In this document: piece by piece, positions 1 to 64,000 of the stretch
Numbering within the stretch: position 1 is the first letter of the stretch
Layout: each line of letters starts with the position of its first letter
Assembly (NCBI GenBank): GCA_964606285.1
Contig: CAZSFP010000001.1
Span: forward strand, 69,376-133,375
DNA length: 64,000 nt
Direction of reading: 5' to 3'
DNA from: an uncultured Candidatus Saccharibacteria bacterium
GTDB taxonomy: Bacteria; Patescibacteriota; Minisyncoccia; Phycocordibacterales; UBA9973
Made by a program: the position numbers and the translations under genes
Notes under the pieces: model-generated
What the model was told of the DNA's origin: nothing
What the model saw: the letters and a program-made list of their open reading frames with translations, nothing else
Databases searched by the model: none

Positions 1-234
1 GTAAATATCGAAACTTTGCCGATCGTGTTTTCCGAAGATGTCCGTGCTTTGTCTGTCATTGATCCATTACCAATCCAAGATGATTTGCTTCGGGCAAAGA
101 AAAAAGAATTTACCGCCATCATGAATCGGTACCCAGAAATCGATACTGCAACATTCAAAATTAGTCCGTTTTGGAAGTATCGATTTCCAGAAAATCAGGA
201 AGATATAGATATTCGACTTGCGCCTCTTGATTAA
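1..234 (+). CDS. 3' end of an unidentified CDS that continues upstream of the window
   Basis: The reading frame is open from position 1 with no stop until 232-234. The product is not recognisable (neither map- nor adk-like). Confidence 0.3.
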   Translation, partial: VNIETLPIVFSEDVRALSVIDPLPIQDDLLRAKKKEFTAIMNRYPEIDTATFKISPFWKYRFPENQEDIDIRLAPLD

Positions 235-272
235 AAATACCAATTGCTGTATACTAATCAACATCGTTTTGC

Positions 273-488
273 ATGGATAAAAAAAACACTCACAATGAAA
301 CCGTACGAGGAACTATCACTGAAGCATTGCCGAACACATTGTTCCGGGTAATGATCGGAGATAACGAGATACTCGCATATCTATCGGGCAAGATGCGTCT
401 CCATCGCATCAAGGTGCTCGTCGGAGATACTGTCGAAGTTGTACTCGATCCATACGGTGGCAAGGGGAGAATTATGAAGCGTCTCTGA
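273..488 (+). CDS. infA: translation initiation factor IF-1
   Basis: 71-aa S1-like protein with the IF-1 signature (GTITEALPNTLFRV...LAYLSGKMR...GDTVEVVLDPY..GRI). Sits at the head of the rpmJ-rpsM-rpsK cluster. Confidence 0.9.
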   Translation: MDKKNTHNETVRGTITEALPNTLFRVMIGDNEILAYLSGKMRLHRIKVLVGDTVEVVLDPYGGKGRIMKRL

Positions 489-577
489 ACATTGTTCGAA
501 GGCCCTTCTTGTGTTTTTGGGAAATCTAGTGTAGGATGGCGAAGCGTTTATTTTTAATACAAAAAAGCTTAATTTAT

Positions 578-688
578 ATGAAGATTCGTGCAGCAGTCAA
601 AAAAATATGTGAAAAATGCAAGGTCGTAAAACGACAGGGTCATTTGCGCGTTATTTGCACAAATCCAAAACATAAGCAAAAGCAATAA
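578..688 (+). CDS. rpmJ: 50S ribosomal protein L36
   Basis: Manual translation gives [36 protein letters not shown] (36 aa, CxxC...C..H zinc ribbon). Canonical position between infA and rpsM. Absent from the ORF track because it is under 60 aa. Confidence 0.85.
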
Positions 689-701
689 TTTTTTTATATC
701 A

Positions 702-1082
702 ATGAGAATCCTCGGTATCAACGTTCCAAATGACAAGCGACTTGAGATAGCTCTCACGGTCTTTTATGGTATTGGCATTCCACGTGCTCAAGCTATCCTC
801 GATGCGGTCAAAATTCCACGTGGCAAAAAAGCAGAAACACTTACTATCGATGAAGAGAACGAAATTCGAAAAATGGTTGAAGGATTCAAGATCGAAGGAA
901 ATCTCAAGCGTGAAATTTCAGCAAACATCAAGCGTCTCAAAGACATCAAAGCATACCGCGGTGTCCGACACATGAGAAAACTTCCGGTTCGTGGTCAGCG
1001 CACAAAGACAAATTCTCGAACTGTTCGTGGAAACGTTCGAAAGACTATGTCATCTGGTCGCCGAAAAGAATCAAAGACATAG
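702..1082 (+). CDS. rpsM: 30S ribosomal protein S13
   Basis: 126 aa, MRILGINVP...YRGVRH...RTKTNSRT, typical S13. Confidence 0.9.
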   Translation: MRILGINVPNDKRLEIALTVFYGIGIPRAQAILDAVKIPRGKKAETLTIDEENEIRKMVEGFKIEGNLKREISANIKRLKDIKAYRGVRHMRKLPVRGQRTKTNSRTVRGNVRKTMSSGRRKESKT

Positions 1083-1131
1083 CATTTGTATTTCTCTACT
1101 TACTACTCACTAGCAACTACTTACTATTCAT

Positions 1132-1563
1132 ATGGCCTCAAAGAAACCAACAACTCAAGAAGAAGGATCTGAACCAAAAGCACCAAAGGTGGCTGCTGTT
1201 CGTGTACCAAAGAAAAAGATCGCCGAAGGAACACTTCACATCGAAGCGACATTCAACAACACAAAGGTTACGTTGACTGACAAGTCAGGTAATACTATCT
1301 TTTGGACTTCAACAGGATCTCTCGGATTCAAGGGTGCAAAAAAGGGAACACCGTTTGCTGCATCAAAGGCTGGTGATGTTCTCGGTGAAAAAGCTGCAGC
1401 ACTTGGTATCAAAGAAGTTGATGTCATTGTTCGCGGGGTTGGTTCTGGTCGAGAACCAACAATCCGTGCATTTATGGCACGTGGTATCGATATCACGAGT
1501 ATCAAGGATCAGACGCCAGTTCCGCACAACGGACCAAAGCCTAAAAAGCCACGACGCGTATAA
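1132..1563 (+). CDS. rpsK: 30S ribosomal protein S11
   Basis: 143 aa with the S11 motifs (HIEATFNNTKVTLTD..GN..FWTS.G..GFKG..K.TPFAA). Confidence 0.9.
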   Translation: MASKKPTTQEEGSEPKAPKVAAVRVPKKKIAEGTLHIEATFNNTKVTLTDKSGNTIFWTSTGSLGFKGAKKGTPFAASKAGDVLGEKAAALGIKEVDVIVRGVGSGREPTIRAFMARGIDITSIKDQTPVPHNGPKPKKPRRV

Positions 1564-1603
1564 TTAATTTATTTATCATTCGTTTCTCCCACTTACATTT
1601 ATT

Positions 1604-2209
1604 ATGAAATTCGGACCAAAATACAAAATATGTCGACGATTGGGTGCTGGTGTGTACGAACAATGCCAGACACAAAAGTTTGTCCTCTCTGAAGGCCGCC
1701 ACAAGAAAATTGGTATGAAAAAACCAAAGGCGCTTTCTGGATATGGCGCACAGTTGATCGAAAAACAAAAGATCCGCTTTAGTTATGGTGTGTCTGAAAA
1801 GCAATTTTCAAACTACGTCAAACGCGCAACGGCGACAAAGGGTGGTTCTCCAGCAGAACGACTCTTTGGTTTCCTTGAAACTCGTCTCGACAACGTGGTA
1901 TACCGTCTCGGCCTCGCACATACTCGCGCTCTTGCTCGACAGATGGTTGCGCATGGACACTTTGTCGTCAATGGTACTCGAACAACTGTCCCATCCTATA
2001 CCGTTCGTGCAGGTGATACGATTACTGTCCGAGAAGGAAGTAAGAAATCAGCACTCTTTGCAAATCTTGCCGCAAAGATGAAGACATACACCGTTCCCGC
2101 ATGGCTCTCTCTTAACGCAGAAACACTGACAGCGACCGTCCAAAGTTATCCCAAGAATACCGAATCATTCCTGGATTTCAACGCCGTTCTTGAGTTTTAT
2201 AGTCGTTAA
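1604..2209 (+). CDS. rpsD: 30S ribosomal protein S4
   Basis: 201 aa; S4 N-terminus (GPKYKICRRLG) and S4 RNA-binding region (LDNVVYRLGLA.TR..ARQ.V.HGH..VNG). Confidence 0.9.
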   Translation: MKFGPKYKICRRLGAGVYEQCQTQKFVLSEGRHKKIGMKKPKALSGYGAQLIEKQKIRFSYGVSEKQFSNYVKRATATKGGSPAERLFGFLETRLDNVVYRLGLAHTRALARQMVAHGHFVVNGTRTTVPSYTVRAGDTITVREGSKKSALFANLAAKMKTYTVPAWLSLNAETLTATVQSYPKNTESFLDFNAVLEFYSR

Positions 2210-2223
2210 TATTCATAAGGCCA

Positions 2224-3228
2224 TTGGCCACAATATATTTTATGTCATCACACATCACTACAATTCTTTTGCCATCAAAGCCACGCATTGTGTCAGAAGC
2301 AGACGGGAAAGGTGTCTATGAAATCGACGGTTTGTACCCTGGATACGGTCATACACTCGGCAACTCTCTCCGCCGCATTATCCTCTCATCTCTTCCGGGA
2401 GCTGCGTTGACTTCACTTAAAATCGCGGGTGTTTCTCATGAATTTTCAACAATTCCTGGTGTCAAAGAAGACGTCATCATGATTCTTCTCAACTTGAAGA
2501 AAGTTCATTTCAAATTGATCGGTGATGAACCACAGACAGTTACATTGTCTGTCAAAGGAGCAAAGGCTGTTACAGCAAAAGATATTACTGTAAATGGACA
2601 AGTTGAAGTAACAAGTCCTGATGCATATATCTGTGAATTGACTGACAAGTCTGCAACGCTTGATATCGAAATGACAATCGAGAAAGGTCTCGGTTTCGTT
2701 CCAAAAGAAGTTCATCAAAAAGAAAAAACAGATGTTGGTAGTATCGCGATTGATGCACTTTTCTCTCCAATTCGTCGTGTTAGTTATGAAGTTGAAAACA
2801 TGCGCGTAGGTGACAAAACAAACCACAACCGTCTCCGTATCGCGATTGAAACTGATGGTTCTATTTCTCCACGAGAAGCACTTGAATCTTCAATCTCACT
2901 CATGATCGTCCAGCTCCAAGCAATTCTTGATATCAAACCAGAAGAAAAAACAGCCGCTGTTGCAGAAGAGCAAGTTGAATCATCTGATGAATCAGGAGAA
3001 TCAGTAGGATCATCTGACAATGACATGACTGATGTCATGAAAACACGCGTTGATACACTCGAACTCTCGACACGAACATTGAATGCCTTGAATGCCGGAA
3101 ATATCCGAACATTGGGCGGTCTTGCTCGAAAAAAGAAGGAAGATCTTCTCGAAATCGAAGGAATCGGCGAGAAAGGAATTCAAGAGATCAAAGTTGTCCT
3201 CGCACAATTTGGACTCACATTAAAATAA
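2224..3228 (+). CDS. rpoA: DNA-directed RNA polymerase subunit alpha
   Basis: 334 aa; N-terminal domain GYGHTLGNSLRRIILSS.PG and C-terminal domain (LELSTRTLNALNAGNIRTLGGL). The true start may be the downstream Met near 2242. Confidence 0.9.
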   Translation: MATIYFMSSHITTILLPSKPRIVSEADGKGVYEIDGLYPGYGHTLGNSLRRIILSSLPGAALTSLKIAGVSHEFSTIPGVKEDVIMILLNLKKVHFKLIGDEPQTVTLSVKGAKAVTAKDITVNGQVEVTSPDAYICELTDKSATLDIEMTIEKGLGFVPKEVHQKEKTDVGSIAIDALFSPIRRVSYEVENMRVGDKTNHNRLRIAIETDGSISPREALESSISLMIVQLQAILDIKPEEKTAAVAEEQVESSDESGESVGSSDNDMTDVMKTRVDTLELSTRTLNALNAGNIRTLGGLARKKKEDLLEIEGIGEKGIQEIKVVLAQFGLTLK

Positions 3229-3269
3229 TTGACTTTACGGAGCACTTCTTGTAAGCTTACACACATTGT

Positions 3270-3623
3270 ATGAGACATCATAATTCAGTACGAAAATTTG
3301 GACGACCAGCAGATGAGCGACGCGCGCTCCTCCGGTCTTTGGCATTGTCTCTCATTACACATGAGCGAATCACAACAACCGAAGCAAAAGCAAAGGAACT
3401 CCGTCCGTTTGTTGAAAAATTGGTTACTCTCGGTAAGACTGCATCAGTCACATCACACCGATTGCTCGCATCTCGTCTCATGAACCAAAAAGAAGAAGTC
3501 AAAAAGGTCGTGACTGATATCGCACCACGATACACGACTCGCGCAGGCGGCTATACACGCGTTGTAAAGCTCCCACGACGCCTTTCGGACGGCGCTGCGA
3601 TGGCCATTATCGAATTTGTATAA
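3270..3623 (+). CDS. rplQ: 50S ribosomal protein L17
   Basis: 117 aa; MRHHNSVRKFGR....R.ALLRSLA.SLI.HERI.TT..KAKELR. Confidence 0.9.
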   Translation: MRHHNSVRKFGRPADERRALLRSLALSLITHERITTTEAKAKELRPFVEKLVTLGKTASVTSHRLLASRLMNQKEEVKKVVTDIAPRYTTRAGGYTRVVKLPRRLSDGAAMAIIEFV

Positions 3624-3627
3624 TTAT

Positions 3628-3972
3628 ATGAACTACACTATAGACGCAACAGAAAAGAAAATCGGACGAATCGCTTCAGAGGCGGCGATGATTTTGACTG
3701 GCAAAAACAGTCCGACATTTGAGAAAAACAAAGTCTCAGGAAACAAGGTAACGATCATCAACGCATCAAAAGTTTCTATCGATCCGCGAAAACTTCTTTC
3801 TGTCGAATTTGAACGATATTCAGGATACCCAGGCGGTTTCAAGTCTGAAACTCTTGGAAAGACGATCGAGAAAAAAGGCTACGGAGAAGTGTTCGTTCAT
3901 GCGGTCTACAACATGATTCCTGCAAACAAACTCCGATCTATTATCATGAAAAATCTCACCGTAACTGAATAA
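3628..3972 (+). CDS. rplM: 50S ribosomal protein L13
   Basis: L13-like (ASK.LGR.AS..A..L.GK..P.F.....G..V.IINA.K). Start chosen at the ATG that does not overlap rplQ; the track ORF begins at 3616. Confidence 0.8.
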   Translation: MNYTIDATEKKIGRIASEAAMILTGKNSPTFEKNKVSGNKVTIINASKVSIDPRKLLSVEFERYSGYPGGFKSETLGKTIEKKGYGEVFVHAVYNMIPANKLRSIIMKNLTVTE

Positions 3973-3979
3973 TTTTATT

Positions 3980-4393
3980 ATGGAAGCAACAAAAACAACA
4001 GCAAAAAGATATCGTGAAGCAGTCGGTCGTAGAAAGACTTCTACCGCACGTGTTCGCCTCACACCAGCCGCAAAGACATCATTTGTCATCAATGGCCTCG
4101 ATGGTCTCGCATATGTCCGTACAAGCGACCTTTTCAGTATCGTCAACGAACCATTTGTGAAAGGGAAGATTGCTGATACGTATGAAGTCACTGTCGTCGT
4201 TTCTGGTGGCGGTAATCACTCTCAGGTAGAAGCAATCCGACATGGTATCTCTCGTATTCTCTCAACAGATGATGAAGCAACTCGCACATCTCTCAAGAAA
4301 CTCGGATTCCTCAAACGAGATCCTCGTATGAAAGAACGTCGAAAATTCGGTCTCAAGAAAGCTCGTAAGGCGCCAAAGTGGTCAAAACGTTAG
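3980..4393 (+). CDS. rpsI: 30S ribosomal protein S9
   Basis: 137 aa; S9 C-terminal signature GGG.SGQA.AIRHGISRAL ... KKARKAPKWSKR. Confidence 0.9.
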   Translation: MEATKTTAKRYREAVGRRKTSTARVRLTPAAKTSFVINGLDGLAYVRTSDLFSIVNEPFVKGKIADTYEVTVVVSGGGNHSQVEAIRHGISRILSTDDEATRTSLKKLGFLKRDPRMKERRKFGLKKARKAPKWSKR

Positions 4394-4466
4394 TCTCAAA
4401 AAATCTCTCCTTCTGGAGAGATTTTTGTTTTTATGCTAGTATGAACATTGTAAAAAATATAATCCT

Positions 4467-5048
4467 ATGCAAGACGAAGAAGATAAAAAAATAGATATTG
4501 GTGAAGAATTGTCTGACGACGTTTCTTTTATTGAAGAAGATGGCGAAGGTGCCGAACTTTCATCTGCTGCCAAAATAAAGAAACTCCGTGAAGAATTGAA
4601 GACCGCGAACAAAGAACGTCTCGAGTATCTGACTGGTTGGCAGCGTGCCCAGGCTGATTATGTAAATCTCAAAAAAGAATCTGGCGAGAGTCTCATTCGT
4701 GGCAAAGAGATTGGCAGGGAACAACTCCTCGATTCATTACTCCCCGCACTCGATAGTTTCGATATGGCGATCGGCAACAAGGAATCATGGGAGAAAGTTG
4801 ATGCGAACTGGCGCAATGGCATCGAATACATCTATTCTCGACTTCTTACTGCACTTACAGAGAACAATGTCACCGTGATCGACAGTGTCGGTGCTCCATT
4901 TGATCCAAATCTCCATGAAGCGATCGAAAATATTCCAACTGACGACACTGGACGTGATCATACAATCGAATCAATCATCCAGAAAGGATACAAGATGGGT
5001 GATCGGATTCTCCGCCCTGCACGAGTGAAAGTATATACTCTAAAATAA
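4467..5048 (+). CDS. grpE: nucleotide exchange factor GrpE
   Basis: 193 aa; acidic N-terminus, coiled coil, then GrpE core (RAQADYVNLKKE....G.E.LL...LP.LDSF..A......V.G..FDPN.HEA). Confidence 0.85.
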   Translation: MQDEEDKKIDIGEELSDDVSFIEEDGEGAELSSAAKIKKLREELKTANKERLEYLTGWQRAQADYVNLKKESGESLIRGKEIGREQLLDSLLPALDSFDMAIGNKESWEKVDANWRNGIEYIYSRLLTALTENNVTVIDSVGAPFDPNLHEAIENIPTDDTGRDHTIESIIQKGYKMGDRILRPARVKVYTLK

Positions 5049-5052
5049 TAAC

Positions 5053-5086
5053 AAAATCCCTTCAATTGAAGGGATTTTGTTATTTT
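5053..5086 (+). terminator. rho-independent terminator after grpE
   Basis: AAAATCCCTTCAATTGAAGGGATTTT hairpin followed by a T-run. Confidence 0.8.
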
Positions 5087-5113
5087 GACAAACTATCTAT
5101 AAAAGTGTATTGT
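5085..5113 (+). promoter_or_regulatory. sigma70-like promoter, copy 1 of a duplicated promoter
   Basis: TTGACA-17 nt-TATTGT. A 41-nt block, TTGACAAACTATCTATAAAAGTGTATTGTGTGCGGGAAATA, is identical at 5910-5950. Confidence 0.6.
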
Positions 5114-5145
5114 GTGCGGGAAATACATCTTTAAAACTCTGGGCT

Positions 5146-5859
5146 ATGAAAATTAAAATATTTCTTATTGATATGTTAACTGGATTGTTTTTACTTATTC
5201 AGTTATATCCTCCATTATTTTCTTTTGTTCCTTCAGAAAAAATTCCCATGATAAGCACAGGTCTCATCATGATTACCGGATTTGTTATTCTCTTTTTGCA
5301 GGTGCCATATGGTCAATTTTTAGAAGAATGGCATGAAAAAAAGATAGATACGCAGCAGTACGCTCTTCGTATCTGTAGTTTATTCATACTGAGAAAAGAG
5401 AAATATTTTCTGATTGATATTGCACCTGCATATTTTGAAGAATCTGAGATTTATAGTCTGACCCACATGCTCTATAGAATGAAAGGATTCTCGCATCGTT
5501 TGACAGTGAGGATGCAGATGGTAAATATCCGAAGATTTCAAAACAACAAACAAAAATTCACTGTTTTAGCAAATGATATAAGTTTGCAATTTCCAACCAA
5601 TATTATCGCTGATTTAAAGAGTTTTTGTATTATGTATGGTCTTCATGGGGATTCTTTGACTCATCTTGTGACGGAATACACAAAGCTTTTGCAGGAAAAA
5701 CTTGGCCAAGAAAAAGCCGAAGTGTTTCTTGTTGAATTGGTGCGATTGTTGGGAGAGGATCAGACGTTTAAAAAAGATGAAGATAAGGTTCGTACAGAAA
5801 TTATAAAACGCCTTAATATTCATATTGATTTGATCAAAAAATCTATGGTTACTGCATAA
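5146..5859 (+). CDS. hypothetical membrane protein, paralog A of a tandem pair
   Basis: Starts MKIKIFLID. Two N-terminal TM helices plus a roughly 170-aa soluble domain. Shares blocks such as KEKYFLIDIA and LNIHIDLIK with the next gene. The track ORF begins at an in-frame TTG at 5110 inside the promoter (MCAGN read-through). Confidence 0.65.
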   Translation: MKIKIFLIDMLTGLFLLIQLYPPLFSFVPSEKIPMISTGLIMITGFVILFLQVPYGQFLEEWHEKKIDTQQYALRICSLFILRKEKYFLIDIAPAYFEESEIYSLTHMLYRMKGFSHRLTVRMQMVNIRRFQNNKQKFTVLANDISLQFPTNIIADLKSFCIMYGLHGDSLTHLVTEYTKLLQEKLGQEKAEVFLVELVRLLGEDQTFKKDEDKVRTEIIKRLNIHIDLIKKSMVTA

Positions 5860-5864
5860 TAGAT

Positions 5865-5897
5865 AAAAATCCCTTTAATGTATAGGGATTTTTTTAT
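5865..5897 (+). terminator. rho-independent terminator
   Basis: AAAATCCCTTTAATGTATAGGGATTTTTTTATTT, same stem as the grpE terminator. Confidence 0.8.
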
Positions 5898-5909
5898 TTC
5901 CTCATATTA

Positions 5910-5938
5910 TTGACAAACTATCTATAAAAGTGTATTGT
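5910..5938 (+). promoter_or_regulatory. sigma70-like promoter, copy 2
   Basis: TTGACA-17-TATTGT, identical to 5085-5113. Confidence 0.6.
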
Positions 5939-5970
5939 GTGCGGGAAATATACCTTTTAAAAATACGGTT

Positions 5971-6681
5971 ATGAAACTAAAACTCATCATTCTCGGAATA
6001 GCTGTTGTGATACTTGCTATCGGTTCTATTTTTTCTCTGGAACAATGGATTTGGAAAATCAATGTATGGTTACCATTTATGGTAGCAGGAATATTTGTAT
6101 ATGTATTTACTGCATATACTGATTTTATTGAAAAAATATCAAAAAAAGAATTGACCAAAGAGGAATACATAGAGTATTTGCTTGATTGGAAATTATCTAA
6201 AAAAGAAAAATATATCCTTATTGATACTGCATTGTCATATCTCAGGATTCCCGATATCAATGATATAACACGTGATCTCTATCAAAAATTAGGACAACAT
6301 GATCTTATTTTAAGGAGATTGCAGGATAACAATGTTGAGCGTTTCTTGAAAAGCCAATATATCAAAGATAGTTTTACAATGAATCTCAGAATGAGTTCCT
6401 CACATGTTGGTGATATTATTTCAGCAATGAAATCATATATTATTTTGCATGGGCTCAATAAGAAGGCGTTCAAGGTATATATCTCATTGTACCGCAAACG
6501 TTGCGAAGCAAGAATTGGATCAGAAAAAACAAAAAAACTGTTTATAAAAATTTCTGAGGAAGTTGAAATAACAAAAGAAATTAAATCGTATGAAAAATGG
6601 TTCCGTGAATGCATTATTGATGAACTTAAAATTCATATAGAAGAGTTACAGTCTTCAAAAAAACAAAAGCTTGTAGCTTGA
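5971..6681 (+). CDS. hypothetical membrane protein, paralog B
   Basis: Starts MKLKLIILG; two TM helices plus a soluble domain; KEKYILIDTA and LKIHIEEL blocks match paralog A. Confidence 0.65.
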   Translation: MKLKLIILGIAVVILAIGSIFSLEQWIWKINVWLPFMVAGIFVYVFTAYTDFIEKISKKELTKEEYIEYLLDWKLSKKEKYILIDTALSYLRIPDINDITRDLYQKLGQHDLILRRLQDNNVERFLKSQYIKDSFTMNLRMSSSHVGDIISAMKSYIILHGLNKKAFKVYISLYRKRCEARIGSEKTKKLFIKISEEVEITKEIKSYEKWFRECIIDELKIHIEELQSSKKQKLVA

Positions 6682-6687
6682 TACATA

Positions 6688-6718
6688 TAAAATCCCGCAT
6701 AATTGTGCGGGATTTTTT
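6688..6718 (+). terminator. rho-independent terminator
   Basis: AAAATCCCGCATAATTGTGCGGGATTTTTT. Confidence 0.8.
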
Positions 6719-6757
6719 GCTGGAAAAAATCGGAGAATGTGGTAGGATGGAAAGCAT

Positions 6758-8056
6758 ATGATTCAAAAAACACATGTAGCTACACTCGCAGGCAAGGTCG
6801 GACAGGAAGTCACTGTTGCTGGTTTTGTCCATGCGCTCCGCATCCAAAGCAAAATCATCTTTCTCGTTCTTCGTGATGTGACTGGACTCGTTCAAAACAT
6901 CATTGAAATCTCAAATCCGGAAGCATTTGACACAGCAAAAGAACTTTCGCTTGAATCTGTTATCACTATCACTGGTACGGTCAAAGAAGCAAAACAGGCT
7001 CCGGGTGGGTTTGAAATCGGGGTATCATCTATCACAGTTCTTTCGAAATCTCTCCCAGAATTGGCAATTCCTGTCGTTGTGAAAGGGAATGATGAAGAGA
7101 CAGAAGCACCGACTCGATTTGACTATCGTTGGATCGATCTTCGCAAGCCAGAAAAGACAAAGATTTTCAAAGTGTGGACTGCTCTTGAAAAAGGATTCCG
7201 CAAGTATTGGGATGAGAACAATTTCATGCAGATCTATACTCCATCATTCATGTCGACACCATCTGAGACTGGTGCTGAAGTTTTCGAGGTGAATTATTTT
7301 GATAAGAAAGCCTATCTCGCGCAGTCACCGCAATTTTATAAACAAATGGCGATTGCTTCAGGATTTGAACGGGTGTTTATGGTTGGTCCAGTTTTTCGTG
7401 CTGAACAATCCTTTACGACTCGTCACCTGACAGAATTTACTGGTTGGGACTTTGAACTTGGGTTTGTTGAATCACATCATGATGTCATGGATCAAGAAGA
7501 GGGTATGATTGTTTCAGGGTTTACAACACTCAAAGAATCGTTTCCTGAACTTGATTTGGATATTCCGGCACGACCGTTTCCACGGATCACGATGGTTGAT
7601 GCAAAGAAAATTCTCGCGGATCAAAATGTTGCAAGCGGAGAAGATCATGATCTCTCACCCGAAGAAGAGCGTGCAATTTCTGACTATGTCAAAAAAGAAT
7701 ACAATCATGATTTTGTATTTATTACCGATTATCACAAATCAAAAAGCGCGTTCTATCACATGCGTCTCGAAGAAGGGTCTGATCGATCTCGTCGTGCCGA
7801 CCTTCTCTTCCGTGGTATCGAAGTAACAACACTTGCCCAGCGTGAACACCGTATTGATATTCTCGAAAAACAGGCGACAGAAAAGGGTATGTCACTCGAA
7901 GCATTGAAAGACTACTTGAACTTCTTTCGGTATGGCGTGCCACCACATGGTGGTGCAGGTATTGGCCCAGGACGCTTCATCATGAAGATCCTCGACCTGC
8001 CAAACGTTCGTGAAGCGACCTATCTCCCACGTGATGTGAAGCGTCTCAATCCATAG
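6758..8056 (+). CDS. aspS: aspartyl-tRNA synthetase, archaeal/eukaryotic short type (AsnRS not excluded)
   Basis: 432 aa class IIb aaRS: N-terminal OB fold, motif 2 FRAEQSFTTRHLTEFTGWDFE, motif 3 GGAGIGPGR, C-terminus PRDVKRLNP. gatB is present in the window, consistent with a non-discriminating AspRS. Confidence 0.6.
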   Translation: MIQKTHVATLAGKVGQEVTVAGFVHALRIQSKIIFLVLRDVTGLVQNIIEISNPEAFDTAKELSLESVITITGTVKEAKQAPGGFEIGVSSITVLSKSLPELAIPVVVKGNDEETEAPTRFDYRWIDLRKPEKTKIFKVWTALEKGFRKYWDENNFMQIYTPSFMSTPSETGAEVFEVNYFDKKAYLAQSPQFYKQMAIASGFERVFMVGPVFRAEQSFTTRHLTEFTGWDFELGFVESHHDVMDQEEGMIVSGFTTLKESFPELDLDIPARPFPRITMVDAKKILADQNVASGEDHDLSPEEERAISDYVKKEYNHDFVFITDYHKSKSAFYHMRLEEGSDRSRRADLLFRGIEVTTLAQREHRIDILEKQATEKGMSLEALKDYLNFFRYGVPPHGGAGIGPGRFIMKILDLPNVREATYLPRDVKRLNP

Positions 8057-8062
8057 AAAATA

Positions 8063-8099
8063 AAAAAACATGGCCATACGGTCATGTTTTTGTTTTTTT
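8063..8099. terminator. bidirectional terminator between convergent aspS and 8098..8841
   Basis: ACATGGCC-ATAC-GGTCATGT hairpin flanked by an A-run and a T-run. Confidence 0.6.
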
Positions 8100-8841
8100 A
8101 CACAAGAACCTTCTCTTTATTTTTTTGGAGAAATTCTTCTTGTGTTTTTTCAATTCTGGTTTTTAATTCTTGTGCAAAATTCCATTTCTCTTTTTCATCA
8201 AGTGTTGGAGAGAAGTATCCTGTTTTTACTGAAGCATGCAAATAATTCAAAAAATGCCGGGTATGTTTTTCTTCATCTTTTAATTCTTTGGAGATCAACC
8301 TGTTTGTTTGATGGGCAATTGTCTGTATTCCTAATTTTTTAGGAAAAGACATCCATATTTTGGGATCAAACGTATTCAATATCACAGTAAAGTCAGTTAT
8401 GGTATTTTCTTCGTCTAGTATTTTCCCTAAAAGATCCGAAAGATGAGGACATGTTTCTATGCTTTTATACAGGATAGATCCCGGACAACTACTCGTTAGT
8501 CCGTATCCACCATAAGGAAAATTGCCAGTTTTCATAAGTCCCTCTATTATTTTTATGAGACTTTTGTAATCTTTTGCATCTGCAAGTTTTTGCTGGTATG
8601 TCAGTGTGACATAGTGTTTCAATATTCGCGCAGTTCTGGTTTCTTTCTTTTTTCTATTTTTCAATATATGAACAATGGTTGTATGAGAAAGGTCAAATGT
8701 GTGCGGATCAATGAGTGACAGAAGTTTTTCTTTTCTGTTGCTCCACCATACGAGAAAAACAACGGTTGCACATAAAGCAAAAATAATCGAACCATAATAG
8801 TCCGACAGGGAGAAGTGGGGAATAATAATGTAAATGTACAT
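8098..8841 (-). CDS. hypothetical membrane-anchored protein
   Basis: 247 aa with an N-terminal TM segment; no recognisable domain. Confidence 0.5.
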   Translation of the reverse strand: MYIYIIIPHFSLSDYYGSIIFALCATVVFLVWWSNRKEKLLSLIDPHTFDLSHTTIVHILKNRKKKETRTARILKHYVTLTYQQKLADAKDYKSLIKIIEGLMKTGNFPYGGYGLTSSCPGSILYKSIETCPHLSDLLGKILDEENTITDFTVILNTFDPKIWMSFPKKLGIQTIAHQTNRLISKELKDEEKHTRHFLNYLHASVKTGYFSPTLDEKEKWNFAQELKTRIEKTQEEFLQKNKEKVLV

Positions 8842-8959
8842 GATAATAATTTAAAGGTTTTCTGTATACTACCAGTTTTTGAGTATATGTCAAACAAACT
8901 ATTCTTTGATCCAGGTTCATAAAATGTTATTATTTCTATAAGTATTTTTTGCTTTACGC

Positions 8960-9733
8960 ATGACATTTCTCATCAAACAGGAAAAATTTGAAGGACCGTT
9001 CGATCTCCTCCTCTCGCTTGTTGAAGCGCGCAAATTTTTTGTGAACGATATTTCACTTGCGGCTGTCACCGAAGATTATATTCGGTTCGTCTCATCTATG
9101 GATGAGCAGTCCATAGATGATCTCACATCATTCATCAGTGTTGCAGCAACACTTATTCTCATCAAATCAAAATCACTGCTCCCAACTCTTGAACTTTCAA
9201 AAGATGAATCATCTGCTGTCGATGATCTCGAGCGACGGTTGCTTCTCTATGGGCAGATTGAAAAACAAGCGAAACTGTTGGCACCGCTTGTTTCATATCG
9301 AAAACTTTTTTTTCATGCACCAGAAAAAATGCAGCCAGTTTTTTCTCCACATGAAAGTATTACAAAGGAAAGTCTTCTGGGTGCGCTCCAAGATGTATTC
9401 CGTGCAATGCCGGAAGTAGTTGAGAAAAAACCAGAATTGACGTTGAAGAAAATCATGACGATCGAAGAGATGATTGATTCGATCGCTGTTCGTGTACAGA
9501 AAGGATTACAGATTTCATTTCGTGACATGTCCGGCTATAAAAAAGGCGCAGTGACCAAAGAAGAAAAGATCACAGTTATCGTTTCATTTTTGGCATTGCT
9601 CGAACTTGTCCGTCAAGGTCTCGTCTCTGCGGCACAAGGAAATCATTTTGATGACATCACGATCGATCAACCAGAAGAAATCCCTGTTATTCCCCAAGCT
9701 GATACTGAACAAAACGCAGATACTATCGTATAA
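8960..9733 (+). CDS. scpA: segregation and condensation protein A
   Basis: N-terminus FEGPFDLLLSLVEARKFFVNDISLAAVTEDYIRFV is the ScpA signature; followed by scpB. Confidence 0.85.
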   Translation: MTFLIKQEKFEGPFDLLLSLVEARKFFVNDISLAAVTEDYIRFVSSMDEQSIDDLTSFISVAATLILIKSKSLLPTLELSKDESSAVDDLERRLLLYGQIEKQAKLLAPLVSYRKLFFHAPEKMQPVFSPHESITKESLLGALQDVFRAMPEVVEKKPELTLKKIMTIEEMIDSIAVRVQKGLQISFRDMSGYKKGAVTKEEKITVIVSFLALLELVRQGLVSAAQGNHFDDITIDQPEEIPVIPQADTEQNADTIV

Positions 9734-9741
9734 TTACTCCT

Positions 9742-10287
9742 ATGGATCTCTCGCCACTTCTACAACTCGAAGCACTACTCTTTACTGCCGGTGAACCGGT
9801 AGAAGTGTCATTTTTGGTAAAAAAACTTGGCACAAATGTTGCTGCGGTCCAATCCCTTGTCGATGAACTCATGGCAAAATATGAAGGTACGGCGCTGTCT
9901 ATTTTGAAAACTGATACGACAATCAGTCTCGTGACGAGTCCATTGGTCGGGGAATTTCTCGCAGCAGAGAGAAAGGAAACATTGTCGCGTGAATTGACCA
10001 AACCATCACTCGAGACACTTGCCATCGTTCTGTATGGTGACTATGTGACTCGTGCAGACATTGATTATCTTCGTGGTGTCAATTCTCAGTTCATTCTTCG
10101 AAGCCTCCTGATGCGAGGTCTTGTTGATCGTGGTGTTCATCCGTCTGATAGCCGCAAGGTTGTCTATACACCGTCTACTGATTTGCTTTCATTTCTCGGT
10201 TTTACTGATCGAGGATCATTGCCTGACTATGAACGGATGCGTGCTGTCGTGACGGATAAAATTATCAACCAACCAACAGAACAATAA
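9742..10287 (+). CDS. scpB: segregation and condensation protein B
   Basis: 181 aa; LEALLFTAGEPV....L and tandem winged-helix pattern. Confidence 0.85.
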   Translation: MDLSPLLQLEALLFTAGEPVEVSFLVKKLGTNVAAVQSLVDELMAKYEGTALSILKTDTTISLVTSPLVGEFLAAERKETLSRELTKPSLETLAIVLYGDYVTRADIDYLRGVNSQFILRSLLMRGLVDRGVHPSDSRKVVYTPSTDLLSFLGFTDRGSLPDYERMRAVVTDKIINQPTEQ

Positions 10288-10290
10288 CCC

Positions 10291-11343
10291 ATGCTTGATT
10301 TCATTAAAATTTTCTTGCCCACAACACTCGCATTCCTTATCGGTATTGCGATTACACCTCTTGCGACATCATTCATGTATCATTTTAAACTCTGGAAAAA
10401 AAGCGCGCGTGCAGGGGATGATAAACCGGCAATTTTCAACAAGATCCACAATACAGATGAAGAAATTCGTACACCACGTGTTGGAGGTGTCATTATTTGG
10501 GGAAGTATTGTCATTGCTATGGGAATACTTTTTATTATTGCAAAAATTATCCCATCACCTCTTTCATCAAAACTCGAATTCGTTAGTCGCAATCAGACTT
10601 TGATTCCTCTCGCAGCGCTTGTCTTTGGATCGTTGCTTGGTCTCATTGATGATTTATTGCAAGTGTTCAACGTTGGTTCGTATTCACGTGATCATATTCA
10701 GTATCGCCGGGTCAAGGTTGTTGCGGTCATCCTGATCGGACTAGTGCTCGGTTCATGGTTTTATTTCAAACTCGGTATGACCGGTATCACTGTACCATTT
10801 TTCGGCATGATTTCTCTCGGGTATCTTTTTATTCCCTTTTTTATCTTGGTATTACTTGCGACATTTTCAACGAGTGTCATTGATGGTATCGATGGATTGG
10901 CGGGTGGGGTGCTTGCGACAGTATTTGCCGCATACACCGGCATTGCATTTTTTCAAAACCAGATCGATATCGCTGCATTCTCTGGTGTTATCACAGGCGC
11001 AACTCTTGCATTTCTTTGGTTCAATGTCCCACCGGCACGATTTTATATGGGAGAGACGGGTATGCTTGGTTTGACAGTTGTATTGACGGTTATTGCATTT
11101 TTGACCGATAGTGTGTTGGTATTACCGATCATTGCGTTACCGCTCGTCGCGACATCTTTGTCGGTCATTATTCAGATTTCTTATTACAAGGCGACAGGTG
11201 GCAAACGGTTGTTCAAACTCTCACCACTGCATCATCATTTTGAAGCACTTGGTTGGTCGAGACCAAAGATTACAATGCGGTATTGGATCGTGTCGATCAT
11301 GAGTGCCATTATCGGTATTATTATTGCAGTCATTGGTATATGA
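10291..11343 (+). CDS. mraY: phospho-N-acetylmuramoyl-pentapeptide transferase
   Basis: 350 aa polytopic protein; LGLIDD, DGIDGLAGG, NVPPARFYMGETGMLGL and HHHFE motifs. Confidence 0.9.
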   Translation: MLDFIKIFLPTTLAFLIGIAITPLATSFMYHFKLWKKSARAGDDKPAIFNKIHNTDEEIRTPRVGGVIIWGSIVIAMGILFIIAKIIPSPLSSKLEFVSRNQTLIPLAALVFGSLLGLIDDLLQVFNVGSYSRDHIQYRRVKVVAVILIGLVLGSWFYFKLGMTGITVPFFGMISLGYLFIPFFILVLLATFSTSVIDGIDGLAGGVLATVFAAYTGIAFFQNQIDIAAFSGVITGATLAFLWFNVPPARFYMGETGMLGLTVVLTVIAFLTDSVLVLPIIALPLVATSLSVIIQISYYKATGGKRLFKLSPLHHHFEALGWSRPKITMRYWIVSIMSAIIGIIIAVIGI

Positions 11344-12449
11344 AAACCGAGCGAAAACCTATCGATCGATTTTTCTTTTTCACTGTCCTTGGTCTTCTTG
11401 GTGTTGGTATTCTTATTTTTATTTCTGCGTCATTCGGTATTCTTGCAAAAAATGAAACGAAATTTTATGGTGTTCTTTTTAATCAACTTATTTTCGGTGT
11501 TGGTGGTGGATTGATTGCATTGTCGGTTGCGTCAAAAATTCCGTACAAATTTTGGCGGAATTACTCGTTGTATTTGTTTATTGGATCGATTGTCATCACA
11601 CTTCTGGTGTTCGTGCCGGCACTAGGATTTTCTCATGGTGGTGCACGTCGCTGGATATCACTCGGGCCTGTGTCGTTTCAGCCTGTCGAATTTTTGAAAA
11701 TTGGCTTTGTTATATATTTTGCCGCATGGCTTTCATGGGTCAAAAACCGTGTATCTGATATCCGTTTTGGAGTGTTGCCGCTGGTGATACTACTCGGTAT
11801 TATCGCGCTTGTGCTCTTCAAGCAGCCAGATACCAAAAGCTTCATGCTTATGCTTGCGGCGGCGCTCGCCATGCTGTTCGTCTCAGGAATATCATGGAAG
11901 TATATCATCGGACTTCTCGTTGGTGGGGCCGTGGCACTCGGTATATTGGTTGCTGCGAAGCCATATCTCTTTGAACGTGTACAGACATTTCTCAATCCAT
12001 CACATGATACTGCTGGTTCGTCATATCAATTGATTCAATCATTAAATGCGATCGGTTCTGGGGGTGTCTTTGGAAGAGGGTTCGGACAAAGCGTCCAGAA
12101 ATTCAGTTACCTGCCGGAACCGCAAGGTGATTCGATCTTTGCGGTTGTTGGTGAAGAATTTGGTTTTGTCGGTGCGACGGGCCTCATCGTACTCTTTGTT
12201 GTTTTCTGTTTGCGGGGATTGTGGATCGCATCACGAATTCAAGATGCATTTGGTAGACTTTTGGTCGTAGGAATTGTTATACTGTTGGTAGCACAGTCAT
12301 TTTTGAATATTGCGTCGATTATCGGAGTCTTTCCGCTGACGGGTGTACCACTCGTTTTTATCAGTCATGGAGGAACGGCACTTTTGATCGCGCTCTTTGC
12401 TGTCGGTATCGTGCTCAATGTATCGCGGTCATTACCGCAAAAAGAATAA
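11340..12449 (+). CDS. ftsW: SEDS family peptidoglycan glycosyltransferase FtsW
   Basis: SEDS-family membrane protein. Its ATG overlaps the mraY TGA (ATGA). Position between mraY and murG argues for FtsW rather than RodA. Confidence 0.8.
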   Translation: MKTERKPIDRFFFFTVLGLLGVGILIFISASFGILAKNETKFYGVLFNQLIFGVGGGLIALSVASKIPYKFWRNYSLYLFIGSIVITLLVFVPALGFSHGGARRWISLGPVSFQPVEFLKIGFVIYFAAWLSWVKNRVSDIRFGVLPLVILLGIIALVLFKQPDTKSFMLMLAAALAMLFVSGISWKYIIGLLVGGAVALGILVAAKPYLFERVQTFLNPSHDTAGSSYQLIQSLNAIGSGGVFGRGFGQSVQKFSYLPEPQGDSIFAVVGEEFGFVGATGLIVLFVVFCLRGLWIASRIQDAFGRLLVVGIVILLVAQSFLNIASIIGVFPLTGVPLVFISHGGTALLIALFAVGIVLNVSRSLPQKE

Positions 12450-12452
12450 TTT

Positions 12453-13604
12453 ATGAAAATCGGATTTACCGGAGGGGGAACAGGCGGGCATGTGTATCCA
12501 CTCATCGCCGTTGCCGAAAAAGTGAATACTGAAATCGAACGCCAGAAAATTCTTGGTGCAGAGTTGTATTTCTTTTCAGACAAAGAATATGACAAAGGCG
12601 CATTATTTGAAAATAACCTTACCTTTGTTCCTGTGACTGCCGGCAAACTTCGCCTCTATTTTTCTCTGCAAAATATTATTGATGTCATCAAAACACCATT
12701 TGCTATTTTTGATGCTATTTTGAAACTCTACAAAGTGTATCCAGACGTTATTTTCAGTAAAGGCGGATACGTATCATTTCCTGTTCTCTGTGCTGCAAGA
12801 ATACTGGGTATTCCAGTCGTCATTCATGAATCAGATACGTATCCGGGACGAGTTAATGCATGGGCGGGAAAATTTGCCGCACGTATCGGCGTCTCATACA
12901 ACGAAGCTGCCATGTTTTTCCCAAGAGAAAAAACAGCATGGACCGGCCAGCCAGTTCGGGCAGAAATAATGAAACCTGAAACATCAGGACAATATGAATT
13001 TTTCAAACTTGATTCACGCCTCCCGGTCCTCCTTGTTCTCGGTGGTTCTCAGGGTGCAGACAAGATCAATACCGTGCTTCTCGATGCGTTGCCAGATCTC
13101 TTGGCAAAATATCAGGTCATTCATCAAGTCGGGACTAAACTTGTCGATATTTACAAAGAAGAGGTCAATGTTGTTCTTGGTACTGACAATCCATACAAGG
13201 ACCGCTATGTGCCGCTTGGATTTCTCAATGCAGTAACACTCAAAAATGCCGCAGGAGCAGCATCACTTATCATTTCTCGTGCGGGATCATCGCTCTTTGA
13301 AATTGCAAATTGGGGCGTACCGTCGATCATCATTCCGATCACGACATCAAACGGCGATCATCAACGCAAAAATGCGTTTGCATATGCGCGTGCTGGTGGT
13401 TGTGTCGTCATCGAAGAAGCAAATCTCACACCACATGTTCTTGTGTCACAAGTCGAAGATATTTTGAATAATCCTGCAATCTATGAAGGATTAAAGATGG
13501 GCGCTAAAAACTTTGCGCACCCAGACGCCGCTGAAATTATTGCGAAAGAGCTTCTCTCGATCTCTTTGTCACACGAAAAACCAGGTACTCCAAAAACACA
13601 ATAG
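12453..13604 (+). CDS. murG: undecaprenyldiphospho-muramoylpentapeptide beta-N-acetylglucosaminyltransferase
   Basis: 383 aa GT28; N-terminus GGGTGGHVYP, C-terminal donor-binding region. Confidence 0.9.
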   Translation: MKIGFTGGGTGGHVYPLIAVAEKVNTEIERQKILGAELYFFSDKEYDKGALFENNLTFVPVTAGKLRLYFSLQNIIDVIKTPFAIFDAILKLYKVYPDVIFSKGGYVSFPVLCAARILGIPVVIHESDTYPGRVNAWAGKFAARIGVSYNEAAMFFPREKTAWTGQPVRAEIMKPETSGQYEFFKLDSRLPVLLVLGGSQGADKINTVLLDALPDLLAKYQVIHQVGTKLVDIYKEEVNVVLGTDNPYKDRYVPLGFLNAVTLKNAAGAASLIISRAGSSLFEIANWGVPSIIIPITTSNGDHQRKNAFAYARAGGCVVIEEANLTPHVLVSQVEDILNNPAIYEGLKMGAKNFAHPDAAEIIAKELLSISLSHEKPGTPKTQ

Positions 13605-13623
13605 TTTGTGCTAGTATATAGCT

Positions 13624-15087
13624 ATGTCACAAAAAGTAGTCACTCGTTTTGCCCCTAGTCCGACAGGTTTTATGCATATCGGCGGCGTTCGCACTGCATT
13701 GTATGCGTGGCTTTTTGCTCGCAAACACAACGGTACATTTATACTTCGTATCGAAGACACTGATAAAAAACGTGAAGTCGAAGGTTCGATCGATCATATT
13801 ATTGCATCTTTAAAATGGCTCGGTATCTCATGGGACGAGGGTCCTGATATCGGCGGATCACATGCACCGTATTTACAATCACAAAGACTTGATTCATATA
13901 AAAAATACGCACAAATTCTCATCGACAAAGGATTTGCCTATGCTGATCCGTATACAGAAGCAGAGTTAGAGAAATTTCGTGCAGATGCAGAAGCATCGAA
14001 GCAACCGTTTCTTTATCGAAATTATCGACCAGAAAATCCTCCAGTATGGGATGGTTCTCAACCGCTTCGATTCAAAGTAAAAGATATAAAAACATATGAA
14101 TGGAATGATCTTGTCCGTGGTACATTGTCTGCCGGACCAGAAGCACTTGATGATATCATTTTGATAAAAAGTGACGGATATCCAACCTACAATTTTGCCC
14201 ACATCATAGATGATCTAGAAATGGGTGTGACACATATCATGCGTGCAGATGAATTTATCTCTTCAACGCCAAAGTTTCTCTGTATTTATGAAGCGCTCGG
14301 CATACAACGTCCGGAAATAGCGACATTGCCACCAATCATGGGACCAGAAGGAAAAAAGAAATTGAGTAAACGAGATGGAGCCAAAGATATTCTTGATTAT
14401 AAAAACGAAGGTTATCTTCCAGAAGCAATCATGAACTTTTTGATATTTATTGGATGGAATCCTGGTGGAGAACGTGAACTTTATACTGCAGAAGAATTGA
14501 TGCAAGAATTTGATATTTCAAAAATTCATAGCAGTGGTGGAAAATTCAACGAAGACAAACTCAACTGGTTCAACCGTGAATATATCAAAAAGCTCGATCA
14601 GAGTGGGTTTTGGACTAATGGAGAGAAATGGGTGCCGCAATGGGTCTATGACATAGATACAAAATATGAAATGCTTGCAAAAATAGAATTCTTGATCCGT
14701 GATCGTATTGAAAAATTCTCTGACATCAAGACTTTGTTTGAATCAGGTGAATTCGATTATTTCTTCAAAGAACCGGTTATCGATGATATTCAAAATATGA
14801 TTTGGAAATCTCTTCGTGATACTGCGGACGGAAAAGAAAAAACAAAAACGTATCTCACTCAGGCAAAAAATCTCCTTGAAACCATTTCTGAATCTGATTG
14901 GTCAGAAACAAAAGTAAAAGAATTGATCTGGCCACTGACAGAAACATACGGTCGTGGCGAACTGCTTTGGCCGATCCGGTATTCACTTTCTGGTCGTGAT
15001 AAGTCTCCTGATCCATTCGTTCTTGCCGGGATTCTCGGTAAAGATACTACAGTCAAACGTCTCACTACCGCAATATCACTTCTATAA
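13624..15087 (+). CDS. gltX: glutamyl-tRNA synthetase
   Basis: 487 aa; RFAPSPTGFMHIGGVRTALY (HIGH) and KLSKR (KMSKS) motifs. Confidence 0.9.
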   Translation: MSQKVVTRFAPSPTGFMHIGGVRTALYAWLFARKHNGTFILRIEDTDKKREVEGSIDHIIASLKWLGISWDEGPDIGGSHAPYLQSQRLDSYKKYAQILIDKGFAYADPYTEAELEKFRADAEASKQPFLYRNYRPENPPVWDGSQPLRFKVKDIKTYEWNDLVRGTLSAGPEALDDIILIKSDGYPTYNFAHIIDDLEMGVTHIMRADEFISSTPKFLCIYEALGIQRPEIATLPPIMGPEGKKKLSKRDGAKDILDYKNEGYLPEAIMNFLIFIGWNPGGERELYTAEELMQEFDISKIHSSGGKFNEDKLNWFNREYIKKLDQSGFWTNGEKWVPQWVYDIDTKYEMLAKIEFLIRDRIEKFSDIKTLFESGEFDYFFKEPVIDDIQNMIWKSLRDTADGKEKTKTYLTQAKNLLETISESDWSETKVKELIWPLTETYGRGELLWPIRYSLSGRDKSPDPFVLAGILGKDTTVKRLTTAISLL

Positions 15088-15091
15088 AATA

Positions 15092-15127
15092 AAAACACCC
15101 CTTACTCATGATAAGAGGTGTTTTATT
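15092..15127 (+). terminator. rho-independent terminator after gltX
   Basis: ACACCCCTT-ACTCATGAT-AAGAGGTGT hairpin plus TTTTATT. Confidence 0.7.
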
Positions 15128-15185
15128 GTGCTGGATACTTTGAGTCCAATATGTAGGTGTATCCCGTGGACAATATATTGATGGT

Positions 15186-15250
15186 GGGCGGATCCGCTGT
15201 TTGCCTTCCTTGTGAAGGGAACAGTTGAGGATCCGCCCGGAACTTTTTTT
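15186..15250 (+). terminator. long imperfect GC-rich hairpin plus U7; second terminator or 3' end of a small RNA
   Basis: Stem GGGCGGATCC...GGATCCGCCC with nested CUGUU/AACAG and CCUUC/GAAGG helices (about 20 bp) followed by TTTTTTT. Strikingly GC-rich for this genome. Confidence 0.4.
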
Positions 15251-15598
15251 GATATTACATGAATAGATTCTGTGGGGGGTCAGAGAAAACGGAAAAAGAG
15301 TTATATATTCCTCGGGTGGAAAGTATGGATTTATTTTGAAGTCCATATCTATGTGAGGCTTTTTTTGTTCAGATTTTTGTGGTGCTTCTGCAACTACTTC
15401 AAATTCAATATTTTCTGTACAATTACTGGAATTGAGACGGTGACTTAGTGATGAACCAAGCATACCTATTCCTACTACTATGAATCCTTTCATATAAGAT
15501 GATGTTTGGAACAATTTCCAAGTATCCTACTACAGGTGTTTTAAAAAGGCAAGATGTATCCAAATTTTTTATAAAATCTTCTATGGTAGAATAGACGT

Positions 15599-16045
15599 AT
15601 GTCAATACTTAAAATAGGAACTGTTGCACCAGATTTTTCATTACTTGATCACGATGGAAAGGTGACGTCACTATCTCAATTTCATGGATCATATGTCTTA
15701 CTCTATTTTTATCCGAAAGATGACACACCAGGTTGTACCAAAGAAGCATGCATGATTCGTGATGTCTACAATGACTTTCAAAAGAAGGGAATTGTGGTCC
15801 TTGGAGTTTCAAAAGATTCACCGGTATCACATGCGAGGTTCCGTGAGAAATATGAATTGCCGTTCACGTTGCTTTCTGATCCCGACAAAAAAGTTATCAA
15901 AGCATACGGTGCACTTGCGGGTATCTTAACTCGCCGTATTTCATATCTCATCGATCCAAAAGGAATAATCGTCCGTGTCTATCCAAAAGTTGATCCAGCG
16001 AGTCATGCAGGAGAAATTTTGAAAGATATAGAATCTTTGAATTAA
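15599..16045 (+). CDS. bcp: thiol peroxidase (peroxiredoxin, Bcp type)
   Basis: 148 aa; peroxidatic-cysteine motif FYPKDDTPGCT. Confidence 0.85.
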   Translation: MSILKIGTVAPDFSLLDHDGKVTSLSQFHGSYVLLYFYPKDDTPGCTKEACMIRDVYNDFQKKGIVVLGVSKDSPVSHARFREKYELPFTLLSDPDKKVIKAYGALAGILTRRISYLIDPKGIIVRVYPKVDPASHAGEILKDIESLN

Positions 16046-16138
16046 GAGTTGTATCCTAGTTTTTGATTTTGAATTTTTATACTAGTACCTATAACCTTGA
16101 ACCTTTTATCTGTTCTCTAGTTATCCACATCTATTTCC

Positions 16139-16167
16139 TTGCATGTGAACGATCGTTCACATATACT
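16139..16167 (+). promoter_or_regulatory. lexA promoter with an embedded SOS (Cheo) box
   Basis: TTGCAT-17 nt-TATACT. The spacer, GTGAACGATCGTTCACA, contains the perfect palindrome TGTGAACGATCGTTCACA (16144-16161), i.e. GAAC-N4-GTTC. lexA lies directly downstream. Confidence 0.8.
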
Positions 16168-16213
16168 ATATGTAGTCGAAAAGATAATAATTAATCAAAT
16201 AACAAGACTATAT

Positions 16214-16408
16214 ATGACACGAGAACAATATGTGAAAATAATAGAAAAAGAACTTCACCAGATCAACAAGAAGATCGATCTCAAAATTCTTCGCGGTCAG
16301 GAATATTCTAGAGAAGCACGAGACCACAAGCTCCTCTTGAAGAAAATCCGACAAAACACACGACGAAGTCTTTTTGGTAAATTATTCTTCTTTCTCCCAC
16401 AGTTTTAA
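16214..16408 (+). CDS. small basic helical protein (64 aa) upstream of and coupled to lexA
   Basis: ATG 40 nt downstream of the SOS-box promoter; stop is 3 nt before the lexA ATG. The track ORF 16139..16408 begins at a TTG inside the promoter. Coding status is uncertain. Confidence 0.35.
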   Translation: MTREQYVKIIEKELHQINKKIDLKILRGQEYSREARDHKLLLKKIRQNTRRSLFGKLFFFLPQF

Positions 16409-16411
16409 TTT

Positions 16412-16978
16412 ATGGATACTAATTATAAAGAAAAACTTATATCGTTCTACCGATCCAAAAAGCGCATGCCCACATATTCTGAAATGATGGGGCTTTTTGG
16501 TTTCAAATCAAAAAACGCAGTCTTCCGTCTCGTTGAGAAATTCATCGATGCTGGGTTAGTTGCCAAAGATCATTTGGGTAGACTGATTCCGAATGCATCG
16601 CTCGGCAATATCCCACTTCTTGGTTCTGTGACAGCAGGCTTTCCGGCAACCGTTGAAGAAGAAATGAAAGACACCCTCGATCTCAATGATTATCTCCTGA
16701 CCAAAACAGGGACGACGTATATGCTTGAAGTCGATGGGAACTCTATGATTGATGCGCATATTGCTGATGGTGATATGGTGCTTGCTGAACGAACAAATGA
16801 TGCCAAGGATGGAGAGATTGTTATCGCAGAGATCGACGGGGAATTCACGATGAAATATTTGAAGAAAAAAGGGGACGCAGTCTGGCTTGAGCCAGCAAAC
16901 AAAGCATTCAAGCCGATGTACCCGAAACATTCCTTCAGTATCGTTGCCCGTATCAAGGCAGTTATCAGGAAGTATTAA
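16412..16978 (+). CDS. lexA: LexA repressor (S24 peptidase)
   Basis: 188 aa; N-terminal winged HTH; cleavage site and S24 domain (LLGSVTAG.P, VDGNSM, GD.V....T.DAKDGEIV.A, W.K). Confidence 0.9.
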   Translation: MDTNYKEKLISFYRSKKRMPTYSEMMGLFGFKSKNAVFRLVEKFIDAGLVAKDHLGRLIPNASLGNIPLLGSVTAGFPATVEEEMKDTLDLNDYLLTKTGTTYMLEVDGNSMIDAHIADGDMVLAERTNDAKDGEIVIAEIDGEFTMKYLKKKGDAVWLEPANKAFKPMYPKHSFSIVARIKAVIRKY

Positions 16979-16981
16979 ATA

Positions 16982-17554
16982 ATGATTACTATATCTAAAT
17001 ATACAATACCCAATTTTGAAGATATAAGGCATAACTATAATTTTAAAGATCGTATTGATCTTAAATATGCAAGTTATATTGCGTGTTTATATTATGAATT
17101 TGCTTATTATCGAATGTTGGGATTTAGTGATATTCGTAGTAGATTTTTTAAAGAAAATTTACCTGATAATAATCTAATAAATAATTATTTAAATCAATCT
17201 TGGTCCGAAGCTTATTCAGTTTATGCATTATTGCGAACCTCTATTGAAGCAGTAAGAAAAATAAATAAAGGATTACTAAACGAAAATCTTATTAATTCTT
17301 ATTATAAAACTAAGATAAAAAATATTATTAACATTACTAACGACATTATTAAGCATCCAATGTTTAATGATGCTAGTGGTCAATCTCAGGCATATCGTCC
17401 AATAAGTTTGGATATAGGGGGAAATATAGATATAGAAAGATGGATAGATAAAACTACACCTTCTTCGACTTTAAGTATTTCTCCAATGGAAGATTTCGAA
17501 GCAGTAAAAAATTATTTAGAACACATAGCAGAATTATTAAAATCAATAAAATAA
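16982..17554 (+). CDS. hypothetical protein in the lexA operon with anomalously AT-rich composition
   Basis: 190 aa, starts 4 nt after lexA. GC is visibly lower than the flanking genes. No recognisable domain. Confidence 0.5.
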   Translation: MITISKYTIPNFEDIRHNYNFKDRIDLKYASYIACLYYEFAYYRMLGFSDIRSRFFKENLPDNNLINNYLNQSWSEAYSVYALLRTSIEAVRKINKGLLNENLINSYYKTKIKNIINITNDIIKHPMFNDASGQSQAYRPISLDIGGNIDIERWIDKTTPSSTLSISPMEDFEAVKNYLEHIAELLKSIK

Positions 17555-17599
17555 TAAAGAAGATACAATTTGTTAATTTTTCTGCTATGATACGTTTCT

Positions 17600-18169
17600 A
17601 TGCAGATAACCTCAGCAACGTTTGTAAAAGGAATAACTTCAGATGATGCGATACTGACCGACGGGATACCTCAGGTCGCGTTTATTGGCCGTTCCAATGT
17701 CGGCAAATCAAGTATTTTGAATGCACTCACTTGGCAAAAGGATTTGGCGCGCACAAGTTCTTTTCCTGGCAGAACCCAGGAGATCAACTTCTTTTTGATC
17801 AACAAGTCTTTCTATCTCGTAGATCTTCCAGGATACGGTTATGCGCAGATGTCCGGTGGTGGGCGAGATAAAATACGAACTATTATTTATACGTATCTTT
17901 TTCATTCTCTTGCGACTCAGAAAAAAGTGGTTCTGATTATCGATGCACTCGTTGGTCCAACAAAAGAGGATTTGGAAGTCCTCCATGAACTCGAAGAACA
18001 CAAAAAGGATATTGTGGTTATCGCAAACAAGATAGACAAAGTACCAAAAGCGAGCTACATCAATCATATGAAGAAAATCCAGACTCAAATCGGCCGACAC
18101 AAGATGATCGTGTATTCTTCCAAGAAAAAAACAGGTGATACTGATGTTCTCCGAACAATTTTGAAATAA
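17600..18169 (+). CDS. engB: ribosome biogenesis GTP-binding protein YihA/YsxC
   Basis: 189 aa; G1 [10 protein letters not shown]3 DLPGYG, NKIDK motif. Confidence 0.85.
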
Positions 18170-18264
18170 CCATACAATATATACTTTGTATAGGTAACAA
18201 TTTTCTCTATGTTTCGTTTATACTATATGTACCGCTATACGGTATATTAATTACTATAAAATTT

Positions 18265-18981
18265 ATGAATAAAAAAATATACATGTCTCTTAGTTCTCTG
18301 GCGATTGGTGCAGTATGTGGACTTATGATTGTTGCAGTGCCTGCGCATGCATTGCTGCCAGATATATCTCTCGATACAAGTACCCAAGTCAATACCCAAT
18401 ATGATTCCAATAATGGAAACAATGCAAATGCCAATGCTTCAACTAATGCACGGGTAAACAGTCAAAAAAATAATAAGAATGATAATGACTCACTGATCAT
18501 CAATAGAAGCCGAACCAATATGAATAGCAATGCAAATGCTGCTGTTTCTTTGGAAAATATCAAAGATAGAAACGACCTGTCTTTGTATGTGAATTCTCTT
18601 GTCAAAGCAGATAAGGATTTCAAAGGAATTCGTTCAGACGATAAAGAAGTTATCGTGACGTATAAACAATACGCAGAATTGTTCGGATTTATTCCAGTAC
18701 GTTTTAACGCACATGCACAAATAGAAAATGATGGCATAGTGCATGTTCGATATCCATGGTATCGTTTCTTGCTTTCTGGAGCTAGTAAGAACGCCTTAGA
18801 AGCTCGGTTACAGACCAAAGCTCATGGTATCATCGGTGACTCTACAAATGAATCTACTACACAATTTTCTGCTCAGACACAAGCTCATCTGATCAATGAA
18901 TTTCGTAAAGAAATGAAAGAAAATTATGAAGCTGATATCAAAGTAAACGCAAAAGTAGATAATTCTACTAATACGAGATAA
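18265..18981 (+). CDS. secreted hypothetical protein
   Basis: Signal peptide MNKKIYMSLSSLAIGAVCGLMIVAVPAHA; N/S/A-rich low-complexity region; folded C-terminal domain. Confidence 0.55.
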   Translation: MNKKIYMSLSSLAIGAVCGLMIVAVPAHALLPDISLDTSTQVNTQYDSNNGNNANANASTNARVNSQKNNKNDNDSLIINRSRTNMNSNANAAVSLENIKDRNDLSLYVNSLVKADKDFKGIRSDDKEVIVTYKQYAELFGFIPVRFNAHAQIENDGIVHVRYPWYRFLLSGASKNALEARLQTKAHGIIGDSTNESTTQFSAQTQAHLINEFRKEMKENYEADIKVNAKVDNSTNTR

Positions 18982-18988
18982 TTAAAAT

Positions 18989-19025
18989 AAAAACACTCCA
19001 TATGACATGGTGTGTTTTTATTTTC
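18989..19025 (+). terminator. rho-independent terminator
   Basis: AAAACACTCCATATGACATGGTGTGTTTTTATTTT. Confidence 0.75.
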
Positions 19026-19087
19026 CACAGTACTGTATTTTTCTGATGTGCTACAATAATTCTATTACAATAATCACACACATTTGT

Positions 19088-19153
19088 ATGGCAAAAGGAA
19101 ATAATCGTCAACAAAAAAACAAAAAGAAGCCAAAGAAAGAAAAGGCGAAGTAA
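19088..19153 (+). CDS. 21-aa highly basic peptide (MAKGNNRQQKNKKKPKKEKAK) in its own small transcription unit
   Basis: Extended -10 (TGCTACAAT) about 35 nt upstream; strong terminator immediately downstream. It could equally be a non-coding small RNA. Confidence 0.3.
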   Translation: MAKGNNRQQKNKKKPKKEKAK

Positions 19154-19154
19154 T

Positions 19155-19187
19155 AAAAACTCCACAGATAAAGTCTGTGGAGTTTTT
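19155..19187 (+). terminator. rho-independent terminator
   Basis: CTCCACAG-ATAAAGT-CTGTGGAG plus TTTTTG. Confidence 0.75.
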
Positions 19188-19202
19188 GAATGAATGAATT
19201 TT

Positions 19203-19248
19203 ACTCTCCTCCTTTTCGAGGAGGAGTACCCGAAGGGGGAGGTGGTGA
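19203..19248 (+). repeat. solo copy of a GC-rich hairpin repeat (family also at 52762-52799 and 53151-53199)
   Basis: ACTCTCCTCCTTTTCGAGGAGGAGTACCCGAAGGGGGAGGTGGTGA is about 96% identical to the reverse complement of the copy at 53151-53199. Followed by GGTGGTGA...TTACCACC, and a perfect palindrome CTTCCTTGATCAAGGAAG at 19297-19314. Confidence 0.7.
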
Positions 19249-19365
19249 TCTTGTATTCTATAATTACCACCCCGTCTGGCGAGTATGCCAGCCACTCTTC
19301 CTTGATCAAGGAAGGGAATTGGGAAAAATGCAAGATCTGTTTTTGTATGGTACACATATATACAC

Positions 19366-20610
19366 ATGAGAGAACAGTATGAACAATTTGATGTTATTGT
19401 CATCGGTGGCGGCGCATCAGGGATGATGGCCGCGGGTATTGCTGCATCACGAGGAAAGAAAGTCCTTATTCTTGATAAAAATAAACGTCTCGGTCAGAAA
19501 CTCGCGATCACTGGTGGTGGTCGTTGTAATATCACAAATGACGAAGATGATCTTCGATTGTTTCTGAAACACTATGGCAAAGCCGAACAATTTCTTTATT
19601 CGCCGTTTGATCAGTTTAACAAAGACAAAACGTTCTCATTTTTTGAATCTCTCAATATGCCGCTCGTTGTCCAAGCTCGTAAACGTGCATTTCCACAAAC
19701 AGAACGCGCTGAAGACGTTCGAACACTCATGGAGAATTTTATCCGGATGCATGGTGTGACCGTCAGAACGAATACATCGGTAACTCGCATAGAAACTGTA
19801 GACGGGAAAATTTCCGGTGTCATTGCTGGAGGAAAAATGTATACCGCAGAAAGTTATATTCTCGCGACTGGTGGTGTCTCACATCCCGAAACCGGTTCGA
19901 CAGGTGATGGTTTCGGTTGGATGAAAAAACTGGGACATACCGTAGCGGCGCCGACACCGTCCATCGTCCCACTCGCAGTCAAAGATACGTGGATCAAATC
20001 GCTTGCCGGGGTGTCACTGTCATTTATGAAAATTACATTTTATGTAAACGGTGTAAAGCAATTCAATAAAAAAGGTAAAATTCTTTTTACACACTTCGGA
20101 CTGTCTGGTCCACTTATTTTGAACTCTGCAACAAAAGTAGCAGATCTTTTGCATGATGGAGAAGTCACGGCTCAGATCGATGCATATCCCGATACGGATC
20201 TCGGTGTACTCGAAGACAAAATCATAAAAATCTTTGATGCGAACAAAAACAAAATGTTCAAAAATGTGCTTCCAGAATGTGTTCCTGAGGGTATGGCACA
20301 GGCACTTTTGAAATTGCTTCCAATTGACGAACAAACAAAAATTCACAGCATTACAAAACCAATGCGAAAAGAATTGGTCCGTATCCTGAAGGCACTGCCA
20401 GTCACAATCACGGGACTCATGGGATTTGACCGTGCGGTTATCGCCGATGGTGGTGTGGACCTGCGAGAAATAGATACAAAAACGATGCGGTCACTCCGTT
20501 GCCCAAATCTTTTTATTACCGGAGATCTGCTGCATGTGAATCGTCCATCTGGCGGATTTTCTCTCCAACTCTGTTGGACGACGGGATATGTTGCCGGAAT
20601 GAACACGTAA
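19366..20610 (+). CDS. FAD-dependent oxidoreductase, HI0933/BaiN-like family
   Basis: 414 aa; N-terminal Rossmann fold DVIVIGGGASGMMAAGIAA; GGGRCN motif typical of HI0933-like flavoproteins. Confidence 0.7.
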   Translation: MREQYEQFDVIVIGGGASGMMAAGIAASRGKKVLILDKNKRLGQKLAITGGGRCNITNDEDDLRLFLKHYGKAEQFLYSPFDQFNKDKTFSFFESLNMPLVVQARKRAFPQTERAEDVRTLMENFIRMHGVTVRTNTSVTRIETVDGKISGVIAGGKMYTAESYILATGGVSHPETGSTGDGFGWMKKLGHTVAAPTPSIVPLAVKDTWIKSLAGVSLSFMKITFYVNGVKQFNKKGKILFTHFGLSGPLILNSATKVADLLHDGEVTAQIDAYPDTDLGVLEDKIIKIFDANKNKMFKNVLPECVPEGMAQALLKLLPIDEQTKIHSITKPMRKELVRILKALPVTITGLMGFDRAVIADGGVDLREIDTKTMRSLRCPNLFITGDLLHVNRPSGGFSLQLCWTTGYVAGMNT

Positions 20611-20630
20611 TCCTTTCAATTTTGTCAAAA

Positions 20631-22127
20631 ATGCGGTATGCTCGTGTGATGGCAAAGGAAGAAACTATTCTTCGTTTCGAAGAAGTCTCATTTGAATACG
20701 CTCACGACAAACCTATTTTGAACGAGGTTGATTTTTCGTTGCGTCGTGGATCCAAGGTCACGATCATGGGTCAAAACGGAGCAGGGAAGAGTACAATCTT
20801 CCATCTCATTACTGGAACATTGAAACCAGAATCCGGTACGATAAACAGAGTTCAGGGACTCACTATCGCGCTTTCTCGACAAGTCATCCCTCGTGATGAT
20901 TTGAAACTCACTGTTCGAGAATTTTTCCAGAAATCATTTTCAAAACCGGTCTATGATATTGATCCTCGAATCGATGATGTCCTCGAAGTAGTGAATCTCG
21001 TTGGTCATGAAAAACTTCATGATAGAGTTCTCAGTACATTTTCTGGTGGCCAGCAAGCGCGTATTCTCCTCGCATCTGCATTGATCCAAGATCCCGACCT
21101 GCTCCTCCTCGATGAACCAACAAACAACCTCGATACGGCAGGTATTGAACACCTGACAGACTTCCTCATCAATTACAAAAAGACCGTTGTCGTTATTTCG
21201 CACGATGCAGATTTCTTGAATGCATTTAGTGATGGTGTCCTTTATCTCGATATTCATACGCGCAAAGTCGAACAATACGTCGGCAACTATTTGAACGTAT
21301 TGAAAGACATCACTGCCCGCGTTGAAAAAGAAAATATGAAAAACGCGCGTTTGGAAAAAGAAATCCAGGCAAAGAAATACAAAGCAAATCAATTCGCCTA
21401 CAAAGGTGGTCAGATGCGTCTCGTGGCAAAACGCATGCGTGAAAAAGCCGAAGAACTCGAAGAAGAAATCGTCGAAGTTCGGAGAGAGGATAAAACGATT
21501 CGCGCATTTACTATTCCATGTCAGGAAGACCTCTCCGGCAATCTTCTCACGATCGATTCATATACGACCCTTGATGCCAAAACAGGAAAAATCACCAAAC
21601 GAAAAGCACAGGTCAAACTCCGCAAGAATCAGCATCTTCTTTTACGAGGTCCGAATGGTATCGGCAAAAGTACACTCCTCGAACATATTGCGAAAAATAC
21701 CGCAGAAGGTTCTCTGATCGCACCGGGTGTTCGTGTCGGCTATTACCGCCAAGATTTCTCGACGCTCAACTTTGATGACACGGTCTACCAGTCACTTTGT
21801 AGTGCCATGCTTGCTGGCGGGAGAATTGTTGAAGAAGGTTTTATGCGCGGTGTTGCATCGAGTTTTCTCATCACGGGCGAACTTATGAAAACGCGCGTTG
21901 GTAGCCTCTCAGAGGGTCAGAAAGGCCTTGTGGCGTTCGCCAGACTGGTCCTCGAACGTCCAGGTATCCTTATTCTCGATGAACCGACAAACCATATCAA
22001 CTTCCGTCACCTCCCAGTTATCGCTGAAGCTATTTCAAACTATCAAGGCGCATTGATTCTCGTCTCACACGTTCCAGAATTTGTCGAGAAAATTCGGATT
22101 GATGAGATTCTCGATCTCGGGAAATAA
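20631..22127 (+). CDS. ABC-F family ATPase (two tandem ABC domains, no TMD)
   Basis: Two Walker A motifs (GQNGAGKST, GPNGIGKST), two LSGG signatures and two Walker B/D loops. The start may instead be ATG 20649. The track ORF begins at 20499, overlapping the upstream gene. Confidence 0.8.
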   Translation: MRYARVMAKEETILRFEEVSFEYAHDKPILNEVDFSLRRGSKVTIMGQNGAGKSTIFHLITGTLKPESGTINRVQGLTIALSRQVIPRDDLKLTVREFFQKSFSKPVYDIDPRIDDVLEVVNLVGHEKLHDRVLSTFSGGQQARILLASALIQDPDLLLLDEPTNNLDTAGIEHLTDFLINYKKTVVVISHDADFLNAFSDGVLYLDIHTRKVEQYVGNYLNVLKDITARVEKENMKNARLEKEIQAKKYKANQFAYKGGQMRLVAKRMREKAEELEEEIVEVRREDKTIRAFTIPCQEDLSGNLLTIDSYTTLDAKTGKITKRKAQVKLRKNQHLLLRGPNGIGKSTLLEHIAKNTAEGSLIAPGVRVGYYRQDFSTLNFDDTVYQSLCSAMLAGGRIVEEGFMRGVASSFLITGELMKTRVGSLSEGQKGLVAFARLVLERPGILILDEPTNHINFRHLPVIAEAISNYQGALILVSHVPEFVEKIRIDEILDLGK

Positions 22128-22170
22128 AATAAGGTGGTTTTTCTACATAGTAGGTGAAATTCGGGCTTAA

Positions 22171-22202
22171 TTGACAAGTTCACATTAAAGTATTAATGTG
22201 AA
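22171..22202 (+). promoter_or_regulatory. promoter (TTGACA-17-TAATGT) overlapped by a 24-bp perfect palindrome
   Basis: TTCACATTAA-AGTA-TTAATGTGAA (22179-22202) spans the spacer and -10, about 30 nt upstream of the 22233 ATG. Confidence 0.5.
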
Positions 22203-22232
22203 GAAAATTGTTGTTTAACTAAAAAATAAAAA

Positions 22233-22691
22233 ATGAGAAGAAATTATCTTCAGAGACTTTTAAATCCTCCGGGTACACAAGCTTTTAGTGGAATTGATAC
22301 ATTTCGTGGTATACCACAAGAAGCTCTTAGTGAGCTTTTTAAAATTGCGAATTTTGATTACATGGGGTCAACCAATTTCGAGTTAGGTGTTATAGGAAAA
22401 TCACTTCGTAAAATATGTGAAAACAGACCCGCATACAAATTGCACGAAAAAGTAATAAAAGGGAAAAGGTTTTTCATTCTGATTCAGATTGATAGACTAA
22501 ATAAATATTGTGATTTAATTGAAGCATGGTCAGTTGATAATTACCATGATGAATATCATGGACTCAAAGATGTTTTCAATGGAAATATGACCAGAGGTAT
22601 ACAGGGTTGGCTGGACATCAGTGATGATGTTATTTTTTTTACAAACAAAGAAATGGCAAAGAAAATGGACTCATTTTTAATTTTTGAATAA
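22233..22691 (+). CDS. hypothetical protein
   Basis: 152 aa, AT-rich, own promoter and terminator, no recognisable domain. Confidence 0.5.
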   Translation: MRRNYLQRLLNPPGTQAFSGIDTFRGIPQEALSELFKIANFDYMGSTNFELGVIGKSLRKICENRPAYKLHEKVIKGKRFFILIQIDRLNKYCDLIEAWSVDNYHDEYHGLKDVFNGNMTRGIQGWLDISDDVIFFTNKEMAKKMDSFLIFE

Positions 22692-22706
22692 AAGATTTTT
22701 TGATTA

Positions 22707-22739
22707 AAAAGTACTAGTAGTGATACTGGTACTTTTTTT
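22707..22739 (+). terminator. rho-independent terminator
   Basis: AGTAC-TAGTAGTGATACTG-GTACT plus TTTTTTT. Confidence 0.6.
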
Positions 22740-22834
22740 ATTTCCTAATACTTAATCGAGTGCTATCCCACAACAGAGGAATGTTCTAATTGTCCCAAAA
22801 ACGAGATGAGATAAAAAAATGATATACTGTTTCT

Positions 22835-23167
22835 ATGTTATTCAAAATATTTAAAATACGAAAAATGGTGCGAGAGGGAACAGAGAATCCAAGTGGTTTT
22901 GCCGGCGAACAAGCCGGAGAATTGTTGTGGGGATTTTTGGTTATCCCTATTATTATTGCGGCACTCGTTTTGATACTTCTATTCATCTTTTCTTTTACAC
23001 ATGTCTGGGGTGGTCCATTTCTTCTCGCAAAAATATTTTTCTGGATTATTTTGTGTGGAACAGGTCTATTCATCTATATCGCACGCAAAAGTATCGGTGT
23101 CGTTAAAAAAATGACGACGAAAGCAGCTGACGAGACGATCAAAGTCACATCACAGATTGTTGAGTAG
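22835..23167 (+). CDS. hypothetical small membrane protein
   Basis: Two or three TM helices; the start may be the Met at 22865. Confidence 0.45.
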   Translation: MLFKIFKIRKMVREGTENPSGFAGEQAGELLWGFLVIPIIIAALVLILLFIFSFTHVWGGPFLLAKIFFWIILCGTGLFIYIARKSIGVVKKMTTKAADETIKVTSQIVE

Positions 23168-23250
23168 GAATTTCTAAAGATTTGCACTTTTATTGACCAA
23201 ACTACATAGTTCTGGTATATTTTCTCTGAAAACATTTAAAAAAGAGAAGG

Positions 23251-23442
23251 ATGGAGAAGAAAAAAAGAAAAAAGAGACCTCTTTATGGTCCAAGAGAATT
23301 TAGGCCTATCAAGACTGCATTGCTTGCAATGGGTTTCGAAATCGTCACAAAAGCAATTTCAAAACGAGATGCAGAACGTTTTGGCCTCGAGCCACCAGAC
23401 GCAGAACGCATAGAAGAAACTCAAAATCAAATTAGTTTCTAA
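23251..23442 (+). CDS. hypothetical small protein (63 aa)
   Basis: ORF with a basic N-terminus; no similarity recognised. Confidence 0.35.
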   Translation: MEKKKRKKRPLYGPREFRPIKTALLAMGFEIVTKAISKRDAERFGLEPPDAERIEETQNQISF

Positions 23443-23469
23443 AAGTGGTTTGAAGGTGATTATCGTATA

Positions 23470-23886
23470 ATGATTCATACTTCGTATGACCATTTGCGTG
23501 GTAAATTCACAAAAGCGGGCAGAATCTGGATTGTTGTTTCAAAAGCAATTACCGAAAGAAAGTATTCTAGATTTTTTTACCGGACGCGTAAAAAATATTT
23601 TGTACAATCAACGATAGATGAGGCAGATTTCTTGAATCACATTCTAAATAATCGTCCTGTGAGTAATGGGATGCTTATGGAGCTTGTTCAGGATTTTGAT
23701 GGAACAGCAAAATGGGTAGATCCGCGCGACAAAAGAAAAAAACGTAATCTCTATGAAAACGTTCCCAAAAATCTGCAGAAGCACGTAAACAGAATAAACA
23801 GTCGTAGTAAATACTATGAACATGTTGTTCGTAAAAAGAATGGTACAGTAAATCGTGCCCGTGATCTCCGAAAACGATGGAATTAA
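23470..23886 (+). CDS. hypothetical basic protein (138 aa)
   Basis: Lys/Arg-rich; followed by a terminator. Confidence 0.45.
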   Translation: MIHTSYDHLRGKFTKAGRIWIVVSKAITERKYSRFFYRTRKKYFVQSTIDEADFLNHILNNRPVSNGMLMELVQDFDGTAKWVDPRDKRKKRNLYENVPKNLQKHVNRINSRSKYYEHVVRKKNGTVNRARDLRKRWN

Positions 23887-23894
23887 TTTCCCCA

Positions 23895-23924
23895 AAATCC
23901 CCCATATTGCGGGGATTTTTTTAT
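23895..23924 (+). terminator. rho-independent terminator
   Basis: AAAATCCCCCATATTGCGGGGATTTTTTT. Confidence 0.8.
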
Positions 23925-23938
23925 GTTAAAATAAACAC

Positions 23939-24427
23939 ATGAACATACACCCACTTTTCGTGCATTTTCCAATAGCGTTACTGTTTCTCTGGTCATTGTG
24001 TGAACTTATTCCAATATCACGTTGGGTACCACAAATACATTGGCAATCTATAAAACATTTTCTGATTATTGTCGGCACACTTGGTGCATATGTGACATTT
24101 TTGACAGGAGGCATCGCAGAAGAACTCGTCGGTGAATCACGATTGATCGAATTTCACAGTACATTTGCCGGGGCGGTTGTTGTTATTTATAGTGTATTTC
24201 TTTTGGAATTTATCTTGGAAAAAGGAAGACCCATTCTTGAAAAATTCTCTGTTGTGAAATACACTGACATGTTTCTCACTTTGATCCACAACAAGGTCCT
24301 CCGCATAATCCTTGTTCTGGTCGCGTTCATCTGTCTCATGATAACTGGTGCCCTCGGCGGTGCGATAGTGTATGGTTCAAGTGGAGATCCATTTACTGAT
24401 CTTGTTCTCAAATTATTTGGATTGTAA
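23939..24427 (+). CDS. DUF2231-like polytopic membrane protein
   Basis: 162 aa, four TM helices; N-terminus HPLFVHFPIAL is reminiscent of the DUF2231 family (assigned from memory). Confidence 0.45.
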   Translation: MNIHPLFVHFPIALLFLWSLCELIPISRWVPQIHWQSIKHFLIIVGTLGAYVTFLTGGIAEELVGESRLIEFHSTFAGAVVVIYSVFLLEFILEKGRPILEKFSVVKYTDMFLTLIHNKVLRIILVLVAFICLMITGALGGAIVYGSSGDPFTDLVLKLFGL

Positions 24428-24642
24428 AAATAATAAAAAACACTCAACTCGAGACAGGGAAGAGTGTTTTTTTGTTTTTTATAAAAGTTATTAGCCTCAT
24501 AAACTTGCATATTTTAACAAAGTGTGTTATTCTTTCGGCAGGTACATATGTTCTATAGATATCGTTATGAAGTCTATATATCACAAGTATCCGCTACCAT
24601 ATTTCGTAAGGTGGCTTTATACAGACTTTATACATATTTATA

Positions 24643-26007
24643 ATGGCATTCTCATCCCGTTTCTCATCGTCTCGGCCTTCAACTGGCGGACGACCATCTT
24701 CTCGTTCTCAAAGTTCAGAACCACGGTCTTCATCATCTCCTCGAAGAGATGCAAAAGCTCCGTCATCATTTCGTGCGCCATCGTCATATCGCGGTGGTAG
24801 TTCTTCATCATCTCGTTACGGTGGTTATTCATCACGACCAGCTCGCTCAGGCGGATTTGGTGGTGGCAATCGATCACGTGGACGTGGCCGATTTGAACAA
24901 AAGATCGACACATCTCGATTTATCTTTACACCGACAAAAGCACAGGAAGCAAAGGTATATCAAAGCGAACATACGTTTACTGATTTCAAGTTTTCTCCGA
25001 TCCTTACACAGAATCTTGTTGACCGCGGCTATGCGATTCCAACAGAAATCCAAGACAAAACGATCACACACACACTCGCAGGGCGTGATATCGTTGGTCT
25101 TGCAAATACTGGTTCTGGGAAAACAGCAGCATTTCTTCTTCCGTTGATCGAAAAAGTTATCAAGAACGACAAGGAACGAATTCTTATCCTTGCACCAACA
25201 CGCGAACTCGCAATGCAGATCAATACAGAGCTTCGACTGTTTACAAAAGGTCTCCGTATATTCTCTAGTGTCTGTGTTGGTGGCATGCCGATCTATCATC
25301 AGATCCAAACACTTCGTCAGCTCAACCACTTTGTTATCGGTACTCCGGGACGTCTCAAAGACCTCTCAAAGCGCCGATCAATCGATTTTAGTACATTTAC
25401 TAATGTCGTGGTTGATGAATTCGATCACATGCTCGACATGGGATTCATCGATGACATCACACTTATTCTTGGTGGTTTGCCAAAGACGCGCCAATCATTT
25501 TTCTTTTCTGCAACGATGCCACCGCGCATCCAGTCTGCAGTTGAAAAATTCTTGACTGATCCTGTTACGATCAATGTCGGATCAGGTGTTACGACAAAAA
25601 ATGTTACTCAAGACGTCATTCGTGTTCGTCACAAAGATGACAAGATCGAAGAGCTCCACAAGATTCTTGGCCACGAAGATACATCAAAGACGATTATTTT
25701 CGTTGAAACAAAGCGGGAAGTTGAATCGCTCGCGCAAGACCTCAAACGCGCAGGATTCCGTGCAGATTCGATCCATGGCGACAAACGTCAGCGTGAACGA
25801 CAACGCACACTCAATCAATTTCGAGATGATGATATCACCGTCCTCGTGGCAACTGATGTCGCGGCTCGCGGTATCGATGTCAAAGACATCAGTCACGTCA
25901 TCAACTATACGGTCCCACAGACCTATGATGATTATGTGCACCGCATCGGCCGTACCGGTCGCGGAAATAGCACAGGGAAGGCGTTGACGTTTGTTATCGA
26001 ACGATAA
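24643..26007 (+). CDS. DEAD-box ATP-dependent RNA helicase with an N-terminal Ser/Arg/Gly-rich extension
   Basis: Q-motif, Walker A AxTGSGKT, motif II DEFD variant, SAT and HRIGRTGR motifs. The first roughly 85 aa are low-complexity (SSRPSTGGRPSSRSQSS...GGFGGGNRSRGRGR). Confidence 0.85.
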   Translation: MAFSSRFSSSRPSTGGRPSSRSQSSEPRSSSSPRRDAKAPSSFRAPSSYRGGSSSSSRYGGYSSRPARSGGFGGGNRSRGRGRFEQKIDTSRFIFTPTKAQEAKVYQSEHTFTDFKFSPILTQNLVDRGYAIPTEIQDKTITHTLAGRDIVGLANTGSGKTAAFLLPLIEKVIKNDKERILILAPTRELAMQINTELRLFTKGLRIFSSVCVGGMPIYHQIQTLRQLNHFVIGTPGRLKDLSKRRSIDFSTFTNVVVDEFDHMLDMGFIDDITLILGGLPKTRQSFFFSATMPPRIQSAVEKFLTDPVTINVGSGVTTKNVTQDVIRVRHKDDKIEELHKILGHEDTSKTIIFVETKREVESLAQDLKRAGFRADSIHGDKRQRERQRTLNQFRDDDITVLVATDVAARGIDVKDISHVINYTVPQTYDDYVHRIGRTGRGNSTGKALTFVIER

Positions 26008-26075
26008 TTTCTTATTCAAAAAATAGTTTTTTCCAAAAAACAGTATCTATTGACATAGTACTGTTTTTTGGTATA

Positions 26076-26516
26076 ATGTTGAAAATATTTAAAAAAAGAA
26101 TTATGATAGACTTCAAAAAATACTTTGGTCCTGCAATCGGAGAATTTACATTTACAGTTCCTACTGGTGGTAAACCATTTGATAATCCGCTCATTAAACC
26201 CGGCAAGGAATATGTTGGAAGAATTTTTCCGATACTTCCACTGGCAACTGAAACAGATTGTTTAAAATTCGCTAACAGTAAAGAAGAAAAAAGTATACTT
26301 TTGGGTGATGAAATACTTCCAATAATACCAAAAGAACATCATGACCAATTTCCCACAGCATTTACTGCTTATTTTGATTCAAGGGATGAAGGTGTTATGT
26401 CATATATTGTGGCAACAAAGGGTGAATTAATATCTTGTATTCCATGGAAAACCTGGAAATTTGAAACTATAGTGAGACTTTCAGGATATATTCTGTGTTT
26501 TTACGAAAAAGAATAG
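26076..26516 (+). CDS. hypothetical protein
   Basis: 146 aa, no recognisable domain. Confidence 0.45.
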   Translation: MLKIFKKRIMIDFKKYFGPAIGEFTFTVPTGGKPFDNPLIKPGKEYVGRIFPILPLATETDCLKFANSKEEKSILLGDEILPIIPKEHHDQFPTAFTAYFDSRDEGVMSYIVATKGELISCIPWKTWKFETIVRLSGYILCFYEKE

Positions 26517-26532
26517 AAATGCTCAAAAAGCT

Positions 26533-26566
26533 AAAATAACATCCATTTGGATGTTATTTTTATTTT
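26533..26566 (+). terminator. rho-independent terminator
   Basis: AACATCCA-TTTGG-ATGTT plus ATTTTTATTTT. Confidence 0.7.
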
Positions 26567-26675
26567 AGATAAAAAATATTAATTTAATTTTTAAAAAAAT
26601 AAAATATGAATCATCGAAGGTGAGAGGAAATAAAATAATATTAAAAATTATTTTAAATATGATGTGGGGAAGTAT

Positions 26676-26747
26676 ATGAAGAGAAAAATGAAACTATCTG
26701 TACTAAGTCTATTTATAGTTCTTATTCCATATATCCTTTATTCCTAG
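26676..26747 (+). CDS. 23-aa hydrophobic peptide (MKRKMKLSVLSLFIVLIPYILYS)
   Basis: GGGGAAG Shine-Dalgarno 6 nt upstream of the ATG; single TM helix with a cationic N-terminus, resembling type I toxins or small membrane peptides. Confidence 0.3.
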   Translation: MKRKMKLSVLSLFIVLIPYILYS

Positions 26748-26801
26748 TCCAATGTCGCAAAAGATATATTGTACGACATTATATCTCTTTTTCTCCCTCT
26801 A

Positions 26802-27167
26802 CTAACATTGGTTCGAAAGTTCATATCCACGAGATTCGGCTTCCTGCCCTGTGGCAAACCAAACTTGATTTTCGGGCTTGATCCGATCTGCGCTTTTGCA
26901 TCCTTTCGGATAATATTTTGTTCCATTTTTCGAAGCCACAAATAATCCAGTTTCTACGGGATTTGATTGGACTACGACAGTTTGGGTGCTTTTGGACGTA
27001 TTCTGCCCTTCTGGAGGCTTTTCTTGGCTTTCTGAGACGTATGGTACATCCTCTAATTCGTGATTTGAGCTCATCGACCAGCGCCCAAAGAAAAAACTCG
27101 TGACCGTCATGATCATCATAATGCCGATGGGTATAAGTCGGTCTTTGGTACTTTGATCGATGTCCAT
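26802..27167 (-). CDS. membrane-anchored small protein with a conserved Cys/Tyr C-terminal domain
   Basis: N-terminal TM segment; C-terminus KNGTKYYPKGCKSADRIKPENQVWFATGQEAESRGYELSNQC resembles a widespread small extracytoplasmic domain. The overlapping ORF 26821..27237 in another frame is taken as spurious. Confidence 0.5.
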   Translation of the reverse strand: MDIDQSTKDRLIPIGIMMIMTVTSFFFGRWSMSSNHELEDVPYVSESQEKPPEGQNTSKSTQTVVVQSNPVETGLFVASKNGTKYYPKGCKSADRIKPENQVWFATGQEAESRGYELSNQC

Positions 27168-27188
27168 AGAATAAGTATATAAATTTAT

Positions 27189-27214
27189 AGTACTGAGTAC
27201 TAGTACTCAGTACT
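27189..27214. promoter_or_regulatory. 26-bp perfect palindrome in a divergent promoter region
   Basis: AGTACTGAGTACT-AGTACTCAGTACT lies between the start of 26802..27167 (-) and the rpmA promoter TTGCAT-16-TATACT at 27232-27259. Confidence 0.5.
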
Positions 27215-27313
27215 TGATACTGGACAAGCCCTTGCATTTTTTCTGTTTTCCGGTATACTCGTTGAGTACAAATCAGAAAGTCTCCTTATATTGACTTTCT
27301 ACACATTTATTGT

Positions 27314-27586
27314 ATGGCAACAAAACTATCGGGCGGTAAAATTAAAAACTTTGGCGATTCCAATCCTAAGTATTTGGGAACGAAACTCTACGCTGGCGAA
27401 AAAGCAAAAGCGGGTAGTATTCTCGTTCGCCAACGCGGCACAAAGATCCTTCCAGGAACAAATGTCAGCATGGGCAAGGACCATACCCTCTTCTCTCTCG
27501 TTGACGGTATCGTCTCGTTTGGATCAAAACGAAAAACACATTTTGACGGAAAGACAATGGTCAAAAAAGTAGTTCACGTTAAATAA
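27314..27586 (+). CDS. rpmA: 50S ribosomal protein L27
   Basis: 90 aa; the G.GSTKNGRDS region is diverged ([16 protein letters not shown]), but [21 protein letters not shown] is the L27 core. Confidence 0.85.
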
Positions 27587-27596
27587 ATCTATAAAG

Positions 27597-27630
27597 AAAA
27601 AACCTTCATCATTTGATGAAGGTTTTTTCT
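27597..27630. terminator. bidirectional terminator (rpmA + / rplI -)
   Basis: AAAAAACCTTCATCATTTGATGAAGGTTTTTTC. Confidence 0.8.
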
Positions 27631-27660
27631 TATTTCTTTTTCTATATTGAGGGGGTATAA

Positions 27661-28104
27661 CTATCCTTTCTTCACTTCAATAGTCATACTGATCTTTCTT
27701 TTTCCATCAACGATAGCGATCTTGTGCTCCCCTATCGTTTTGATCGGTTTGTCGAGAACGATAAATTCAGCTGGAAGATTTATTTTGTAATTCTTTTGAA
27801 CGAGATCGATAATTTTTTTCTTGTCGATACTGGAAAACAGATGATCTTTGTCATTTGCTTTTTCGATGAACGAAAGCGTTTTGTCGGCAAGCGTTTCGAA
27901 TGCTTTATCAAGCAATGTATCCTCGAGTTTTTTTATAGATTCAGTTGCCGCCAATTCTTTCTGGAGTTTTGCAATGGATGCAGGAGTTGCAGCAACAGCA
28001 AGTTTCTTTGGGAACAGGAGATTGACCGCGTGGCCGTCAGAGACATCCTTGATCTCCCCTTTTCTGCCAATCTTTGGTACGTGTGCGAGTAGAATAACTT
28101 TCAT
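27661..28104 (-). CDS. rplI: 50S ribosomal protein L9
   Basis: 147 aa; MKVILL..V...G..G.I..V..G...N.L.P...A. Confidence 0.85.
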   Translation of the reverse strand: MKVILLAHVPKIGRKGEIKDVSDGHAVNLLFPKKLAVAATPASIAKLQKELAATESIKKLEDTLLDKAFETLADKTLSFIEKANDKDHLFSSIDKKKIIDLVQKNYKINLPAEFIVLDKPIKTIGEHKIAIVDGKRKISMTIEVKKG

Positions 28105-28134
28105 ATCAGAAAGTATACCACAGAGATATCTCTC

Positions 28135-29334
28135 CTATTTGTTCTTCAAAAATTCAACCGCTTTGTCAAGAACGCTGTCGTGTTCACGGGTATCTGTGTC
28201 TTTTGGCTCGGCGATGATATCAGGAGTGATACCGTGATCAGAGATTGAAATGCCGTTCGGAGTGAACCATTTTGCGACGGTTACTTTGATAGACGTGTCC
28301 TTGGTCAGCGGGACCAATTCTTGGACAGAACCTTTGCCAAATGTTTGTGTGCCGATAAGCGTTGCAACATTGTGTTCACGAAGCGCACCAGCGAGAATTT
28401 CCGATGCGGATGCGGAGCCGCCGTCAACGAGGATGACCATTTTGACATTGTCATTGAACACGTCATAGCCCTTGCTGTAATAGACTTCTTTGTCTTTGTG
28501 CGTACCGAAATCTTCACTGACAATGATCTTGTCTTTTGGAAGAAACCAGCTCGCCATGTCGATCGCTGCATCCATAAATCCACCTGGATTGCCGCGGAGA
28601 TCGAGGATAAGTTTCGTGCTGCCTGATTCTGCAAAATCAATCAATGCCTGACGGAACAATTCTCCGGCATTTGCAGAAAAGCTGTACAATTGGATCACAT
28701 AAATTCCATCATCCCTTTTTTTTGTTTCAAGTGTCGGTATCGCGACAGTATCACGAGTGAGTGTGATCTCTCGTGGTTTTTTCTCTGATTCACGGAAAAT
28801 AGTGAGAACCACTGTTGTACCTTTTTCACCGCGAATTTTCTTTATCGCTTCATCGATGGTTATGGTATTGGTGATGGTTTCGTCGATTTTCAAAATCTTA
28901 TCACCTGTTTTGATGCCTGCATTGGCAGCAGGACTGCCTTTGATAGGAGAAATAACAGTCAAAATCTTATCCTTCATACCTATTTCCATACCAACACCGG
29001 TAAAACTACCTCCTATTTCCTCATTAAATGCCTTGTTTTCTTCTGGCGGGAAGAAAACGGTATAAGGATCATCGAGTGAACTGACGAGTCCGGAAATCGC
29101 GCCGTAGACCTTGTCTTGGTCGGTAGCAGTATGAAGACCTTTTTCATTTAAAATTGACCATGCTTTCCAAAATGGAGAAAAGTCAGTGGTGAGGGATTGT
29201 TCAGAATCTTTGCCGGAAAGTGTTGTTGCTCGGCTGATAAAATTTGCCTGGTCTTTTCCAACAGAAAACCCCGCAAAAAATGTGACGAGTAATATCGCGA
29301 GAGATCCGAGAAGGGCAATAATGCGTTTGTTCAT
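28135..29334 (-). CDS. ctpA: carboxy-terminal processing peptidase (S41 family)
   Basis: 399 aa; signal anchor, PDZ domain (GIKTGDKILKID), catalytic region LDLRGNPGG and TASASEILAGAL. Confidence 0.85.
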   Translation of the reverse strand: MNKRIIALLGSLAILLVTFFAGFSVGKDQANFISRATTLSGKDSEQSLTTDFSPFWKAWSILNEKGLHTATDQDKVYGAISGLVSSLDDPYTVFFPPEENKAFNEEIGGSFTGVGMEIGMKDKILTVISPIKGSPAANAGIKTGDKILKIDETITNTITIDEAIKKIRGEKGTTVVLTIFRESEKKPREITLTRDTVAIPTLETKKRDDGIYVIQLYSFSANAGELFRQALIDFAESGSTKLILDLRGNPGGFMDAAIDMASWFLPKDKIIVSEDFGTHKDKEVYYSKGYDVFNDNVKMVILVDGGSASASEILAGALREHNVATLIGTQTFGKGSVQELVPLTKDTSIKVTVAKWFTPNGISISDHGITPDIIAEPKDTDTREHDSVLDKAVEFLKNK

Positions 29335-29474
29335 CCCGTTTAGAAGCAGATCGCGATCATTGTTCGCGCATCTAAGCTTGTATTAAAATTAATAATGTTT
29401 TTTGATTTCATATAATTTGATGTTTCTAGCGATCGCGGCTTCTAACGGGATTCATCCGGTTTATTCTATCACTT

Positions 29475-30149
29475 TTATTTTGGAGCGACAATCATAACAA
29501 ACTCACCGCGGAGTGTATCAGGATGCATTTTGAAAAAAGTTTGCAATTCTTCTGCGGTGCCACGATGAAATGTCTCATGTATTTTTGTGAGTTCACGAGC
29601 GATGACGATCTGTCGGTCTGGAATATGTGTCAGCAGTGATGCCAATGTTTTTTCTATACGGTGCACTGATTCATAAAAAACAACAGGTATATCAGTATCA
29701 ATCATGTTTTTGAAAATAGTCTCTCTCCCCTTTTTGTGTGGAAGGAATCCGAGAAATGTATATGAGGATGCTGGAATACCACTTGCAGAAAGTGCAGTGA
29801 TGATGGCAGATGCTCCAGGAATAGGTACGATGGTACATTCAGGGAGCTGTTCACGAACTTCCATGACGAGAAGGACACCGGGATCAGAAATGCATGGTGT
29901 ACCTGCATCTGAGACAAGAGCGAGATCATTGCCGTCTTGTAATAATTCAATAATAGCCGCACGTTCCTTTTCCGTGCTGTGTGTATGAAATGATCGTGTT
30001 TTTGTGGAGATATCGTAATGTGTGAGTAGATTCTTTGTTGTCCGAGTATCTTCACAGAGAATCAGATCAACAGCTTTCAAGACTTCAACCGCGCGATACG
30101 TCATATCACCAAGATTGCCTATGGGAGTTGCAACGATATAGAGGGTCAT
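29475..30149 (-). CDS. rsmI: 16S rRNA (cytidine1402-2'-O)-methyltransferase
   Basis: 224 aa tetrapyrrole-methylase fold; LYIVATPIGNLGDMT.RA...L...D.I.CEDTR. Confidence 0.85.
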   Translation of the reverse strand: MTLYIVATPIGNLGDMTYRAVEVLKAVDLILCEDTRTTKNLLTHYDISTKTRSFHTHSTEKERAAIIELLQDGNDLALVSDAGTPCISDPGVLLVMEVREQLPECTIVPIPGASAIITALSASGIPASSYTFLGFLPHKKGRETIFKNMIDTDIPVVFYESVHRIEKTLASLLTHIPDRQIVIARELTKIHETFHRGTAEELQTFFKMHPDTLRGEFVMIVAPK

Positions 30150-30601
30150 TTTTTGAGTGGATGGAGGTGTGCTGCAATACTAATTGCCAAGCCAATAATA
30201 ACCAAATTTTTGATGATGTATTGCCCTTCCATGGTTGGAACGAGAAAACCACTCCAAGTTATTTGTGGAAGAAGTATGAGTGGTGAAAAAACTGCAATCA
30301 TATGAAAGAAAAGAATTGCAATCGCAATGCGTTCTTTGCCTCGAACAAGAAAGAGTATACCGATCAGCATTTCAAACAATCCGAATCCGACCATAAAGAG
30401 ATCTGGATTGATGAACGGGAGCGTTTGTCCGAGAAGTTGCACAACCAACGGACCCGCCGGAGAGATCATGAGTACCTTGAGCAATCCAAACCAGAAAAAG
30501 ACGATAAAGATCGCCCATCGGCCAAACGGTATGCTGAGCCGTCGCATGAGATGAATAAGTCTCGCATCCATTCTCTCAAGATTTTCATGAATGTGTTTCA
30601 T
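30146..30601 (-). CDS. DoxX/DUF417-like small membrane protein
   Basis: 151 aa, four TM helices; overlaps the rsmI start by 4 nt. Confidence 0.4.
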   Translation of the reverse strand: MKHIHENLERMDARLIHLMRRLSIPFGRWAIFIVFFWFGLLKVLMISPAGPLVVQLLGQTLPFINPDLFMVGFGLFEMLIGILFLVRGKERIAIAILFFHMIAVFSPLILLPQITWSGFLVPTMEGQYIIKNLVIIGLAISIAAHLHPLKK

Positions 30602-30622
30602 ATATAAAAAGAGTATAACAGA

Positions 30623-30970
30623 TTAATCTTTATTTCTTATGATTTTTGTTTTAAACCATTGCTCTTGAAAATGTATCATTTCTATTATTTCTTCATCTGT
30701 ATAATTTTCTCCTTCTTTTACCACTATCAATTTATCGTCATCATCATTTTCCCGATGAACATATGCGATACAAATACCCGAGATTTCTTTCAAGGATGTT
30801 TTTTCACTCAAATAATATGCATCCAGTTCTTCGCCGTCTGGAGAAACGGTATCAGGAACATATCCATAGTTCAATTCATACACAAAACCATGTTTCGGAT
30901 GTTTTGTTCCAAATGGTCGATCAAAAACTAAGCTAACTTTTTCACCAAGAAAATCTGATGCTTTTGTCAT
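30623..30970 (-). CDS. truncated family-I inorganic-pyrophosphatase-like protein (115 aa)
   Basis: Alignable to the E. coli PPase core: FDRPF~FVDRF (R43), NYGYV~NYGYI (Y55), SPDGEELDAYYL~SLDGDPVDVLV (D65, D70), ENDDDDKLIVV~DEAGEDAKLVAV (D97, D102, K104), HFQEQWFK~HFFEHYK. Lacks the N-terminal 30-40 residues. The start is 2 nt after the upstream gene stop and cannot extend, because of an in-frame stop 7 codons upstream. Confidence 0.5.
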   Translation of the reverse strand: MTKASDFLGEKVSLVFDRPFGTKHPKHGFVYELNYGYVPDTVSPDGEELDAYYLSEKTSLKEISGICIAYVHRENDDDDKLIVVKEGENYTDEEIIEMIHFQEQWFKTKIIRNKD

Positions 30971-30972
30971 GA

Positions 30973-31413
30973 TTAGTTCATCTTTATTTTAAATTCATTA
31001 TTTTCTATTTTAGGATCTTTCCAATCAGTGAGTCTATAATAATCAAATAGTTTTCCAGCTTCTATAGTTTCGGTATGTTGTACTGGTAAAGTATCTATAC
31101 CAACAATAGCGTATTGGCGATCATCTATAATTTTTATATTTTCTGTCGGAATAGATTCGGAATCAAAAGAGTATATGTAGACATTTTCTTTTGGATCAAA
31201 ATGATTTGATTCTTTGAAACTGACTGTGTGTTTTTTGTCATCAAGAAAAGTCTCGCCGTTAGGTCGAGCACCCATGGCGACAGCGAAACTATAATCTGGG
31301 GTTAGATAAATACCGTTTAGTAATTCATCTCTCGGTACTTCAGTGTCGCCTTGTTGGGCCTGTCGATTCTCCAGCTTATTAAGTAGTATTTTTGATCCGT
31401 GATATAACTTCAT
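30973..31413 (-). CDS. minimal ADP-ribosyltransferase-like protein (PARP/Tpt1 fold) - tentative
   Basis: 146 aa starting MKLYHGS (HGS/HGT motif of ARTD/Tpt1 enzymes). It is followed by GIYLTPDYSFAVAMGARPNG (compare PARP GIYFAD..S.SANY and KptA VHLS.D...A...GARHG) and ENVYIYSFD (compare PARP NEYIVYD and KptA ENGVWLTS). Assigned from motifs only. Confidence 0.35.
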   Translation of the reverse strand: MKLYHGSKILLNKLENRQAQQGDTEVPRDELLNGIYLTPDYSFAVAMGARPNGETFLDDKKHTVSFKESNHFDPKENVYIYSFDSESIPTENIKIIDDRQYAIVGIDTLPVQHTETIEAGKLFDYYRLTDWKDPKIENNEFKIKMN

Positions 31414-31443
31414 ATTTTTAGATAGTATTACGTTTGTATATTG

Positions 31444-31515
31444 TGCGCGTGGAAGGAATCGAACCTTCGACCTCTGTCTTATCAGGACAGCGTTCTACCA
31501 CTGAACTACACGCGC
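31444..31515 (-). tRNA. tRNA-Ile (anticodon GAU)
   Basis: Cloverleaf is readable on the minus strand. Acceptor stem GCGCGTG/CACGCGC, D-loop AGTGGTAGA, anticodon stem-loop CTGTC-CTGATAA-GACAG, T-arm GAAGGTTCGATTCCTTC, discriminator A; CCA is not encoded. Confidence 0.85.
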
Positions 31516-31572
31516 ATATGGTTTTCAACCCGAAAACTATATCAAAAAAAACGAGTATTTGCAATCTTTTTG

Positions 31573-31606
31573 TAAAACAAAAACTCTCCACATTGCTGTG
31601 GAGAGT
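31573..31606. terminator. terminator downstream of the RRM protein gene (minus strand), hairpin usable on both strands
   Basis: ACTCTCCACA-TTGC-TGTGGAGAGT flanked by an A-run and a T-run. Confidence 0.7.
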
Positions 31607-31624
31607 TTTTGAAATCACGAGTGA

Positions 31625-31948
31625 TTAGTAGTCGCGTCGAGGACGGTTGAAACCGCCACCATTGCCACCACCGAATCCGCCTTGACGTGGAGGTCGTTCT
31701 GTCATAGGACGAGCGATGTTCACAGTCAATTTGCGGCCTTGGAAATCCTGATCGTGGAACATTGAGATCGCTTTTTCAGCATCTGCATCAGATGCCAATT
31801 CTACGAATCCAAATCCCTTTGATCGGCCAGTTGGCTTGTCGATAATAATTGCAGCTGAAGTAACTTCACCTGCTTGCTCAAAGTGCGCCTTGAGCTCTGC
31901 GTCTGTTGTGCTGTATGGAATACCGCCAACATAAAGTTTTGTTGCCAT
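31625..31948 (-). CDS. RRM-domain RNA-binding protein with a Gly-rich tail
   Basis: RNP2 LYVGGIPY and RNP1 KGFGFVEL; C-terminus RQGGFGGGNGGGFNRPRRDY. Confidence 0.85.
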   Translation of the reverse strand: MATKLYVGGIPYSTTDAELKAHFEQAGEVTSAAIIIDKPTGRSKGFGFVELASDADAEKAISMFHDQDFQGRKLTVNIARPMTERPPRQGGFGGGNGGGFNRPRRDY

Positions 31949-32076
31949 TTTCTATATGGTTATCGAATAACGTAATTCTTGTTCCCCACACAGTGTATGG
32001 CTCACAAACAAATTACCACTCCTAGTATAGCACATATAATGAAAAAAGCAACCCGTTGGGGATAACTATACACTCT

Positions 32077-32517
32077 CTAAATTGTTGGATCAGCAACTGT
32101 TGCACCACGGAGTGATTTCACAGAAAAGTATGAAGCAACAAGGAATAGAACTGCAGTGACTTGGTTTATAAAACCTGCAAAACCAGCAGTACCACTCGCG
32201 TATGAGTACCATCCCATATATGCAAAGAATATGAGAAAAATGACAGAAACAGCAACATTGAGGCGAAGTGAGAAAAGTTGGACTGGATTTGTGATGCCGG
32301 CAGTAATACCAAGTATTGCAACGGAGATGATCGGTATGATTGCGGGAATATTGAATATATTTGCCATGGTTGGAATTCCCAAAAGAACAAATACTGCACC
32401 AACGATAAATATCAATCGAACGATGTCTCCATAATAATGAGGTATGATTTTTTTAGTTTGTGGTTCCATAGAGAAAGTATACTCTTCTCGAATTAAAAAA
32501 CCAAACAATGTAGGCAA
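32077..32517 (-). CDS. hypothetical polytopic membrane protein
   Basis: Four TM helices; the start may be the internal Met (MEPQTKK) at 32469. Confidence 0.45.
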   Translation of the reverse strand: MPTLFGFLIREEYTFSMEPQTKKIIPHYYGDIVRLIFIVGAVFVLLGIPTMANIFNIPAIIPIISVAILGITAGITNPVQLFSLRLNVAVSVIFLIFFAYMGWYSYASGTAGFAGFINQVTAVLFLVASYFSVKSLRGATVADPTI

Positions 32518-32522
32518 AATAA

Positions 32523-32921
32523 TTATTCTGTTGTTTCCCCGTCAAATTCTGGAGCATCAGCTTCAGCTTTTTCTTTTGTTGAGCGAACAACACCGTCTTT
32601 GTGATGTGCGGGAGAATAAATTGTATAAAATTTCAAATCTTCATCACCGGTATTGATGACATTGTGTTGTGCACCTGATGGAACGATAATCGCATCGCCG
32701 TCTTCGACGATGTATTCGGCATCATTGATGACAACCTTCCCTTCGCCTGCTTCAAAGCGGAAAAATTGATCGTTTCCTTCATGGGTTTCGAGTCCAATAT
32801 CTTGACCTGGAAGGAGTGACATAAGCACCAACTGACAATGTTCTCCTGTGTAGAGTACTTCTCTAAAATTCGTATTACCGATCGTCAAATCTTCTATTTG
32901 TCCAAAGTATCCTGTTTTCAT
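32523..32921 (-). CDS. cupin domain protein
   Basis: 132 aa; two-His cupin motifs (G...H.H...E.F....G...V.......G..I..P.G..H...N). Confidence 0.7.
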   Translation of the reverse strand: MKTGYFGQIEDLTIGNTNFREVLYTGEHCQLVLMSLLPGQDIGLETHEGNDQFFRFEAGEGKVVINDAEYIVEDGDAIIVPSGAQHNVINTGDEDLKFYTIYSPAHHKDGVVRSTKEKAEADAPEFDGETTE

Positions 32922-32927
32922 AATTTT

Positions 32928-33638
32928 TTATTTTAGTTTCTGCACATTGGTAATGGTAACGGTTTGTCCATCACGAACATAGATAAATGTCGCACGTCCG
33001 GCGATATGACCGTCTTCATATGCCATGGTACCAGTTTTTGTCATGGGATCAATGTGGACACTCGTAACATACCAGACACCACCGAGAACGGGTTGTTGTG
33101 GTGCAAGTGTCCAGATGTTTGTGCGAATATATTGTTCGACAATAATTCTGTCATCGAGATCACTGCATGCAACATCATTCATTGGTGCTGCATACGTGAT
33201 TTTGGTCTGATCTTTGTAGATATATGTTCCATCACCACGATCTATCATCTCACCAAAGCCGGCTTGTGCAGTACCTTCACCAAATATTATTTTTAACTGC
33301 TCGGTCACATGCATTCCTTCCGCAAGTGAATCCCACCAGACCAGAGCAGTGCGTGCCATTGCGATTGGATCAACACCACTAACCGTTCCTTCGAATGTTC
33401 CAATCTTACTATCTTTTTCTGCTGGTAGATTTCTGAACTCACCTGTGACCATATCACCGATAAGATTCATTTTTAACCAACTGACATCATAGAGCCCGCG
33501 AGGAGTTTTGGTTTCGCGATAAAAGCACAACTCTATTGCTGTCGGTGCGGTAACGACAGGTACCACTTCTTTTTTGTTGAGGGTCATAAATCCCCAGATA
33601 AGGAGGATAACAACGCCGATAAATAATAAACTTCTCAT
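32928..33638 (-). CDS. hypothetical secreted/anchored protein
   Basis: 236 aa with an N-terminal signal-anchor; no recognisable domain. Confidence 0.5.
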   Translation of the reverse strand: MRSLLFIGVVILLIWGFMTLNKKEVVPVVTAPTAIELCFYRETKTPRGLYDVSWLKMNLIGDMVTGEFRNLPAEKDSKIGTFEGTVSGVDPIAMARTALVWWDSLAEGMHVTEQLKIIFGEGTAQAGFGEMIDRGDGTYIYKDQTKITYAAPMNDVACSDLDDRIIVEQYIRTNIWTLAPQQPVLGGVWYVTSVHIDPMTKTGTMAYEDGHIAGRATFIYVRDGQTVTITNVQKLK

Positions 33639-33739
33639 ATACTATAGTATATCATTTTTCGAAAGTAGTACCCCATTGATTATATTGACTTATTGTATAA
33701 AAATGATATAGTTATTAAAACTTTAAAAACATACGAATT

Positions 33740-34465
33740 ATGTTAACAGACTTATTTTCACCTGAGCAAAGGAATCCGGATGGCACCTATAATGAAACCG
33801 CTATTTTTGATAATCAAATAATGACATTAGCGTATCTTGAATTGATTACAGATGATGATCGTCAGTATTTTGAAGGGCAATTTATAAAAAGAAAATCAGA
33901 ATTACATGAACAGTGTATGAGTACTGAACAAGGAGCTATTCCTTTTATGCTTTGCCCAAACCCCCGTTCTTGTTCTTTTGAACATTTGATGGATGTAATA
34001 AATATTGGTGGAAAATCAGAATGGAATACATTGTTTCTTGATGAAAAAGAAATGGATGATTTATGGAAACATCCGCATACTGCACCGCTTTCACATATTG
34101 CATGCGGTATACAAATAGGAATTACTCATGATGACCCTTTTCATTTAAAGGAATCTGTTTTAGGGATTGATAAAGCGCCTGCAAATATACTGGCAAAAAT
34201 ACAAATGCAGCCCGGTTGTGATATAACAGGATTAACCCTGTATGAAGGATTGTTGCTCAGTTTGTATTATCCTGACATGTACGATGTATGGGATGGCATA
34301 CAAACAGCTGCGACATTGTATGGAAAGAAAAAAGAAACACTTCGTATGTATTGGCTCAATCAAAAACCAAATCGGTTTCTGAAAGTTGCGAGAGAAAGTG
34401 CTCCTTTGCTTGATATCAGATATATTTCTCCAAGAGCTCAGAAAAGAATAGTTATTGAGAAATAA
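33740..34465 (+). CDS. hypothetical protein
   Basis: 241 aa, no recognisable domain. Confidence 0.5.
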   Translation: MLTDLFSPEQRNPDGTYNETAIFDNQIMTLAYLELITDDDRQYFEGQFIKRKSELHEQCMSTEQGAIPFMLCPNPRSCSFEHLMDVINIGGKSEWNTLFLDEKEMDDLWKHPHTAPLSHIACGIQIGITHDDPFHLKESVLGIDKAPANILAKIQMQPGCDITGLTLYEGLLLSLYYPDMYDVWDGIQTAATLYGKKKETLRMYWLNQKPNRFLKVARESAPLLDIRYISPRAQKRIVIEK

Positions 34466-34549
34466 AACTCAAACAAAAATGGTACCCCATCACGGTGCCA
34501 TTTTTTTATTTTTATATAACATTCTCACATTCTCAAGAATATAAGAATG

Positions 34550-35041
34550 TTACTTTGCGAGAGTGAGGATGTGATCGAAATGTTTTTTGGAGACTGGTTG
34601 AATCGAGAGACGGGATCCGACAGTGCGAACGAGCATGCCGTTGAGCTTCGGATCGATCTTGATCTCACTCAGGGTCACCGGATGTTTGAATGTTTTGACA
34701 TATGCCATATCGACACAGTGCCAAATTGCCCGCCCGGATGACCCGTTCGGACGGGTTTTTTCTTTTGTTGCTTTCGGATCATAATGATCGTCTTTTTTGT
34801 CGAATTGTGTTTCATCAACATGTGCCTTGCTTGCAACTTTGACGACACCGTAGACACCTGTTGGATTCTCGGTCGTGCCACCGGAGTGATAAAAGAGAAC
34901 CATATCCCCTACTTTCATATCTCGCGTCATAAAATTCCGCGCCTGATAATTGCGGACACCGGTCCATGCGACTTTTTTATCTTTCTTCATGTCATCAATC
35001 GAATAACAATCCCATTCTGATTTTATAAGCCAGTAGTTCAT
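34550..35041 (-). CDS. EVE (PUA-like) domain protein
   Basis: MNYWLIKSEWDCYSIDD...WTGVRNYQARNFMTRDMKVGDMVLFYHSG....GVYGVVKV......D....D..YDPKAT......W.CVDMAY......PVTLSEIK..P.L..M.L...GSRLSIQPV.KKHFDHI is the canonical EVE signature. The track ORF extends to 35122, but the Met-28 start matches family N-termini. Confidence 0.75.
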   Translation of the reverse strand: MNYWLIKSEWDCYSIDDMKKDKKVAWTGVRNYQARNFMTRDMKVGDMVLFYHSGGTTENPTGVYGVVKVASKAHVDETQFDKKDDHYDPKATKEKTRPNGSSGRAIWHCVDMAYVKTFKHPVTLSEIKIDPKLNGMLVRTVGSRLSIQPVSKKHFDHILTLAK

Positions 35042-35120
35042 ATGGAGTAATTTTATCATATATTTCATCTTATTGACAAAATTATAAATAAAATGTAAAT
35101 TATTAAAAAAATAGAAAACC

Positions 35121-35549
35121 ATGAAGATTGAGTATAGAAGATTTGTTGCGTGTAAAGATTTTCAAAGTGAAAAAACTCAAAAAGGATTACAGAAAAAAGT
35201 TGCACAACTCCTAAGTTCATTATTGATAGGAGCTATTGTTGATAAACGGATAATTGATTTTTTACATGATACCCACATCAATGAATCAAATTCAGATAAA
35301 CAAAAAACACCTCTAGAGGTTTTTGTAGGATCTGGATTTGATACTTGTTCCATATCACCAAGTATTCTGATGGTGTATGATGTTCATTATAAAAAACATG
35401 GTTTTACGGACAAGAAAGAATTTTTTAGAGCCCTTCAATCCCTCAATGAGGTATGGGAAAAATTTTGCACTGTACGAAAATATTCTGATGATGTTTCTTA
35501 TAGTCAACATCTGGAAATTATTATTGAATTTTTTTATGTTACAAAATAA
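35121..35549 (+). CDS. hypothetical protein
   Basis: 142 aa; terminator hairpin AAATCACGTA-ATTTGAT-ACGTGATTT plus a T-run at 35548-35583. Confidence 0.45.
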   Translation: MKIEYRRFVACKDFQSEKTQKGLQKKVAQLLSSLLIGAIVDKRIIDFLHDTHINESNSDKQKTPLEVFVGSGFDTCSISPSILMVYDVHYKKHGFTDKKEFFRALQSLNEVWEKFCTVRKYSDDVSYSQHLEIIIEFFYVTK

Positions 35550-35586
35550 AAATCACGTAATTTGATACGTGATTTTTTTATTTCTA

Positions 35587-36567
35587 TTATTCCTCGTCCT
35601 CACTATCCCCTTGCGTCCCTGCAGCACATGCTTCGAGAATTTTTGAAATGTTACCGGCCATAATAGATGGAATATTGGACCACGATTGTTTGATACGGTG
35701 ATCAGTGATGCGGTCTTGTGGGAAATTGTAGGTGCGGATTTTCTCACTGCGGTCAGCGGTACCGATTTGATTTTTTCGGTCAGCAGAATATTTCTTTGCT
35801 TCCTCCTCGTCTTTCATTTGCTGGAGTCGCGCCGTCAAAACCGTCATCGCTTTCTCACGGTTGCCGAGCTGAGTACGTTCAGATGTACAGCGAACGTCGA
35901 TACCGGTCGGAATGTGGATGAGACGAACAGCAGTTTCAACTTTGTTGACGTTTTGCCCACCTGCACCACCTGAGCGAGAATACTCGATTTCAATATCGAC
36001 AGGATTTATCACGATAGTTGTACGAGTTTTGATCGGCAAAATAGCGACTGATGCAGTCGAAGTGTGCACACGGCCATTTTTCTCGGTTGCTGGGATGCGC
36101 TGGACGCGATGAACACCTGTTTCAAATCGGAGTTCACGGTAGACATCGCGACCCTTGATCTCAATAGCTGCCTCTTTGTAGCCATCGACAGAACTTTTTG
36201 ATTCGTGAATGAATTTCCATGACCATTTCTTTGATTCTGCATACCGTGCGTACATGTTGAGCAATTCCCAGGCAAAGAGTGATGCTTCGTCACCACCTGC
36301 ACCTGCACGGACTTCAAGAATGATTTCATTTGGAAATTCTTCCTCTTCTTTTTCACTTTCCAATATTTTTTGTATCTGTTCTTCTACTCCTTTTTTCTGT
36401 TCGTAGATCAATTCAAGTTCCTTTGTCGCCATTTCATGGAGTGTTTCGTCACTGTCGAGCATTTCCCGAACCTCAGCTTCTTCACGCAAAAGACGCTCAT
36501 ATTCGCCAGCGAGATATGCAGTCTTGTGATCTTTTTTTAATTCATGAATGTCGAATGGTTCGGTCAT
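35587..36567 (-). CDS. prfA: peptide chain release factor 1
   Basis: 326 aa; GGQ motif ([18 protein letters not shown]) and the RF1-specific PAT tripeptide in [18 protein letters not shown]. Confidence 0.8.
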
Positions 36568-36658
36568 ATTTTAAGTATATCATCCTACTTCGCTAAAGCT
36601 ACGCAGGATCTTCGAAAAAGAAAAACAACCGGTATGGCTGTTTTTCTTGTGGAGGGAG

Positions 36659-36919
36659 TTATTTCTTCTTTCCTGCGGCTACGCGCTTCTTGAAACGGTC
36701 AACACGACCAGCGGCATCGAGAACAGTTTCTTTGCCAGTATAAAATGGGTGTGACGCACTTGAGATTTCCACGTAGTAGAGTGGGTATTCTTTGCCGTCT
36801 TCTTTGTACACGACTGTTTCAGTCGTTGCGACAGTCGAAGAGATGAGGAATTGTGTTCCCTGACCTGCGTCTTGGAAGACGACTTGACGATAGTTTTTTG
36901 GGTGAATATCTGCTTTCAT
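36659..36919 (-). CDS. rpmE: 50S ribosomal protein L31 (type B, no CxxC)
   Basis: 86 aa; [10 protein letters not shown]...HPFYTGK...D..GRV.RF.KR. Confidence 0.8.
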
Positions 36920-36941
36920 AAGTTCCTAGATTAGCACAAAG

Positions 36942-38300
36942 TTATAAATCTTGCAATGGGTCAATCATAGTTTCCTGAATTTTCTTTGCCAAAGACATAA
37001 CACTGTTACCGTAAAAGGCATTTGCCGGCTTTTTACTGTCGCACGCCCGTCCAGAGTAGTATCGGCAAGCCGCATTTCGTTCTGCAGTATAACCAGAGCC
37101 ACCTTTCAAGTTATCTTGCAAAAGAACTGACGAGGCAAAGATTGCATCACGTGCATCCCACGGATCTGGTGTACTACCAACAAGTCCTGCGAGTCTGCTT
37201 TTGATCAAAACCCATGTTGATGGGATGAATTGCGCTGGTCCCATGCCACCACCGTAGCCACCACCAGCAATTGGACATGATACGAGAGTTTTATATGGAT
37301 CGCGACCAACACCTTCAGTAATCGAAAGGAATGGTGCAATATCACGTCCCGGCTTCATAACATTTGAAACATATGCGTTTGTTTTGGAATTTTTCCCAGC
37401 GCCAGTTGTTGAATCAGAGAGATAGCATGACCCAGTATTTGCACCCAAGTTACTTTCTTGGGTCATGACAGCGAGCACAAGCGCTGGTCGGACACCAGTT
37501 TTTGCACTGGCAGAAGTTGCATATTCAAGTGCTTTTCCAAACGGAATCGCACCAGTATCACGGAGAGAAAAGAGCTTATCGAGAATTTGTTTTTTTCGAG
37601 CTTGCCGAGCAGCAACTTCTTTTTCATATGCACTTTCTTGTTGTTTACTGATAGTCAAAAGTTGCTTCTTTTCTTTTTCACTGATTTCAACTTTCTTTTT
37701 TTGATTTTCGATTTCTACTTTTGCATCGACTTCAGCATCTTGTTTCTTTTCAAGACTTTTTTTCTCAGCTTCTGTTTTTGTTTTATCTTCTTTTATCTGA
37801 TCAACAGCTTCACTGATGGATTCCTTGATAGTGCTGTATTGGGATATATCCCCATAAAAATCAGAAACGCTGTCATTTGAAAGAAGTAAGTATACAAGAG
37901 ATGCATTGTCATCAAATTCTTGGGTTTTTCTGATGAGTGACGCCAAAGATGCTTTATTTCGGTCCATTGTATCCTCGAGTTCATTGATGGTCGATTTCTT
38001 TTGATTGATCTCTTTATTGAGTTTTGTTATAAGAATATTTTTTTGTTTTACTTTTGCTTGAGCAGCAGAAATTTGCGCCTGAAGGACGGAAATATCCCGA
38101 GAAATACCACCAGAATGAGCTTTTTGTTCCGCGAGTTGTGCTTCTTTTTCTTTGATATCTTGTTCGAGTTGGATCAATTCTGATTCGAGTTGCGCCCGTT
38201 CTGCTTCATTGGTCACTTGCGCCCGAGCAGATGTAGAAAAAACACCTGAAAAGGCAAGGAAACACATGCATATGAGTATCAGTTTTCGCATAAGGGTCAT
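36942..38300 (-). CDS. secreted coiled-coil protein with a C-terminal lytic-transglycosylase-like domain
   Basis: Signal peptide; long Q/E/K-rich coiled coil; C-terminal LVLAVMTQESNLG ... GGGMGPAQFIPSTW, which resembles SLT/MltB catalytic motifs. Confidence 0.6.
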   Translation of the reverse strand: MTLMRKLILICMCFLAFSGVFSTSARAQVTNEAERAQLESELIQLEQDIKEKEAQLAEQKAHSGGISRDISVLQAQISAAQAKVKQKNILITKLNKEINQKKSTINELEDTMDRNKASLASLIRKTQEFDDNASLVYLLLSNDSVSDFYGDISQYSTIKESISEAVDQIKEDKTKTEAEKKSLEKKQDAEVDAKVEIENQKKKVEISEKEKKQLLTISKQQESAYEKEVAARQARKKQILDKLFSLRDTGAIPFGKALEYATSASAKTGVRPALVLAVMTQESNLGANTGSCYLSDSTTGAGKNSKTNAYVSNVMKPGRDIAPFLSITEGVGRDPYKTLVSCPIAGGGYGGGMGPAQFIPSTWVLIKSRLAGLVGSTPDPWDARDAIFASSVLLQDNLKGGSGYTAERNAACRYYSGRACDSKKPANAFYGNSVMSLAKKIQETMIDPLQDL

Positions 38301-38365
38301 TATAGCATAAAACCAACCTTGTAAGGTTGGTTTTATGCACAGTATGATTTATTGTAAAATAAGAA

Positions 38366-39016
38366 TTATTCGCCTTTAGAGTCAGATTCTGGAGCAGCTT
38401 CTCCTTCTGCTTCCTCTTTACCTTTTTCAACAGAGATACCGATTGCAGAGATATCAACTGGTGCTTCTTCTTTTTCTTCAACTTGTGCCGTGATAGAAGC
38501 CACAATTTCAGTACCTGGTGTTAAAACAGTAACACCTTTTGGAACAATGATATTTGCAACGGTGATATGGCTATCGACTGCATTGAGTCCCCCGATATCA
38601 ACATGGAGATCGTGTGGAAGATCTTTTGGTAATGCCTCGATTTCAACTTCATGGAGTGAATGGATAAGAACACCGAGACTGCCTTTGACTGCTGGTGAGA
38701 CGCCATCGAGGATGATAGGAACATTGACACTGATCGGTTTGTTCGTATCAATACGGAGAAAATCGGCATGGATTGGAGTACCACGAACGACATCCTTTTG
38801 GAGGTCATGGATGAGGGTTGTGATCTTTTCACCATCGAGTTCGAGAGTAACTGTCGTAGATTCACCTGCTTCGTGCCATGCTTTGATGAAAAGTTTTGTT
38901 TCAAGAGAAATGGAAACAGGATCTTTACCCATACCGTACACGACCGCCGGAAGAAGTCCCTTTTCGCGAAGAGCTTCGTTTGATTCTGTTTTCTTTGTTG
39001 CCTGTAATGATATCAT
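38366..39016 (-). CDS. rplY: 50S ribosomal protein L25 / general stress protein Ctc
   Basis: 216 aa; L25 beta-barrel (LPAVVYG, HDLQKDVVRGTPIHADFLRI) plus an acidic C-terminal extension. Confidence 0.85.
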   Translation of the reverse strand: MISLQATKKTESNEALREKGLLPAVVYGMGKDPVSISLETKLFIKAWHEAGESTTVTLELDGEKITTLIHDLQKDVVRGTPIHADFLRIDTNKPISVNVPIILDGVSPAVKGSLGVLIHSLHEVEIEALPKDLPHDLHVDIGGLNAVDSHITVANIIVPKGVTVLTPGTEIVASITAQVEEKEEAPVDISAIGISVEKGKEEAEGEAAPESDSKGE

Positions 39017-39054
39017 AGTTGCCCCAGTATACTTATTTTTCTCAAAAACGCAAG

Positions 39055-40716
39055 CTAGGAATTGTGGGCATGGCTCCTTGACCCGCGGGAGAGGTGCTGT
39101 CGGATATCTTCGATGGTGCCACCGACTTTTTTACCGGGATTAAAGATATTGAGCGGGTCAAACATGTCTTTGACTGCTTGGAAAAGTTTGACGATATCTC
39201 CTCCGTACATTTGGACAAGATATGGTGTTCGGATGATGCCGTCATTGTGTTCTGCGGTGATTGATCCGCCGTATCGGATGACGAGCGTATAGACACGCTT
39301 TGAGAGATTGAGAATGATACCTTCGGATGGAGGTTCGGCCATATCCATAAGCGGAATAATATGAAAATTTCCATTTCCCGCATGGCCTGCGATCGTGTAG
39401 ACGAGTTTGTATTCACTAAGCAAAGCTTGGAGTTCCGGAAGAAATGTCGGTAAGTGTTCCGGTGGAACGATGATGTCATCGATAAATGGTGCGGTTTGTT
39501 TGCCTTTGACATGACTACGGAGGAGATTGAAACTTTCATGGCGAATGCGCCAATATTTCTCGGCCTCGAGTGCATTTACTGCGATTCGATATTTGTAACC
39601 ATATGGTTCTATTGTTTGCGCAACGAGAGACAGTTTTCGTGCAACTTCGTCTTCTGTGTCACCTGCCATCTCAACAAGTAAAACAAGTTTCGGCATGCCA
39701 CCGCGAAGAACGAGCCAAAGATCTGGTAAAAATTGCCAAAGAAGTTTCAGTGATTGTATAAACCCCATTTGTTTGACGAGTGACGGTGCGAAACGAACAG
39801 CAAGTTTCATACTGTAATCATCATAGGATTCGAAACTTTCCGGTTCGAGTGGCAAGATCTGGTCGACAACTTCACCGAGTTTTTGGATATGCGGCAAGAA
39901 TATCGCAATAAGGTTCTGATGTTTTTGTACCGGTACGAGACGGAAGGTAATTTCTGTCACAATGCCAAGTGTTCCCTGTGAACCAACGATGAGTCGACAA
40001 ACATCAAATGTCTTTGTTTTATCATCAAAAATATTCCAGAGATAATAGCCAGCAGAGTTTTTGGAAACCTGTGGTCGTGCCAGTGCGATGATTTCTTTGT
40101 TCTCACTAATGAGAGAAAATAATTTTCTATAGAGCTCGCCAATGAGTGATTTCTCCGTCATTTTTGCTGAGAGTTCTCGTTCACTGAGTGGGCGAATCGT
40201 ATATTCATAGCCATCAGAGAGGATGATGTTGAGTGATGCGATATAGTTTTCTGTTTTACCGTACTTGATACTTTTTTCTCCACCGGCATTGTTGCCGACC
40301 ATACCACCAACAGCACAGAGATCTTTTGATGCGGTAAATGACGGCATGATGACACCACGTGCAAGTGTTTCTTTTTCCATATCGCGATAATAAACACCTG
40401 GTTCGACGACCGCATATTTCTCATCAATAGAAATGATGTGATTCATATATCGAGTGACATCGATAATAATCGAATCATTCACTGCGCCACCAGACATATC
40501 AGTTCCAGCTGCACGAACGGTGAGTGAGAGATGCGGGAACTGTACTTTGTGTTTCCCTACCCATTTGACCAATTCTTGAATGTCAGCACTGTCTTTGGGA
40601 TAGACAACGAGTTCCGGACGGATTTCAAAGAGACTCGCATCACGTGAGTATTTCTCGAGTATTTCTCGGGAATCATCGATATCACCTCGAAAAAATTGTC
40701 TGATTTGATCCTTCAT
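39055..40716 (-). CDS. FAD-linked oxidase (GlcD / D-lactate dehydrogenase family)
   Basis: 553 aa; PCMH-type FAD-binding domain near the N-terminus and the C-terminal FAD-oxidase domain. Confidence 0.75.
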   Translation of the reverse strand: MKDQIRQFFRGDIDDSREILEKYSRDASLFEIRPELVVYPKDSADIQELVKWVGKHKVQFPHLSLTVRAAGTDMSGGAVNDSIIIDVTRYMNHIISIDEKYAVVEPGVYYRDMEKETLARGVIMPSFTASKDLCAVGGMVGNNAGGEKSIKYGKTENYIASLNIILSDGYEYTIRPLSERELSAKMTEKSLIGELYRKLFSLISENKEIIALARPQVSKNSAGYYLWNIFDDKTKTFDVCRLIVGSQGTLGIVTEITFRLVPVQKHQNLIAIFLPHIQKLGEVVDQILPLEPESFESYDDYSMKLAVRFAPSLVKQMGFIQSLKLLWQFLPDLWLVLRGGMPKLVLLVEMAGDTEDEVARKLSLVAQTIEPYGYKYRIAVNALEAEKYWRIRHESFNLLRSHVKGKQTAPFIDDIIVPPEHLPTFLPELQALLSEYKLVYTIAGHAGNGNFHIIPLMDMAEPPSEGIILNLSKRVYTLVIRYGGSITAEHNDGIIRTPYLVQMYGGDIVKLFQAVKDMFDPLNIFNPGKKVGGTIEDIRQHLSRGSRSHAHNS

Positions 40717-40772
40717 GTGACTTCAGTATAACGCATGTTTGCGATATCGCGCATTGTTGATACACTGTTTTT

Positions 40773-41687
40773 ATGACTACACCTTCAAACGTGGGATATG
40801 ACAAAAAACTCTGTATTCTTCCTTTTGACCACCGCTCGTATTTTACAAATTTGCTCGGCTTCGGAGATACGTTGACCGATGAACAAAAAAAAGAATTATC
40901 TTCGTACAAAAAACTCATTTACGATGGCTATGAAAAATCGCTCGGCATGGGTGTCGACAAAGATATTTCAGCGATTCTCGTCGATGATGTCTTTGGTTAT
41001 GAGCTTTTGATTGATGCAAAATCCAAGGGGTATACGACACTCCAGAGTACTGAAATCAGTGGTATTGATCATCTCGAATTCGAACACGGCAACGAATGGC
41101 AATCATGGATCGAAAAAGTCCAGCCGACATTTACAAAAGCACTTGTTCGATACAATGTTGATGGAGATAAAGATCTCAATCAAAAGACTTTAGAGAATTT
41201 GAAAAAATTATCTGACTATTCACATGCGAACGGCTATAAATTCTTGATCGAACCACTTGTTCCAGCAACAGAAACACAACTCAAAGAATTGGGTGGTGAC
41301 AAATCTCGATACGATCATGAACTTCGTCCAGATCTGACTGTTCGAATGATTACTGAGATGCAAAATGCGGGCATCGAACCAGATGTATGGAAAATAGAAG
41401 GCATGTATACGGAAGCAGATTATCAAAAAGTAGTAACTACTGCGCAATCGGGTGATCGAACACATGTCGGCATTGTCTCACTTGGAAGAAATGAAACGGA
41501 TGATGTCGTCGAACTTTGGCTTCGAACTGGCGCAAGAGTCTCTGGTGTCATCGGCTTTGCTGTCGGTCGGACAATCTTCCTCAATGCGCTCATGAAATAC
41601 AGAGAAGGTTCCTATACCTCCGATCAAGCCTCAACCGAAATCGCCGAACGATTCGTTCATTTTTATAACGTGTTTAATGGAAAATAA
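40773..41687 (+). CDS. aldolase-like TIM-barrel protein (DUF2090 / tagatose-bisphosphate-aldolase-like)
   Basis: 304 aa; KIEG...E.DY, LGRNE and similar motifs recalled from IolC C-terminal DUF2090-type proteins. Family assignment is tentative. Confidence 0.4.
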   Translation: MTTPSNVGYDKKLCILPFDHRSYFTNLLGFGDTLTDEQKKELSSYKKLIYDGYEKSLGMGVDKDISAILVDDVFGYELLIDAKSKGYTTLQSTEISGIDHLEFEHGNEWQSWIEKVQPTFTKALVRYNVDGDKDLNQKTLENLKKLSDYSHANGYKFLIEPLVPATETQLKELGGDKSRYDHELRPDLTVRMITEMQNAGIEPDVWKIEGMYTEADYQKVVTTAQSGDRTHVGIVSLGRNETDDVVELWLRTGARVSGVIGFAVGRTIFLNALMKYREGSYTSDQASTEIAERFVHFYNVFNGK

Positions 41688-41697
41688 AAAACTACTC

Positions 41698-42183
41698 TTA
41701 TTTAAAAGAAGTAGTTTTAGTAAAAATATATTCCATGTAGTTTTCCTTTTTATCCATCGTAGATATAATCACAACCGTGATTATAAATCCTAAATGATAT
41801 GCCAAGAGGTCATATGGATCTATTTGATTTTTTATAAATAATTCATCAAAAAGCCATCCAATAAGTCCACAGAAACCAATCATTAATAAGTGTTCCTTGT
41901 AGTATTCTTTTACCTGCGATATGTAACTACTTAAAAACATTGTAGCAATCACGAACATTGGTATTGCTGAAAAATCAGAAAGATAAAATCGTATTATTCT
42001 GGGAATCTCATAATAGTCTTGCATATGTCTTCCCAAAGGTGTTAAGAAGGAAAATATTCCGAAAATAATCATTTGCCACGGAGCATTATTTCGAATAAGT
42101 ATATACAGAATATAAACAGAAACTATGTATCCCAAAATTGCTTCTGGGGGAAAATAAAATATGATATCTAGTAAATCATCCAT
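41698..42183 (-). CDS. hypothetical polytopic membrane protein
   Basis: 161 aa, four TM helices. Confidence 0.45.
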   Translation of the reverse strand: MDDLLDIIFYFPPEAILGYIVSVYILYILIRNNAPWQMIIFGIFSFLTPLGRHMQDYYEIPRIIRFYLSDFSAIPMFVIATMFLSSYISQVKEYYKEHLLMIGFCGLIGWLFDELFIKNQIDPYDLLAYHLGFIITVVIISTMDKKENYMEYIFTKTTSFK

Positions 42184-42242
42184 GTATATTAATTTAAATG
42201 TGTTTCGTTATATTATATCATAAATATTAAAAAAGTAAATAA

Positions 42243-42286
42243 AAAAACCGCTCCGTAAAAATGTGGAGCGGTTTCTGTTTCTTTGT
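42243..42286. terminator. bidirectional rho-independent terminator
   Basis: AAAAAAACCGCTCC-GTAAAAATGT-GGAGCGGTTTCTGTTTCTTT, with an A-run on one side and a T-run on the other. Confidence 0.65.
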
Positions 42287-42516
42287 CGAGATTCATAAGG
42301 GGAACACGTCTCACCTTATGGTCTATTCTACTTCTTATACATATTCTTAAGCCCTATTCTTATTCAAACCGTATCCAATACAGTAAGCGGAGAAGGTGAT
42401 GCTTGTATAATAATAAAATCTAAAATCAATTTGTGTTCTTCACAACAGCAATTGCACTGTGGACTGTACTCCGGTAATTCCACCTGTAACAAATGATTTT
42501 AAGCGACAATGTTTTA

Positions 42517-42705
42517 TTATTTTTTATTTTCCATTATCAATCGCTCAATTTGATTGAAACGAGTAATTATGAACATAACTGAAATAAAAATTGCAGAAGC
42601 TAAATAAACAGTTGTATATTTACTACCGTTTATTGCTGCAAGTGCAGAAAGAGTAAATAAGAATGCAATAATTAAAACAAAGATAACTTGAATTATTTTT
42701 GACAT
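42517..42705 (-). CDS. small two-TM membrane protein (62 aa)
   Basis: MSKIIQVIFVLIIAFLFTLSALAA...AIFISVMFIITRF is hydrophobic, with a charged C-terminus. Confidence 0.4.
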   Translation of the reverse strand: MSKIIQVIFVLIIAFLFTLSALAAINGSKYTTVYLASAIFISVMFIITRFNQIERLIMENKK

Positions 42706-42875
42706 GGTATTTGATTTTTAAAGGTTAGTGTGTAGTTAGTTATTTTTATATCCGTTTGACGGGTGCAAAAATAACTAACTAGTATATAACCAAACTTATT
42801 CTTTTTATATTGTATCATATTAAATTATAAAAGTCAATATAAAATAACCTTGTTTTATAAGGTTATTTTTGAGGT

Positions 42876-43739
42876 TTATTTACTAAAGAGGCTTTTCCAG
42901 TCAGTCGAGAATTTCTCTATTCCCTTTTCGGTGAGGTCATGATGGATATCATACAGGGTCCAATCCTGCTCGTGAAGGTCTTTGTAGGCGATGCGTGTCT
43001 TGTCTGATACGAGAAGTTCATAGTCTTTTGGATCTTTTTCGAGTCCATATGCTGCCCATGCTTCAAGTATTGAAAGTGGTGCGGTAATGATATCTGTTTC
43101 ATTTTGAAAACAATAAAAGAGATGGTCGAGACTGCGGATACTTGCACCGAGCACCATGACATGACTATTCCACTGTCGATACATACGGAGAATGTTGCCG
43201 ATGATGTCACGTCCTTCGAGTCCGATATCATCAAGTCGTCCGATAAATGGCGAAACATAGACTTGTCCTCGTTTCGCACCGCGAGTTGCCATATGTACTG
43301 CGGCCGCTTGATCCTGTGAGAAACATAGTGTCATGTTTACATTGATATTTTCTGCAACTAAAACATGCGCCACAGAAAGTCCAATCTGTGTTGTTGGAAG
43401 CTTCACAAATATTCCCGGAAACCATGTCGCGAGTTTTCTTCCCTGTTCGAGCATATCTTCATATGACGTTGTCGCATCGGCATAGACTTCGACAGAGATT
43501 GAACCATTTGGAAGAATTTCATGAATCTGTTCAGCGACCGTGCGATATTCTTGCCAGATTGATTCCCCTTGCAGTAATCCTTTGTCTTTCATTTCAGAAA
43601 TATGCGGATTTTTCGCTACCAGTGATGGGTTGGTTGTTTGACCATCTAGATATCCGAGAAGTTCAACCACTTGTTTTGTTTCTGTGGGATTCCCGCTATC
43701 GAGAAAAATCTGTGTTTTGAGATATTCTGGTCTTGTCAT
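42876..43739 (-). CDS. tal: transaldolase
   Basis: 287 aa; FLDSGN...TTNPSL motif and the Schiff-base lysine region (IFVKLPTT). Confidence 0.8.
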   Translation of the reverse strand: MTRPEYLKTQIFLDSGNPTETKQVVELLGYLDGQTTNPSLVAKNPHISEMKDKGLLQGESIWQEYRTVAEQIHEILPNGSISVEVYADATTSYEDMLEQGRKLATWFPGIFVKLPTTQIGLSVAHVLVAENINVNMTLCFSQDQAAAVHMATRGAKRGQVYVSPFIGRLDDIGLEGRDIIGNILRMYRQWNSHVMVLGASIRSLDHLFYCFQNETDIITAPLSILEAWAAYGLEKDPKDYELLVSDKTRIAYKDLHEQDWTLYDIHHDLTEKGIEKFSTDWKSLFSK

Positions 43740-43792
43740 AAAAAAATTATATCACATGTACCCAAAAGAGTATCTATGCTAAAATATTCCAC

Positions 43793-44809
43793 ATGGAACC
43801 CATAAACAGAAAAATTGATTTTCTAGCAATTGGTGATGTCTTCAATGATACATTTATCGAACTCGAAGACGCGCATGTCACCTGCAACATCGACAATGCC
43901 AACTGTACTATCTCTATGAAATTTGGTGACAAACTTCCCTACAAGAGCGCTTCTGTTGTTCGCGGTGTTGGTAATGCAGGCAATGCAGCAACTGCTGCAG
44001 CGCGTCTCGGACTCTCTTCTGCACTCCTTACTATTACAGGTAACGATGATGACGGACAAAAAATATTTGATCATTTTGCAAAAGAACATGTCTCACAGCT
44101 GTTCATGAAAAAAGACGTGACGTTGCCGACCAACAATGCGTATGTTCTCAAATATGGCCCGGAACGAACTATTCTCGTCAAACAAGAAGCCTATCCCTAT
44201 ACTGTTCCTGTCGAACTACTCAATCAAAACAAACCGAAATGGATCTATCTCACATCCATCGGCAAAAGTACTGTCCAGTTTCATCACGATTTAGTCGGAT
44301 GGCTCACTGAACATCCAGAAATCAAACTTGCGTTTCAGCCTGGTACATTTCAAATGATCTTGGGTAAAGACGAACTTGTGGACGTGTACAAGAGAACCGA
44401 TGCCTTTTTCTGTAATAAAGAAGAAGCACAACGAATTCTTAATCTCCCTGATGCAGATTTTACCGAACTTCATACCGCCATGCGTGGACTCGGACCAAAG
44501 ATGGTTATCATCACGGATGGTGTGAATGGTCTGACAGCATCAGACGAAGATGGAAAAGTGGTATTTCTCCCAATGTATCCTGATCCGAAACCACCGATCA
44601 GTCGTACTGGCGCTGGTGATGCGACATCATCGACGATCGTTGCGGCACTGTCTCTCGGTCTACCATTTGAAGAAGCAGTGACTTGGGGACCAGTTAATTC
44701 GATGAATGTCGTCCAACATGTCGGTGCCCAGGAGGGTCTCCTTTCTCGGGAAAAAGTGCAGGAATATCTTGCCGTGGCACCAGAAGAATATAAATTAAAA
44801 GACCTCTAA
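43793..44809 (+). CDS. PfkB-family carbohydrate/nucleoside kinase
   Basis: 338 aa; N-terminal GVGNAGNAA and C-terminal TGAGDATSSTIVAAL (PfkB signature 2). Confidence 0.75.
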   Translation: MEPINRKIDFLAIGDVFNDTFIELEDAHVTCNIDNANCTISMKFGDKLPYKSASVVRGVGNAGNAATAAARLGLSSALLTITGNDDDGQKIFDHFAKEHVSQLFMKKDVTLPTNNAYVLKYGPERTILVKQEAYPYTVPVELLNQNKPKWIYLTSIGKSTVQFHHDLVGWLTEHPEIKLAFQPGTFQMILGKDELVDVYKRTDAFFCNKEEAQRILNLPDADFTELHTAMRGLGPKMVIITDGVNGLTASDEDGKVVFLPMYPDPKPPISRTGAGDATSSTIVAALSLGLPFEEAVTWGPVNSMNVVQHVGAQEGLLSREKVQEYLAVAPEEYKLKDL

Positions 44810-44810
44810 T

Positions 44811-45569
44811 ATGGAAGATCCAAATAAAAAAATAGACATTGATAAAATACTCAAACAAAATCCCGATGCAACAGTCGGTGATTTCAAGATAGCTGGTGAT
44901 GGACTACAGTATCAACCGAAAGAAAAAGAAAAGGTTAAAAATTCTTCAGAAAAAGATACGGAAACAATCAGAATTATTAAAAATTTGAAAATGGATCTTG
45001 AAAAAGAATTACAAGAAAGAAAAAAACTCTTGGGGATGACATTTGAGACAAGTCCGGGGATGACTGATATGCGCGATAGTCTAATCAATATCAAAATAGA
45101 GAAAATAGACAATCTCAAACAAGTCATAAAAGAATTTGAAAAAAGCAAAGATTACAAAGAAAAAAAGGATCGTAGTGACGAAGACACTATATTGAGCAAG
45201 CTTGGAACAGAACTCTCTGTTATAAAAATTCTTGAAAAAGCAAAGGCGGTTGACCTCCCTGATGGAATACAAAAAATAAAATTTGAAAAAATGATATCCA
45301 TTCTTGAAGAATCAATATTGGATTATTATGATCACAAAAAACAAAAAGAGAAATTGGTAAAGATTTTCAATGACGGAAAACTTCTTTTAGACAAAGAATC
45401 AAATCCAAAAATTGAAGTAAATGGTAAAAAGATGGCCCTGGATGAAATCTTGAAATCAATCCGAGAAATTGAAGAAAAAATGCTTATAGAACAAGAAAAC
45501 AAACTCAATGCAATAATCGAATTACGATTGGCGTTGGATGATGAGAATGAACAGGAAAATGCAAATTAA
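44811..45569 (+). CDS. hypothetical Lys/Glu-rich coiled-coil protein
   Basis: 252 aa, low-complexity helical protein. Confidence 0.45.
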   Translation: MEDPNKKIDIDKILKQNPDATVGDFKIAGDGLQYQPKEKEKVKNSSEKDTETIRIIKNLKMDLEKELQERKKLLGMTFETSPGMTDMRDSLINIKIEKIDNLKQVIKEFEKSKDYKEKKDRSDEDTILSKLGTELSVIKILEKAKAVDLPDGIQKIKFEKMISILEESILDYYDHKKQKEKLVKIFNDGKLLLDKESNPKIEVNGKKMALDEILKSIREIEEKMLIEQENKLNAIIELRLALDDENEQENAN

Positions 45570-45572
45570 TAT

Positions 45573-45941
45573 ATGTTTAACTTCAACAAGAATTTTCTCG
45601 ACAGAATAATAAAACGAGACAAAGAAAAGATAGAAAACTCTGACCTTTTGCCGGAGCATTTCGATACAAAAAAGACATGGTTTGAGACGGTAACTGAAAA
45701 TCCCGAAGGAAACCGAGGAGAACGATTTGAGACCGATCAAACACGAAAGATAGAAGAACTGAAAAAGGACATCGTGCAATTACAAAACCAGAAAAAAATC
45801 GCCGCTGAAAATCACGATATCAGTGAATTTGGTGAAATACATCCAGCAGTATTTGAAATGATGCGACGGGAAATACAGGATATCAATGACAAGATGGACA
45901 AAAAACAAAAAGAAATTGACGATCTTGTCGGAAACAATTAA
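45573..45941 (+). CDS. hypothetical protein
   Basis: 122 aa helical protein, 3 nt after the previous gene. Confidence 0.45.
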   Translation: MFNFNKNFLDRIIKRDKEKIENSDLLPEHFDTKKTWFETVTENPEGNRGERFETDQTRKIEELKKDIVQLQNQKKIAAENHDISEFGEIHPAVFEMMRREIQDINDKMDKKQKEIDDLVGNN

Positions 45942-46933
45942 CCTTTTCTGTTCAACACTTTTACAACAGTTGCACTGATATCATCCCGTGTCATACTGTA
46001 TTCTTTGATGAGTTGTGTCGGAGTACCCGACTGACCATATCGATCATGAACGCCGATGAATTCTATCGGTACTGGAAACGCTTGTGCGAGGTATTCGGCA
46101 ACGGCACTGCCCATACCACCGGCGATCTGATGTTCTTCGACGGTCACGATCGCTTTGGTTTCTCGAGCAAGAGCAATGATTGATTCAGTATCTAAAGGTT
46201 TGATAGTTGCGAGATTGAGAACTTTGACTTTGATCCCCTTCTTTTCCATATCTTTGGCAGCAAGGAGTGCATTGTGGACGAGTGCACCCGTGGCAATGAT
46301 ACCGACGTGAGCAATACCGTCTGGTTGATACATGATTTGCGCTTTACCGATCTCAAATGGCGTATCAAGTGTCGTCATGATAGGTGTTTTCTCACGAGCA
46401 AGACGGAGATATGCGGGTGATCCCAGTTTTGCCAGTGCAAGCGTTGCTTTGCGAGCTTCGATAGCATCACATGGGGAAATAACGGTCATATTTGGGAGGA
46501 CACGCATGAGAGCGATATCCTCGACTGCTTGGTGTGTACCACCATCAGGGCCGACAGAAATACCGGCATGTGAACCAACAATGATCACAGGACGATCGTT
46601 GTAAGTGATCGTAGTTCGAATCTGTTCCCAGTTTCGTCCGGGTGAAAACATGGCATAACTCGAACAAAACGGGATCTTGCCCATAGCAGCCATACCTGAG
46701 GCGACGGTCACGAGATTTTGTTCAGCAACACCGATCTCGACAAATCGTTCAGGAAAAGATTCTTTGAAAAGATGCATCTGGGTTGATTCTGTGAGATCGG
46801 CGCACAATGCGACGATATTTTTATCCAGCTTACCTGCTTCCAAAAGTCCTTCGCCAAATCCTTTGCGAATCGGTATTTGTTCGACATCGTCGTTGAACAA
46901 TTTTGTATTTAATTTTAATTTAGGATTAAGCAT
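45938..46933 (-). CDS. transketolase, C-terminal (pyrimidine-binding) subunit
   Basis: 331 aa; FVEIGVAEQNLV, transketolase central and C-terminal domains. Confidence 0.85.
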   Translation of the reverse strand: MLNPKLKLNTKLFNDDVEQIPIRKGFGEGLLEAGKLDKNIVALCADLTESTQMHLFKESFPERFVEIGVAEQNLVTVASGMAAMGKIPFCSSYAMFSPGRNWEQIRTTITYNDRPVIIVGSHAGISVGPDGGTHQAVEDIALMRVLPNMTVISPCDAIEARKATLALAKLGSPAYLRLAREKTPIMTTLDTPFEIGKAQIMYQPDGIAHVGIIATGALVHNALLAAKDMEKKGIKVKVLNLATIKPLDTESIIALARETKAIVTVEEHQIAGGMGSAVAEYLAQAFPVPIEFIGVHDRYGQSGTPTQLIKEYSMTRDDISATVVKVLNRKG

Positions 46934-47168
46934 TGTTTTCTATTTTAACAAACCTCGGAACTTCTATACCATCAATTTCAACCATTCCTTCAAATTCGGC
47001 GAGAGTTCGAACCCAATATTTTGAAAGTTCGTTGTCATAGAGAGATTCATAGACCACTACTTTTTCTTTTGTGGCTTCATCGAGGGCAAGAAAATGCACT
47101 TGATGCATTTTTCCTGTTTTTGAATGTTTGTATATACCTGGAGTTATCATAGATTTATTGATGTTCAC
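46926..47168 (-). CDS. DUF1653 family small protein
   Basis: 80 aa, G.YKHSKTGKMHQVHFLALDEATKEKVVVYESLY......WVR....F (DUF1653 pattern). Overlaps both transketolase subunit genes. Confidence 0.6.
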   Translation of the reverse strand: MNINKSMITPGIYKHSKTGKMHQVHFLALDEATKEKVVVYESLYDNELSKYWVRTLAEFEGMVEIDGIEVPRFVKIENNA

Positions 47169-48054
47169 TTTTAATTTTTCCGCCCAATGTTCGAAGTTCT
47201 TGGAGCGCGATTTTTACCTGATCTGCTTTTGGTGGATCACCCGCGACATCTTTTTTACCAAATGGATCACCGTGCCAACGAAAATCACCCTCTGCAAAAG
47301 AAACACCTTTGCCAGGAATCGTATGAGCGATGATGACTGTTGGTTTTTCAAATACTGTCCGCGCTTCACCAAATGCAGCATTGAGTGCTTCGAAATTGTG
47401 TCCATCAACTTCGATGACGTGCCAGTTGAATGCCCGCCATTTGTCAGCAAGTGGCTCGAGTGGCATAATGTCTTCGGTATAACCATCGATTTGGATGTTA
47501 TTCCGGTCAACGATAGCTGTGAGGTTGTGTAGTTTTTGCTTGCCGGCAAGGAGAATTGCTTCCCATGTATTCCCTTCATCATGCTCACCGTCAGACATCA
47601 GACAAAATATTTGCTTTTGAGTTGTGAGACCATTGTCTATCTTGTCAGCGATCGCCATGCCCACGGCTTGGGAGAGTCCTGAACCAAGAGGACCTGATGA
47701 TGTCTCGAGCCATGGCATATATTCGCGATGTGGATGACCTTGAAGTCGTGAACCAAATTTACGAAGTGTCTTGAGTTCCTCCATAGGAAAATAACCAGCA
47801 TGTGCCATTGTGGCATAGAGCACGGGACAAATATGACCATTCGAGAGAACGACACGATCTCGTTCTGACCAATCGGGTCGAGATGGATCATGACGGAGAA
47901 TGTGAAAATAGAGTAATGTAAAAATATCCGTCATACCGAGAGGTCCTGCAGTATGACCAGATCCGGCTTCAACCAACATATCAATGATCGATATGCGAAT
48001 ATCATTTGCTTTTTTTTGCAACGCTACAATTTTTTCATCCGAGAGAAATGACAT
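47155..48054 (-). CDS. transketolase, N-terminal (TPP-binding) subunit
   Basis: 299 aa; GSGHTAGPLGMTD, GHPH and ThDP motif GDG...EG. Confidence 0.85.
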   Translation of the reverse strand: MSFLSDEKIVALQKKANDIRISIIDMLVEAGSGHTAGPLGMTDIFTLLYFHILRHDPSRPDWSERDRVVLSNGHICPVLYATMAHAGYFPMEELKTLRKFGSRLQGHPHREYMPWLETSSGPLGSGLSQAVGMAIADKIDNGLTTQKQIFCLMSDGEHDEGNTWEAILLAGKQKLHNLTAIVDRNNIQIDGYTEDIMPLEPLADKWRAFNWHVIEVDGHNFEALNAAFGEARTVFEKPTVIIAHTIPGKGVSFAEGDFRWHGDPFGKKDVAGDPPKADQVKIALQELRTLGGKIKSEHQ

Positions 48055-48114
48055 GTGTATAGTATAACGTAGATAAAAATAAAAAAAACCTCCGGTGTGG
48101 AAGGTTTTTTAAAA

Positions 48115-48858
48115 TTATTGAAACGATTCAAATTCTTTAATCGCTTCACCGGGATCCATGGTGTTGTATATCGCTGAACCGATAACGAGACGGGTTGCAC
48201 CAGCGTTTATGAGTTCTTCTGCGGTATCGAAATTGACTCCCCCATCTACACTGATGTCGATATCCGGAAACATTTGGCGAAGGGTTTGGATCTGTTCAAG
48301 AACACGCTCATCAAATGGTTGCGCTTGATAGCCGATGGTTTCGATACCCATACATTGAACGAAATCAACATTGGAAATGATTGAAGAAAAATCTGAAACA
48401 GTATCTGTTGTTTCTATTGCGATGCCGATCTTTGTCTGTTCTCGGACATAGATATCGATCGCTTCGAGAAATTCAGCGAATTGTTCCCTGTCATCATCTT
48501 TTTTCAAATGAAAAACAATACTGGATGGTCCCATTTTCAAATAGGAATCAAAATGCTTCATACCATCAGCCACCATGAGATCAAATTCAAAGTTCATTTT
48601 CTCCCAATACGGCAAGCCTTCCTGTTCATCGAGAATCGCCTGCGCGTGTTGATCTATACCGAACAATCCATCATCGTCTTCATCTTCTGATGGTCCTTTC
48701 TTTTTTATTTTTGCATAAAATGGCCAGGTGATCGTATCTGAAAATGTCCCATCGCATATATCGATCTGTACCATGTCCACCGTACCCAAAACAGCTGAAA
48801 TCTTTTGTTTCAAATCTTCGTGTGTTTTTGGAAGTATTGCTGGAGTTATTTTTATCAT
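48115..48858 (-). CDS. rpe: ribulose-phosphate 3-epimerase (with an acidic insertion)
   Basis: 247 aa; QIDICDG..., VDGGVN..TAEEL..AGA..LV.GSAI; longer than the typical 220 aa because of an EDEDDDG insert. Confidence 0.75.
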   Translation of the reverse strand: MIKITPAILPKTHEDLKQKISAVLGTVDMVQIDICDGTFSDTITWPFYAKIKKKGPSEDEDDDGLFGIDQHAQAILDEQEGLPYWEKMNFEFDLMVADGMKHFDSYLKMGPSSIVFHLKKDDDREQFAEFLEAIDIYVREQTKIGIAIETTDTVSDFSSIISNVDFVQCMGIETIGYQAQPFDERVLEQIQTLRQMFPDIDISVDGGVNFDTAEELINAGATRLVIGSAIYNTMDPGEAIKEFESFQ

Positions 48859-48861
48859 ACA

Positions 48862-49299
48862 TTAAATCTTATAGAGTCTTCTGATATGCCGTTCTTCATG
48901 AGAAAATGCTGTCTCAAGAAATAGTTTGACTGCTTCTTTTGCTTCATCAATACCGACAAAGCGCGCACCGATCGAGAGAACGTTCGCATCATTGTGTTCG
49001 CGAGCAAGTTTTACTATTTCCAAATTGCCACCATAGTAGACCGCGGCACGGACATCAGGAAATTTGTCCGCAACCATGTCTTCACCCTGACCAGAACCAC
49101 CAAAGACGATCCCAACATTGTTTTCAGGGTCGTCTGACACTGCGCCCGCAGCTTTTTTGATAAAATCAGGATAATCATCGTTTTCATCATAGACAAAAGC
49201 ACCATGATCGAGAACGTCTCGTCCTTCATTGACCAAATATTTCATAATTTCATTTTTGAGCTCAAACCCTGCGTGATCTGTGGCTAGGTGAATTTTCAT
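48862..49299 (-). CDS. rpiB: ribose-5-phosphate isomerase B
   Basis: MKIHLATDHAGFELK....L; RpiB/LacAB family. Confidence 0.85.
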   Translation of the reverse strand: MKIHLATDHAGFELKNEIMKYLVNEGRDVLDHGAFVYDENDDYPDFIKKAAGAVSDDPENNVGIVFGGSGQGEDMVADKFPDVRAAVYYGGNLEIVKLAREHNDANVLSIGARFVGIDEAKEAVKLFLETAFSHEERHIRRLYKI

Positions 49300-49340
49300 G
49301 TACACAGTATATCAGAAATAATAATTCCTCGAAAATACAA

Positions 49341-49859
49341 TTATTTCTTACTAAAATGTCGGATTGTTTCAGCTATTTCATCAATGACATTGTCGATGCA
49401 GTCATAATTCCTTGCTTCAGTTTCATTAACCCACGCAAAATCCGTAAACGCATTTTCTTCGAGTTTTACATCGCCTTGGACATATTTTGCAGCAAAACGC
49501 ATAAGGGTAACTGGTACTTCATCTGGACGGACGAATACCATACTGCCGATATAGTGGAGCGATTCTTCGATCTCAATTCCCGCTTCTTCCATGACTTCAC
49601 GTTTCAATAGCTTTTCAATCATGTTTTCAAAATAAACGACACTTTCATTTTTACCATCCGCTCTGTCGAAAGCGAGATCTTTCCATTCGAGCTTTCCTCC
49701 AGGGACAGCGTATTTGCCGGGATGGACAACTTCCCGTTCATGGCGTTTCAATATGAGGCATCTGCCATCACTTTCGCGATACACGACAACGTTCGCCACA
49801 AAATAAAACAGTTTGTCACTTTTTGCTTTATCAAGACTAATTTTTGTTGGAGCTGGCAT
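49341..49859 (-). CDS. NUDIX hydrolase
   Basis: Nudix box GG.LE..E......REVMEEAGI. Confidence 0.8.
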   Translation of the reverse strand: MPAPTKISLDKAKSDKLFYFVANVVVYRESDGRCLILKRHEREVVHPGKYAVPGGKLEWKDLAFDRADGKNESVVYFENMIEKLLKREVMEEAGIEIEESLHYIGSMVFVRPDEVPVTLMRFAAKYVQGDVKLEENAFTDFAWVNETEARNYDCIDNVIDEIAETIRHFSKK

Positions 49860-50083
49860 ATAATTATTTTTGTAAAAATTCTTTTAAGGTAATCATTTTT
49901 AATACTGGATTACATGGTGCTTGAATACACATAACTTGTCTTTTATGAGGAATAATCGGCACGAACCATGAAATTAAGACGAGAACCAAAATAACTATAA
50001 ATACTATTTTAGAAGTAGACATATCTATAGTGTAGCAAGTGGTGTTTTCTATAGCAATGCAACTTAATAAGATTCATCATTCA

Positions 50084-50506
50084 CTAATCTTTCAAAAGAA
50101 GTTTAGCGTTTAATTCTTTCCCTGCCTTTAAAAATTCAATAGTAATATTTTTTGAGGAGGTTTTTAATTCTTCAAGTAATTTCTTTATACTTTCTTGTTT
50201 TTCTGGTACATATTTTTTCATACTAAAATGACGTATTTCTTCTGAAACGATATTTTCTACCCCTTGAAGTGAAGTCCATTTTTTCCCATTCCAAACTTTT
50301 ATTGTAATTTCGCCTGATATTGGAGTCAGAGTAGCATCGTGATAATAAACATCTTGAAGAACACTAATATTTATATCACCCATTTTAAAGTATCGTGGAT
50401 AATATTTTTTAGTTTCATATCCAAAGAAAATTCTAGATGATTTAAAATCAATTACTTCTTGATTTACAACTTCTTGTTTTATGTTTGGTTGTTTGGGGGT
50501 TTCCAT
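50084..50506 (-). CDS. hypothetical protein co-oriented downstream of gap
   Basis: 140 aa, AT-rich, 10 nt after the previous gene. Confidence 0.45.
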   Translation of the reverse strand: METPKQPNIKQEVVNQEVIDFKSSRIFFGYETKKYYPRYFKMGDINISVLQDVYYHDATLTPISGEITIKVWNGKKWTSLQGVENIVSEEIRHFSMKKYVPEKQESIKKLLEELKTSSKNITIEFLKAGKELNAKLLLKD

Positions 50507-50515
50507 ATTAAAATA

Positions 50516-50890
50516 TTATATCTCTGATAAAACCACGTTATATTTATTACCAACAGCATTTTGAATAATTTCTTGTGTTTCTTGCCATGAAATTTTAAGT
50601 GGTCCTAAATTAAGTGATTTTGAAGATCGGTCAATTATTATTTCATTTCCAAACAAATTCAAAACTGCACCACCCAGAGATTCAATTTTTTCTCCGCATT
50701 CATTTTCGAGATCAGCAAACATTTCTGGATGTTTTTTTTCGGGCATAGTAACAAAATGGAATTCATTTTTAGATTTGGCTATAACAAATTTTTGAGCACC
50801 GCCAAATTCTAAAATATCTTCTCCAAATGTAACAAGTGATTTACCAACTTGTATTTCAATATTCTTTTTCTCTTGCGATACTGTTTCCAT
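50516..50890 (-). CDS. hypothetical protein immediately downstream of gap
   Basis: 124 aa; starts 2 nt after the gap stop. Confidence 0.45.
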   Translation of the reverse strand: METVSQEKKNIEIQVGKSLVTFGEDILEFGGAQKFVIAKSKNEFHFVTMPEKKHPEMFADLENECGEKIESLGGAVLNLFGNEIIIDRSSKSLNLGPLKISWQETQEIIQNAVGNKYNVVLSEI

Positions 50891-50892
50891 AA

Positions 50893-51930
50893 TTAGATAG
50901 TTTTTCCTGTTTTAATCACATGCTCCACAAGCGTATGTGTATACCCCATTTCGTTGTCGTACCAACCCATCACTTTGACGAGATTACCGTCAACAACACG
51001 AGTGAGTGCGAGGTCAGCGATAGATGCATGACTGTTGCCGAGGATATCAGAAGAGACAAGAGGTTCTTCGGTGACGGCAAAGATATTTGCCCAACGAGCA
51101 TCTCCTGCAGCTTTTTTCAAAATCGCGTTTACTTCTTCTGCGTTTGTTGCACGCTTTGCGATGAACGTCACATCAACGATCGATCCAGCTGGAACTGGGA
51201 CGCGGATAGAAATACCGTCAAAAAGTCCTTCGAGAGATGGATAGGCTTTGGCGACAGCAATAGCTGCACCAGTAGAGCTCGGAACGATGTTCTGAGCAGC
51301 TGCACGACCTTCACGAAGGTCTTTCTTGCTCGGACCATCGACAAGGGCTTGTGATGCAGTGTAACCGTGCACAGTGTTGAGGATTGCTTTCTCGATACCG
51401 ATCGTTTCATCGAGAATCCCAATGAGTGGTGATGCAGCATTTGTCGTGCATGACGCATTTGATGTGATATCGCACGTGCCAAATTTTTCTTCGTTCACAC
51501 CGAGAAGAATCGTTTCGCCCATAAGAGAACCATCATCGGATTTCGCCGGTGCAGAAATAACAACTTTCTTTGCACCTTGATCGAGATGGAATTTTGCTTT
51601 TTCGTATGAAGTAAAGAGTCCTGTTGACTCGACAACAACATCGATACCGAGGTCCGCCCACGGAAGTTTTGTACTGTCCTTTTCTGAAACAAATTTTACA
51701 ACTTTTCCGTCAATGATGATCTTTCCATCTTCATGAGTGATTGCTTTTGGCCAGGTACGATAAACTGTATCGTATTTGAGAAGATATGCGAGCGATTCGA
51801 CAGAACCCAAATCATTGACTGCGACAATTTCGATATCATCCCGATCCCATGCGACCTTGAGAAATGCCCGACCGATACGTCCAAAACCATTGATTGCTAC
51901 TTTGATTTTTTTATTTCCAAATAATTTCAT
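50893..51930 (-). CDS. gap: glyceraldehyde-3-phosphate dehydrogenase
   Basis: 345 aa; INGFGRIGR Rossmann motif and the catalytic ASCTTN region. Confidence 0.9.
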   Translation of the reverse strand: MKLFGNKKIKVAINGFGRIGRAFLKVAWDRDDIEIVAVNDLGSVESLAYLLKYDTVYRTWPKAITHEDGKIIIDGKVVKFVSEKDSTKLPWADLGIDVVVESTGLFTSYEKAKFHLDQGAKKVVISAPAKSDDGSLMGETILLGVNEEKFGTCDITSNASCTTNAASPLIGILDETIGIEKAILNTVHGYTASQALVDGPSKKDLREGRAAAQNIVPSSTGAAIAVAKAYPSLEGLFDGISIRVPVPAGSIVDVTFIAKRATNAEEVNAILKKAAGDARWANIFAVTEEPLVSSDILGNSHASIADLALTRVVDGNLVKVMGWYDNEMGYTHTLVEHVIKTGKTI

Positions 51931-52043
51931 ATGAATCTAGTATATCAGATATATTGAAAAGAGAAATGAAAAACAAGAGTTATTTGACAGTGAATTCACA
52001 AAGTGATTAAATAGATAGCAAACGCACCTAAATATTTAGTCAT

Positions 52044-52379
52044 ATGGCTTACAAACTACCTGAAGTATCATTTCCTATTGATAATAAAATCAAGAAAGAA
52101 GATTTTACCGCTGTTGTTGGAAAAAATGAATATCTGTACATCAGAGGACTACGCGATGGAGAAGGTCTTACTGAAGCGAAAGTAAGAATAATCACATTTA
52201 TAGAAGATGCGAAAGACAAAGATCTCTATCGTGGAAGATTATTTATGCCCCACAGTTTTAATTTTGGCCCCGATGAATACAGGGTGTATGAATATAATTT
52301 CAAGGAAGAACAAGGGAAAGTATTCGAGCGCGGGAAAGTATACGAAGATATATTTGAAGTTGCACCGGAGCCATCATGA
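52044..52379 (+). CDS. hypothetical protein
   Basis: 111 aa, followed by a strong terminator. Confidence 0.45.
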   Translation: MAYKLPEVSFPIDNKIKKEDFTAVVGKNEYLYIRGLRDGEGLTEAKVRIITFIEDAKDKDLYRGRLFMPHSFNFGPDEYRVYEYNFKEEQGKVFERGKVYEDIFEVAPEPS

Positions 52380-52385
52380 AAAATA

Positions 52386-52426
52386 AAAATCCCCTCTGCA
52401 TATTTTGCAATATAAGGGGATTTTTT
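52386..52426 (+). terminator. rho-independent terminator
   Basis: AAAATCCCCT-CTGCATATTTTGCAATATA-AGGGGATTTTTT. Confidence 0.75.
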
Positions 52427-52441
52427 ATTTATATAAAAAAA

Positions 52442-52640
52442 ATACAACGCCCTGCATATACAAGGATATGAGGGCGTCGTTAGTGGTATGCGTTGTTTAG
52501 TCCTCTTGGATATAATTAATCCTATGGATCAAATAAGCATTCTCGAGACCGAAGTCAAACGCGAGACCGAAGTCAAACGGAATACTTGTCCATTAATTAT
52601 CTATGTATCTTTTTACGCCCTATTCGGACTCGCTTTCGCT
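52442..52640 (-). ncRNA. candidate roughly 200-nt non-coding RNA (unclassified)
   Basis: On the minus strand: extended -10 TGGTATAAT (plus coordinates 52643-52651); no ORF longer than 6 codons; GCGAAAGC hairpin; two tandem GAC-UUCG-GUC hairpins (plus-strand 17-nt direct repeat GAGACCGAAGTCAAACG x2 at 52545-52579); terminator ACGCCCT...AGGGCGT plus U8 at 52440-52481. Confidence 0.25.
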
Positions 52641-52761
52641 AACACACGGAAAATTATACCAATACCCTAAACACGATACGTCAAAGAACTCACTGTTTCT
52701 TTTTCAAGAAACCAATGCGTTCATATAGTACCGTATTTTCTTTAGATTAACAACTGAGTAT

Positions 52762-52799
52762 TACTCCCCTCCTTATCGAGGAGGGGTTGGGGGTGGTGG
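52762..52799 (+). repeat. GC-rich hairpin repeat, variant copy, abutting the DUF559 stop codon
   Basis: CTCCCCTCCTTATCGAGGAGGGGTTGGGGGTGGTGGT is related to 19203-19248 (same CTCC..CC-loop-GGAGG..G hairpin plus GGGGGNGGTGGTG tail). Confidence 0.6.
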
Positions 52800-53150
52800 T
52801 TAAAATTCACTTTGTATTTTTGATATAACACCATTCATATTTGTATTTATCTCAGTATTTGTAAATCGTAAAACTTTTATACCAAGTGAATTAAAATATT
52901 GCGTTCGTACAATATCATATTCTTGATCTTCTTCTGTATAATGCTGCGATCCATCTATTTCAATCACTAATTTTTTCTGAGTACAATAAAAATCTGCAAT
53001 GTATGTACCAATACTATGCTGTCTTCGAAATTTAAAACCGAGTTTTGAATTTTTTAATTGGTTCCATAATAAAATCTCTTGAGGGGTTGCATTATTTCTT
53101 AATGTTTTTCGATAAGAATGTAGTTGTGAAATATTATTAACTGTTTTCAT
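52800..53150 (-). CDS. DUF559 endonuclease-domain protein (Vsr-like restriction-endonuclease fold)
   Basis: 116 aa; LR...T..E..LW..L.....G.KFRRQ...G.YI.DF.C...KLVIEIDG..H.......D..R......LG..VLRF.N.E. is the DUF559 signature. Confidence 0.75.
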   Translation of the reverse strand: MKTVNNISQLHSYRKTLRNNATPQEILLWNQLKNSKLGFKFRRQHSIGTYIADFYCTQKKLVIEIDGSQHYTEEDQEYDIVRTQYFNSLGIKVLRFTNTEINTNMNGVISKIQSEF

Positions 53151-53199
53151 AAATCACCACCTCCCCCTATCGGGTACTCCTCCTCGACAAGGAGGAGAG
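53151..53199 (-). repeat. GC-rich hairpin repeat, inverted copy between the gatB stop and the DUF559 start
   Basis: Its reverse complement, AACTCTCCTCCTTGTCGAGGAGGAGTACCCGATAGGGGGAGGTGGTGA, matches 19203-19248 at all but 2 positions. On the minus strand it supplies GGAGG 10 nt upstream of the DUF559 ATG. Confidence 0.7.
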
Positions 53200-54612
53200 T
53201 TAATTCAATAATTCTTTCAAAAGTTTGATAACAACCTGAGGATTTGCGCTGCCATTTGTTTCTTTGATCGCTTTGCCGACGAGTGACATGATCGCATTTT
53301 CTTTTCCGGCTTTATATGTTGCTACGATGTCCGGATGTGTATCGATAAGTTTCTGGACGATATCCTTGAGTGCTCCTTCATCGTTTTTCTGAAAGAGATC
53401 TTTTTCTGTCGCAATCTTGAGTGGTGATTCATCATTTACCACGATAGTAGAAAGAATATCTTTTGCAGCGCGAGATGAGATCTTTTCTTCAGTCACCAAC
53501 GTTACAAGTTCAGCAAAATGTTCCGCTGATGGAAGTCTGATTTCTGGATTCTTTTTCTTGAGACCTATGTAATCAGAGGTAATATAATTTGAAGCAGTCG
53601 CGATTTTTTCTTTCACTTGCAAAATCTTGGCCACGTCTTCAAACCATGATGCCAAGAGTGCGTCATTGATATAACTTTCGATATCTTCGTCTTTGATTCC
53701 AAATGCTTCTTTGTAGCGAAGTCGCTTTTGTGATGGTAATTCAGGTAATCCTTGTCGCAAGGATTCGATATCAAACAATTTTGAAAGATAGAACTTTGGA
53801 ATATCTGGGTCTGGGAAATAGCGATAATCATGACTGTCTTCTTTTGACCGCTGTGAAAATGTTTTTTGTTTTCCTTCATCCCAACCACGCGTTTCCTGAA
53901 CGATTTCAGCACCACGACCTTCTTCGAGAAGCTTTGTCATCCGTTCTGTTTCGTATTTTGCGGCACGCATCATTGCAGAAAATGAGTTGATATTTTTCAC
54001 TTCAACTTTCGTACCCTTTTTTTCTGAATCTGGAGACACAGAGATATTGAGTTCAACACGCATCTCGCCTTTTTCCATGTTTGCTTCGGATACCCCAAGA
54101 TATTGCAACAAAAGCTGTAATTCACGTCCAAATTTCCCCGCATCTTCTGGGCTATGAATGACTGGCTCAGTCACCAATTCCATGAGTGGTACACCAGCGC
54201 GATTATAATCAACGAGTGAGAAATCTCCTTTATCATGCTTACTTGTTCCAGTGTCTTCTTCGAGATGGACACGAGTGATTTTCACGCCCGCAAGTTCCCC
54301 GCCAGACACGATGGGAAATTTATATTGTGAGATCTGATATCCTTTTGGAATATCCGGATAAAAATAGTTTTTGCGATCAAATTCGGTAAAGTCAGCAATA
54401 GTCGCACCAAGAGCAAGCCCTACCTTGATGACAGACTCGATCGCTGTCTTGTTTGGTACTGGCAGTGTTCCAGGATGTGCCATACACACCGGACAAATGT
54501 TTACATTGGGACGAATTTCATCTGGATCATTTTTGCAACCGCAAAACATCTTGCTTTCAGTAGCTAACTCAGCATGAATCTCTAATCCTATTGTAGTGTA
54601 ATATTGTTTCAT
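53200..54612 (-). CDS. gatB: aspartyl/glutamyl-tRNA amidotransferase subunit B
   Basis: 470 aa; N-terminus GLEIHAEL.T..K.FC.C and C-terminal YqeY-like tail. Confidence 0.9.
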   Translation of the reverse strand: MKQYYTTIGLEIHAELATESKMFCGCKNDPDEIRPNVNICPVCMAHPGTLPVPNKTAIESVIKVGLALGATIADFTEFDRKNYFYPDIPKGYQISQYKFPIVSGGELAGVKITRVHLEEDTGTSKHDKGDFSLVDYNRAGVPLMELVTEPVIHSPEDAGKFGRELQLLLQYLGVSEANMEKGEMRVELNISVSPDSEKKGTKVEVKNINSFSAMMRAAKYETERMTKLLEEGRGAEIVQETRGWDEGKQKTFSQRSKEDSHDYRYFPDPDIPKFYLSKLFDIESLRQGLPELPSQKRLRYKEAFGIKDEDIESYINDALLASWFEDVAKILQVKEKIATASNYITSDYIGLKKKNPEIRLPSAEHFAELVTLVTEEKISSRAAKDILSTIVVNDESPLKIATEKDLFQKNDEGALKDIVQKLIDTHPDIVATYKAGKENAIMSLVGKAIKETNGSANPQVVIKLLKELLN

Positions 54613-54695
54613 AATATTAAGCGTGCCTGCCCGTCCGTAGCTTTAGCGAAGGCGGGAATCTCAAGTCCGATAGTTGTGTAATACTCTTTTGCCAT
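54609..54695 (-). other. upstream ORF/relic: duplicated gatB 5' end (MAKEYYTTIGLEI...) overlapping the gatB start
   Basis: 28-codon ORF whose first 13 aa mirror gatB MKQYYTTIGLEI with synonymous nucleotide differences. Its TGA overlaps the gatB ATG (ATATTATGA). Confidence 0.4.
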
Positions 54696-54709
54696 ATGAG
54701 AAGTATATG

Positions 54710-55681
54710 TTATTTCTTTAAAATTTTCACCAATTCATCAGACAAAGATTTGATTGATGTATCGTCATAGAGTGAGAGGGTCAAAACTATTTTCTTTGTC
54801 TTTTTTTCAAATTCTTTCACTGCTTTCGCAATTGTTTTTTCATCAACGAGGTCAGTTTTGGTCAAAATAATAACTTCATCTTTTTCTCCAAGTCCTTTGC
54901 CGTATTGTTCCAATTCTTTTCTAATACCAAGATATGCATCCATCATGTCAGGATTTTCAAATGAGACGAGATGCGCGATGATTTTTGTTCGCGTAATATG
55001 TTTCAAAAATTTTGTTCCGAGGCCACGTCCTTCTGATGCTCCTTCGATAAGTCCAGGAATATCAGCGATGATATAACCATAGAGATCACCAAGGTGTGGT
55101 TCAAGTGTTGTGAATTGATAACTGCCAATTTTTGATTTTGCATTGGTGACACCATTGAGCAATGATGATTTGCCGGCATTTGGAAGTCCAACAAGTCCGA
55201 TATCAGCAAAGAGCGACAAGACGATACTGAATTGCGCGCTATCACCCGCCTTACCTTTCGTCGCTTTTTCGGGTGCAACATTTGTCGAGCTTTTGAAATG
55301 TTCGTTACCGAGACCGCCTTGACCACCACGAAGAATCATCTGTGTTTCGCCTTCTTTCAAAAGTTCGATCTGCATGCCTGTCGTTTCGTTCGTAACAAGT
55401 GATCCCACAGGCAAATCAATGGTGAGATCTTCACCTTTTTTACCATGCTTATTGTTTCCCTCACCTGGTGCACCGTCACCTGCGATAAACTCTCTTTTGT
55501 GTTTGTATTTTGCAAGAATTTCAACGTCACGAACAGCTCGAACATAGACGTCACCGCCGTAGCCGCCATCACCACCATTTGGTCCACCTTTGTCGATAAA
55601 TTTCTCTTGGCGCCAACGAACAACCCCATCGCCACCGCGACCGGACTGCACTTGTATTTTTAATTCATCAATGAGTGCCAT
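54710..55681 (-). CDS. obg: GTPase Obg (short form without a C-terminal extension)
   Basis: 323 aa; Gly-rich Obg fold (GGDGGYGGDV) and G-domain GLPNAGKSSL, DIPGLIEGA, TKTD. Confidence 0.85.
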   Translation of the reverse strand: MALIDELKIQVQSGRGGDGVVRWRQEKFIDKGGPNGGDGGYGGDVYVRAVRDVEILAKYKHKREFIAGDGAPGEGNNKHGKKGEDLTIDLPVGSLVTNETTGMQIELLKEGETQMILRGGQGGLGNEHFKSSTNVAPEKATKGKAGDSAQFSIVLSLFADIGLVGLPNAGKSSLLNGVTNAKSKIGSYQFTTLEPHLGDLYGYIIADIPGLIEGASEGRGLGTKFLKHITRTKIIAHLVSFENPDMMDAYLGIRKELEQYGKGLGEKDEVIILTKTDLVDEKTIAKAVKEFEKKTKKIVLTLSLYDDTSIKSLSDELVKILKK

Positions 55682-55687
55682 AAATAA

Positions 55688-56614
55688 TTAGAAGTCTTTT
55701 GATTCTAGCGCAGATTGAGCTAATTTCATAGCACTTTCTTTTGATACCACCGTTGCGAGAAAACGACCATTGTGACAAAAGAGTGCATCTGGAACGCCGG
55801 CAACTCGAGAAAGATCAGTATTGGTAAGTCCGGCCCAAGATTTTGGAAACGATTTGCGAGCTTGAAATTCCCACGGAACAACACGGATCGCATGGATACT
55901 CCATTGAGTCTTATCTCTTTTTGGAACAACAGCATACACCACATCAGGAAAATCTTTGAGACAACGATTAACATCGAAACGGGAAATGTATTCCTCAAAA
56001 ACAAGAATATTTTTTTCTAATGATTTTTCATATGTCGTATTTACAAAATCTTGTTTTTCCTTTTCAGCTTTTGCCTGAAGTATTTCAGAAGAAAGAATTA
56101 ATTTTGCGAGAGTGACCGCTTTCATAAATGCAGTATCTTCAAAATTTTTTGTCTCATCTTCTTTTTTTACAGGAAGAAAAATTGCCAAAACATCATTGAT
56201 ACTATAACTAGGAATACCTTCGTATATATTTTTTGAAATATTGACACCATTGTCAAATGCATCTATCGACATGACAAGTTTATTTTCGACAAGAGTTTGT
56301 ACTTCAGTAGATTCACATATTTGTTCACCAAATTCTTTCCAGATCAAACCAAAACTTGCATATGGAATACCATTTGGTCGAACACCTGCACCACCTATCT
56401 GATGATGATCAAATCTTCCGCGAGCGGGGTCATATTCCCCACCAACATCGAGAACAATATCACCTTGAGCAATAATTTCCGGATCGCGTGAACGAAGAAT
56501 TTTGATCCGATCGTTATAGAGGAGTGATAATGCGGCACAAGCAAAAACATCATCAGTGTGATATCCACCACCATGTGTCACAACAACTTTTTTCTTTTTG
56601 AGAAATGAGAACAT
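55688..56614 (-). CDS. MYG1/UPF0160 family metal-dependent hydrolase-like protein
   Basis: 308 aa; N-terminus VVTHGGGYHTDDVFACAAL is reminiscent of the UPF0160/MYG1 pattern (THxGxFHxDE); tentative. Confidence 0.45.
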   Translation of the reverse strand: MFSFLKKKKVVVTHGGGYHTDDVFACAALSLLYNDRIKILRSRDPEIIAQGDIVLDVGGEYDPARGRFDHHQIGGAGVRPNGIPYASFGLIWKEFGEQICESTEVQTLVENKLVMSIDAFDNGVNISKNIYEGIPSYSINDVLAIFLPVKKEDETKNFEDTAFMKAVTLAKLILSSEILQAKAEKEKQDFVNTTYEKSLEKNILVFEEYISRFDVNRCLKDFPDVVYAVVPKRDKTQWSIHAIRVVPWEFQARKSFPKSWAGLTNTDLSRVAGVPDALFCHNGRFLATVVSKESAMKLAQSALESKDF

Positions 56615-56955
56615 TAATCGAGACGGAGAAGCTTAACACCGATCCAGTTGATAAGTGAGACGACAACTGATCCGATCACAGCTGCAGTAAAGCTCGTGAT
56701 CGTGACCCCTGAAACAATCAACGAGAGGAGGTAGAACAACAAACCATTCAAAACGATTGAGAACAATCCGAGAGTGAGGATATTGATCGGTAGTGTGAGA
56801 ATACGAAGGATTGGCTTGATAATAAAATTAATAAGTCCGAGTACTGCGCCGGCAATAAGTGCAGCAATGATACCAGAGACCTGAATACCGGGCACGAAAT
56901 ATGCCGTAATCATAATGCCGACAGTAAGAATCAACCAATGTAAAATAATTTTCAT
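56614..56955 (-). CDS. DUF360 / phage-holin-4-like small membrane protein
   Basis: 113 aa, four TM helices; I.AA.I.GA.LGL.NFIIKPIL..LTLPINILTLGLF..V.NGL. Confidence 0.55.
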   Translation of the reverse strand: MKIILHWLILTVGIMITAYFVPGIQVSGIIAALIAGAVLGLINFIIKPILRILTLPINILTLGLFSIVLNGLLFYLLSLIVSGVTITSFTAAVIGSVVVSLINWIGVKLLRLD

Positions 56956-56988
56956 AGTAGATAGAAAAAAGTAAATAGTAAAAAGAAA

Positions 56989-57441
56989 TTAGAACAAAGA
57001 TTCGACAACAGTTTTGACATCAGCGCCGTCGGCCTTGCCTTTGAGTTCACTCATAACCGCACCAACGAGCTTGCCCATACCTGTTTTATCAGCAATACCG
57101 AGCGCGTCTTTTTTTGCTTGCGCGATCGGACGAATCTCATCCTGACTCATCATGGTAGGAAGAAATGTTTCCAAGACTGCGTATTGCGCCTGTTCTTCGG
57201 CAACGAGATCCATACGGCCACCTTTGGTGAACTGATCAATACTGTCTTTGCGTTGTTTTGCGAGACGAGTAATGACCGCAAGTGCTTCTTCGTCAGAAAG
57301 TTCATCCTGCGGTTTGCGGCCTTTTGCGACAAGTTCATTCATACATGCAGCTGATATACCACGAAGAACTTCGAGTCGAACTGCATCCTTTGCTAGCATT
57401 GCTTGTTTTATTTGATCTTTGATTGATTGTTGAAGTGACAT
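56989..57441 (-). CDS. GatB/YqeY domain protein
   Basis: 150 aa; I....MKA....L..LR.I.........G... YqeY pattern; C-terminal MGKLVGAVMSELKGKADG. Confidence 0.7.
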   Translation of the reverse strand: MSLQQSIKDQIKQAMLAKDAVRLEVLRGISAACMNELVAKGRKPQDELSDEEALAVITRLAKQRKDSIDQFTKGGRMDLVAEEQAQYAVLETFLPTMMSQDEIRPIAQAKKDALGIADKTGMGKLVGAVMSELKGKADGADVKTVVESLF

Positions 57442-57512
57442 AATCCAAGTATGACTGAAAAATGAAATTTCGTCAAAGATTGTTTCGATATAAAATTTGC
57501 TATACTTTTTTT

Positions 57513-58235
57513 ATGTCACATCAAAATATTATTTTCTTTGATACTGAAACGACCGGTAATACCAAAAATGATCGTCTCTGCCAACTTGCGTATAAGCATA
57601 GCGGTACGGTATTCAATGAACTCTACAAACCACCTATCCCTATATCTATCGAATCCAGCGCTGTTTGTCATATCACAAACAAAATGGTTGCTGATAAACC
57701 AGCATTCAAAGACAGTCCTGTATATACTACTGTCAAAACATTATTCGAAGATCCGACCATTGTTCCCGTGGCTCATAATGCAGTCTTTGATCTTCAGATG
57801 CTATCTTCTGAAGATATTCGTCCACCGCATTTTATCTGTACGATGCGTGTTGCACGAGAATTGGACCCCGAACAAAAAATTCCAAAGTATAGCCTGCAAT
57901 ACTTGCGCTATTTTCTCGAGATCGAAGTCGAAGCAACCGCCCACGACGCACTGGGAGATGTTCTCGTCCTTGAAAAACTCTTTGAGCGACTCCAGAAAAA
58001 GATTATGGAAATAAATTCTTGCGATGAATCAGAGGCAATCAAACGAATGATCGAGATATCATCTCATCCAACACTTCTCAAGACATTCAATTTTGGTAAA
58101 TATGCCGGCATGTCCATCGCAGATGTCGCCCAAAAAGATCGTGGATATCTCGAGTGGATGCTCGACGCAAAAAAGAAAGGAGACACACTCGATGAAGACT
58201 GGATTTATACCCTTGAACAAATCCTTTCCAGATAA
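57513..58235 (+). CDS. 3'-5' exonuclease (DEDDh, DnaQ-like) with a C-terminal extension
   Basis: Exo I FFDTETTG, Exo II AHNAVFDLQML, Exo III H.A..D. The track ORF starts at 57462; the Met at 57513 is directly before Exo I. Confidence 0.7.
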   Translation: MSHQNIIFFDTETTGNTKNDRLCQLAYKHSGTVFNELYKPPIPISIESSAVCHITNKMVADKPAFKDSPVYTTVKTLFEDPTIVPVAHNAVFDLQMLSSEDIRPPHFICTMRVARELDPEQKIPKYSLQYLRYFLEIEVEATAHDALGDVLVLEKLFERLQKKIMEINSCDESEAIKRMIEISSHPTLLKTFNFGKYAGMSIADVAQKDRGYLEWMLDAKKKGDTLDEDWIYTLEQILSR

Positions 58236-58239
58236 AATA

Positions 58240-58275
58240 AAAAACACCTGCGTAGTGCGGGTGTTTTTTGTTTTT
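58240..58275 (+). terminator. rho-independent terminator
   Basis: AACACCTGCG-TAGT-GCGGGTGTT plus TTTTGTTTTT. Confidence 0.7.
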
Positions 58276-58302
58276 GTATAGCATGAATACTATCCATGAA
58301 TA

Positions 58303-58767
58303 CTATCGTTTAAATCTCTGAACTTTTCCATCAACAAATGTGAATGTTATCTTTTTCCAGCCTTTTATTTCTGTAAATAATTCCGGATTTTCAAGGTCAC
58401 TATTGTCCAACAGAAGAGAGGTGTATTTTGTGGTGTCATAATTTTCATCATCATCATATTTAATATGTACAAGATGAACAATTTCCTGATCTTTTCCAAC
58501 ATAGAGTATTTCATGTGTGGTAATCTCAAACAATACTCCTTCTTTCAAAATACTTATTTCTTCAATTGGATTTCCCTCCGATTCATGCTTCATCCAAATT
58601 CCAAAGAACAGAGCAGAAACGCATCCAAGAAAAAAGATCAGTACAAATCTTCCTTGCGTGATTACTATGAATCCTTCATGTAGTGAACGAAAAACAATCA
58701 AAGAGGTTACTATTCCAAACAGGATTAACCAAAAAAGAAAATTCCAGAAAGGTTTATTTGTCTTCAT
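58303..58767 (-). CDS. hypothetical membrane protein
   Basis: Start taken at MKTNKPFWNFLFWLILFG; three TM helices. The longer track ORF (to 58971) overlaps the upstream gene. Confidence 0.4.
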   Translation of the reverse strand: MKTNKPFWNFLFWLILFGIVTSLIVFRSLHEGFIVITQGRFVLIFFLGCVSALFFGIWMKHESEGNPIEEISILKEGVLFEITTHEILYVGKDQEIVHLVHIKYDDDENYDTTKYTSLLLDNSDLENPELFTEIKGWKKITFTFVDGKVQRFKR

Positions 58768-58834
58768 GTTGTTAAATTTTTTTGTTTTCGAAATAGTACT
58801 CTTTTTATAATTTTTGTCAAATAAAAAAAACCGC

Positions 58835-59209
58835 CTATGGTGGTGCAGTTTTATTTTTCTGTTGCATTTCGCGGACACGATTTTCAAGACCAATTTTATA
58901 ATAATCAGAAATCCGATAACTCTCTGACCATGTAGTTTCATATTCTCCTCCGCTTCCGCTGTCCAGTTCAATTATTTTATTATCCAAAAGAAAACTGAAA
59001 TCATCAGCAGATATATGGAAATTAACTGTCCCAGATCTGTATATATAAAACTCACTTTCATCCCATTCATCATACCTATCTTCTCGAGAGTTATACCAAA
59101 CAAGTTCTGCTCCTTTGAAACATAACAATGCCAGCGCATCAACAACTTTTGGCGGCTTACCTTCTTCGATAATAGGAATGTAAATGGATAATTCTTTTTC
59201 CTCTTCCAT
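58835..59209 (-). CDS. hypothetical acidic protein
   Basis: 124 aa; its ATG is 1 nt after the stop of the preceding gene (TGACATG). Confidence 0.4.
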   Translation of the reverse strand: MEEEKELSIYIPIIEEGKPPKVVDALALLCFKGAELVWYNSREDRYDEWDESEFYIYRSGTVNFHISADDFSFLLDNKIIELDSGSGGEYETTWSESYRISDYYKIGLENRVREMQQKNKTAPP

Positions 59210-59210
59210 G

Positions 59211-59525
59211 TCACCAAATTTTTCGTTTGAAAACCACCCGCTTTTTCCACCAGACAGTATCTGGTGTATTACCTACCATTTCAGTAGATAATTCTTTTTC
59301 ACAAGCCATACACTCATCACGGAGAGCGAGATATGTATCTTTCAAATCATAATTACCATTATCAATTTCCCTTAACAGACTGTCTGCTGTTTTCTTATCA
59401 CATGATGAACAGTGGTGTAGGACATACTTATAATTTGAAATTTTCTTTTCATTTGCTCTTTTTACAATCCAGGACATACCAACACAGAAGAAAAATAATA
59501 CGATATATATTGCTACTTTTGCCAT
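59211..59525 (-). CDS. membrane-anchored zinc-ribbon protein
   Basis: N-terminal TM helix, then HHCSSC ... CMAC (two CxxC pairs). Confidence 0.4.
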   Translation of the reverse strand: MAKVAIYIVLFFFCVGMSWIVKRANEKKISNYKYVLHHCSSCDKKTADSLLREIDNGNYDLKDTYLALRDECMACEKELSTEMVGNTPDTVWWKKRVVFKRKIW

Positions 59526-59621
59526 TAATTTAAAATATAAAGATTTGTTTAAGAATACGGCGAAATAGCTTTTCCGTCAATATTCTTTCACATTGGTTTC
59601 ATCTACGGTATAATTGTCTTC

Positions 59622-60668
59622 ATGCAAACACTTCTCGTCATATTGCTTCTCATTTTGATCGCTGGTCTCGCCTATCTAGCATTTTTCAAGAAAGAAAAAG
59701 AAGATGCCGGTAAAAATACCGGTCTTGATCTCATTCTTCAACAAGTCAACGAACTCTCACGGACTGTCGAAAATAAAATCCAGTCTTCGCATCAGACACT
59801 CCATGAGAGCATGCGTTTCCAAACAAGCGAAACCAGTCGCATCATCACTGATATCACCGAGAAATTGACCCGTCTCGATGAGACAAACAAACAAGTCGTA
59901 TCTTTTGCCGACCAACTCAAAAGTCTTCAGGATATTTTAAAAAATCCGAAACAACGCGGAGTGCTCGGTGAATACTATCTCGAAACACTCCTCAAAAATG
60001 TTATGCCACCCGGTTCGTATCAGATCCAGTATCCATTCCCCGATGGATCCATAGTCGATGCAGCAGTTTTTGTCAAAGACAAGATCATTCCGATCGATTC
60101 AAAGTTCTCGCTCGAGAATTACAACCGTATTGTTGAAACATCTGACAAATCTGAAAAAGAACGCCTCGAGAAACTCTTTGTGAGTGATTTGAAAAACCGC
60201 ATTGTCGAAACTTCAAAATACATCCAACCGGAACAAAACACGATGGACTTTGCCTTTATGTTCATCCCGCACGAAGCAATCTACTATGATCTTCTCATCA
60301 ACAAAATCGGCGGAATTACTGGTGAAGATACAGAAAACCTCATCCAACGTGCCGCTTCAAAATACAAAGTCATCATTGTGTCTCCGACATCATTCCTCGC
60401 ATATCTCCAAACTGTTCTCCAGGGCTTGAAGGCCATGCAGATCGAAGAAGGTGCCAAAGATATCATCAAACGTGTCGGTGAACTCGGCATGCATATCGGT
60501 AAATATGATTCATACATGCAAAAACTTGGTAATTCACTCGGAACAACTGTGAATCAATACAACATCGCTCACAAAGAATTGAAAAAGATCGACAAAGACG
60601 TCACTCGCATCACCGGCCAGTCCATCGATATCGATCCGCTCACTCTCGAGAAACCTCAGGAGGAATAA
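59622..60668 (+). CDS. rmuC: DNA recombination protein RmuC
   Basis: 348 aa; N-terminal TM helix, coiled coil, RmuC nuclease-like C-terminal domain (MFIP.E..Y). Confidence 0.8.
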   Translation: MQTLLVILLLILIAGLAYLAFFKKEKEDAGKNTGLDLILQQVNELSRTVENKIQSSHQTLHESMRFQTSETSRIITDITEKLTRLDETNKQVVSFADQLKSLQDILKNPKQRGVLGEYYLETLLKNVMPPGSYQIQYPFPDGSIVDAAVFVKDKIIPIDSKFSLENYNRIVETSDKSEKERLEKLFVSDLKNRIVETSKYIQPEQNTMDFAFMFIPHEAIYYDLLINKIGGITGEDTENLIQRAASKYKVIIVSPTSFLAYLQTVLQGLKAMQIEEGAKDIIKRVGELGMHIGKYDSYMQKLGNSLGTTVNQYNIAHKELKKIDKDVTRITGQSIDIDPLTLEKPQEE

Positions 60669-60671
60669 AAT

Positions 60672-60705
60672 AAAAAATACCGCAGTGAATGCGGTATTTT
60701 GTTTG
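60672..60705. terminator. bidirectional terminator (rmuC + / HAD gene -)
   Basis: ATACCGCA-GTGAAT-GCGGTAT with a flanking A-run and T-run. Confidence 0.75.
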
Positions 60706-61416
60706 CTATTTTGGATTGTGATAGATAACATCTTTGCGTTCTACAACTATCTGCCAACCACTCTTGTGTTTCGCATAATCAATTAAGTCTTGATTTGGAT
60801 TGAACAACACAGGATGCTCAACTTTTTCAAACATAGAGATGTCTCCTGTCGTATCACCAAAAGCATATGAACCTTTGATGCCGACATTGAGTTTTGTATC
60901 AGCGAGAATTCGATCAATTATTTTTCCCTTATCCATAATAAGATCTTGATGCATTGTCTTGCCTGTAAATTTTTTATCTTTATCAGTTTCATAGTAGATA
61001 CCGTACGACTTATCAAAGCCATGTTCTTTCGCAAAAATATCAACTATCATCTTTGGAGAATGTGAAATCATGATCAATTTGTAACCATCATTCTTTAATT
61101 CCTCAATACGTTTTTTAGTATAGACGTATGTTCTTTTTTTATATTGTTCTACGACATCTTTACAAACTTCAAGGATTTCAAAATAATCTTTTCCTTGAAT
61201 ATATTTCATAAAGACATGAACAACAGCCATAATATAATCATTGTGTGCACCTTCACGATCACGCCATGCTGCTTCTTGTTTCTCATATTCATACAATGCT
61301 TCTTTGGGGAAAATTCCTGCAATAATAAGTGCTACAACAAGATCAGCAAGAAGACTTCCGCGATAAAACGTACCATCAGCATCAACAGTTGCAAATTCAT
61401 ATTTTTCTTCTTCCAT
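60706..61416 (-). CDS. HAD-IB family hydrolase
   Basis: 236 aa; motif I FATVDADGT; motif II S; motif IV GD..GD. Family HAD-IB. Confidence 0.65.
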   Translation of the reverse strand: MEEEKYEFATVDADGTFYRGSLLADLVVALIIAGIFPKEALYEYEKQEAAWRDREGAHNDYIMAVVHVFMKYIQGKDYFEILEVCKDVVEQYKKRTYVYTKKRIEELKNDGYKLIMISHSPKMIVDIFAKEHGFDKSYGIYYETDKDKKFTGKTMHQDLIMDKGKIIDRILADTKLNVGIKGSYAFGDTTGDISMFEKVEHPVLFNPNQDLIDYAKHKSGWQIVVERKDVIYHNPK

Positions 61417-61567
61417 AAGTAATCTATATTTTTTTAAAAATCAATTTCCCATACTTTACATAAAATATCCTTATTTGGCAAGTTTTTCAGGATTCACATA
61501 TTGACTCTTGACAATAATTATGGTCATGATAGGATGAGAGGAAATTTTAAAAAACTCAATACACGTT

Positions 61568-62074
61568 ATGAAGAACACATCTTTATCTTTTTCGTTGCAT
61601 GCATATGCGACAACCACAGCAAACAACCTCGAAGCTCTTCTTAGAGGTATAAAGGAATCTGACCAAGATCCTGAACAAAAGGTTCAGTTAACCCAACTGA
61701 AGGAAATAAGGGATAAATTTCAACCAAAACACTACAAGACAGAAGATCCCAATATCATTGGAATTGGGTCTATCGTCAATTTTACATATCAGGATAAAAT
61801 CTGGGATGTTGTAGTTGATAATTCTGCCGTATGCGTTGGTCGCAAACCTGTTGCTATTATGGCGACATCCAAGCTTGGACAAGCTCTTCAAAAGAAAAAA
61901 GCTGGTGACACATTTATGGTTACGATTGGTGGAAAAAACCGATCAGTTATTGTTAACAGTGTTTCTCCATATGATGCAAAAACAATACTTGCCATCATTA
62001 CTGCCGCAGAAAAAACAGTAAATACAACAGCAGAACCTGCAATAAAAGAAAAGGAGGTCATCTTCACTACATAG
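61568..62074 (+). CDS. GreA/GreB-family C-terminal (FKBP-like) domain protein
   Basis: IGSIVNF......W.VVV.......GRKPVAIMATSKLGQALQKKKAGDTFMV resembles the GreA C-terminal domain (SPLARALIGKKVGD). Confidence 0.45.
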   Translation: MKNTSLSFSLHAYATTTANNLEALLRGIKESDQDPEQKVQLTQLKEIRDKFQPKHYKTEDPNIIGIGSIVNFTYQDKIWDVVVDNSAVCVGRKPVAIMATSKLGQALQKKKAGDTFMVTIGGKNRSVIVNSVSPYDAKTILAIITAAEKTVNTTAEPAIKEKEVIFTT

Positions 62075-62084
62075 TAAAACAACA

Positions 62085-62120
62085 AAATATATACAAAAAA
62101 ATCCCTGCATTACGCAGGGA
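62085..62120. terminator. bidirectional terminator
   Basis: AAAAAAATCCCTGCATTACGCAGGGATTTTTTATTT. Confidence 0.8.
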
Positions 62121-62132
62121 TTTTTTATTTGA

Positions 62133-63218
62133 TTAGAGTCCTTCTTTTTTGAGTTCAGAAATAAGTTCACGAGTTTTCTTTGAAAGTTTTTGTGGAAATG
62201 TGATCGTGACTTTGAGGAGGATATCACCGCGCTTCGAATTGTGTGGCACACCACGACCCTTAACTCGAAGAATTTCACCATGAGTAATTCCTTCTGGAAT
62301 TTTGACTTCGATACTTCCATCAAGTGCTTCGAGATTGTAGGTTGTACCAAGAAGTGCGTCAGAGAGTTTGAGTTTGAGTGTTGTCACGAGATCATTCCCC
62401 TCCCGATGGAAAACTGGATGTGATGCAACATTTATTTTGATATACAAATCACCTGACGTGCCGCCTTTGACTGCTTCACCAAGTCCGGTCATGCGAATCA
62501 TCTCACCATCGCGAATACCTGCAGGGATTTTGATCTCAACGTCTTCTTGGGCACGAGTGACACCTGCACCACGACAATTTGAACATTGTTCATGTGGCAC
62601 TTTACCCGCACCCATACATGTCTCACAGGTTGCAACGGTTGAAAAGTTGCCGAGGAAGGAACGCTTTGTTTCGCGAATCTGACCTTGACCATTGCAAGTC
62701 TTGCACGTATCCATCTTTGTTCCTGGTTTTGCACCAGTACCTGTACAGACAGAGCAAGTGGACTGTTTATTGAAAAGAATTTTTCGTGTGATACCAAAGA
62801 CAGCATCAGCAAATGTTATATCAATCTCAGTTGAGATGTCACGGCCGCGGCGAACTTGTTGTTGCCGACGTCCGCCACCACCAAAGAAATCTCCAAAGAT
62901 ATCTCCGAGATCACCCATATCAAATTCGACACCACCTTGCTGGAACCCAGAGAAATCAAAACCACCAAATCCACCTTGCTGTCCATATGGATTGCCCCCT
63001 TGGAATCCTGGACCAGCGGAACCGAATTGGTCATACTGGGCGCGCTTTCGGTCATCTGAAAGCGTTTGGTAGGCTTCATTTACTTCTTTGAATTTCTTGT
63101 CGTCACCCTTGTTTTTGTCAGGATGATACTTGTGCGCAAGCTTATGAAAAGCCTTTTTTATTTCATCTTTTGTGGCTCCTTTTTGGACACCGAGTGTTTC
63201 ATAATAATCTTTTGACAT
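62133..63218 (-). CDS. dnaJ: chaperone DnaJ
   Basis: J-domain (YYETLGV...HPDKN), G/F-rich region, four CxxCxGxG repeats. Start taken at MSKDYYE. Confidence 0.9.
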
Positions 63219-63302
63219 AACGGCATTATAGCACATAAGTCAAATTTTGAAAATAAAAAACCAGTCTTTTATAGCTGGTTTTTTTATTTCAATTTCTATT
63301 AT

Positions 63303-63998
63303 TTAAAGAACACCGAGTGGGGCAGCTAACCATATATACGCATGTGGTTTCAGTTCATAATTCGTTTCATTAACAACTTTATGCAAGCGATATGACCACT
63401 GACCATTATTATGGAGCCATAACCAAACAAACCATGGTTCCCCATTCTTATCACGAGTCAGAAAGTAATTCCCACTATTTCCTTCAAAAAAAGCTTTCTT
63501 TCCATATGCACCAGAAAGGTATCTGTGCATAATTCCTTGAATATGATGAAGTGTTGTATTCGGATACAAATCTTGAGTAATTACCTCATCAATCATTTCG
63601 ACAAGATCTACACTTTTCGTAAATCTATACGGAGCAATGGGTACAATTTCCTGATGTTTTTCTTCATCAAAGAACGTAAAAAGAGGGAGATATTTTTTAT
63701 CAAAACTCTCAAGTTCACGTTCTGTAAAATCTGCATATTTAAACCGAAAAAAAGAATCGGGTGAATGTCCAATTGCCGAATATTTATCAACAGTATTTAT
63801 TGATGGACCAAAAAGTTTTAGACCTCCAAATTTTGTTTGAAATGGATATTTACCTTCCGTGGCATTTTGCAGTGCTTGCAAGGTAAATTTTGGTGAGATA
63901 GTTCCATTTTTGAACCGCTTATACAGTTCAGTCATTTTGTTGATAAATTCCACTGCTTCTTGGTCAGTGGTACCATTGTTTAAAGGAATTTCGAACAT
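63303..63998 (-). CDS. hypothetical protein
   Basis: 231 aa; its first Met is 2 nt from the window edge, so completeness is uncertain. Confidence 0.4.
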   Translation of the reverse strand: MFEIPLNNGTTDQEAVEFINKMTELYKRFKNGTISPKFTLQALQNATEGKYPFQTKFGGLKLFGPSINTVDKYSAIGHSPDSFFRFKYADFTERELESFDKKYLPLFTFFDEEKHQEIVPIAPYRFTKSVDLVEMIDEVITQDLYPNTTLHHIQGIMHRYLSGAYGKKAFFEGNSGNYFLTRDKNGEPWFVWLWLHNNGQWSYRLHKVVNETNYELKPHAYIWLAAPLGVL

Positions 63999-64000
63999 TA

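Follow-up and report, generated by a model that had tools for sequence, protein, structure and literature searches.

Identical promoter blocks ahead of two strongly diverged tandem paralogs in the grpE-aspS interval of a Paceibacteria genus

Two neighbouring genes, here called A and B, lie between grpE and aspS in a 64 kb stretch of DNA (the window, meaning the whole stretch that was analysed). They raise the question of how the regulatory and the coding DNA of a gene pair can differ so strongly in their degree of conservation: the 41-nt promoter blocks in front of the two genes are identical (41/41), whereas the encoded proteins have only 27% of their amino acids in common, and an earlier note on this DNA was right to describe the regulatory DNA as far more alike than the coding DNA. 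Either the promoter was kept constant while the genes diverged, or it is younger than the genes that it precedes. The comparison set consisted of six contigs from one Paceibacteria (CPR/Patescibacteria) genus, namely the window and five related contigs (L001, L002, L003, L041 and L077). The explanation favoured here, to which we assign a probability of roughly 0.6, combines a variable slot between grpE and aspS, separate histories of coding sequences and flanks, and a recent copying of the promoter.

The interval is bounded on the left by grpE (4467..5048; forward strand, like all features up to aspS), an open reading frame whose syntenic genes in L002, L003 and L077 match PF01025 (GrpE) and whose product is 92-93% identical to the L002 and L077 orthologs. 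The right conserved flank, identified by its open reading frame and by comparison with the relatives, comprises the aspS upstream region and aspS (6719..8056), with 97-98% amino acid identity of AspS to the relatives. The neighbours of the locus are grpE, aspS, orf247 and scpA. Between the flanks, a unit of terminator, promoter, leader and coding sequence is repeated with a period of 825, and A and B would each form a transcription unit of their own, consisting of a sigma-70-type promoter, a short unstructured leader, the coding sequence and an intrinsic terminator. The GC content of gene A (5146..5859) is 0.33 and that of its paralog, gene B (5971..6681), is 0.30, as compared to 0.41-0.48 in the flanks, which fits accessory genes. 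The proteins comprise 237 and 236 amino acids, and not 238 and 237 as given before; the TTG codons at 5110 and 5935, which open the longest reading frames, are located inside the -10 hexamer and were rejected as starts. The tandem pair of terminator-promoter-gene units described in the earlier note was thus recovered with both genes intact and the repeats located. The same layout is found with approximately 99% identity in L001, an independent Logan assembly (run SRR21677132), in which gene A is 99% identical and both reading frames are likewise intact. Neither copy is a pseudogene, and the identity of the promoter blocks does not reach into the coding sequence in L001 either; both had been named as findings that would speak against the earlier reading.

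A terminator had been proposed ahead of each gene, and the AAAATCCC...GGGATTTT hairpin is indeed present in front of both block copies; hairpins of this style are generic in the genome, with six in the window. T1, the grpE terminator (5047..5084), is a 38-nt perfect palindrome, AATAACAAAATCCCTTCAATTGAAGGGATTTTGTTATT, which is identical in L041 and nearly so in L077. T2 (5865..5899), a weaker hairpin after gene A, contains one T.T mismatch and a T-run and represents a diverged copy of T1, the two being approximately 81% alike beyond the shared motif. T3, located after gene B (6689..6718), has the structure AAAATCCCGCA-loop-TGCGGGATTTTTT and is unlike the hairpin of the relatives; the conserved flank restarts at GGGATTTTTTGCTGG. 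The predicted RNA hairpin energies of T1, T2 and T3 are -20.7, -10.3 and -16.8 kcal/mol (z -7.4, -2.75 and -5.7), and each hairpin is followed by T-rich DNA, as is expected of an intrinsic terminator; all three are predicted to terminate transcription. A consensus terminator scan listed none of the three, which we attribute to the A/T arms that lengthen the stem into the T-run.

The window contains exactly two copies of the 41-nt block TTGACAAACTATCTATAAAAGTGTATTGTGTGCGGGAAATA, located at 5085-5125 and 5910-5950. The window search thereby confirmed the two identical TTGACA-17-TATTGT blocks reported before and revealed no further copy in the 64 kb even at three mismatches (0 expected by chance). 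In copy 1, the -35 hexamer TTGACA (5085-5090) is separated by a 17-nt spacer from the -10 hexamer TATTGT (5108-5113), which is followed by GTGCGGGAAATA; in copy 2, the hexamers are located at 5910-5915 and 5933-5938. A promoter scan, whose matches are common by chance (21 found versus 16.7 expected in shuffles), classified both copies as sigma-70-like with a score of 10/12 (5085-5113 and 5910-5938), and both are putative active promoters with a predicted transcription start near 5119-5122 for copy 1 and near 5944-5947 for copy 2. The leader of gene A (5119..5145) is unstructured, lacks a clear Shine-Dalgarno sequence and contains the 19-mer GGAAATACATCTTTAAAAC (5119-5137), which is conserved at 19 of 19 positions in L002 and L041 and at 18 of 19 in L077, where one extra A follows the 19-mer. 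The leaders of A and of the genes C, D and E found in relatives are nearly identical to one another. Only weak folding is predicted for the leaders (-2 to -5 kcal/mol), and a search for structured leaders or riboswitches with Rfam returned one tRNA only in the window. In ungapped register, the repeat spans 73 nt with 85% identity, up to the fourth codon. The identical tract itself has sharp borders: on the left, position -1 is mismatched and an indel of 11-12 nt is present, and on the right, where the leader of gene B (5944..5970) has diverged from that of gene A, just 11 of the next 20 nt (55%) are identical.

The paralogy of A and B extends along the entire proteins (BLASTP E 3e-19 across 236 aa, 26-27% amino acid identity), and the blocks KEKY[FI]LID[IT]A and L[NK]IHI[DE], which had been pointed out as common to both, are present. 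Between the two genes, dN is 0.81, dS is approximately 1.8 and thus saturated (NG86 dS values above 1 are unreliable in magnitude), and the identity at third positions is 0.42 as compared to 0.30 for random sequences; the genes are therefore old. The AF2 models (pLDDT 80 for A and 76 for B) agree with the two N-terminal transmembrane helices and the soluble domain that had been read from the sequence, and show two transmembrane helices and around nine further helices, which in A form an all-alpha domain of about 175 aa; gene B has the same architecture. The N-terminus MK(I/L/V)K precedes two hydrophobic helices that are connected by a loop of 7-9 residues, and in C, D and E a K/R-rich stretch follows the second helix. 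The all-alpha domain is probably cytoplasmic, with an N-in/C-in topology. The suggestion of a surface-type protein is unlikely to hold, since the K-rich N-terminus and the two transmembrane helices, as read from the sequences and the AF2 models, would place the soluble domain in the cytoplasm.

Searches for a function returned no match near the cut-offs in Pfam or NCBIfam, no PADLOC match to anti-phage defence proteins at E values up to 1, and no significant match in PHROGs or among PDB sequence profiles. Foldseek searches of both models in PDB and of model A in BFVD gave nothing significant (best E 0.2, TM 0.2-0.3). A helix-turn-helix of the LuxR or sigma region 4 type was considered for the motif KEKYxLID...EI..I...LY and was rejected, as there was no Pfam hit, the helices of 14-15 residues are stacked like a helical repeat, and no helix-turn-helix protein is found among the Foldseek rows. 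A helical repeat fold of the TPR or 14-3-3 type was discarded in the absence of a significant structural match. The gene orf247 (8098-8841, minus strand) resembles A and B in size and carries an RKEK..LID-like motif; however, with BLASTP E values of 0.18 and 5.2, it was not accepted as a third paralog. A and B may have an accessory role of the conflict or adaptor type. The diversifying selection suggested before finds no support, as dN/dS is below 1 everywhere measured, with 0.45 between A and B (where dS is saturated), 0.17-0.24 overall among C, D and E, and no more than approximately 0.35 in their C-terminal quarter, the sequences being too few for site models.

The family is known from one Paceibacteria genus only, where it is always found between grpE and aspS. 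The earlier expectation that nothing should lie between these two genes is thus corrected: every relative in the genus has a family member there. In the comparison of copy numbers that had been proposed, the slot holds one gene (C, D or E) in the other relatives and two genes in the window and L001. Only three subtypes were found among approximately 15 billion proteins searched; clusters among 1.84e9 representatives were of the A, B and C types only, and a profile search of 5.8e9 clusters added solely D. No family member was present at 72 further loci taken from related CPR genomes or from metagenomes. A profile search of reading frames of at least 80 aa in the window and 41 loci found no further members among 1,081 ORFs; 35 metagenome loci were covered by tblastn only. 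Scanning JGI metagenomes for the promoter pattern yielded 0 hits, and a scan of viral contigs for the family found nothing. AspS-based scans of GTDB representatives and metagenomes recovered only relatives with at most 86% identity, none of which has the family, and in none of those outside the genus are grpE and aspS adjacent. Genomes with A only or B only were found neither among the protein clusters nor in the JGI metagenomes or the AspS-based scans, and a literature search found no report of the A/B/C family or of the grpE-aspS locus.

The age of the promoter identity can be assessed at the orthologous loci. Both hexamers are invariant in the two window copies and in L001, L041, L077, L002 and L003, and among orthologous loci 2, 6 and 14 of the 17 spacer positions are different. 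Relative to window copy 1, the block differs at 2 of 41 positions in L041, 9 in L077 and 18 in L002, all of them outside both hexamers and GAAATA. Since other intergenic regions are 73-100% identical between clades, the block evolves like ordinary intergenic DNA. L077 and L041 served as the neutral yardstick for the spacer; L002 was rejected for this purpose, as its terminator-plus-spacer region is an outlier with 62% identity even to its clade-mate L077. At the level of identity seen in L077 (0.78 per site), the probability of 41/41 identity is approximately 4e-5 by our own arithmetic. At block position 9, the two copies of the window and the two of L001 carry a C, and L041 and L077 a T; the copying would thus be later than the split between the window and L041 (aspS dS 0.23), a polarity argument that rests on one site. 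Copy 2 of L001 has acquired one spacer substitution, A to G. The variable spacer, the shared derived base and the sharp right border therefore argue that the identity reflects recent copying and not long-term constraint. Judged from these alignments, the promoter copy is younger than the L041 split, while the divergence between A and B is saturated, which does not agree with a conserved regulatory site whose coding sequences diverged after the duplication. The two suggestions of the earlier note thus fared differently: diversifying selection found no support, and concerted evolution of the promoter was the better one in view of the spacer that varies among orthologs and the shared derived base.

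The coding sequences seem to have moved independently of their surroundings. L041 is nearly identical to the window upstream (block 39/41, terminator identical) and has an aspS dS of 0.23 and an orf247 dS of 0.013, whereas its gene D shares only 33-36% identity with A and B, as compared to 88% with C and E, which belong to the other clade, and the hairpin of the D terminator is that of L077. Coding sequence and flanks therefore differ in history, which points to the replacement of alleles or cassettes. The dS between D and E is 0.28, as compared to 0.72 for the flanks, and A or B differ from C, D and E with a dS of 1.5-2.2, as compared to 0.2-0.9 for the flanks. Similarity to the single-copy gene C is highest in the 3' third of A and at the 5' end of B. 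In the favoured explanation, the grpE-aspS interval would be a strain-variable slot for genes of genus-restricted, membrane-anchored, all-alpha proteins, in which most relatives hold one gene and the lineage of the window holds two anciently diverged paralogs in tandem. Alleles, each consisting of a coding sequence and its terminator hairpin, would be exchanged or replaced between close relatives, with breakpoints in the first codons and just past the hairpin. The 41/41 identity would result from a recent copying between the two promoters, after the split from L041 and before that from L001, most likely by short-tract intrachromosomal gene conversion. In E. coli, the minimal efficient processing segment (MEPS) for RecA-dependent exchange is around 25-30 bp; a tract of 41 nt is thus short for such an exchange, which counts against this explanation, and still lies above the MEPS. 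A lineage-specific operator in the spacer, which keeps a small residual probability, is a further point against it. The six contigs do not separate gene conversion from other ways of copying 41 nt, e.g., the capture of an allele from a sister strain.

Such a capture could have occurred without any conversion, if a sister strain with the same promoter donated a promoter-gene-terminator unit that was inserted beside the resident gene through recombination between homologous terminator or promoter sequences; the identity of the promoters would then follow from the close relationship of donor and recipient. Near-identical promoters do precede very different alleles (39/41 and 33% for window A and L041 D), T2 is similar enough to T1 to have supplied the left homology, and the ancestry of orf247 is mosaic (dS 0.013 in contrast to 0.2 for the flanks), so that recombination among these lineages is active. 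However, a donor with the whole promoter in common should have the leader in common as well, which in B matches the resident one at just 11 of 20 positions, and a strain with B alone was never found; this route appears rather unlikely. We regard it as unlikely that the block is a promoter with an overlapping operator, held identical by purifying selection for the co-regulation of A and B. The invariance of the -35 and -10 hexamers and of GAAATA at every locus, the 3' spacer half (ATAAAAGTG) that the window, L041 and L077 have in common, and the restriction of the TTGACA-17-TATTGT-6-GAAATA architecture to the upstream regions of family members would fit such a site. However, the spacer and the 6 nt past the -10 hexamer show free variation from one orthologous promoter to the next (2, 9 and 18 of 41), copy 2 of L001 tolerates a spacer substitution, the block contains no inverted or direct repeat typical of operators, and selection would leave the derived base that both copies share unaccounted for.

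A recent tandem duplication of the whole unit, followed by an extremely fast divergence of both coding sequences through diversifying selection or hypermutation, would account for the repetition of terminator, promoter, leader and coding sequence with a period of 825, and the family does evolve fast in comparison to its neighbours (dN 0.06 between C and D versus 0.015-0.058 in the flanks), with star-like three-way distances. It is nevertheless very unlikely, as dS is saturated too (1.5-2.2 for A or B versus C, D and E, with 0.2-0.9 in the flanks) and positive selection cannot saturate dS while 41 nt stay unchanged; moreover, the leader and T2 have diverged as well, dN/dS stays below 1, and we know of no diversity-generating element able to rewrite a whole coding sequence. 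That the alleles of two strains at one locus were joined via the shared 41-nt repeat is barely conceivable: the window is part of a metagenome-assembled genome, and assemblers may go astray at short exact repeats, but the junction of A stop, T2, TTTCCTCATATTA, block and B leader is unique, 41 nt are shorter than the read length, and L001 has the same order with SNPs of its own, one of them inside block copy 2. The identical arrangement in this independent assembly shows that the tandem layout does not stem from an assembly error.

If the favoured explanation holds, the locus is a small and clean case in which the regulatory and the coding DNA of one gene differ in age and ancestry, in a reduced CPR genome. 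It also illustrates that identical promoters in front of divergent paralogs do not prove conserved regulation unless orthologous loci are compared. The A/B/C family and orf247 are two genus-restricted, low-GC, fast-changing membrane-protein genes amid core genes, and strain-variable ORFans of this kind are candidates for host or phage interaction in episymbiotic Patescibacteria, of which, to our knowledge, almost nothing is known. In practical terms, the locus offers a marker with which strains can be typed and a candidate for functional studies. It exemplifies strain variability clearly, yet the genome evolution behind it is of an ordinary kind, and the finding does not open any long-standing question. 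More speculatively, and in our opinion with little chance of being correct, the conserved module could be a landing pad for the swapping of alleles, or the exact spacer a lineage-specific operator that couples A and B. On its left side, the landing pad might comprise the terminator, the promoter, the 19-nt leader and the first four codons, and on its right side the hairpin and the aspS promoter. It could act as a minimal, recombinase-free "allele cassette" slot, in which divergent, conflict-related membrane-protein alleles are swapped, stacked and lost, and the 41-nt direct repeat would then drive switching from A plus B to B by RecA-mediated loop-out.

Several known systems resemble the locus in part. 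LapB/YciM and MamA, which are among the top Foldseek rows, share with A and B an N-terminal membrane anchor and an antiparallel helix stack; however, all matches are non-significant (E at least 0.2, TM about 0.2), there is no TPR or Sel1 Pfam match, and membership is unsupported. The vlp, vsp and vpma genes of Mycoplasma encode surface lipoproteins with a signal peptide and a lipobox, which are switched by site-specific inversion or promoter slippage, with a recombinase adjoining. As in A and B, a conserved 5' non-coding region and the first codons are followed by highly divergent coding sequences in tandem, but A and B have no Cys in the first 60 residues, both of their promoters are complete, and their neighbours are grpE, aspS, orf247 and scpA. 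Interlocus gene conversion and concerted evolution of bacterial duplicates are established for tufA/tufB and the rRNA operons. These cases and A/B have in common a tract of identity that is younger than the remaining duplicate, sharp borders and a shared derived base; however, conversion of the tuf type homogenises hundreds of bases of coding or rRNA sequence, and in A/B it would be confined to 41 nt of promoter, the coding sequences being too diverged (47% nucleotide identity) to recombine. In the tandem lpl (lipoprotein-like) paralogs of S. aureus, a short conserved stretch serves as the recombination site (Tsuru & Kobayashi 2008, PMC2568036). This stretch lies inside each ORF, whereas the identical stretch of A/B is the promoter, and the lpl cluster consists of many copies on a genomic island, in contrast to two copies between core genes and without a lipobox Cys. 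In both systems, however, the tandem paralogs differ strongly between strains of one species or genus, recombination would take place at a short, highly conserved stretch, and the unit that evolves is not the open reading frame.

Two successive units with an identical layout fill positions 5047-6718 of the window, between grpE and aspS. The first opens with the hairpin terminator T1 (5047-5084, -20.7 kcal/mol), a perfect palindrome of 38 nt whose first bases lie within the grpE stop codon, followed by copy 1 of a 41-nt promoter block (5085-5125), a leader up to 5145 and gene A (5146-5859, 237 aa), which closes the unit. The second consists of the terminator T2 (5865-5899, -10.3 kcal/mol), a 10-nt linker, copy 2 of the block (5910-5950), a leader up to 5970 and gene B (5971-6681, 236 aa), and is closed by the terminator T3 (6689-6718, -16.8 kcal/mol). 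The block was scored as the promoter TTGACA-17-TATTGT in a promoter scan and occurs exactly twice in the 64 kb window; further copies, for which the earlier note had suggested a search, were absent from the window with up to three mismatches allowed. A and B are paralogs along their full length (E 3e-19, 26-27% identity), so that the tandem terminator-promoter-gene arrangement is real and had been correctly described, apart from the protein lengths, which had been given as 238 and 237 aa. Longer TTG-initiated ORFs of both genes start within the -10 hexamer and are therefore not real starts. All three hairpins are stable, but T2 is the weakest, so that some transcripts of A could conceivably run on into B.

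Outside an AAATCCC...GGGATTT motif, T1 and T2 show a similarity of about 81%. Hairpins of this motif with A-tract and T-tract arms are found six times in the window (at 5054, 5867, 6690, 23895, 52387 and 62099) against 0.02 expected by chance, and represent a genome-wide terminator style of the bidirectional type. A simple terminator scan misses all six, probably because the A/T arms pair. Two related Logan contigs, L001 and L041, both terminate within the 38-nt T1 palindrome, and we suspect that the palindrome breaks k-mer graph assembly, thereby leaving both contigs without grpE.

When 1.84 billion cluster representatives were scanned exhaustively by HMMER with the A+B profile, only three clusters emerged: A, B and P0003 (gene C). 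Searching 5.8 billion clusters by profile contributed P0004 (gene D) alone, and P0007 (gene E) came from a cluster look-up. The gene order rpsI-grpE-[family gene(s)]-aspS-orf247-scpA-scpB is the same on every family-bearing contig. Copy number, which the earlier note wished to see compared across relatives, is two in the near-identical strain L001, which carries A and B, and one in L041 (D), L077 (E), L002 and L003 (both C). GTDB species representatives and JGI metagenomes, scanned via AspS, yielded only relatives with at most 86% identity. These carry labels such as Nomurabacteria, Zambryskibacteria and Paceibacterota, and neither a family member nor a grpE adjoining aspS is present in any of them. 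The organism is thus a CPR bacterium of the class Paceibacteria, and the family is extremely narrow, being limited to one genus. In the ribosomal-protein region of L002 (3888-5078) and L077 (1-1072), an unexpected neighbour is found directly upstream of infA and rpsM, namely a gene that spans about 400 aa and weakly matches Pfam Baseplate_J; the equivalent position precedes the start of the window.

A and B share 47% of their nucleotides over 230 aligned codons, with a third-position identity of 0.42 (random expectation 0.30), a dN of 0.81 and a dS of 1.8; their synonymous sites are essentially saturated. If both units were of equal age and their non-coding DNA were free to change, identity of the two promoters would not be expected. 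Across the orthologous promoters, TTGACA, TATTGT and GAAATA are invariant, and the leader 19-mer GGAAATACATCTTTAAAAC is conserved at 19/19 positions in L002 and L041 and at 18/19 in L077, where one extra A follows it. No such constraint is apparent, from this comparison, in the spacer or in the 6 nt that follow the -10 hexamer: relative to copy 1 of the window, the block differs at 2/41 positions in L041, at 9/41 in L077 and at 18/41 in L002. The last of these contigs is an outlier, since its terminator-plus-spacer region was itself replaced and is only 62% identical even to that of its clade-mate L077. The fair yardstick is therefore L077, whose block, at 78% identity, falls within the 73-100% spanned by other inter-clade intergenic regions. 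At the L077 level of identity, our own arithmetic gives a probability of about 4e-5 for a 41/41 match. In the L002/L003 lineage (L002 9903-9970, L003 727-795), the grpE terminator and promoter spacer have been swapped for an unrelated CCAGCCCTAGG-loop-CCTAGGGCTGG, and the -35, -10 and leader were kept despite this replacement.

Copy 2 of L001 bears one substitution, A to G, in the spacer, which indicates tolerance of variation. At block position 9, the window and L001 have C in both of their copies, whereas L041 and L077 have T, so that a derived base is present in both copies. The identity ends abruptly, on the left with a mismatch at -1 and an indel of 11-12 nt and on the right with only 11/20 identical positions in the next 20 nt. 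Together with the L077 yardstick, these observations argue that one copy was written from the other; copy 2 would have been overwritten from copy 1, or copy 1 from copy 2, most simply by a short intrachromosomal gene-conversion tract, after the split of the window from L041 and before that from L001. Identical blocks could also have come together if a promoter-gene unit had been acquired from a sister strain whose promoter was the same, but the divergence of the B leader directly beside the block makes this explanation less likely. Concerted evolution of the promoter, as proposed earlier, is borne out by the 41/41 identity, the shared derived base, the sharp edges and the variable spacer of the orthologs. 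The idea that the genes duplicated and then diverged under a conserved site is wrong, since the spacer appears unconstrained and the block would have been copied long after A and B diverged. Position 5951, right after copy 2, is T in the window and C in L001, as in copy 1 and all orthologs; this difference and the A to G change, seen between two strains, could be point mutations or could mark a second conversion tract with other end points.

The flanking genes split the contigs into two clades, one comprising the window, L001 (aspS dS 0.06) and L041 (dS 0.23), the other L002, L003 and L077, with a dS of 0.14-0.3 within the group. Comparisons across the two clades give a dS of 0.7-0.9 and 91-99% identity in housekeeping proteins. 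A conflicting pattern is seen for the family genes: identity is 88-94% among C, D and E, although D belongs to a contig of the first clade, and only 33-37% when A or B is compared with any of these three. The deciding contig is L041, in which the upstream DNA (T1 identical, block 39/41, leader with 2 differences) and the DNA 3' of the terminator hairpin are of the window type, and the coding sequence and hairpin resemble L077, with a D-E dS of 0.28 against 0.72 for aspS of the same contig pair. The breakpoints lie directly after ATGAAAnTTAAA and between the hairpin and GGGATTTTTTGCTGG, which suggests that the coding sequence plus hairpin was swapped or replaced between lineages as a unit, while the regulatory flanks remained with the chromosome. 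The ancestral state of the first clade could have been A and B, with D taking their place in L041, or D, with A and B taking its place in the lineage of the window. A low GC content of 0.30-0.34 (flanking genes 0.41-0.48), as is typical of accessory genes, is common to every family gene and orf247. orf247 (8098-8841, minus strand, GC 0.34) is another ORFan; it has a membrane helix at the N-terminus and matches no family in any library. It is of mosaic ancestry: window and L041 share 97% aa identity at a dS of 0.013 (flanking aspS and scpA 0.19-0.23), and identity to the second clade is only 49-73% (flanks 92-97%).

Diversifying selection on the proteins, which had been considered, left no sign in any dN/dS test. 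The A-B ratio of 0.45 is uninformative since dS is saturated; among C, D and E the ratio is 0.17-0.24, and evolution is faster in the C-terminal half (dN 0.08-0.15), where dN/dS nevertheless remains under 1. Between the window and L001, gene A shows two non-synonymous changes, one synonymous change and TAA-to-TAG in the stop codon, and gene B one non-synonymous and two synonymous changes; in each strain the two reading frames are intact, so neither gene is a pseudogene. In the AF2 models (pLDDT 80 for A, 76 for B), a pair of membrane helices at the N-terminus precedes about nine further helices, which pack as hairpins, and no significant match was found in any sequence or structure library tried. 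The K-rich N-terminus, the short loop of 7-9 residues and a K/R-rich segment after the second membrane helix (strong in C, D and E, weak in A and B) place the helical domain probably in the cytoplasm, which argues against a surface-antigen role and leaves the earlier surface-protein reading unsupported. We would go no further than to propose a helical scaffold or adaptor, tethered to the membrane on its cytoplasmic side, with an accessory, strain-specific function; this may, with low confidence, be a role in conflict with phage or host.

What is seen at the locus falls into known categories: duplicates that undergo ectopic gene conversion, and tandem paralogs that vary between strains and recombine via short conserved stretches. 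With neither lipobox nor recombinase, and with promoters on both copies, the A/B locus is not a variable lipoprotein system of the Mycoplasma type. Among published descriptions, the S. aureus lpl cluster (PMC2568036) was the closest found. A faint echo of it is seen in the regional resemblance to C, to which A is closest in the C-terminal third (about 50%) and B at the N-terminus (47%). In contrast to the lpl cluster, the conserved stretch is here a promoter rather than an intragenic segment, and only two copies are present, located between core genes.

Follow-up and report, generated by a model that had tools for sequence, protein, structure and literature searches.

The locus raises two questions: whether lexA and the small open reading frame (sORF) in front of it form a unit controlled by LexA, and what place a gene for a 190-aa orphan protein (p190), lying directly behind them, has in that unit. 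Both were addressed in the window, that is, the whole 64-kb stretch of DNA that was analyzed, and by comparison with 80 orthologous lexA loci from Ca. Nomurabacteria/Paceibacteria. The reading that we favor, with a probability of about 0.72, is that of an autoregulated sORF-lexA operon, in an uncultivated bacterium of the Ca. Nomurabacteria/Paceibacteria type (CPR), together with an acquired p190 "conflict" gene that rides on host transcription. The positions of the features are collected in Table 1.

Table 1. Features of the sORF-lexA-p190 locus (positions in the window).
Feature	Position	Strand	Remarks
-35 hexamer TTGCAT	16139..16144	+	read in the sequence
LexA operator, perfect 18-bp palindrome TGTGAACGATCGTTCACA, core GAAC-N4-GTTC	16144..16161	strand-neutral	fills the -35/-10 spacer
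-10 hexamer TATACT	16162..16167	+	read in the sequence
sORF, 64 aa, basic, pI 10.4	16214..16408	+	stop 3 nt before lexA
lexA, 188 aa, N-terminal DNA-binding domain and S24 autopeptidase	16412..16978	+	TIGR00498, Peptidase_S24
AGGAAG, Shine-Dalgarno-like, for p190	16967..16972	+	within the 3' end of lexA; the ATG follows after 9 nt
p190, 190-aa orphan protein	16982..17554	+	3-nt gap after lexA; ATG starts at the 4th base past the stop
594-bp strain-specific insertion (190-aa ORF and 21 nt)	16982..17575	+	blastn breakpoints vs L097/L098
engB/YsxC-type GTPase gene, ancestral downstream neighbor of lexA	17600..18169	+	MMR_HSR1 2e-20; 45 nt after p190

The promoter and the LexA operator

The hexamers TTGCAT and TATACT are separated by a spacer of 17 nt (16145-16161), which is filled by the palindrome. 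This arrangement had been described in an earlier note on this DNA, together with its assignment as a LexA operator of the Firmicute/CPR type, and both were upheld by the comparison: 76 of the 80 orthologous loci keep a promoter of the form TTGnnn-17/18-TAnAnT with the box in its spacer, and GTGAAC-N4-GTTCAC lies inside the spacer at 75 of the 80. The -10 hexamer of the 76 orthologous promoters was TATACT in 68 cases and TATAAT in seven, and the -35 hexamer was TTGACA, TTGACT or TTGCAT, the first two prevailing in the relatives. The word "textbook", which the note had used for the promoter, does not hold, because TTGCAT agrees with TTGACA at only 3/6 positions.

GAAC-N4-GTTC occurs once in the 64-kb window, at the operator itself. 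As a bare 12-mer it is not rare (1.15 occurrences expected by chance); the 18-mer operator is, since chance would give 0.03 occurrences even when as many as 3 mismatches are allowed. When a scoring matrix derived from 78 orthologous operators was used, the site scored 32.8 bits, whereas shuffled sequences reached no more than 9.1, and it was the sole high-scoring site within the 64 kb. Candidate boxes at 9040 (inside scpA) and at 24963 (inside a DEAD-box helicase gene) were rejected, both being intragenic with scores at or near the shuffle range. No match was obtained in an Rfam scan of positions 15000 to 19500. The palindrome overlaps the SOS promoter and is conserved in orthologues, as in a Cheo-box or Gram-positive-type operator, and it is presumably bound by LexA. 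A LexA dimer placed on GTGAAC-N4-GTTCAC would extend across the whole -35/-10 spacer and block RNA polymerase.

The conserved sORF-lexA unit

Judged by its sequence, the lexA product is a bona fide autocleavable LexA, in agreement with the earlier naming of this gene as lexA. It matched TIGR00498 at full length, with an N-terminal winged-helix DNA-binding domain and a C-terminal S24 peptidase domain, at 128.2 bits (cutoff 110.95), and Peptidase_S24 (PF00717) at 9e-30; the Pfam LexA_DNA_bind model gave no match at E<=1. Its residues 19-185 were aligned over residues 25-196 of E. coli LexA, which placed the predicted cleavage site Ala75-Gly76 (VTA75-G76FP) on A84-G85 and the predicted dyad Ser111 (GNS111M)/Lys148 (TMK148YL) on S119 and K156. 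The repression would be lifted when, in response to damaged DNA, RecA stimulates LexA to cleave itself at Ala75-Gly76 by means of the Ser111/Lys148 dyad. No paralogues of the operon genes were found within the 64-kb window.

The 64-codon basic ORF that the earlier note had placed 3 nt before lexA is a real gene and a partner of lexA conserved across the clade. A homologue was detected by tblastn directly upstream of lexA at 77 of the 80 loci, with a length of 62-75 aa; its gap to lexA was between -8 and +72 nt at most loci and about 220 nt at two of them. The substitutions per codon position 1/2/3 were 0.31/0.21/0.57, and 17 residues of the alignment were invariant. Since the box-in-spacer promoter (76/80) and an sORF with a coding signature (77/80) are both kept, sORF and lexA form a conserved LexA-autoregulated unit. 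In its transcript the sORF would come first, followed by lexA translationally coupled to it. The AF2 model of the sORF product (pLDDT 75) is a helical hairpin with helices at 3-27 and 32-57, and its tail is aromatic/hydrophobic; no transmembrane segment was found. Searches in Pfam, NCBIfam and the PDB gave no match, and Foldseek with the model returned generic helical hairpins only. Literature searches on the sORF and on CPR LexA yielded only citations, in PMC8565304 and PMC7739468, of a 2017 paper on Patescibacteria (Sanchez-Osuna, Barbe and Erill, Environ Microbiol 19:3465).

p190 as a strain-specific insertion

The 190-aa gene starts, as reported earlier, 4 nt past the lexA stop, and its marked AT-richness was confirmed: with a GC of 0.253 and a GC3 of 0.136, it ranked lowest among the 79 ORFs with 100 aa or more, whose mean GC is 0.396 (z = -2.65). 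It was absent from all 80 orthologous lexA loci. In the syntenic relatives L097 and L098 (~87% identity) the site is empty and reads lexA, 38 nt, engB; homology to them by blastn stops at 16981 and resumes at 17576, the 594-bp insertion standing in place of about 12 nt of their lexA-engB spacer. The order lexA-engB was also found in L015, L062 and L076. In strain L099 (97.6% identity) the similarity is lost after 16979, and other cargo stands there, a convergent 225-aa gene with a terminator. The gene was therefore acquired horizontally, as the earlier note had suggested, and is not a conserved neighbor of lexA with normal composition.

Around the insertion, the search for a target-site duplication or conserved flanks yielded only an AAATAAT repeat, which is uninformative in AT-rich DNA. 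The nucleotide homology between p190 and other members of its family is confined to the ORF, from ATG to stop; because it starts exactly at the ATG, no promoter traveled with the gene. Low-GC cargo directly behind lexA and on the same strand was also seen in other lineages, where it consists of methyltransferases, a PIN-like protein and unknowns. The low-GC 213-aa gene at this place in L065 was unrelated to the p190 family by hhalign. A second low-GC single-gene insertion, DUF559-like, was observed in the window at 52800-53150.

The p190 protein and its family

The AF2 model of p190 (pLDDT 87) is a soluble helical bundle with a three-stranded sheet. Searches in Pfam, NCBIfam, PADLOC, PHROG and the PDB gave no match, which bears out the absence of a recognizable domain noted before (Pfam, NCBIfam and PADLOC). 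Foldseek with the model against the PDB and BFVD returned nothing at E<=0.001; the top PDB matches were RNase III and dsRBD at TM<0.2, and the C-terminal alpha-beta-beta-beta-alpha topology of the model looks only loosely dsRBD-like. The best profile match to a PDB sequence, Hermes transposase at E=0.11, was judged to be noise. When p190 and 28 family members were compared with Pfam, NCBIfam, PADLOC and PHROGs, only scattered single-member matches at noise level were obtained (HepT-like 0.028, DUF5677 0.011, PADLOC HEase 0.006), and a wider profile search with p190 gave no new or annotated relatives.

The family is rare: 10 clusters were found in one search, and 31 clusters at 50% identity among 1.84 billion proteins. 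All members have about 190 aa, and Y37, R85, H125 and P126 are invariant across the family. The polar residues Y37, Y81, R85, N120 and H125 may cluster at one end of the bundle, a placement drawn from helix register only. The GC of family genes was lower than that of the flanks in the four loci compared, and in another five it was lower than the GC of the locus. No relatives were found on viral contigs (IMG/VR), nor any consistent PHROG match or BFVD fold match.

The contexts of the family are varied. Its genes follow, on the same strand and after a small gap, lexA, pheT, trmD, a Trypsin_2 gene, a restriction-enzyme-like gene and others. Among the neighbors are type I restriction-modification genes and a serine recombinase, a restriction helicase-nuclease along with a protein that bears the motif RNNFAHG, an EcoRI-type methylase together with GmrSD/HNH, and HigB-like/SocA. 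Of about ten independent contexts used for guilt by association, about four were clearly of the defense type. Since the members are rare, sporadic, AT-biased single ORFs close behind unrelated genes, often in restriction-modification, toxin-antitoxin or recombinase surroundings, p190 was assigned to the horizontally acquired accessory genes.

The searches gave no match to a known defense family, a nuclease fold or a HEPN motif. Neither the defense families of PADLOC-DB v2 nor the Abi families matched p190, and the 28 family members gave scattered single-member matches to PADLOC-DB v2 with E values of at least 8e-4. A HEPN ribonuclease (Rx4-6H) was considered and rejected: at the position of the motif the family has N-D-x-x-K-H, preceded by R in 1/28 members (P0040, RNNFPAH), the HepT-like match at E=0.028 came from a single member of the 28, and no HEPN structure appeared among the Foldseek matches.

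Expression and function of p190

Capture of p190 under SOS control, by co-transcription with lexA, had been proposed earlier, and we infer the same because of the 3-nt gap, the AGGAAG upstream of the ATG and the lack of promoter- or terminator-like sites in between. The consensus scan of the plus strand detected no promoter-like site from 16242 to 17158, and the terminator scan detected none on this strand from the LexA-controlled promoter through to engB. The gene would thus use the transcription of the host operon, and its expression here would depend on the SOS response. SOS linkage is not a property of the family, since relatives also lie behind constitutive housekeeping genes. The limits of the transcription unit are uncertain, because engB follows downstream with no intervening terminator; engB is likely an essential gene. 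Alternatively, the insertion could be neutral with regard to regulation, the position behind lexA being a hypervariable hotspot and p190 being expressed constitutively or from a weak promoter of its own. A weak promoter within the lexA coding region is possible, as the consensus scan may miss one, and AT-rich DNA yields many promoter-like hexamers. Placement behind lexA may likewise be incidental, the site being hypervariable: the same spot is empty in L097 and L098 and holds an unrelated convergent gene with a terminator in L099, and family members follow pheT, trmD and other non-SOS genes. However, p190 follows lexA on the same strand after a 3-nt gap, with no terminator between them. The 300 bp in front of it are lexA coding sequence with a GC of 0.43-0.45 and no plus-strand promoter-like match, and the start of family homology at the ATG argues against a traveling promoter. 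A purely neutral insertion thus seems unlikely to us.

Regarding function, the earlier note had named a SulA/YneA-like division inhibitor, an abortive-infection protein and an accessory of error-prone repair as candidates. A classical SOS effector, that is, a SulA/YneA/SidA-like division inhibitor or a translesion-synthesis accessory, would suit a gene placed directly after lexA under a LexA-controlled promoter, and the SOS division inhibitors of different phyla are well known for their lack of homology to one another. Its distribution, however, largely refutes this reading, which we consider most improbable: p190 is absent from all 80 loci and from strains that are 87-98% identical, and its homologues lie in restriction-modification/toxin-antitoxin islands and behind pheT, trmD and restriction genes, not in SOS contexts. 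The protein itself has no transmembrane segment (maximum Kyte-Doolittle 0.65) and no LysM, SulA (PF03846), ImuA or UmuD signal; for the translesion accessories UmuD, ImuA and ImuB there was no Pfam/NCBIfam match, and no polymerase gene adjoins p190 in the window. A free-standing selfish gene, such as one for a homing-endonuclease-like nuclease, which spreads by inserting its ORF alone and is of no benefit to the host, would account for the ORF-only insertion between conserved genes, the low GC and the sporadic distribution. A LAGLIDADG-like ORF adjoins the family member in L091, the DUF559-like insertion at 52800-53150 is of a similar kind, and a nuclease site might be made up of the R, H, N and Y residues that are invariant. 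Nevertheless, no LAGLIDADG, GIY-YIG, HNH or PD-(D/E)xK match was obtained by sequence or fold, the beta strands carry no conserved acidic residues and the insertion sites share no target gene or sequence, which makes this reading decidedly unlikely. Since family members are apparently tolerated behind the constitutive pheT and trmD, p190 is probably not toxic alone, and it could belong to the immunity or antitoxin-like proteins, as an orphan that neutralizes an incoming toxin or phage factor instead of acting as an effector. Its small size, solubility, sporadic occurrence and AT-richness would agree, as would the RHS-type toxin gene 3.6 kb away in L090 and the adjoining toxin-antitoxin genes in L003; but most contexts have no adjacent cognate toxin, no known immunity family was matched, and we hold this to be quite improbable. 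Our best guess is that the acquired p190 is a conflict gene with a role most likely in defense or counter-defense, exerted through the conserved polar site (Y37, Y81, R85, N120, H125). An abortive-infection or other defense function is possible, and of the functions named in the earlier note it fits the genomic contexts best.

Comparison with known systems

LexA autoregulation through GAAC-N4-GTTC is known biology, CPR bacteria included, and the core of the finding is in this sense ordinary. The SOS regulon of Patescibacteria/CPR reportedly has a Gram-positive-type LexA box; the present locus shares with it the GAAC-N4-GTTC operator and lexA autoregulation. The clade-wide sORF-lexA unit (77/80) and the strain-specific p190 insertion are shown by the sequences studied here. 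With LexA (DinR) of B. subtilis and its Cheo box CGAAC-N4-GTTCG, the locus has in common the repressor family (TIGR00498), the palindromic core and an operator over the lexA promoter. Here, however, the operator has the longer form GTGAACG-NN-CGTTCAC and is fixed exactly in the -35/-10 spacer, and lexA, unlike that of B. subtilis, comes second in the operon, after the conserved sORF. The division-inhibitor operon yneA-yneB-ynzC, divergent from lexA in B. subtilis, has no homologue at the present locus.

The E. coli lexA-dinF operon resembles the locus in that a LexA-repressed promoter serves lexA and a downstream gene, which for p190 would hold if it is co-transcribed; dinF is a conserved, vertically inherited gene for a MATE transporter, whereas p190 is a strain-specific foreign ORF. 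The integron integrase gene intI, the colicin operons, tisB and symE are likewise accessory or conflict genes under LexA control that are fired by DNA damage. These carry LexA boxes themselves, whereas p190 lacks an operator and, inserted into the operon, would make use of the promoter of lexA.

The sORF is similar to gp7 of phage GIL01, DinI, SidA and YneA in its small size and its linkage to an SOS regulator, a likeness of size and context only that serves as a lead, no sequence or fold relationship having been detected. We know of no SOS division inhibitor in CPR bacteria. The sORF product might be a core SOS component of these reduced genomes, present in essentially all Nomurabacteria/Paceibacteria, either as a modulator of LexA/RecA or as a division inhibitor. 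The lexA 3' end might in turn be a landing pad for SOS-gated defense cargo, receiving promoterless genes on the same strand time and again (p190 here; methyltransferases, a PIN-like protein and other low-GC unknowns elsewhere), and p190 would then be a new defense protein that acts alone and has a new fold. This combined proposal is tentative, and we would not expect it to hold.

For the biology of these bacteria, the sORF represents an uncharacterized small basic protein tied to lexA across a CPR clade (77/80 loci), and in genomes of about 1 Mb a conserved SOS-controlled gene likely matters. The empty, occupied and alternatively occupied sites among close strains document a clear-cut natural case of a foreign gene entering a stress-regulated operon as little more than its ORF. 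Taken with the methyltransferase and PIN-like genes of sister lineages, this suggests that the 3' ends of CPR operons may serve as expression platforms for accessory and defense genes. The p190 family, with a fold that is new by Foldseek, its rarity and its link to defense islands, is a candidate for defense screens.

The lexA locus and its operator

Reading of positions 15800-18000 together with the ORF list recovered every element of the SOS operon that the earlier note had described: promoter, palindrome, a 64-aa small gene (sORF), lexA and a 190-aa gene behind it (p190). The promoter, which had been called textbook, does have the TTGCAT-17-TATACT arrangement; since TTGCAT agrees with TTGACA at only three of six positions, that label was slightly generous, and the site was not called by the consensus promoter scanner.

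Features of the lexA locus, in window coordinates
Feature	Position	Strand	Source or remark
Bcp peroxiredoxin gene	upstream of the sORF-lexA region		profile match
-35 hexamer TTGCAT	16139-16144	+	sequence reading
Perfect palindrome TGTGAACGATCGTTCACA, 18 bp, filling the spacer	16144-16161		sequence reading
Promoter spacer, 17 nt	16145-16161	+	sequence reading
-10 hexamer TATACT	16162-16167	+	sequence reading
sORF, 64 codons	16214-16408	+	ORF list
lexA	16412-16978	+	ORF list; 3-nt gap after sORF
p190, 190 codons	16982-17554	+	ORF list; 3-nt gap after lexA
engB-type GTPase gene	start 17600, 45 nt past p190	+	profile match

The GAAC-N4-GTTC 12-mer, with one occurrence observed and 1.15 expected in the 64-kb window, is not statistically remarkable alone. 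The operator 18-mer is (0.03 expected, even with three mismatches allowed). GTDB genomes were scanned with the LexA protein, yielding 80 orthologous loci (64–80% identity), all from MAGs of Ca. Nomurabacteria, Paceibacteria or Patescibacteria. A TTGnnn-17/18-TAnAnT promoter with GAAC-N4-GTTC in its spacer was observed 250–490 nt upstream of lexA in 76 of them, and in 75 of these 76 the palindrome was extended to GTGAAC-N4-GTTCAC. Of the -35 hexamers, 65 were TTGACA or TTGACT and 5 were TTGCAT; the -10 hexamer was TATACT in 68 loci. Two of the four loci with no box upstream of lexA (L017 and L075) end there at a contig edge. The operator and promoter are thus a conserved regulatory module.

A position matrix derived from the orthologous operators gave the window site 32.8 bits, against a maximum of 9.1 in shuffled sequence. 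The runners-up in the window reached 12.9 bits (in scpA) and 8.0 bits (in a DEAD-box helicase gene); since both are low-scoring and intragenic, the spacer palindrome is the sole credible LexA box within the 64 kb. The 12.9-bit site, TGTGAACGATATTTCACT at 9040-9057, lies about 80 nt into the scpA coding region, differs from the operator at three positions and is probably a chance match.

The lexA product scored 128 bits on TIGR00498 (cutoff 111) and matched Peptidase_S24 (9e-30), and its alignment to E. coli LexA spans both domains, with VTA75-G76FP at the cleavage site, the nucleophile in GNS111M and the general base in TMK148YL all conserved. By these sequence features it is a bona fide LexA. 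By established LexA biology, a repressor dimer on a spacer-filling palindrome such as this one would keep RNA polymerase off the lexA promoter. The LexA box and the autoregulation of lexA match, in CPR bacteria, the Gram-positive Cheo-box paradigm. An SOS analysis of Patescibacteria by Sanchez-Osuna et al. in 2017 reportedly agrees with the window locus in both respects, and this core of the locus is known biology.

A conserved small gene upstream of lexA

A homologue of the sORF was detected by tblastn immediately upstream of lexA in 77 of the 80 loci. These homologues have 62–75 aa, an ATG start and a mean net charge of +9, and they end mostly between 8 nt inside lexA and 72 nt before it (about 220 nt in two loci). 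In the first 50 codons, pairwise substitutions were most frequent at the third codon position (0.57, against 0.31 at the first and 0.21 at the second), which is a coding signature, and 17 positions were invariant across 35 database clusters. In the AlphaFold model (pLDDT 75), helices 3-27 and 32-57 form a hairpin; the 12–25 residues that follow make up an aromatic/hydrophobic tail with little conservation. No match was obtained in Pfam, NCBIfam or PDB sequences, nor any specific fold match, and no transmembrane segment was found, the tail being too short for one. The sORF is a real gene and a clade-wide partner of lexA, the most conserved element of the locus without an explanation.

p190 is a strain-specific insertion

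The proposal that p190 was acquired horizontally was borne out by the comparison of loci, as the gene was absent from all 80 orthologous lexA loci. Near relatives of the window organism were reached through the sORF search. Two loci of GCA_054403375.1 (L097 and L098), with about 87% nucleotide identity to the window, are fully syntenic with it (gltX, bcp, sORF, lexA, engB, HI0933-like gene, ABC gene) and carry the empty site, in which 38 nt separate lexA from engB. Homology to them in blastn breaks at 16981 and 17576, so the insert corresponds to 16982-17575: it begins with the ATG of the ORF, extends 21 nt beyond the stop and stands in place of about 12 nt. A third relative (L099) is 97.6% identical to the window as far as 16979 and then differs: at L099:4766-5505, behind lexA, a hairpin terminator (CCTTCAC...GTGAAGG) is accompanied by a low-GC gene for 225 aa in convergent orientation, unrelated to p190 and with no Pfam match. 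The occurrence of empty, p190 and 225-aa-gene versions in close strains indicates that the 3' flank of lexA is hypervariable at strain level. The AT-richness that had been remarked on is pronounced, p190 having the lowest GC (0.253; GC3 0.136) of the 79 window ORFs with 100 aa or more (mean 0.396, sd 0.054; z = -2.65). The structural reading, in which the SOS operon has taken up a foreign gene, has good support.

Other low-GC or variable segments were observed in the window. Between engB and the HI0933-like gene, 852 bp (18170-19021) stand where L097 and L098 have about 4 nt; this segment includes an Asn-rich 238-aa ORF (18265-18981) with an N-terminal signal-peptide-like stretch and only sub-threshold Pfam matches (E>=0.01). 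At 52800-53150, on the minus strand adjoining gatB, a 116-aa ORF with the second lowest GC of the window (0.26) resembles by eye a DUF559/Vsr-like endonuclease (motif ...ADFYC...IEIDG.QH...) and looks like another single-gene low-GC insertion. The adjacent ORFs at 50084-50890 are likewise low in GC, with no named function.

Regarding expression, AGGAAG lies 9 nt ahead of the p190 ATG, inside the end of the lexA coding region. A consensus scan of 16242-17158 returned no plus-strand promoter-like site, and no plus-strand terminator-like site was found from the lexA promoter through to engB. Nucleotide similarity to family members begins right at the ATG; the gene thus brought no promoter along. 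The most economical reading of this arrangement is that p190 would be co-transcribed from the LexA-controlled promoter, and SOS regulation can reasonably be inferred. Since engB follows with no terminator between, it is uncertain where the transcription unit ends.

The position behind lexA in related loci

In 77 related loci, the gene that comes next after lexA was recorded.

Genes found directly behind lexA in related loci
Product	Loci	Arrangement
PIF1-like helicase with HTH_40	23	same strand, mostly 14-40 nt
HU	15	convergent
DNA methyltransferases	5	same strand, 12-36 nt; 3 clearly low-GC
MGMT/ATL DNA-binding-domain protein	4	1-21 nt
engB	3	same strand
Y-family polymerase	2	same strand
PIN-like protein (L082)	1	same strand
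LPD3-like protein (L079)	1	same strand
Low-GC 213-aa protein, no named function (L065)	1	same strand

The PIF1-like helicase, with its C-terminal HTH_40 (L009, L010, L013 and 20 others, at about 3580-5300), is probably a conserved third SOS-operon gene in its subclade. The methyltransferases (L020, L033, L035, L038 and L077, from about 3580) belong to five lineages and to N6_N4_Mtase, Eco57I-like and, by motif, C5 types, the low-GC ones lying clearly under the GC of their loci. The survey shows that genuine repair genes and foreign cargo take this position in different lineages.

The p190 family

This is a very small family: among 5.8 billion proteins it has 10 clusters at 90% identity, and among 1.84 billion it has 31 representatives at 50% identity. 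Members of full length have a single domain and about 185–205 aa, and among the clusters that the annotated search gave, not one had a Pfam domain or a name besides "hypothetical protein". As the earlier note had held, no domain is recognisable: 28 members, compared by profile search with Pfam, PHROGs, PADLOC, NCBIfam and PDB sequences, gave isolated noise-level matches only. No transmembrane segment was found in p190, and no homologue on viral contigs.

The AF2 model is confident (pLDDT 87, pTM 0.83), with helices 10-18, 25-57, 63-98 and 106-123, strands 137-143, 149-154 and 160-166, and a last helix 168-189; Foldseek against PDB and BFVD returned nothing significant. Y37, R85, H125 and P126 are invariant in the family as a whole, and Y81, N120, P168, Y178 and E180 nearly so. 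The antiparallel helix register, read from the secondary-structure map and not from coordinates, would place Y37, Y81/R85 and N120/H125 at one level of the bundle, which suggests a single polar site.

Of the functions put forward, p190 belongs neither with the division inhibitors SulA and YneA nor with translesion-synthesis accessories, which makes the division-inhibitor and error-prone-repair proposals unlikely; it also falls outside the PADLOC-listed defence proteins and the phage families. A HEPN assignment was rejected because the motif N-D-x-x-K-H-P differs from Rx4-6H, RNNFPAH occurring in one distant member only.

The genomic contexts of the family all differ, with no constant partner gene. 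Homologues were located behind trmD, beside UDG, a serine recombinase and a type I restriction-modification system; adjoining a serine recombinase; behind a Trypsin_2 protease gene, beside a HigB-like/SocA_Panacea pair; 10 nt behind pheT (L100); behind a LAGLIDADG-like ORF in a housekeeping region; and in an XRE/membrane-protein islet. At L005 the homologue stands between an upstream restriction helicase-nuclease fragment and a 599-aa protein (L005:1904-3703) with an EMARD_N match and a C-terminal LRNNFAHG, a type of motif typical of HEPN nucleases; the region is likely a defence island. A distant homologue of the P0023 group (L102:2096-6507, GCA_022709715.1; also L103 and L095) follows, on one strand, genes for an EcoRI-type methylase, a GmrSD_N-HNH protein and a 183-aa protein with no named function, and precedes 61-aa and 216-aa ORFs. 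Its reading frame holds a TGA, read as sense, so the host uses a non-standard code, for example 4 or 25. The L100 contig also has, between pheS and pheT, a 142-aa ORF (L100:3234-3662) with no Pfam match, possibly a further small insertion within a housekeeping operon.

Across these contexts a gene on the same strand mostly precedes the homologue, at a distance of -4 to +43 nt, and in every locus examined the GC of the homologue was below that of the surroundings. Three roles were considered. An orphan immunity protein and a purely selfish element were both placed behind a role in defence or counter-defence, which is favoured, at roughly 35–40% of the total, because restriction or toxin-antitoxin genes neighbour the family in about four of ten independent contexts. 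That homologues sit behind constitutive genes speaks against toxicity of the protein alone.

The conserved sORF is modestly novel, as is p190 at lexA, a clean example of cargo insertion. The contexts of the p190 family bear the signature of a mobile accessory gene of variable or defence regions, and the window copy is one instance of the class of cargo behind lexA.

Follow-up and report, generated by a model that had tools for sequence, protein, structure and literature searches.

Described ADP-ribosyltransferases (ARTs) and family-I inorganic pyrophosphatases (PPases) provide the systems against which the locus reported here can be compared. Among the ARTs encoded by a single gene, Arr (arr-2, arr-3) is a standalone protein of 140–150 aa with H-G-[ST] and Tyr motifs, and arr-3 is, by annotation, carried as a single-gene integron cassette without an antidote. 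The Tpt1/KptA enzymes combine an N-terminal RNA-binding lobe with an Arg-His-Arg-Arg catalytic tetrad. In DarT/DarG, ParT/ParS and MbcT/MbcA, the ART has a conserved partner gene; antidotes with an ADP-ribose-removing fold are built on the macrodomain, ARH or NADAR, and toxin-antitoxin pairs in integrons have both genes in one cassette. Family-I PPases have an active site built for PPi, which in the E. coli enzyme Ppa (PF00719, ~175 aa) consists of E20, K29, E31, R43, Y51, Y55, D65, D67, D70, D97, D102, K104, Y141 and K142, and we know of no PPase-fold enzyme that removes ADP-ribose. ART-PolyVal (PF18760) is a domain of the giant polyvalent proteins of phages and plasmids; to our knowledge, neither it nor DUF3990 (PF13151) has a demonstrated activity. 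Both belong to the Pfam ADP-ribosyl clan, of which DUF3990 is a listed member (PMC7955679).

The locus lies in a window of 64 kb, by which we mean the whole stretch of DNA that was analysed, and comprises the following features.

31443–31515, minus strand: tRNA-Ile, anticodon GAU (GAT), identified by ARAGORN and by Rfam (RF00005, 77.7 bits, E 1.4e-16)
30973–31413, minus strand: ORF1, 146 aa, starting MKLYHGS, an ART-fold protein of a small uncharacterised family
30623–30970, minus strand: ORF2, 115 aa, a compact family-I PPase-like protein
31536–31564, minus strand: sigma-70-like promoter match TTGCAA-17-TATAGT with TG, from a consensus scan
31580–31611, minus strand: intrinsic-terminator-like hairpin with U-run (RNA fold −25.5 kcal/mol, z −6.8 versus shuffles)
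31625–31948: gene for an RRM protein upstream of the tRNA (RRM_1 match, Pfam)

The tRNA gene and ORF1 are 29 nt apart and ORF1 and ORF2 only 2 nt apart. The coordinates, ARAGORN and Rfam thus confirm the layout described in an earlier note on this DNA, that of two closely spaced genes 3' of tRNA-Ile(GAU) and on the same strand. As both ORFs have conserved homologues, we consider both to be real genes. The same note had suggested that they might share a transcript with the tRNA. This is plausible given that the hairpin closes the RRM-protein gene and sets the tRNA unit apart from it, that a promoter-like site is situated 21 nt upstream of tRNA-Ile, and that no terminator was found in the 29-nt interval between the tRNA and ORF1. 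A single tRNA-ORF1-ORF2 transcript could possibly start from the site at 31536–31564, which we regard as a lead only, as the consensus scan returned 12 matches versus 8.5 expected by chance.

The assignment of ORF1 to the ART fold is correct. The protein has the split β-sheet by which this fold was judged and carries the motifs H5-G6-S7, I35-Y36-L37-T38 and V78-Y-I-Y81..D84. Among 78 members of the ORF1 family, H5, G6 and S7 are conserved in 95%, 92% and 90%, and Y36, inside I-Y-L-T-P, in 94%; the other conserved positions are A44 (97%), F72 (91%), Y81 (>80%) and D84 at the strand end (82%). In alignments, Y36 falls opposite the Tyr of Arr and the second His of Tpt1. The H-G-S and Tyr motifs originally proposed are therefore genuine features of the family, but the third, a Glu-containing segment (ENVYIYSFD), is not: E76 is found in 27% of the 78 members, and at position 77, which precedes the V-Y-I-Y strand and is where the catalytic Glu of the third motif (start of strand 5) would be expected, the residue varies (E 32%, D 26%, N 12%, others 30%), the window copy having N77. 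Nor is ORF1 far smaller than any characterised member, as had been claimed, since its length is normal for an ART (Arr 140 aa, AcrF11 137 aa, TreX 128 aa).

No ART model in Pfam was passed by ORF1 itself, DUF3990 scoring 15.5 bits (E 0.014) against a cut-off of 32.2. Its close homologues match DUF3990 in 12 of 19 cases and ART-PolyVal in 5 of 19, all weakly, with best member E-values of 0.0016 and 0.004–0.012, respectively; none of the scores reaches the gathering cut-off, and the matches cover the N-terminal half, from H-G-S to Tyr. On the strength of these matches the ORF1 family appears to be distantly related to ART-PolyVal and DUF3990, its closest sequence relatives, from which it differs in consisting of standalone proteins of ~146 aa from CPR/DPANN-type genomes. 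When 1.84 billion proteins were searched exhaustively with a profile, 90 representatives of the family were recovered, nearly all of them standalone, 125–150 aa long and labelled 'hypothetical protein', from metagenome-assembled genomes of Saccharibacteria, Moraniibacteriota, Lloydbacteria and other Patescibacteria. More distant relatives come from Woesearchaeota and Pacearchaeota; one of the distant profile matches carries PF18760. Searches of NCBIfam, PHROGs and PADLOC with ORF1 gave no match, sequence searches of the PDB with ORF1 alone and with the family profile gave chance matches only, a search of viral folds in BFVD gave weak, unnamed matches only, and Pfam scans of the longer family members revealed no informative fused domains. 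The literature on DUF3990 and on ART cassettes yielded nothing specific. We conclude that the family of ORF1 is new to the ART superfamily and as yet unnamed.

ORF1 resembles Arr in its length, its standalone state, its H-G-[ST] and Tyr motifs and its acidity (pI 5.1, versus 5.2 for Arr-3 and a median of 4.9 in the close ORF1 family). Membership of the Arr family was considered and rejected, as hhalign aligned ORF1 to Arr-3 with a probability of 2.5% and over the generic N-terminal ART half only.

The second fold assignment is likewise correct. ORF2 passes the Pfam cut-off for PF00719 (35.3 bits, cut-off 23.5), matching positions 31–104 of the 153 in the profile, and its AF2 model (pLDDT 93.6), when used in a Foldseek search of the PDB, retrieved PPases for all of the best 50 matches (E ~1e-6, TM 0.6–0.7), so that the Foldseek and Pfam checks which had been proposed both bear out the PPase-like fold. 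When ORF2 was aligned by hhalign to E. coli PPase (E 4.9e-6), the reference sequence of which was checked and is 100% identical to 4um4_A, the equivalent residues were Y31=Y51, Y35=Y55, D45=D65, E47=D67, D50=D70, D78=D102 and K80=K104, and R18 is probably the counterpart of R43. The two proteins thus have in common their fold and the Y51, Y55, D65, D70, D102 and K104 equivalents; they differ in length (115 aa versus ~175 aa) and in the Glu of ORF2 at the position of D67. ORF2 lacks the first two strands, which carry E20, K29 and E31, as its alignment starts only at about residue 35 of the E. coli enzyme; the equivalents of D97, Y141 and K142 are ambiguous, and the complete family-I active-site set is not present.

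ORF2 had been described as a family-I PPase truncated at its N-terminus. The conserved Asp/Lys/Tyr core and the absent N-terminal part agree with this description, but the protein is remodelled rather than simply truncated, as the short PPase family to which it belongs has invariant residues of its own (H24, K26, H27, R73, Q102, E103) and its own HPKH insertion. That its short length is genuine, and not an artefact of gene calling, is clear from the in-frame stops that precede the ATG by 8 and 10 codons and from its homologues, of which there are 2343 (as clusters), those listed being nearly all 110–135 aa long. Members in Paceibacterota and Clostridia are annotated 'inorganic diphosphatase'; no match was found in PHROGs or PADLOC, and no characterised member in the literature on short PPases in Patescibacteria. 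ORF2 is not an orthologue of housekeeping Ppa by the NCBIfam equivalog models, whose cut-offs of 200 and 246 bits it falls far short of with 23.9, and it is the one PPase-like match within the window. ORF2 is thus a remodelled mini-PPase from a large, already annotated family of short PPase-like proteins and is probably still a phosphoanhydride hydrolase. This family (~115 aa) bears the database label 'inorganic diphosphatase' although three canonical active-site residues are missing, and the ORF1 family is likewise more an annotation caveat than a surprise.

A conserved ORF1-ORF2 module would, if true, add a new type to the known systems of reversible ADP-ribosylation, and the earlier note had indeed read the two genes as a toxin/antitoxin or reversible ADP-ribosylation pair. 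The evidence is against this. Loci of the ORF1 family were gathered from genomes and metagenomes and by look-up of the exact proteins, and redundant flanks were merged, which left 19 distinct downstream contexts plus one more, about 20 in all, and 23 upstream contexts. A PPase-like gene lies downstream of the ORF1-family gene in two of the ~20, namely in the window and in a second locus, L005, and upstream in none of the 23; the closest relatives of ORF1 (58–65% identity) have no downstream PPase-like gene. The test of neighbourhood conservation that had been suggested therefore went largely against the pair. The neighbours of ORF1 homologues are mutually unrelated and include YceI with cytochrome b5, dCMP deaminase with NUDIX, DUF5655, NTP transferase, HD_4, 2-thiouracil desulfurase, MscL, peptidyl-tRNA hydrolase, RecR, STAS, the C-terminal part of GyrA, and SecDF. 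The two families also differ in size, in that the same search tool returned 2343 short PPases versus 21 ORF1 homologues, a ~100-fold larger family. Moreover, close relatives of ORF2 are found 4 nt after unrelated genes encoding thymidylate-kinase-like, AAA_18 kinase-like and peptidyl-tRNA hydrolase (Pth) proteins, from which it follows that gaps of 2–4 nt to unrelated genes are normal in these genomes. A Pfam scan of the flanking genes revealed no macrodomain in the neighbourhood of the window locus, and ORF2 has a PPase fold where the known antidotes have an ADP-ribose-removing one.

The recurrence of an ART gene followed by a PPase gene, twice in about 20 contexts and in the same order, nevertheless exceeds what uniform random placement would give, which by our own estimate is ~0.02 in a genome of ~1000 genes. 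As the two families evidently draw on one common stock of small accessory or cassette genes, the chance expectation for adjacency would be considerably higher than this figure. A loose association or, in some genomes, a true functional link may account for the recurrence.

The clearest view of how ORF1 homologues travel came from L005 and a further locus, L004. These encode an identical ORF1 homologue, and the DNA that they have in common is a 690-bp segment of 99.9% identity containing that one gene. L004 is an array of small ORFs on the same strand, separated by repeats that are built like integron attC sites. In each of eight units in a row, the R'' core is the reverse complement of that unit's own 5' boundary core, GTTNNNN, matching at 7/7 positions in five units and at 6/7 in three; the L boxes of the repeats pair at 9–11 of 11 positions, and their bottom strand folds with an unpaired spacer. 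A control scan of the 64-kb window revealed neither a perfect attC-like site nor a chain of sites, and Rfam, which has no attC model, gave only noise on L004. The shared segment starts at the G of the 5' core (position 3933) and ends 12 nt past the 3' core; the ORF1 homologue therefore forms a mobile cassette, 677 bp long, with no other gene in it. The cassette after it carries DUF5655 in L004, while in L005 a PPase gene comes next, in a separate cassette of its own (4611–5147). Because the ORF1 homologue moves alone, it does not require a neighbouring antidote, which speaks against both a role as a toxin and the comparison with DarT/DarG; unlike DarT, ParT and MbcT, ORF1 has no conserved partner gene and no macrodomain. 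As single-gene integron cassettes without an antidote, ORF1 homologues resemble arr-3. The window copy of ORF1 has no attC, the gaps at this locus being 29, 2 and 21 nt, and the literature on integrons in CPR yielded nothing specific.

Given the folds of the two proteins, the conservation of their motifs, the absence of any constant neighbourhood and the mobility of ORF1 homologues as cassettes, we consider it probable that the locus consists of tRNA-Ile and, after it, two small accessory genes that function independently of each other, packed as tightly as is usual in this compact genome, which is probably one of the Patescibacteria/CPR; the two-gene ADP-ribosylation system originally proposed is not supported. 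For the proteins themselves, we infer the following. ORF1 would bind NAD+ in a pocket of the PARP/diphtheria-toxin type, formed by His5-Gly-Ser on strand 1, Tyr36 on strand 2, and Phe43 or Tyr41 on the following helix. It may then transfer ADP-ribose to a target whose modification is not lethal to its own cell, for example a small molecule (Arr acts in this way on rifampicin) or a macromolecule of foreign origin; that the target would be a non-lethal one is suggested by the travel of the gene, in other genomes, as a single-gene integron-type cassette without an antidote. ORF2 would most likely hydrolyse PPi or a related phosphoanhydride with Mg2+, in general housekeeping or nucleotide house-cleaning.

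If the two genes are not wholly independent, they may instead be loosely associated through metabolism, both belonging to a pool of small NAD and nucleotide 'house-cleaning' genes that share a compartment or act in mild synergy without forming a dedicated system. A PPase that pulls nucleotide reactions forward would be one example of such synergy. ORF1 homologues near dCMP deaminase with NUDIX, near HD_4 and near NUDIX are in keeping with this idea, as are the short PPase that sits in a MazG-HIT-NUDIX-AAA_18-His_Phos-NUDIX island, the occurrence of both genes as cassettes in one array, and their adjacency on two occasions in the same order. However, most ORF1 neighbours have no part in nucleotide metabolism (SecDF, MscL, YceI, STAS, RecR, GyrA), and as ADP-ribosyl transfer releases nicotinamide and not PPi, there is no chemical reason for coupling an ART to a PPase. 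We regard a metabolic association as rather unlikely.

A further alternative concerns ORF1 alone, which could be inactive and serve as a pseudo-enzyme or as a module that binds NAD or ADP-ribose. The variability of the third triad position, with Asn in the window copy, and the failure of ORF1 to pass any Pfam ART model agree with such a role. Against it, H-G-S and Tyr are kept at 90–95%, which suggests selection on an NAD pocket, and ARTs without Glu can be active, as Tpt1 and Arr are. The same is true of the H-Y-I, H-Y-L and H-Y-Y PARPs (table in PMC7955679). We give loss of activity the same low chance as a metabolic association.

A bolder interpretation, which we hold to be less likely again, is that the ORF1 family is an unnamed clade of standalone NAD+-dependent modifying enzymes that occurs in ultra-small bacteria of the CPR as well as in archaea of the DPANN group and has been spread by integron-type cassettes, with a possible role in Arr-like small-molecule resistance or in anti-defence or host manipulation, and with possible synergy, in some genomes, between the ART and the PPase that follows it. 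Whatever its role, a small unnamed family of ART fold which occurs in Patescibacteria- and DPANN-type genomes and travels in cassettes as arr does is a reasonable candidate for biochemical tests.

The location of ORF1 directly after a tRNA gene would be accounted for if it were a minimal Tpt1/KptA-like enzyme acting on tRNA or RNA ends. This we consider improbable. Only 75 residues of ORF1, confined to the NAD lobe, align with Tpt1, and at 146 aa in total the protein has no N-terminal RNA-binding lobe; no conserved Arg fits the catalytic tetrad, the second motif is Tyr and not His, there is no Pfam match to PTS_2-RNA, and hhalign to a KptA-like sequence gave a probability of 5%, again over the generic N-terminal ART half only, on which grounds membership of the Tpt1/KptA family was rejected. 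ORF1 is also acidic rather than basic, and the low median pI of its close family would be unusual for nucleic-acid enzymes. Finally, of the ~23 contexts, three independent ones have an ORF1-family gene directly behind a tRNA gene and in the same orientation, the tRNA being a different one each time, which by our own rough estimate is a marginal enrichment over expectation.

Least probable of all, and in our opinion very improbable, is that ORF1 acts as a toxin or modifier by ADP-ribosylation and that ORF2 is dedicated to it as antidote or reversal enzyme, a DarT/DarG-like pair in which a PPase fold replaces the macrodomain, for although the 2-nt gap, the common strand, the identical gene order in L005, the ART fold of ORF1 and the GC content of both genes, which is below that of their flanks, would be in its favour, the pair is missing from 18 of 20 downstream contexts, those of the closest ORF1 relatives included, ORF1 homologues form single-gene cassettes with the PPase-like gene of L005 in its own, short PPases vastly outnumber ORF1 homologues, the family-I active site is built for another substrate, and PADLOC returned no match.

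The earlier note also took the position of the two genes at the tRNA 3' end to fit horizontal acquisition. No repeat of the tRNA 3' end was found, and hence no classical boundary of a tRNA-targeted island, and Pfam scans of ten flanking genes revealed no integrase. The GC content is mildly low, ORF1 and ORF2 lying below their immediate neighbours without being outliers (z −1.0 and −1.4), and horizontal acquisition at tRNA-Ile is thus possible, if weakly supported. The adjacency of ORF1-family genes to tRNA genes could reflect insertion hot spots, and not function.

Several short contigs carry homologues of ORF1, the ADP-ribosyltransferase-like (ART-like) gene, in a form that bears on its mobility. 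Contigs L038, L039/L041 and L040 encode an identical 148-aa ART-like protein, P0002, which is 58% identical to ORF1, and since the called neighbour genes differ among these contigs (among them a ParB/N6_N4 methyltransferase and a resolvase), we suggest that the gene is mobile beyond arrays built on attC, the integron cassette recombination site. Clustering by flanks merges some of these contigs and the count of distinct contexts is approximate. A scan of the same P0002 loci for R''/R' complementarity found no attC site.

In three independent contexts a tRNA gene, different each time, is followed after 23-43 nt by the ART-like gene, with both on one strand. By a rough estimate, this adjacency represents a marginal enrichment. 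The tRNA genes are:
window 31443-31515, tRNA-Ile(GAU)
L001/L002 3870-3957, tRNA-Ser(GCU)
L022 243-314, tRNA-Gly(UCC)

A close relative of the short pyrophosphatase (PPase) encoded by ORF2, with 79% identity, was found within an island of nucleotide house-cleaning genes (L034/L035 2224-8345), in the order MazG-like, HIT, NUDIX, AAA_18, PPase, His_Phos_1, AAA_18, with a run of four NUDIX genes after these. Elsewhere, a peptidyl-tRNA hydrolase (Pth) gene stands immediately before the ART-like gene (L024 1914-3009) and, in a different genome, immediately before the short PPase gene (L036/L037 3406-4354). The adjacency of Pth to both gene families may be coincidence, or it may be a relic of an older Pth-ART-PPase order.

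Integron-type gene-cassette arrays were observed at four places among the homologous loci:
L004 1-8441, the same as L044 4195-12635 (NCBI CAZDJX010000002.1)
L005 3933-5172
L012 at about 2307
L017 at about 4594

The L044 array comprises at least 17 small ORFs, all on one strand, with attC-like sites of 86-197 nt between them; no integrase was found in the first 18.6 kb of this 303-kb contig. The contig bearing one of these arrays is labelled Candidatus Moraniibacteriota, an assignment of host by label, and our literature search found no paper on integron cassettes in Patescibacteria. In L005, the stretch 1140-3637, which precedes the cassettes for ART and PPase, carries parts of a diversity-generating retroelement (bAvd and an RVT_1 fragment) together with a RhuM-family gene, and a RhuM-like gene likewise precedes the ART cassette of L017.

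Within the window, two further genes lie near the locus, and a very stable terminator hairpin (31580-31611) follows the second of them:
34550-35122, minus strand, EVE-domain protein (E 1.5e-47)
31625-31948, minus strand, glycine-rich RRM RNA-binding protein

Several small window ORFs (16982-17554, 52800-53150 and 50084-50890) have a GC content of 0.25-0.31 (z down to -2.6), far below that of ORF1 and ORF2, and may be other accessory insertions.
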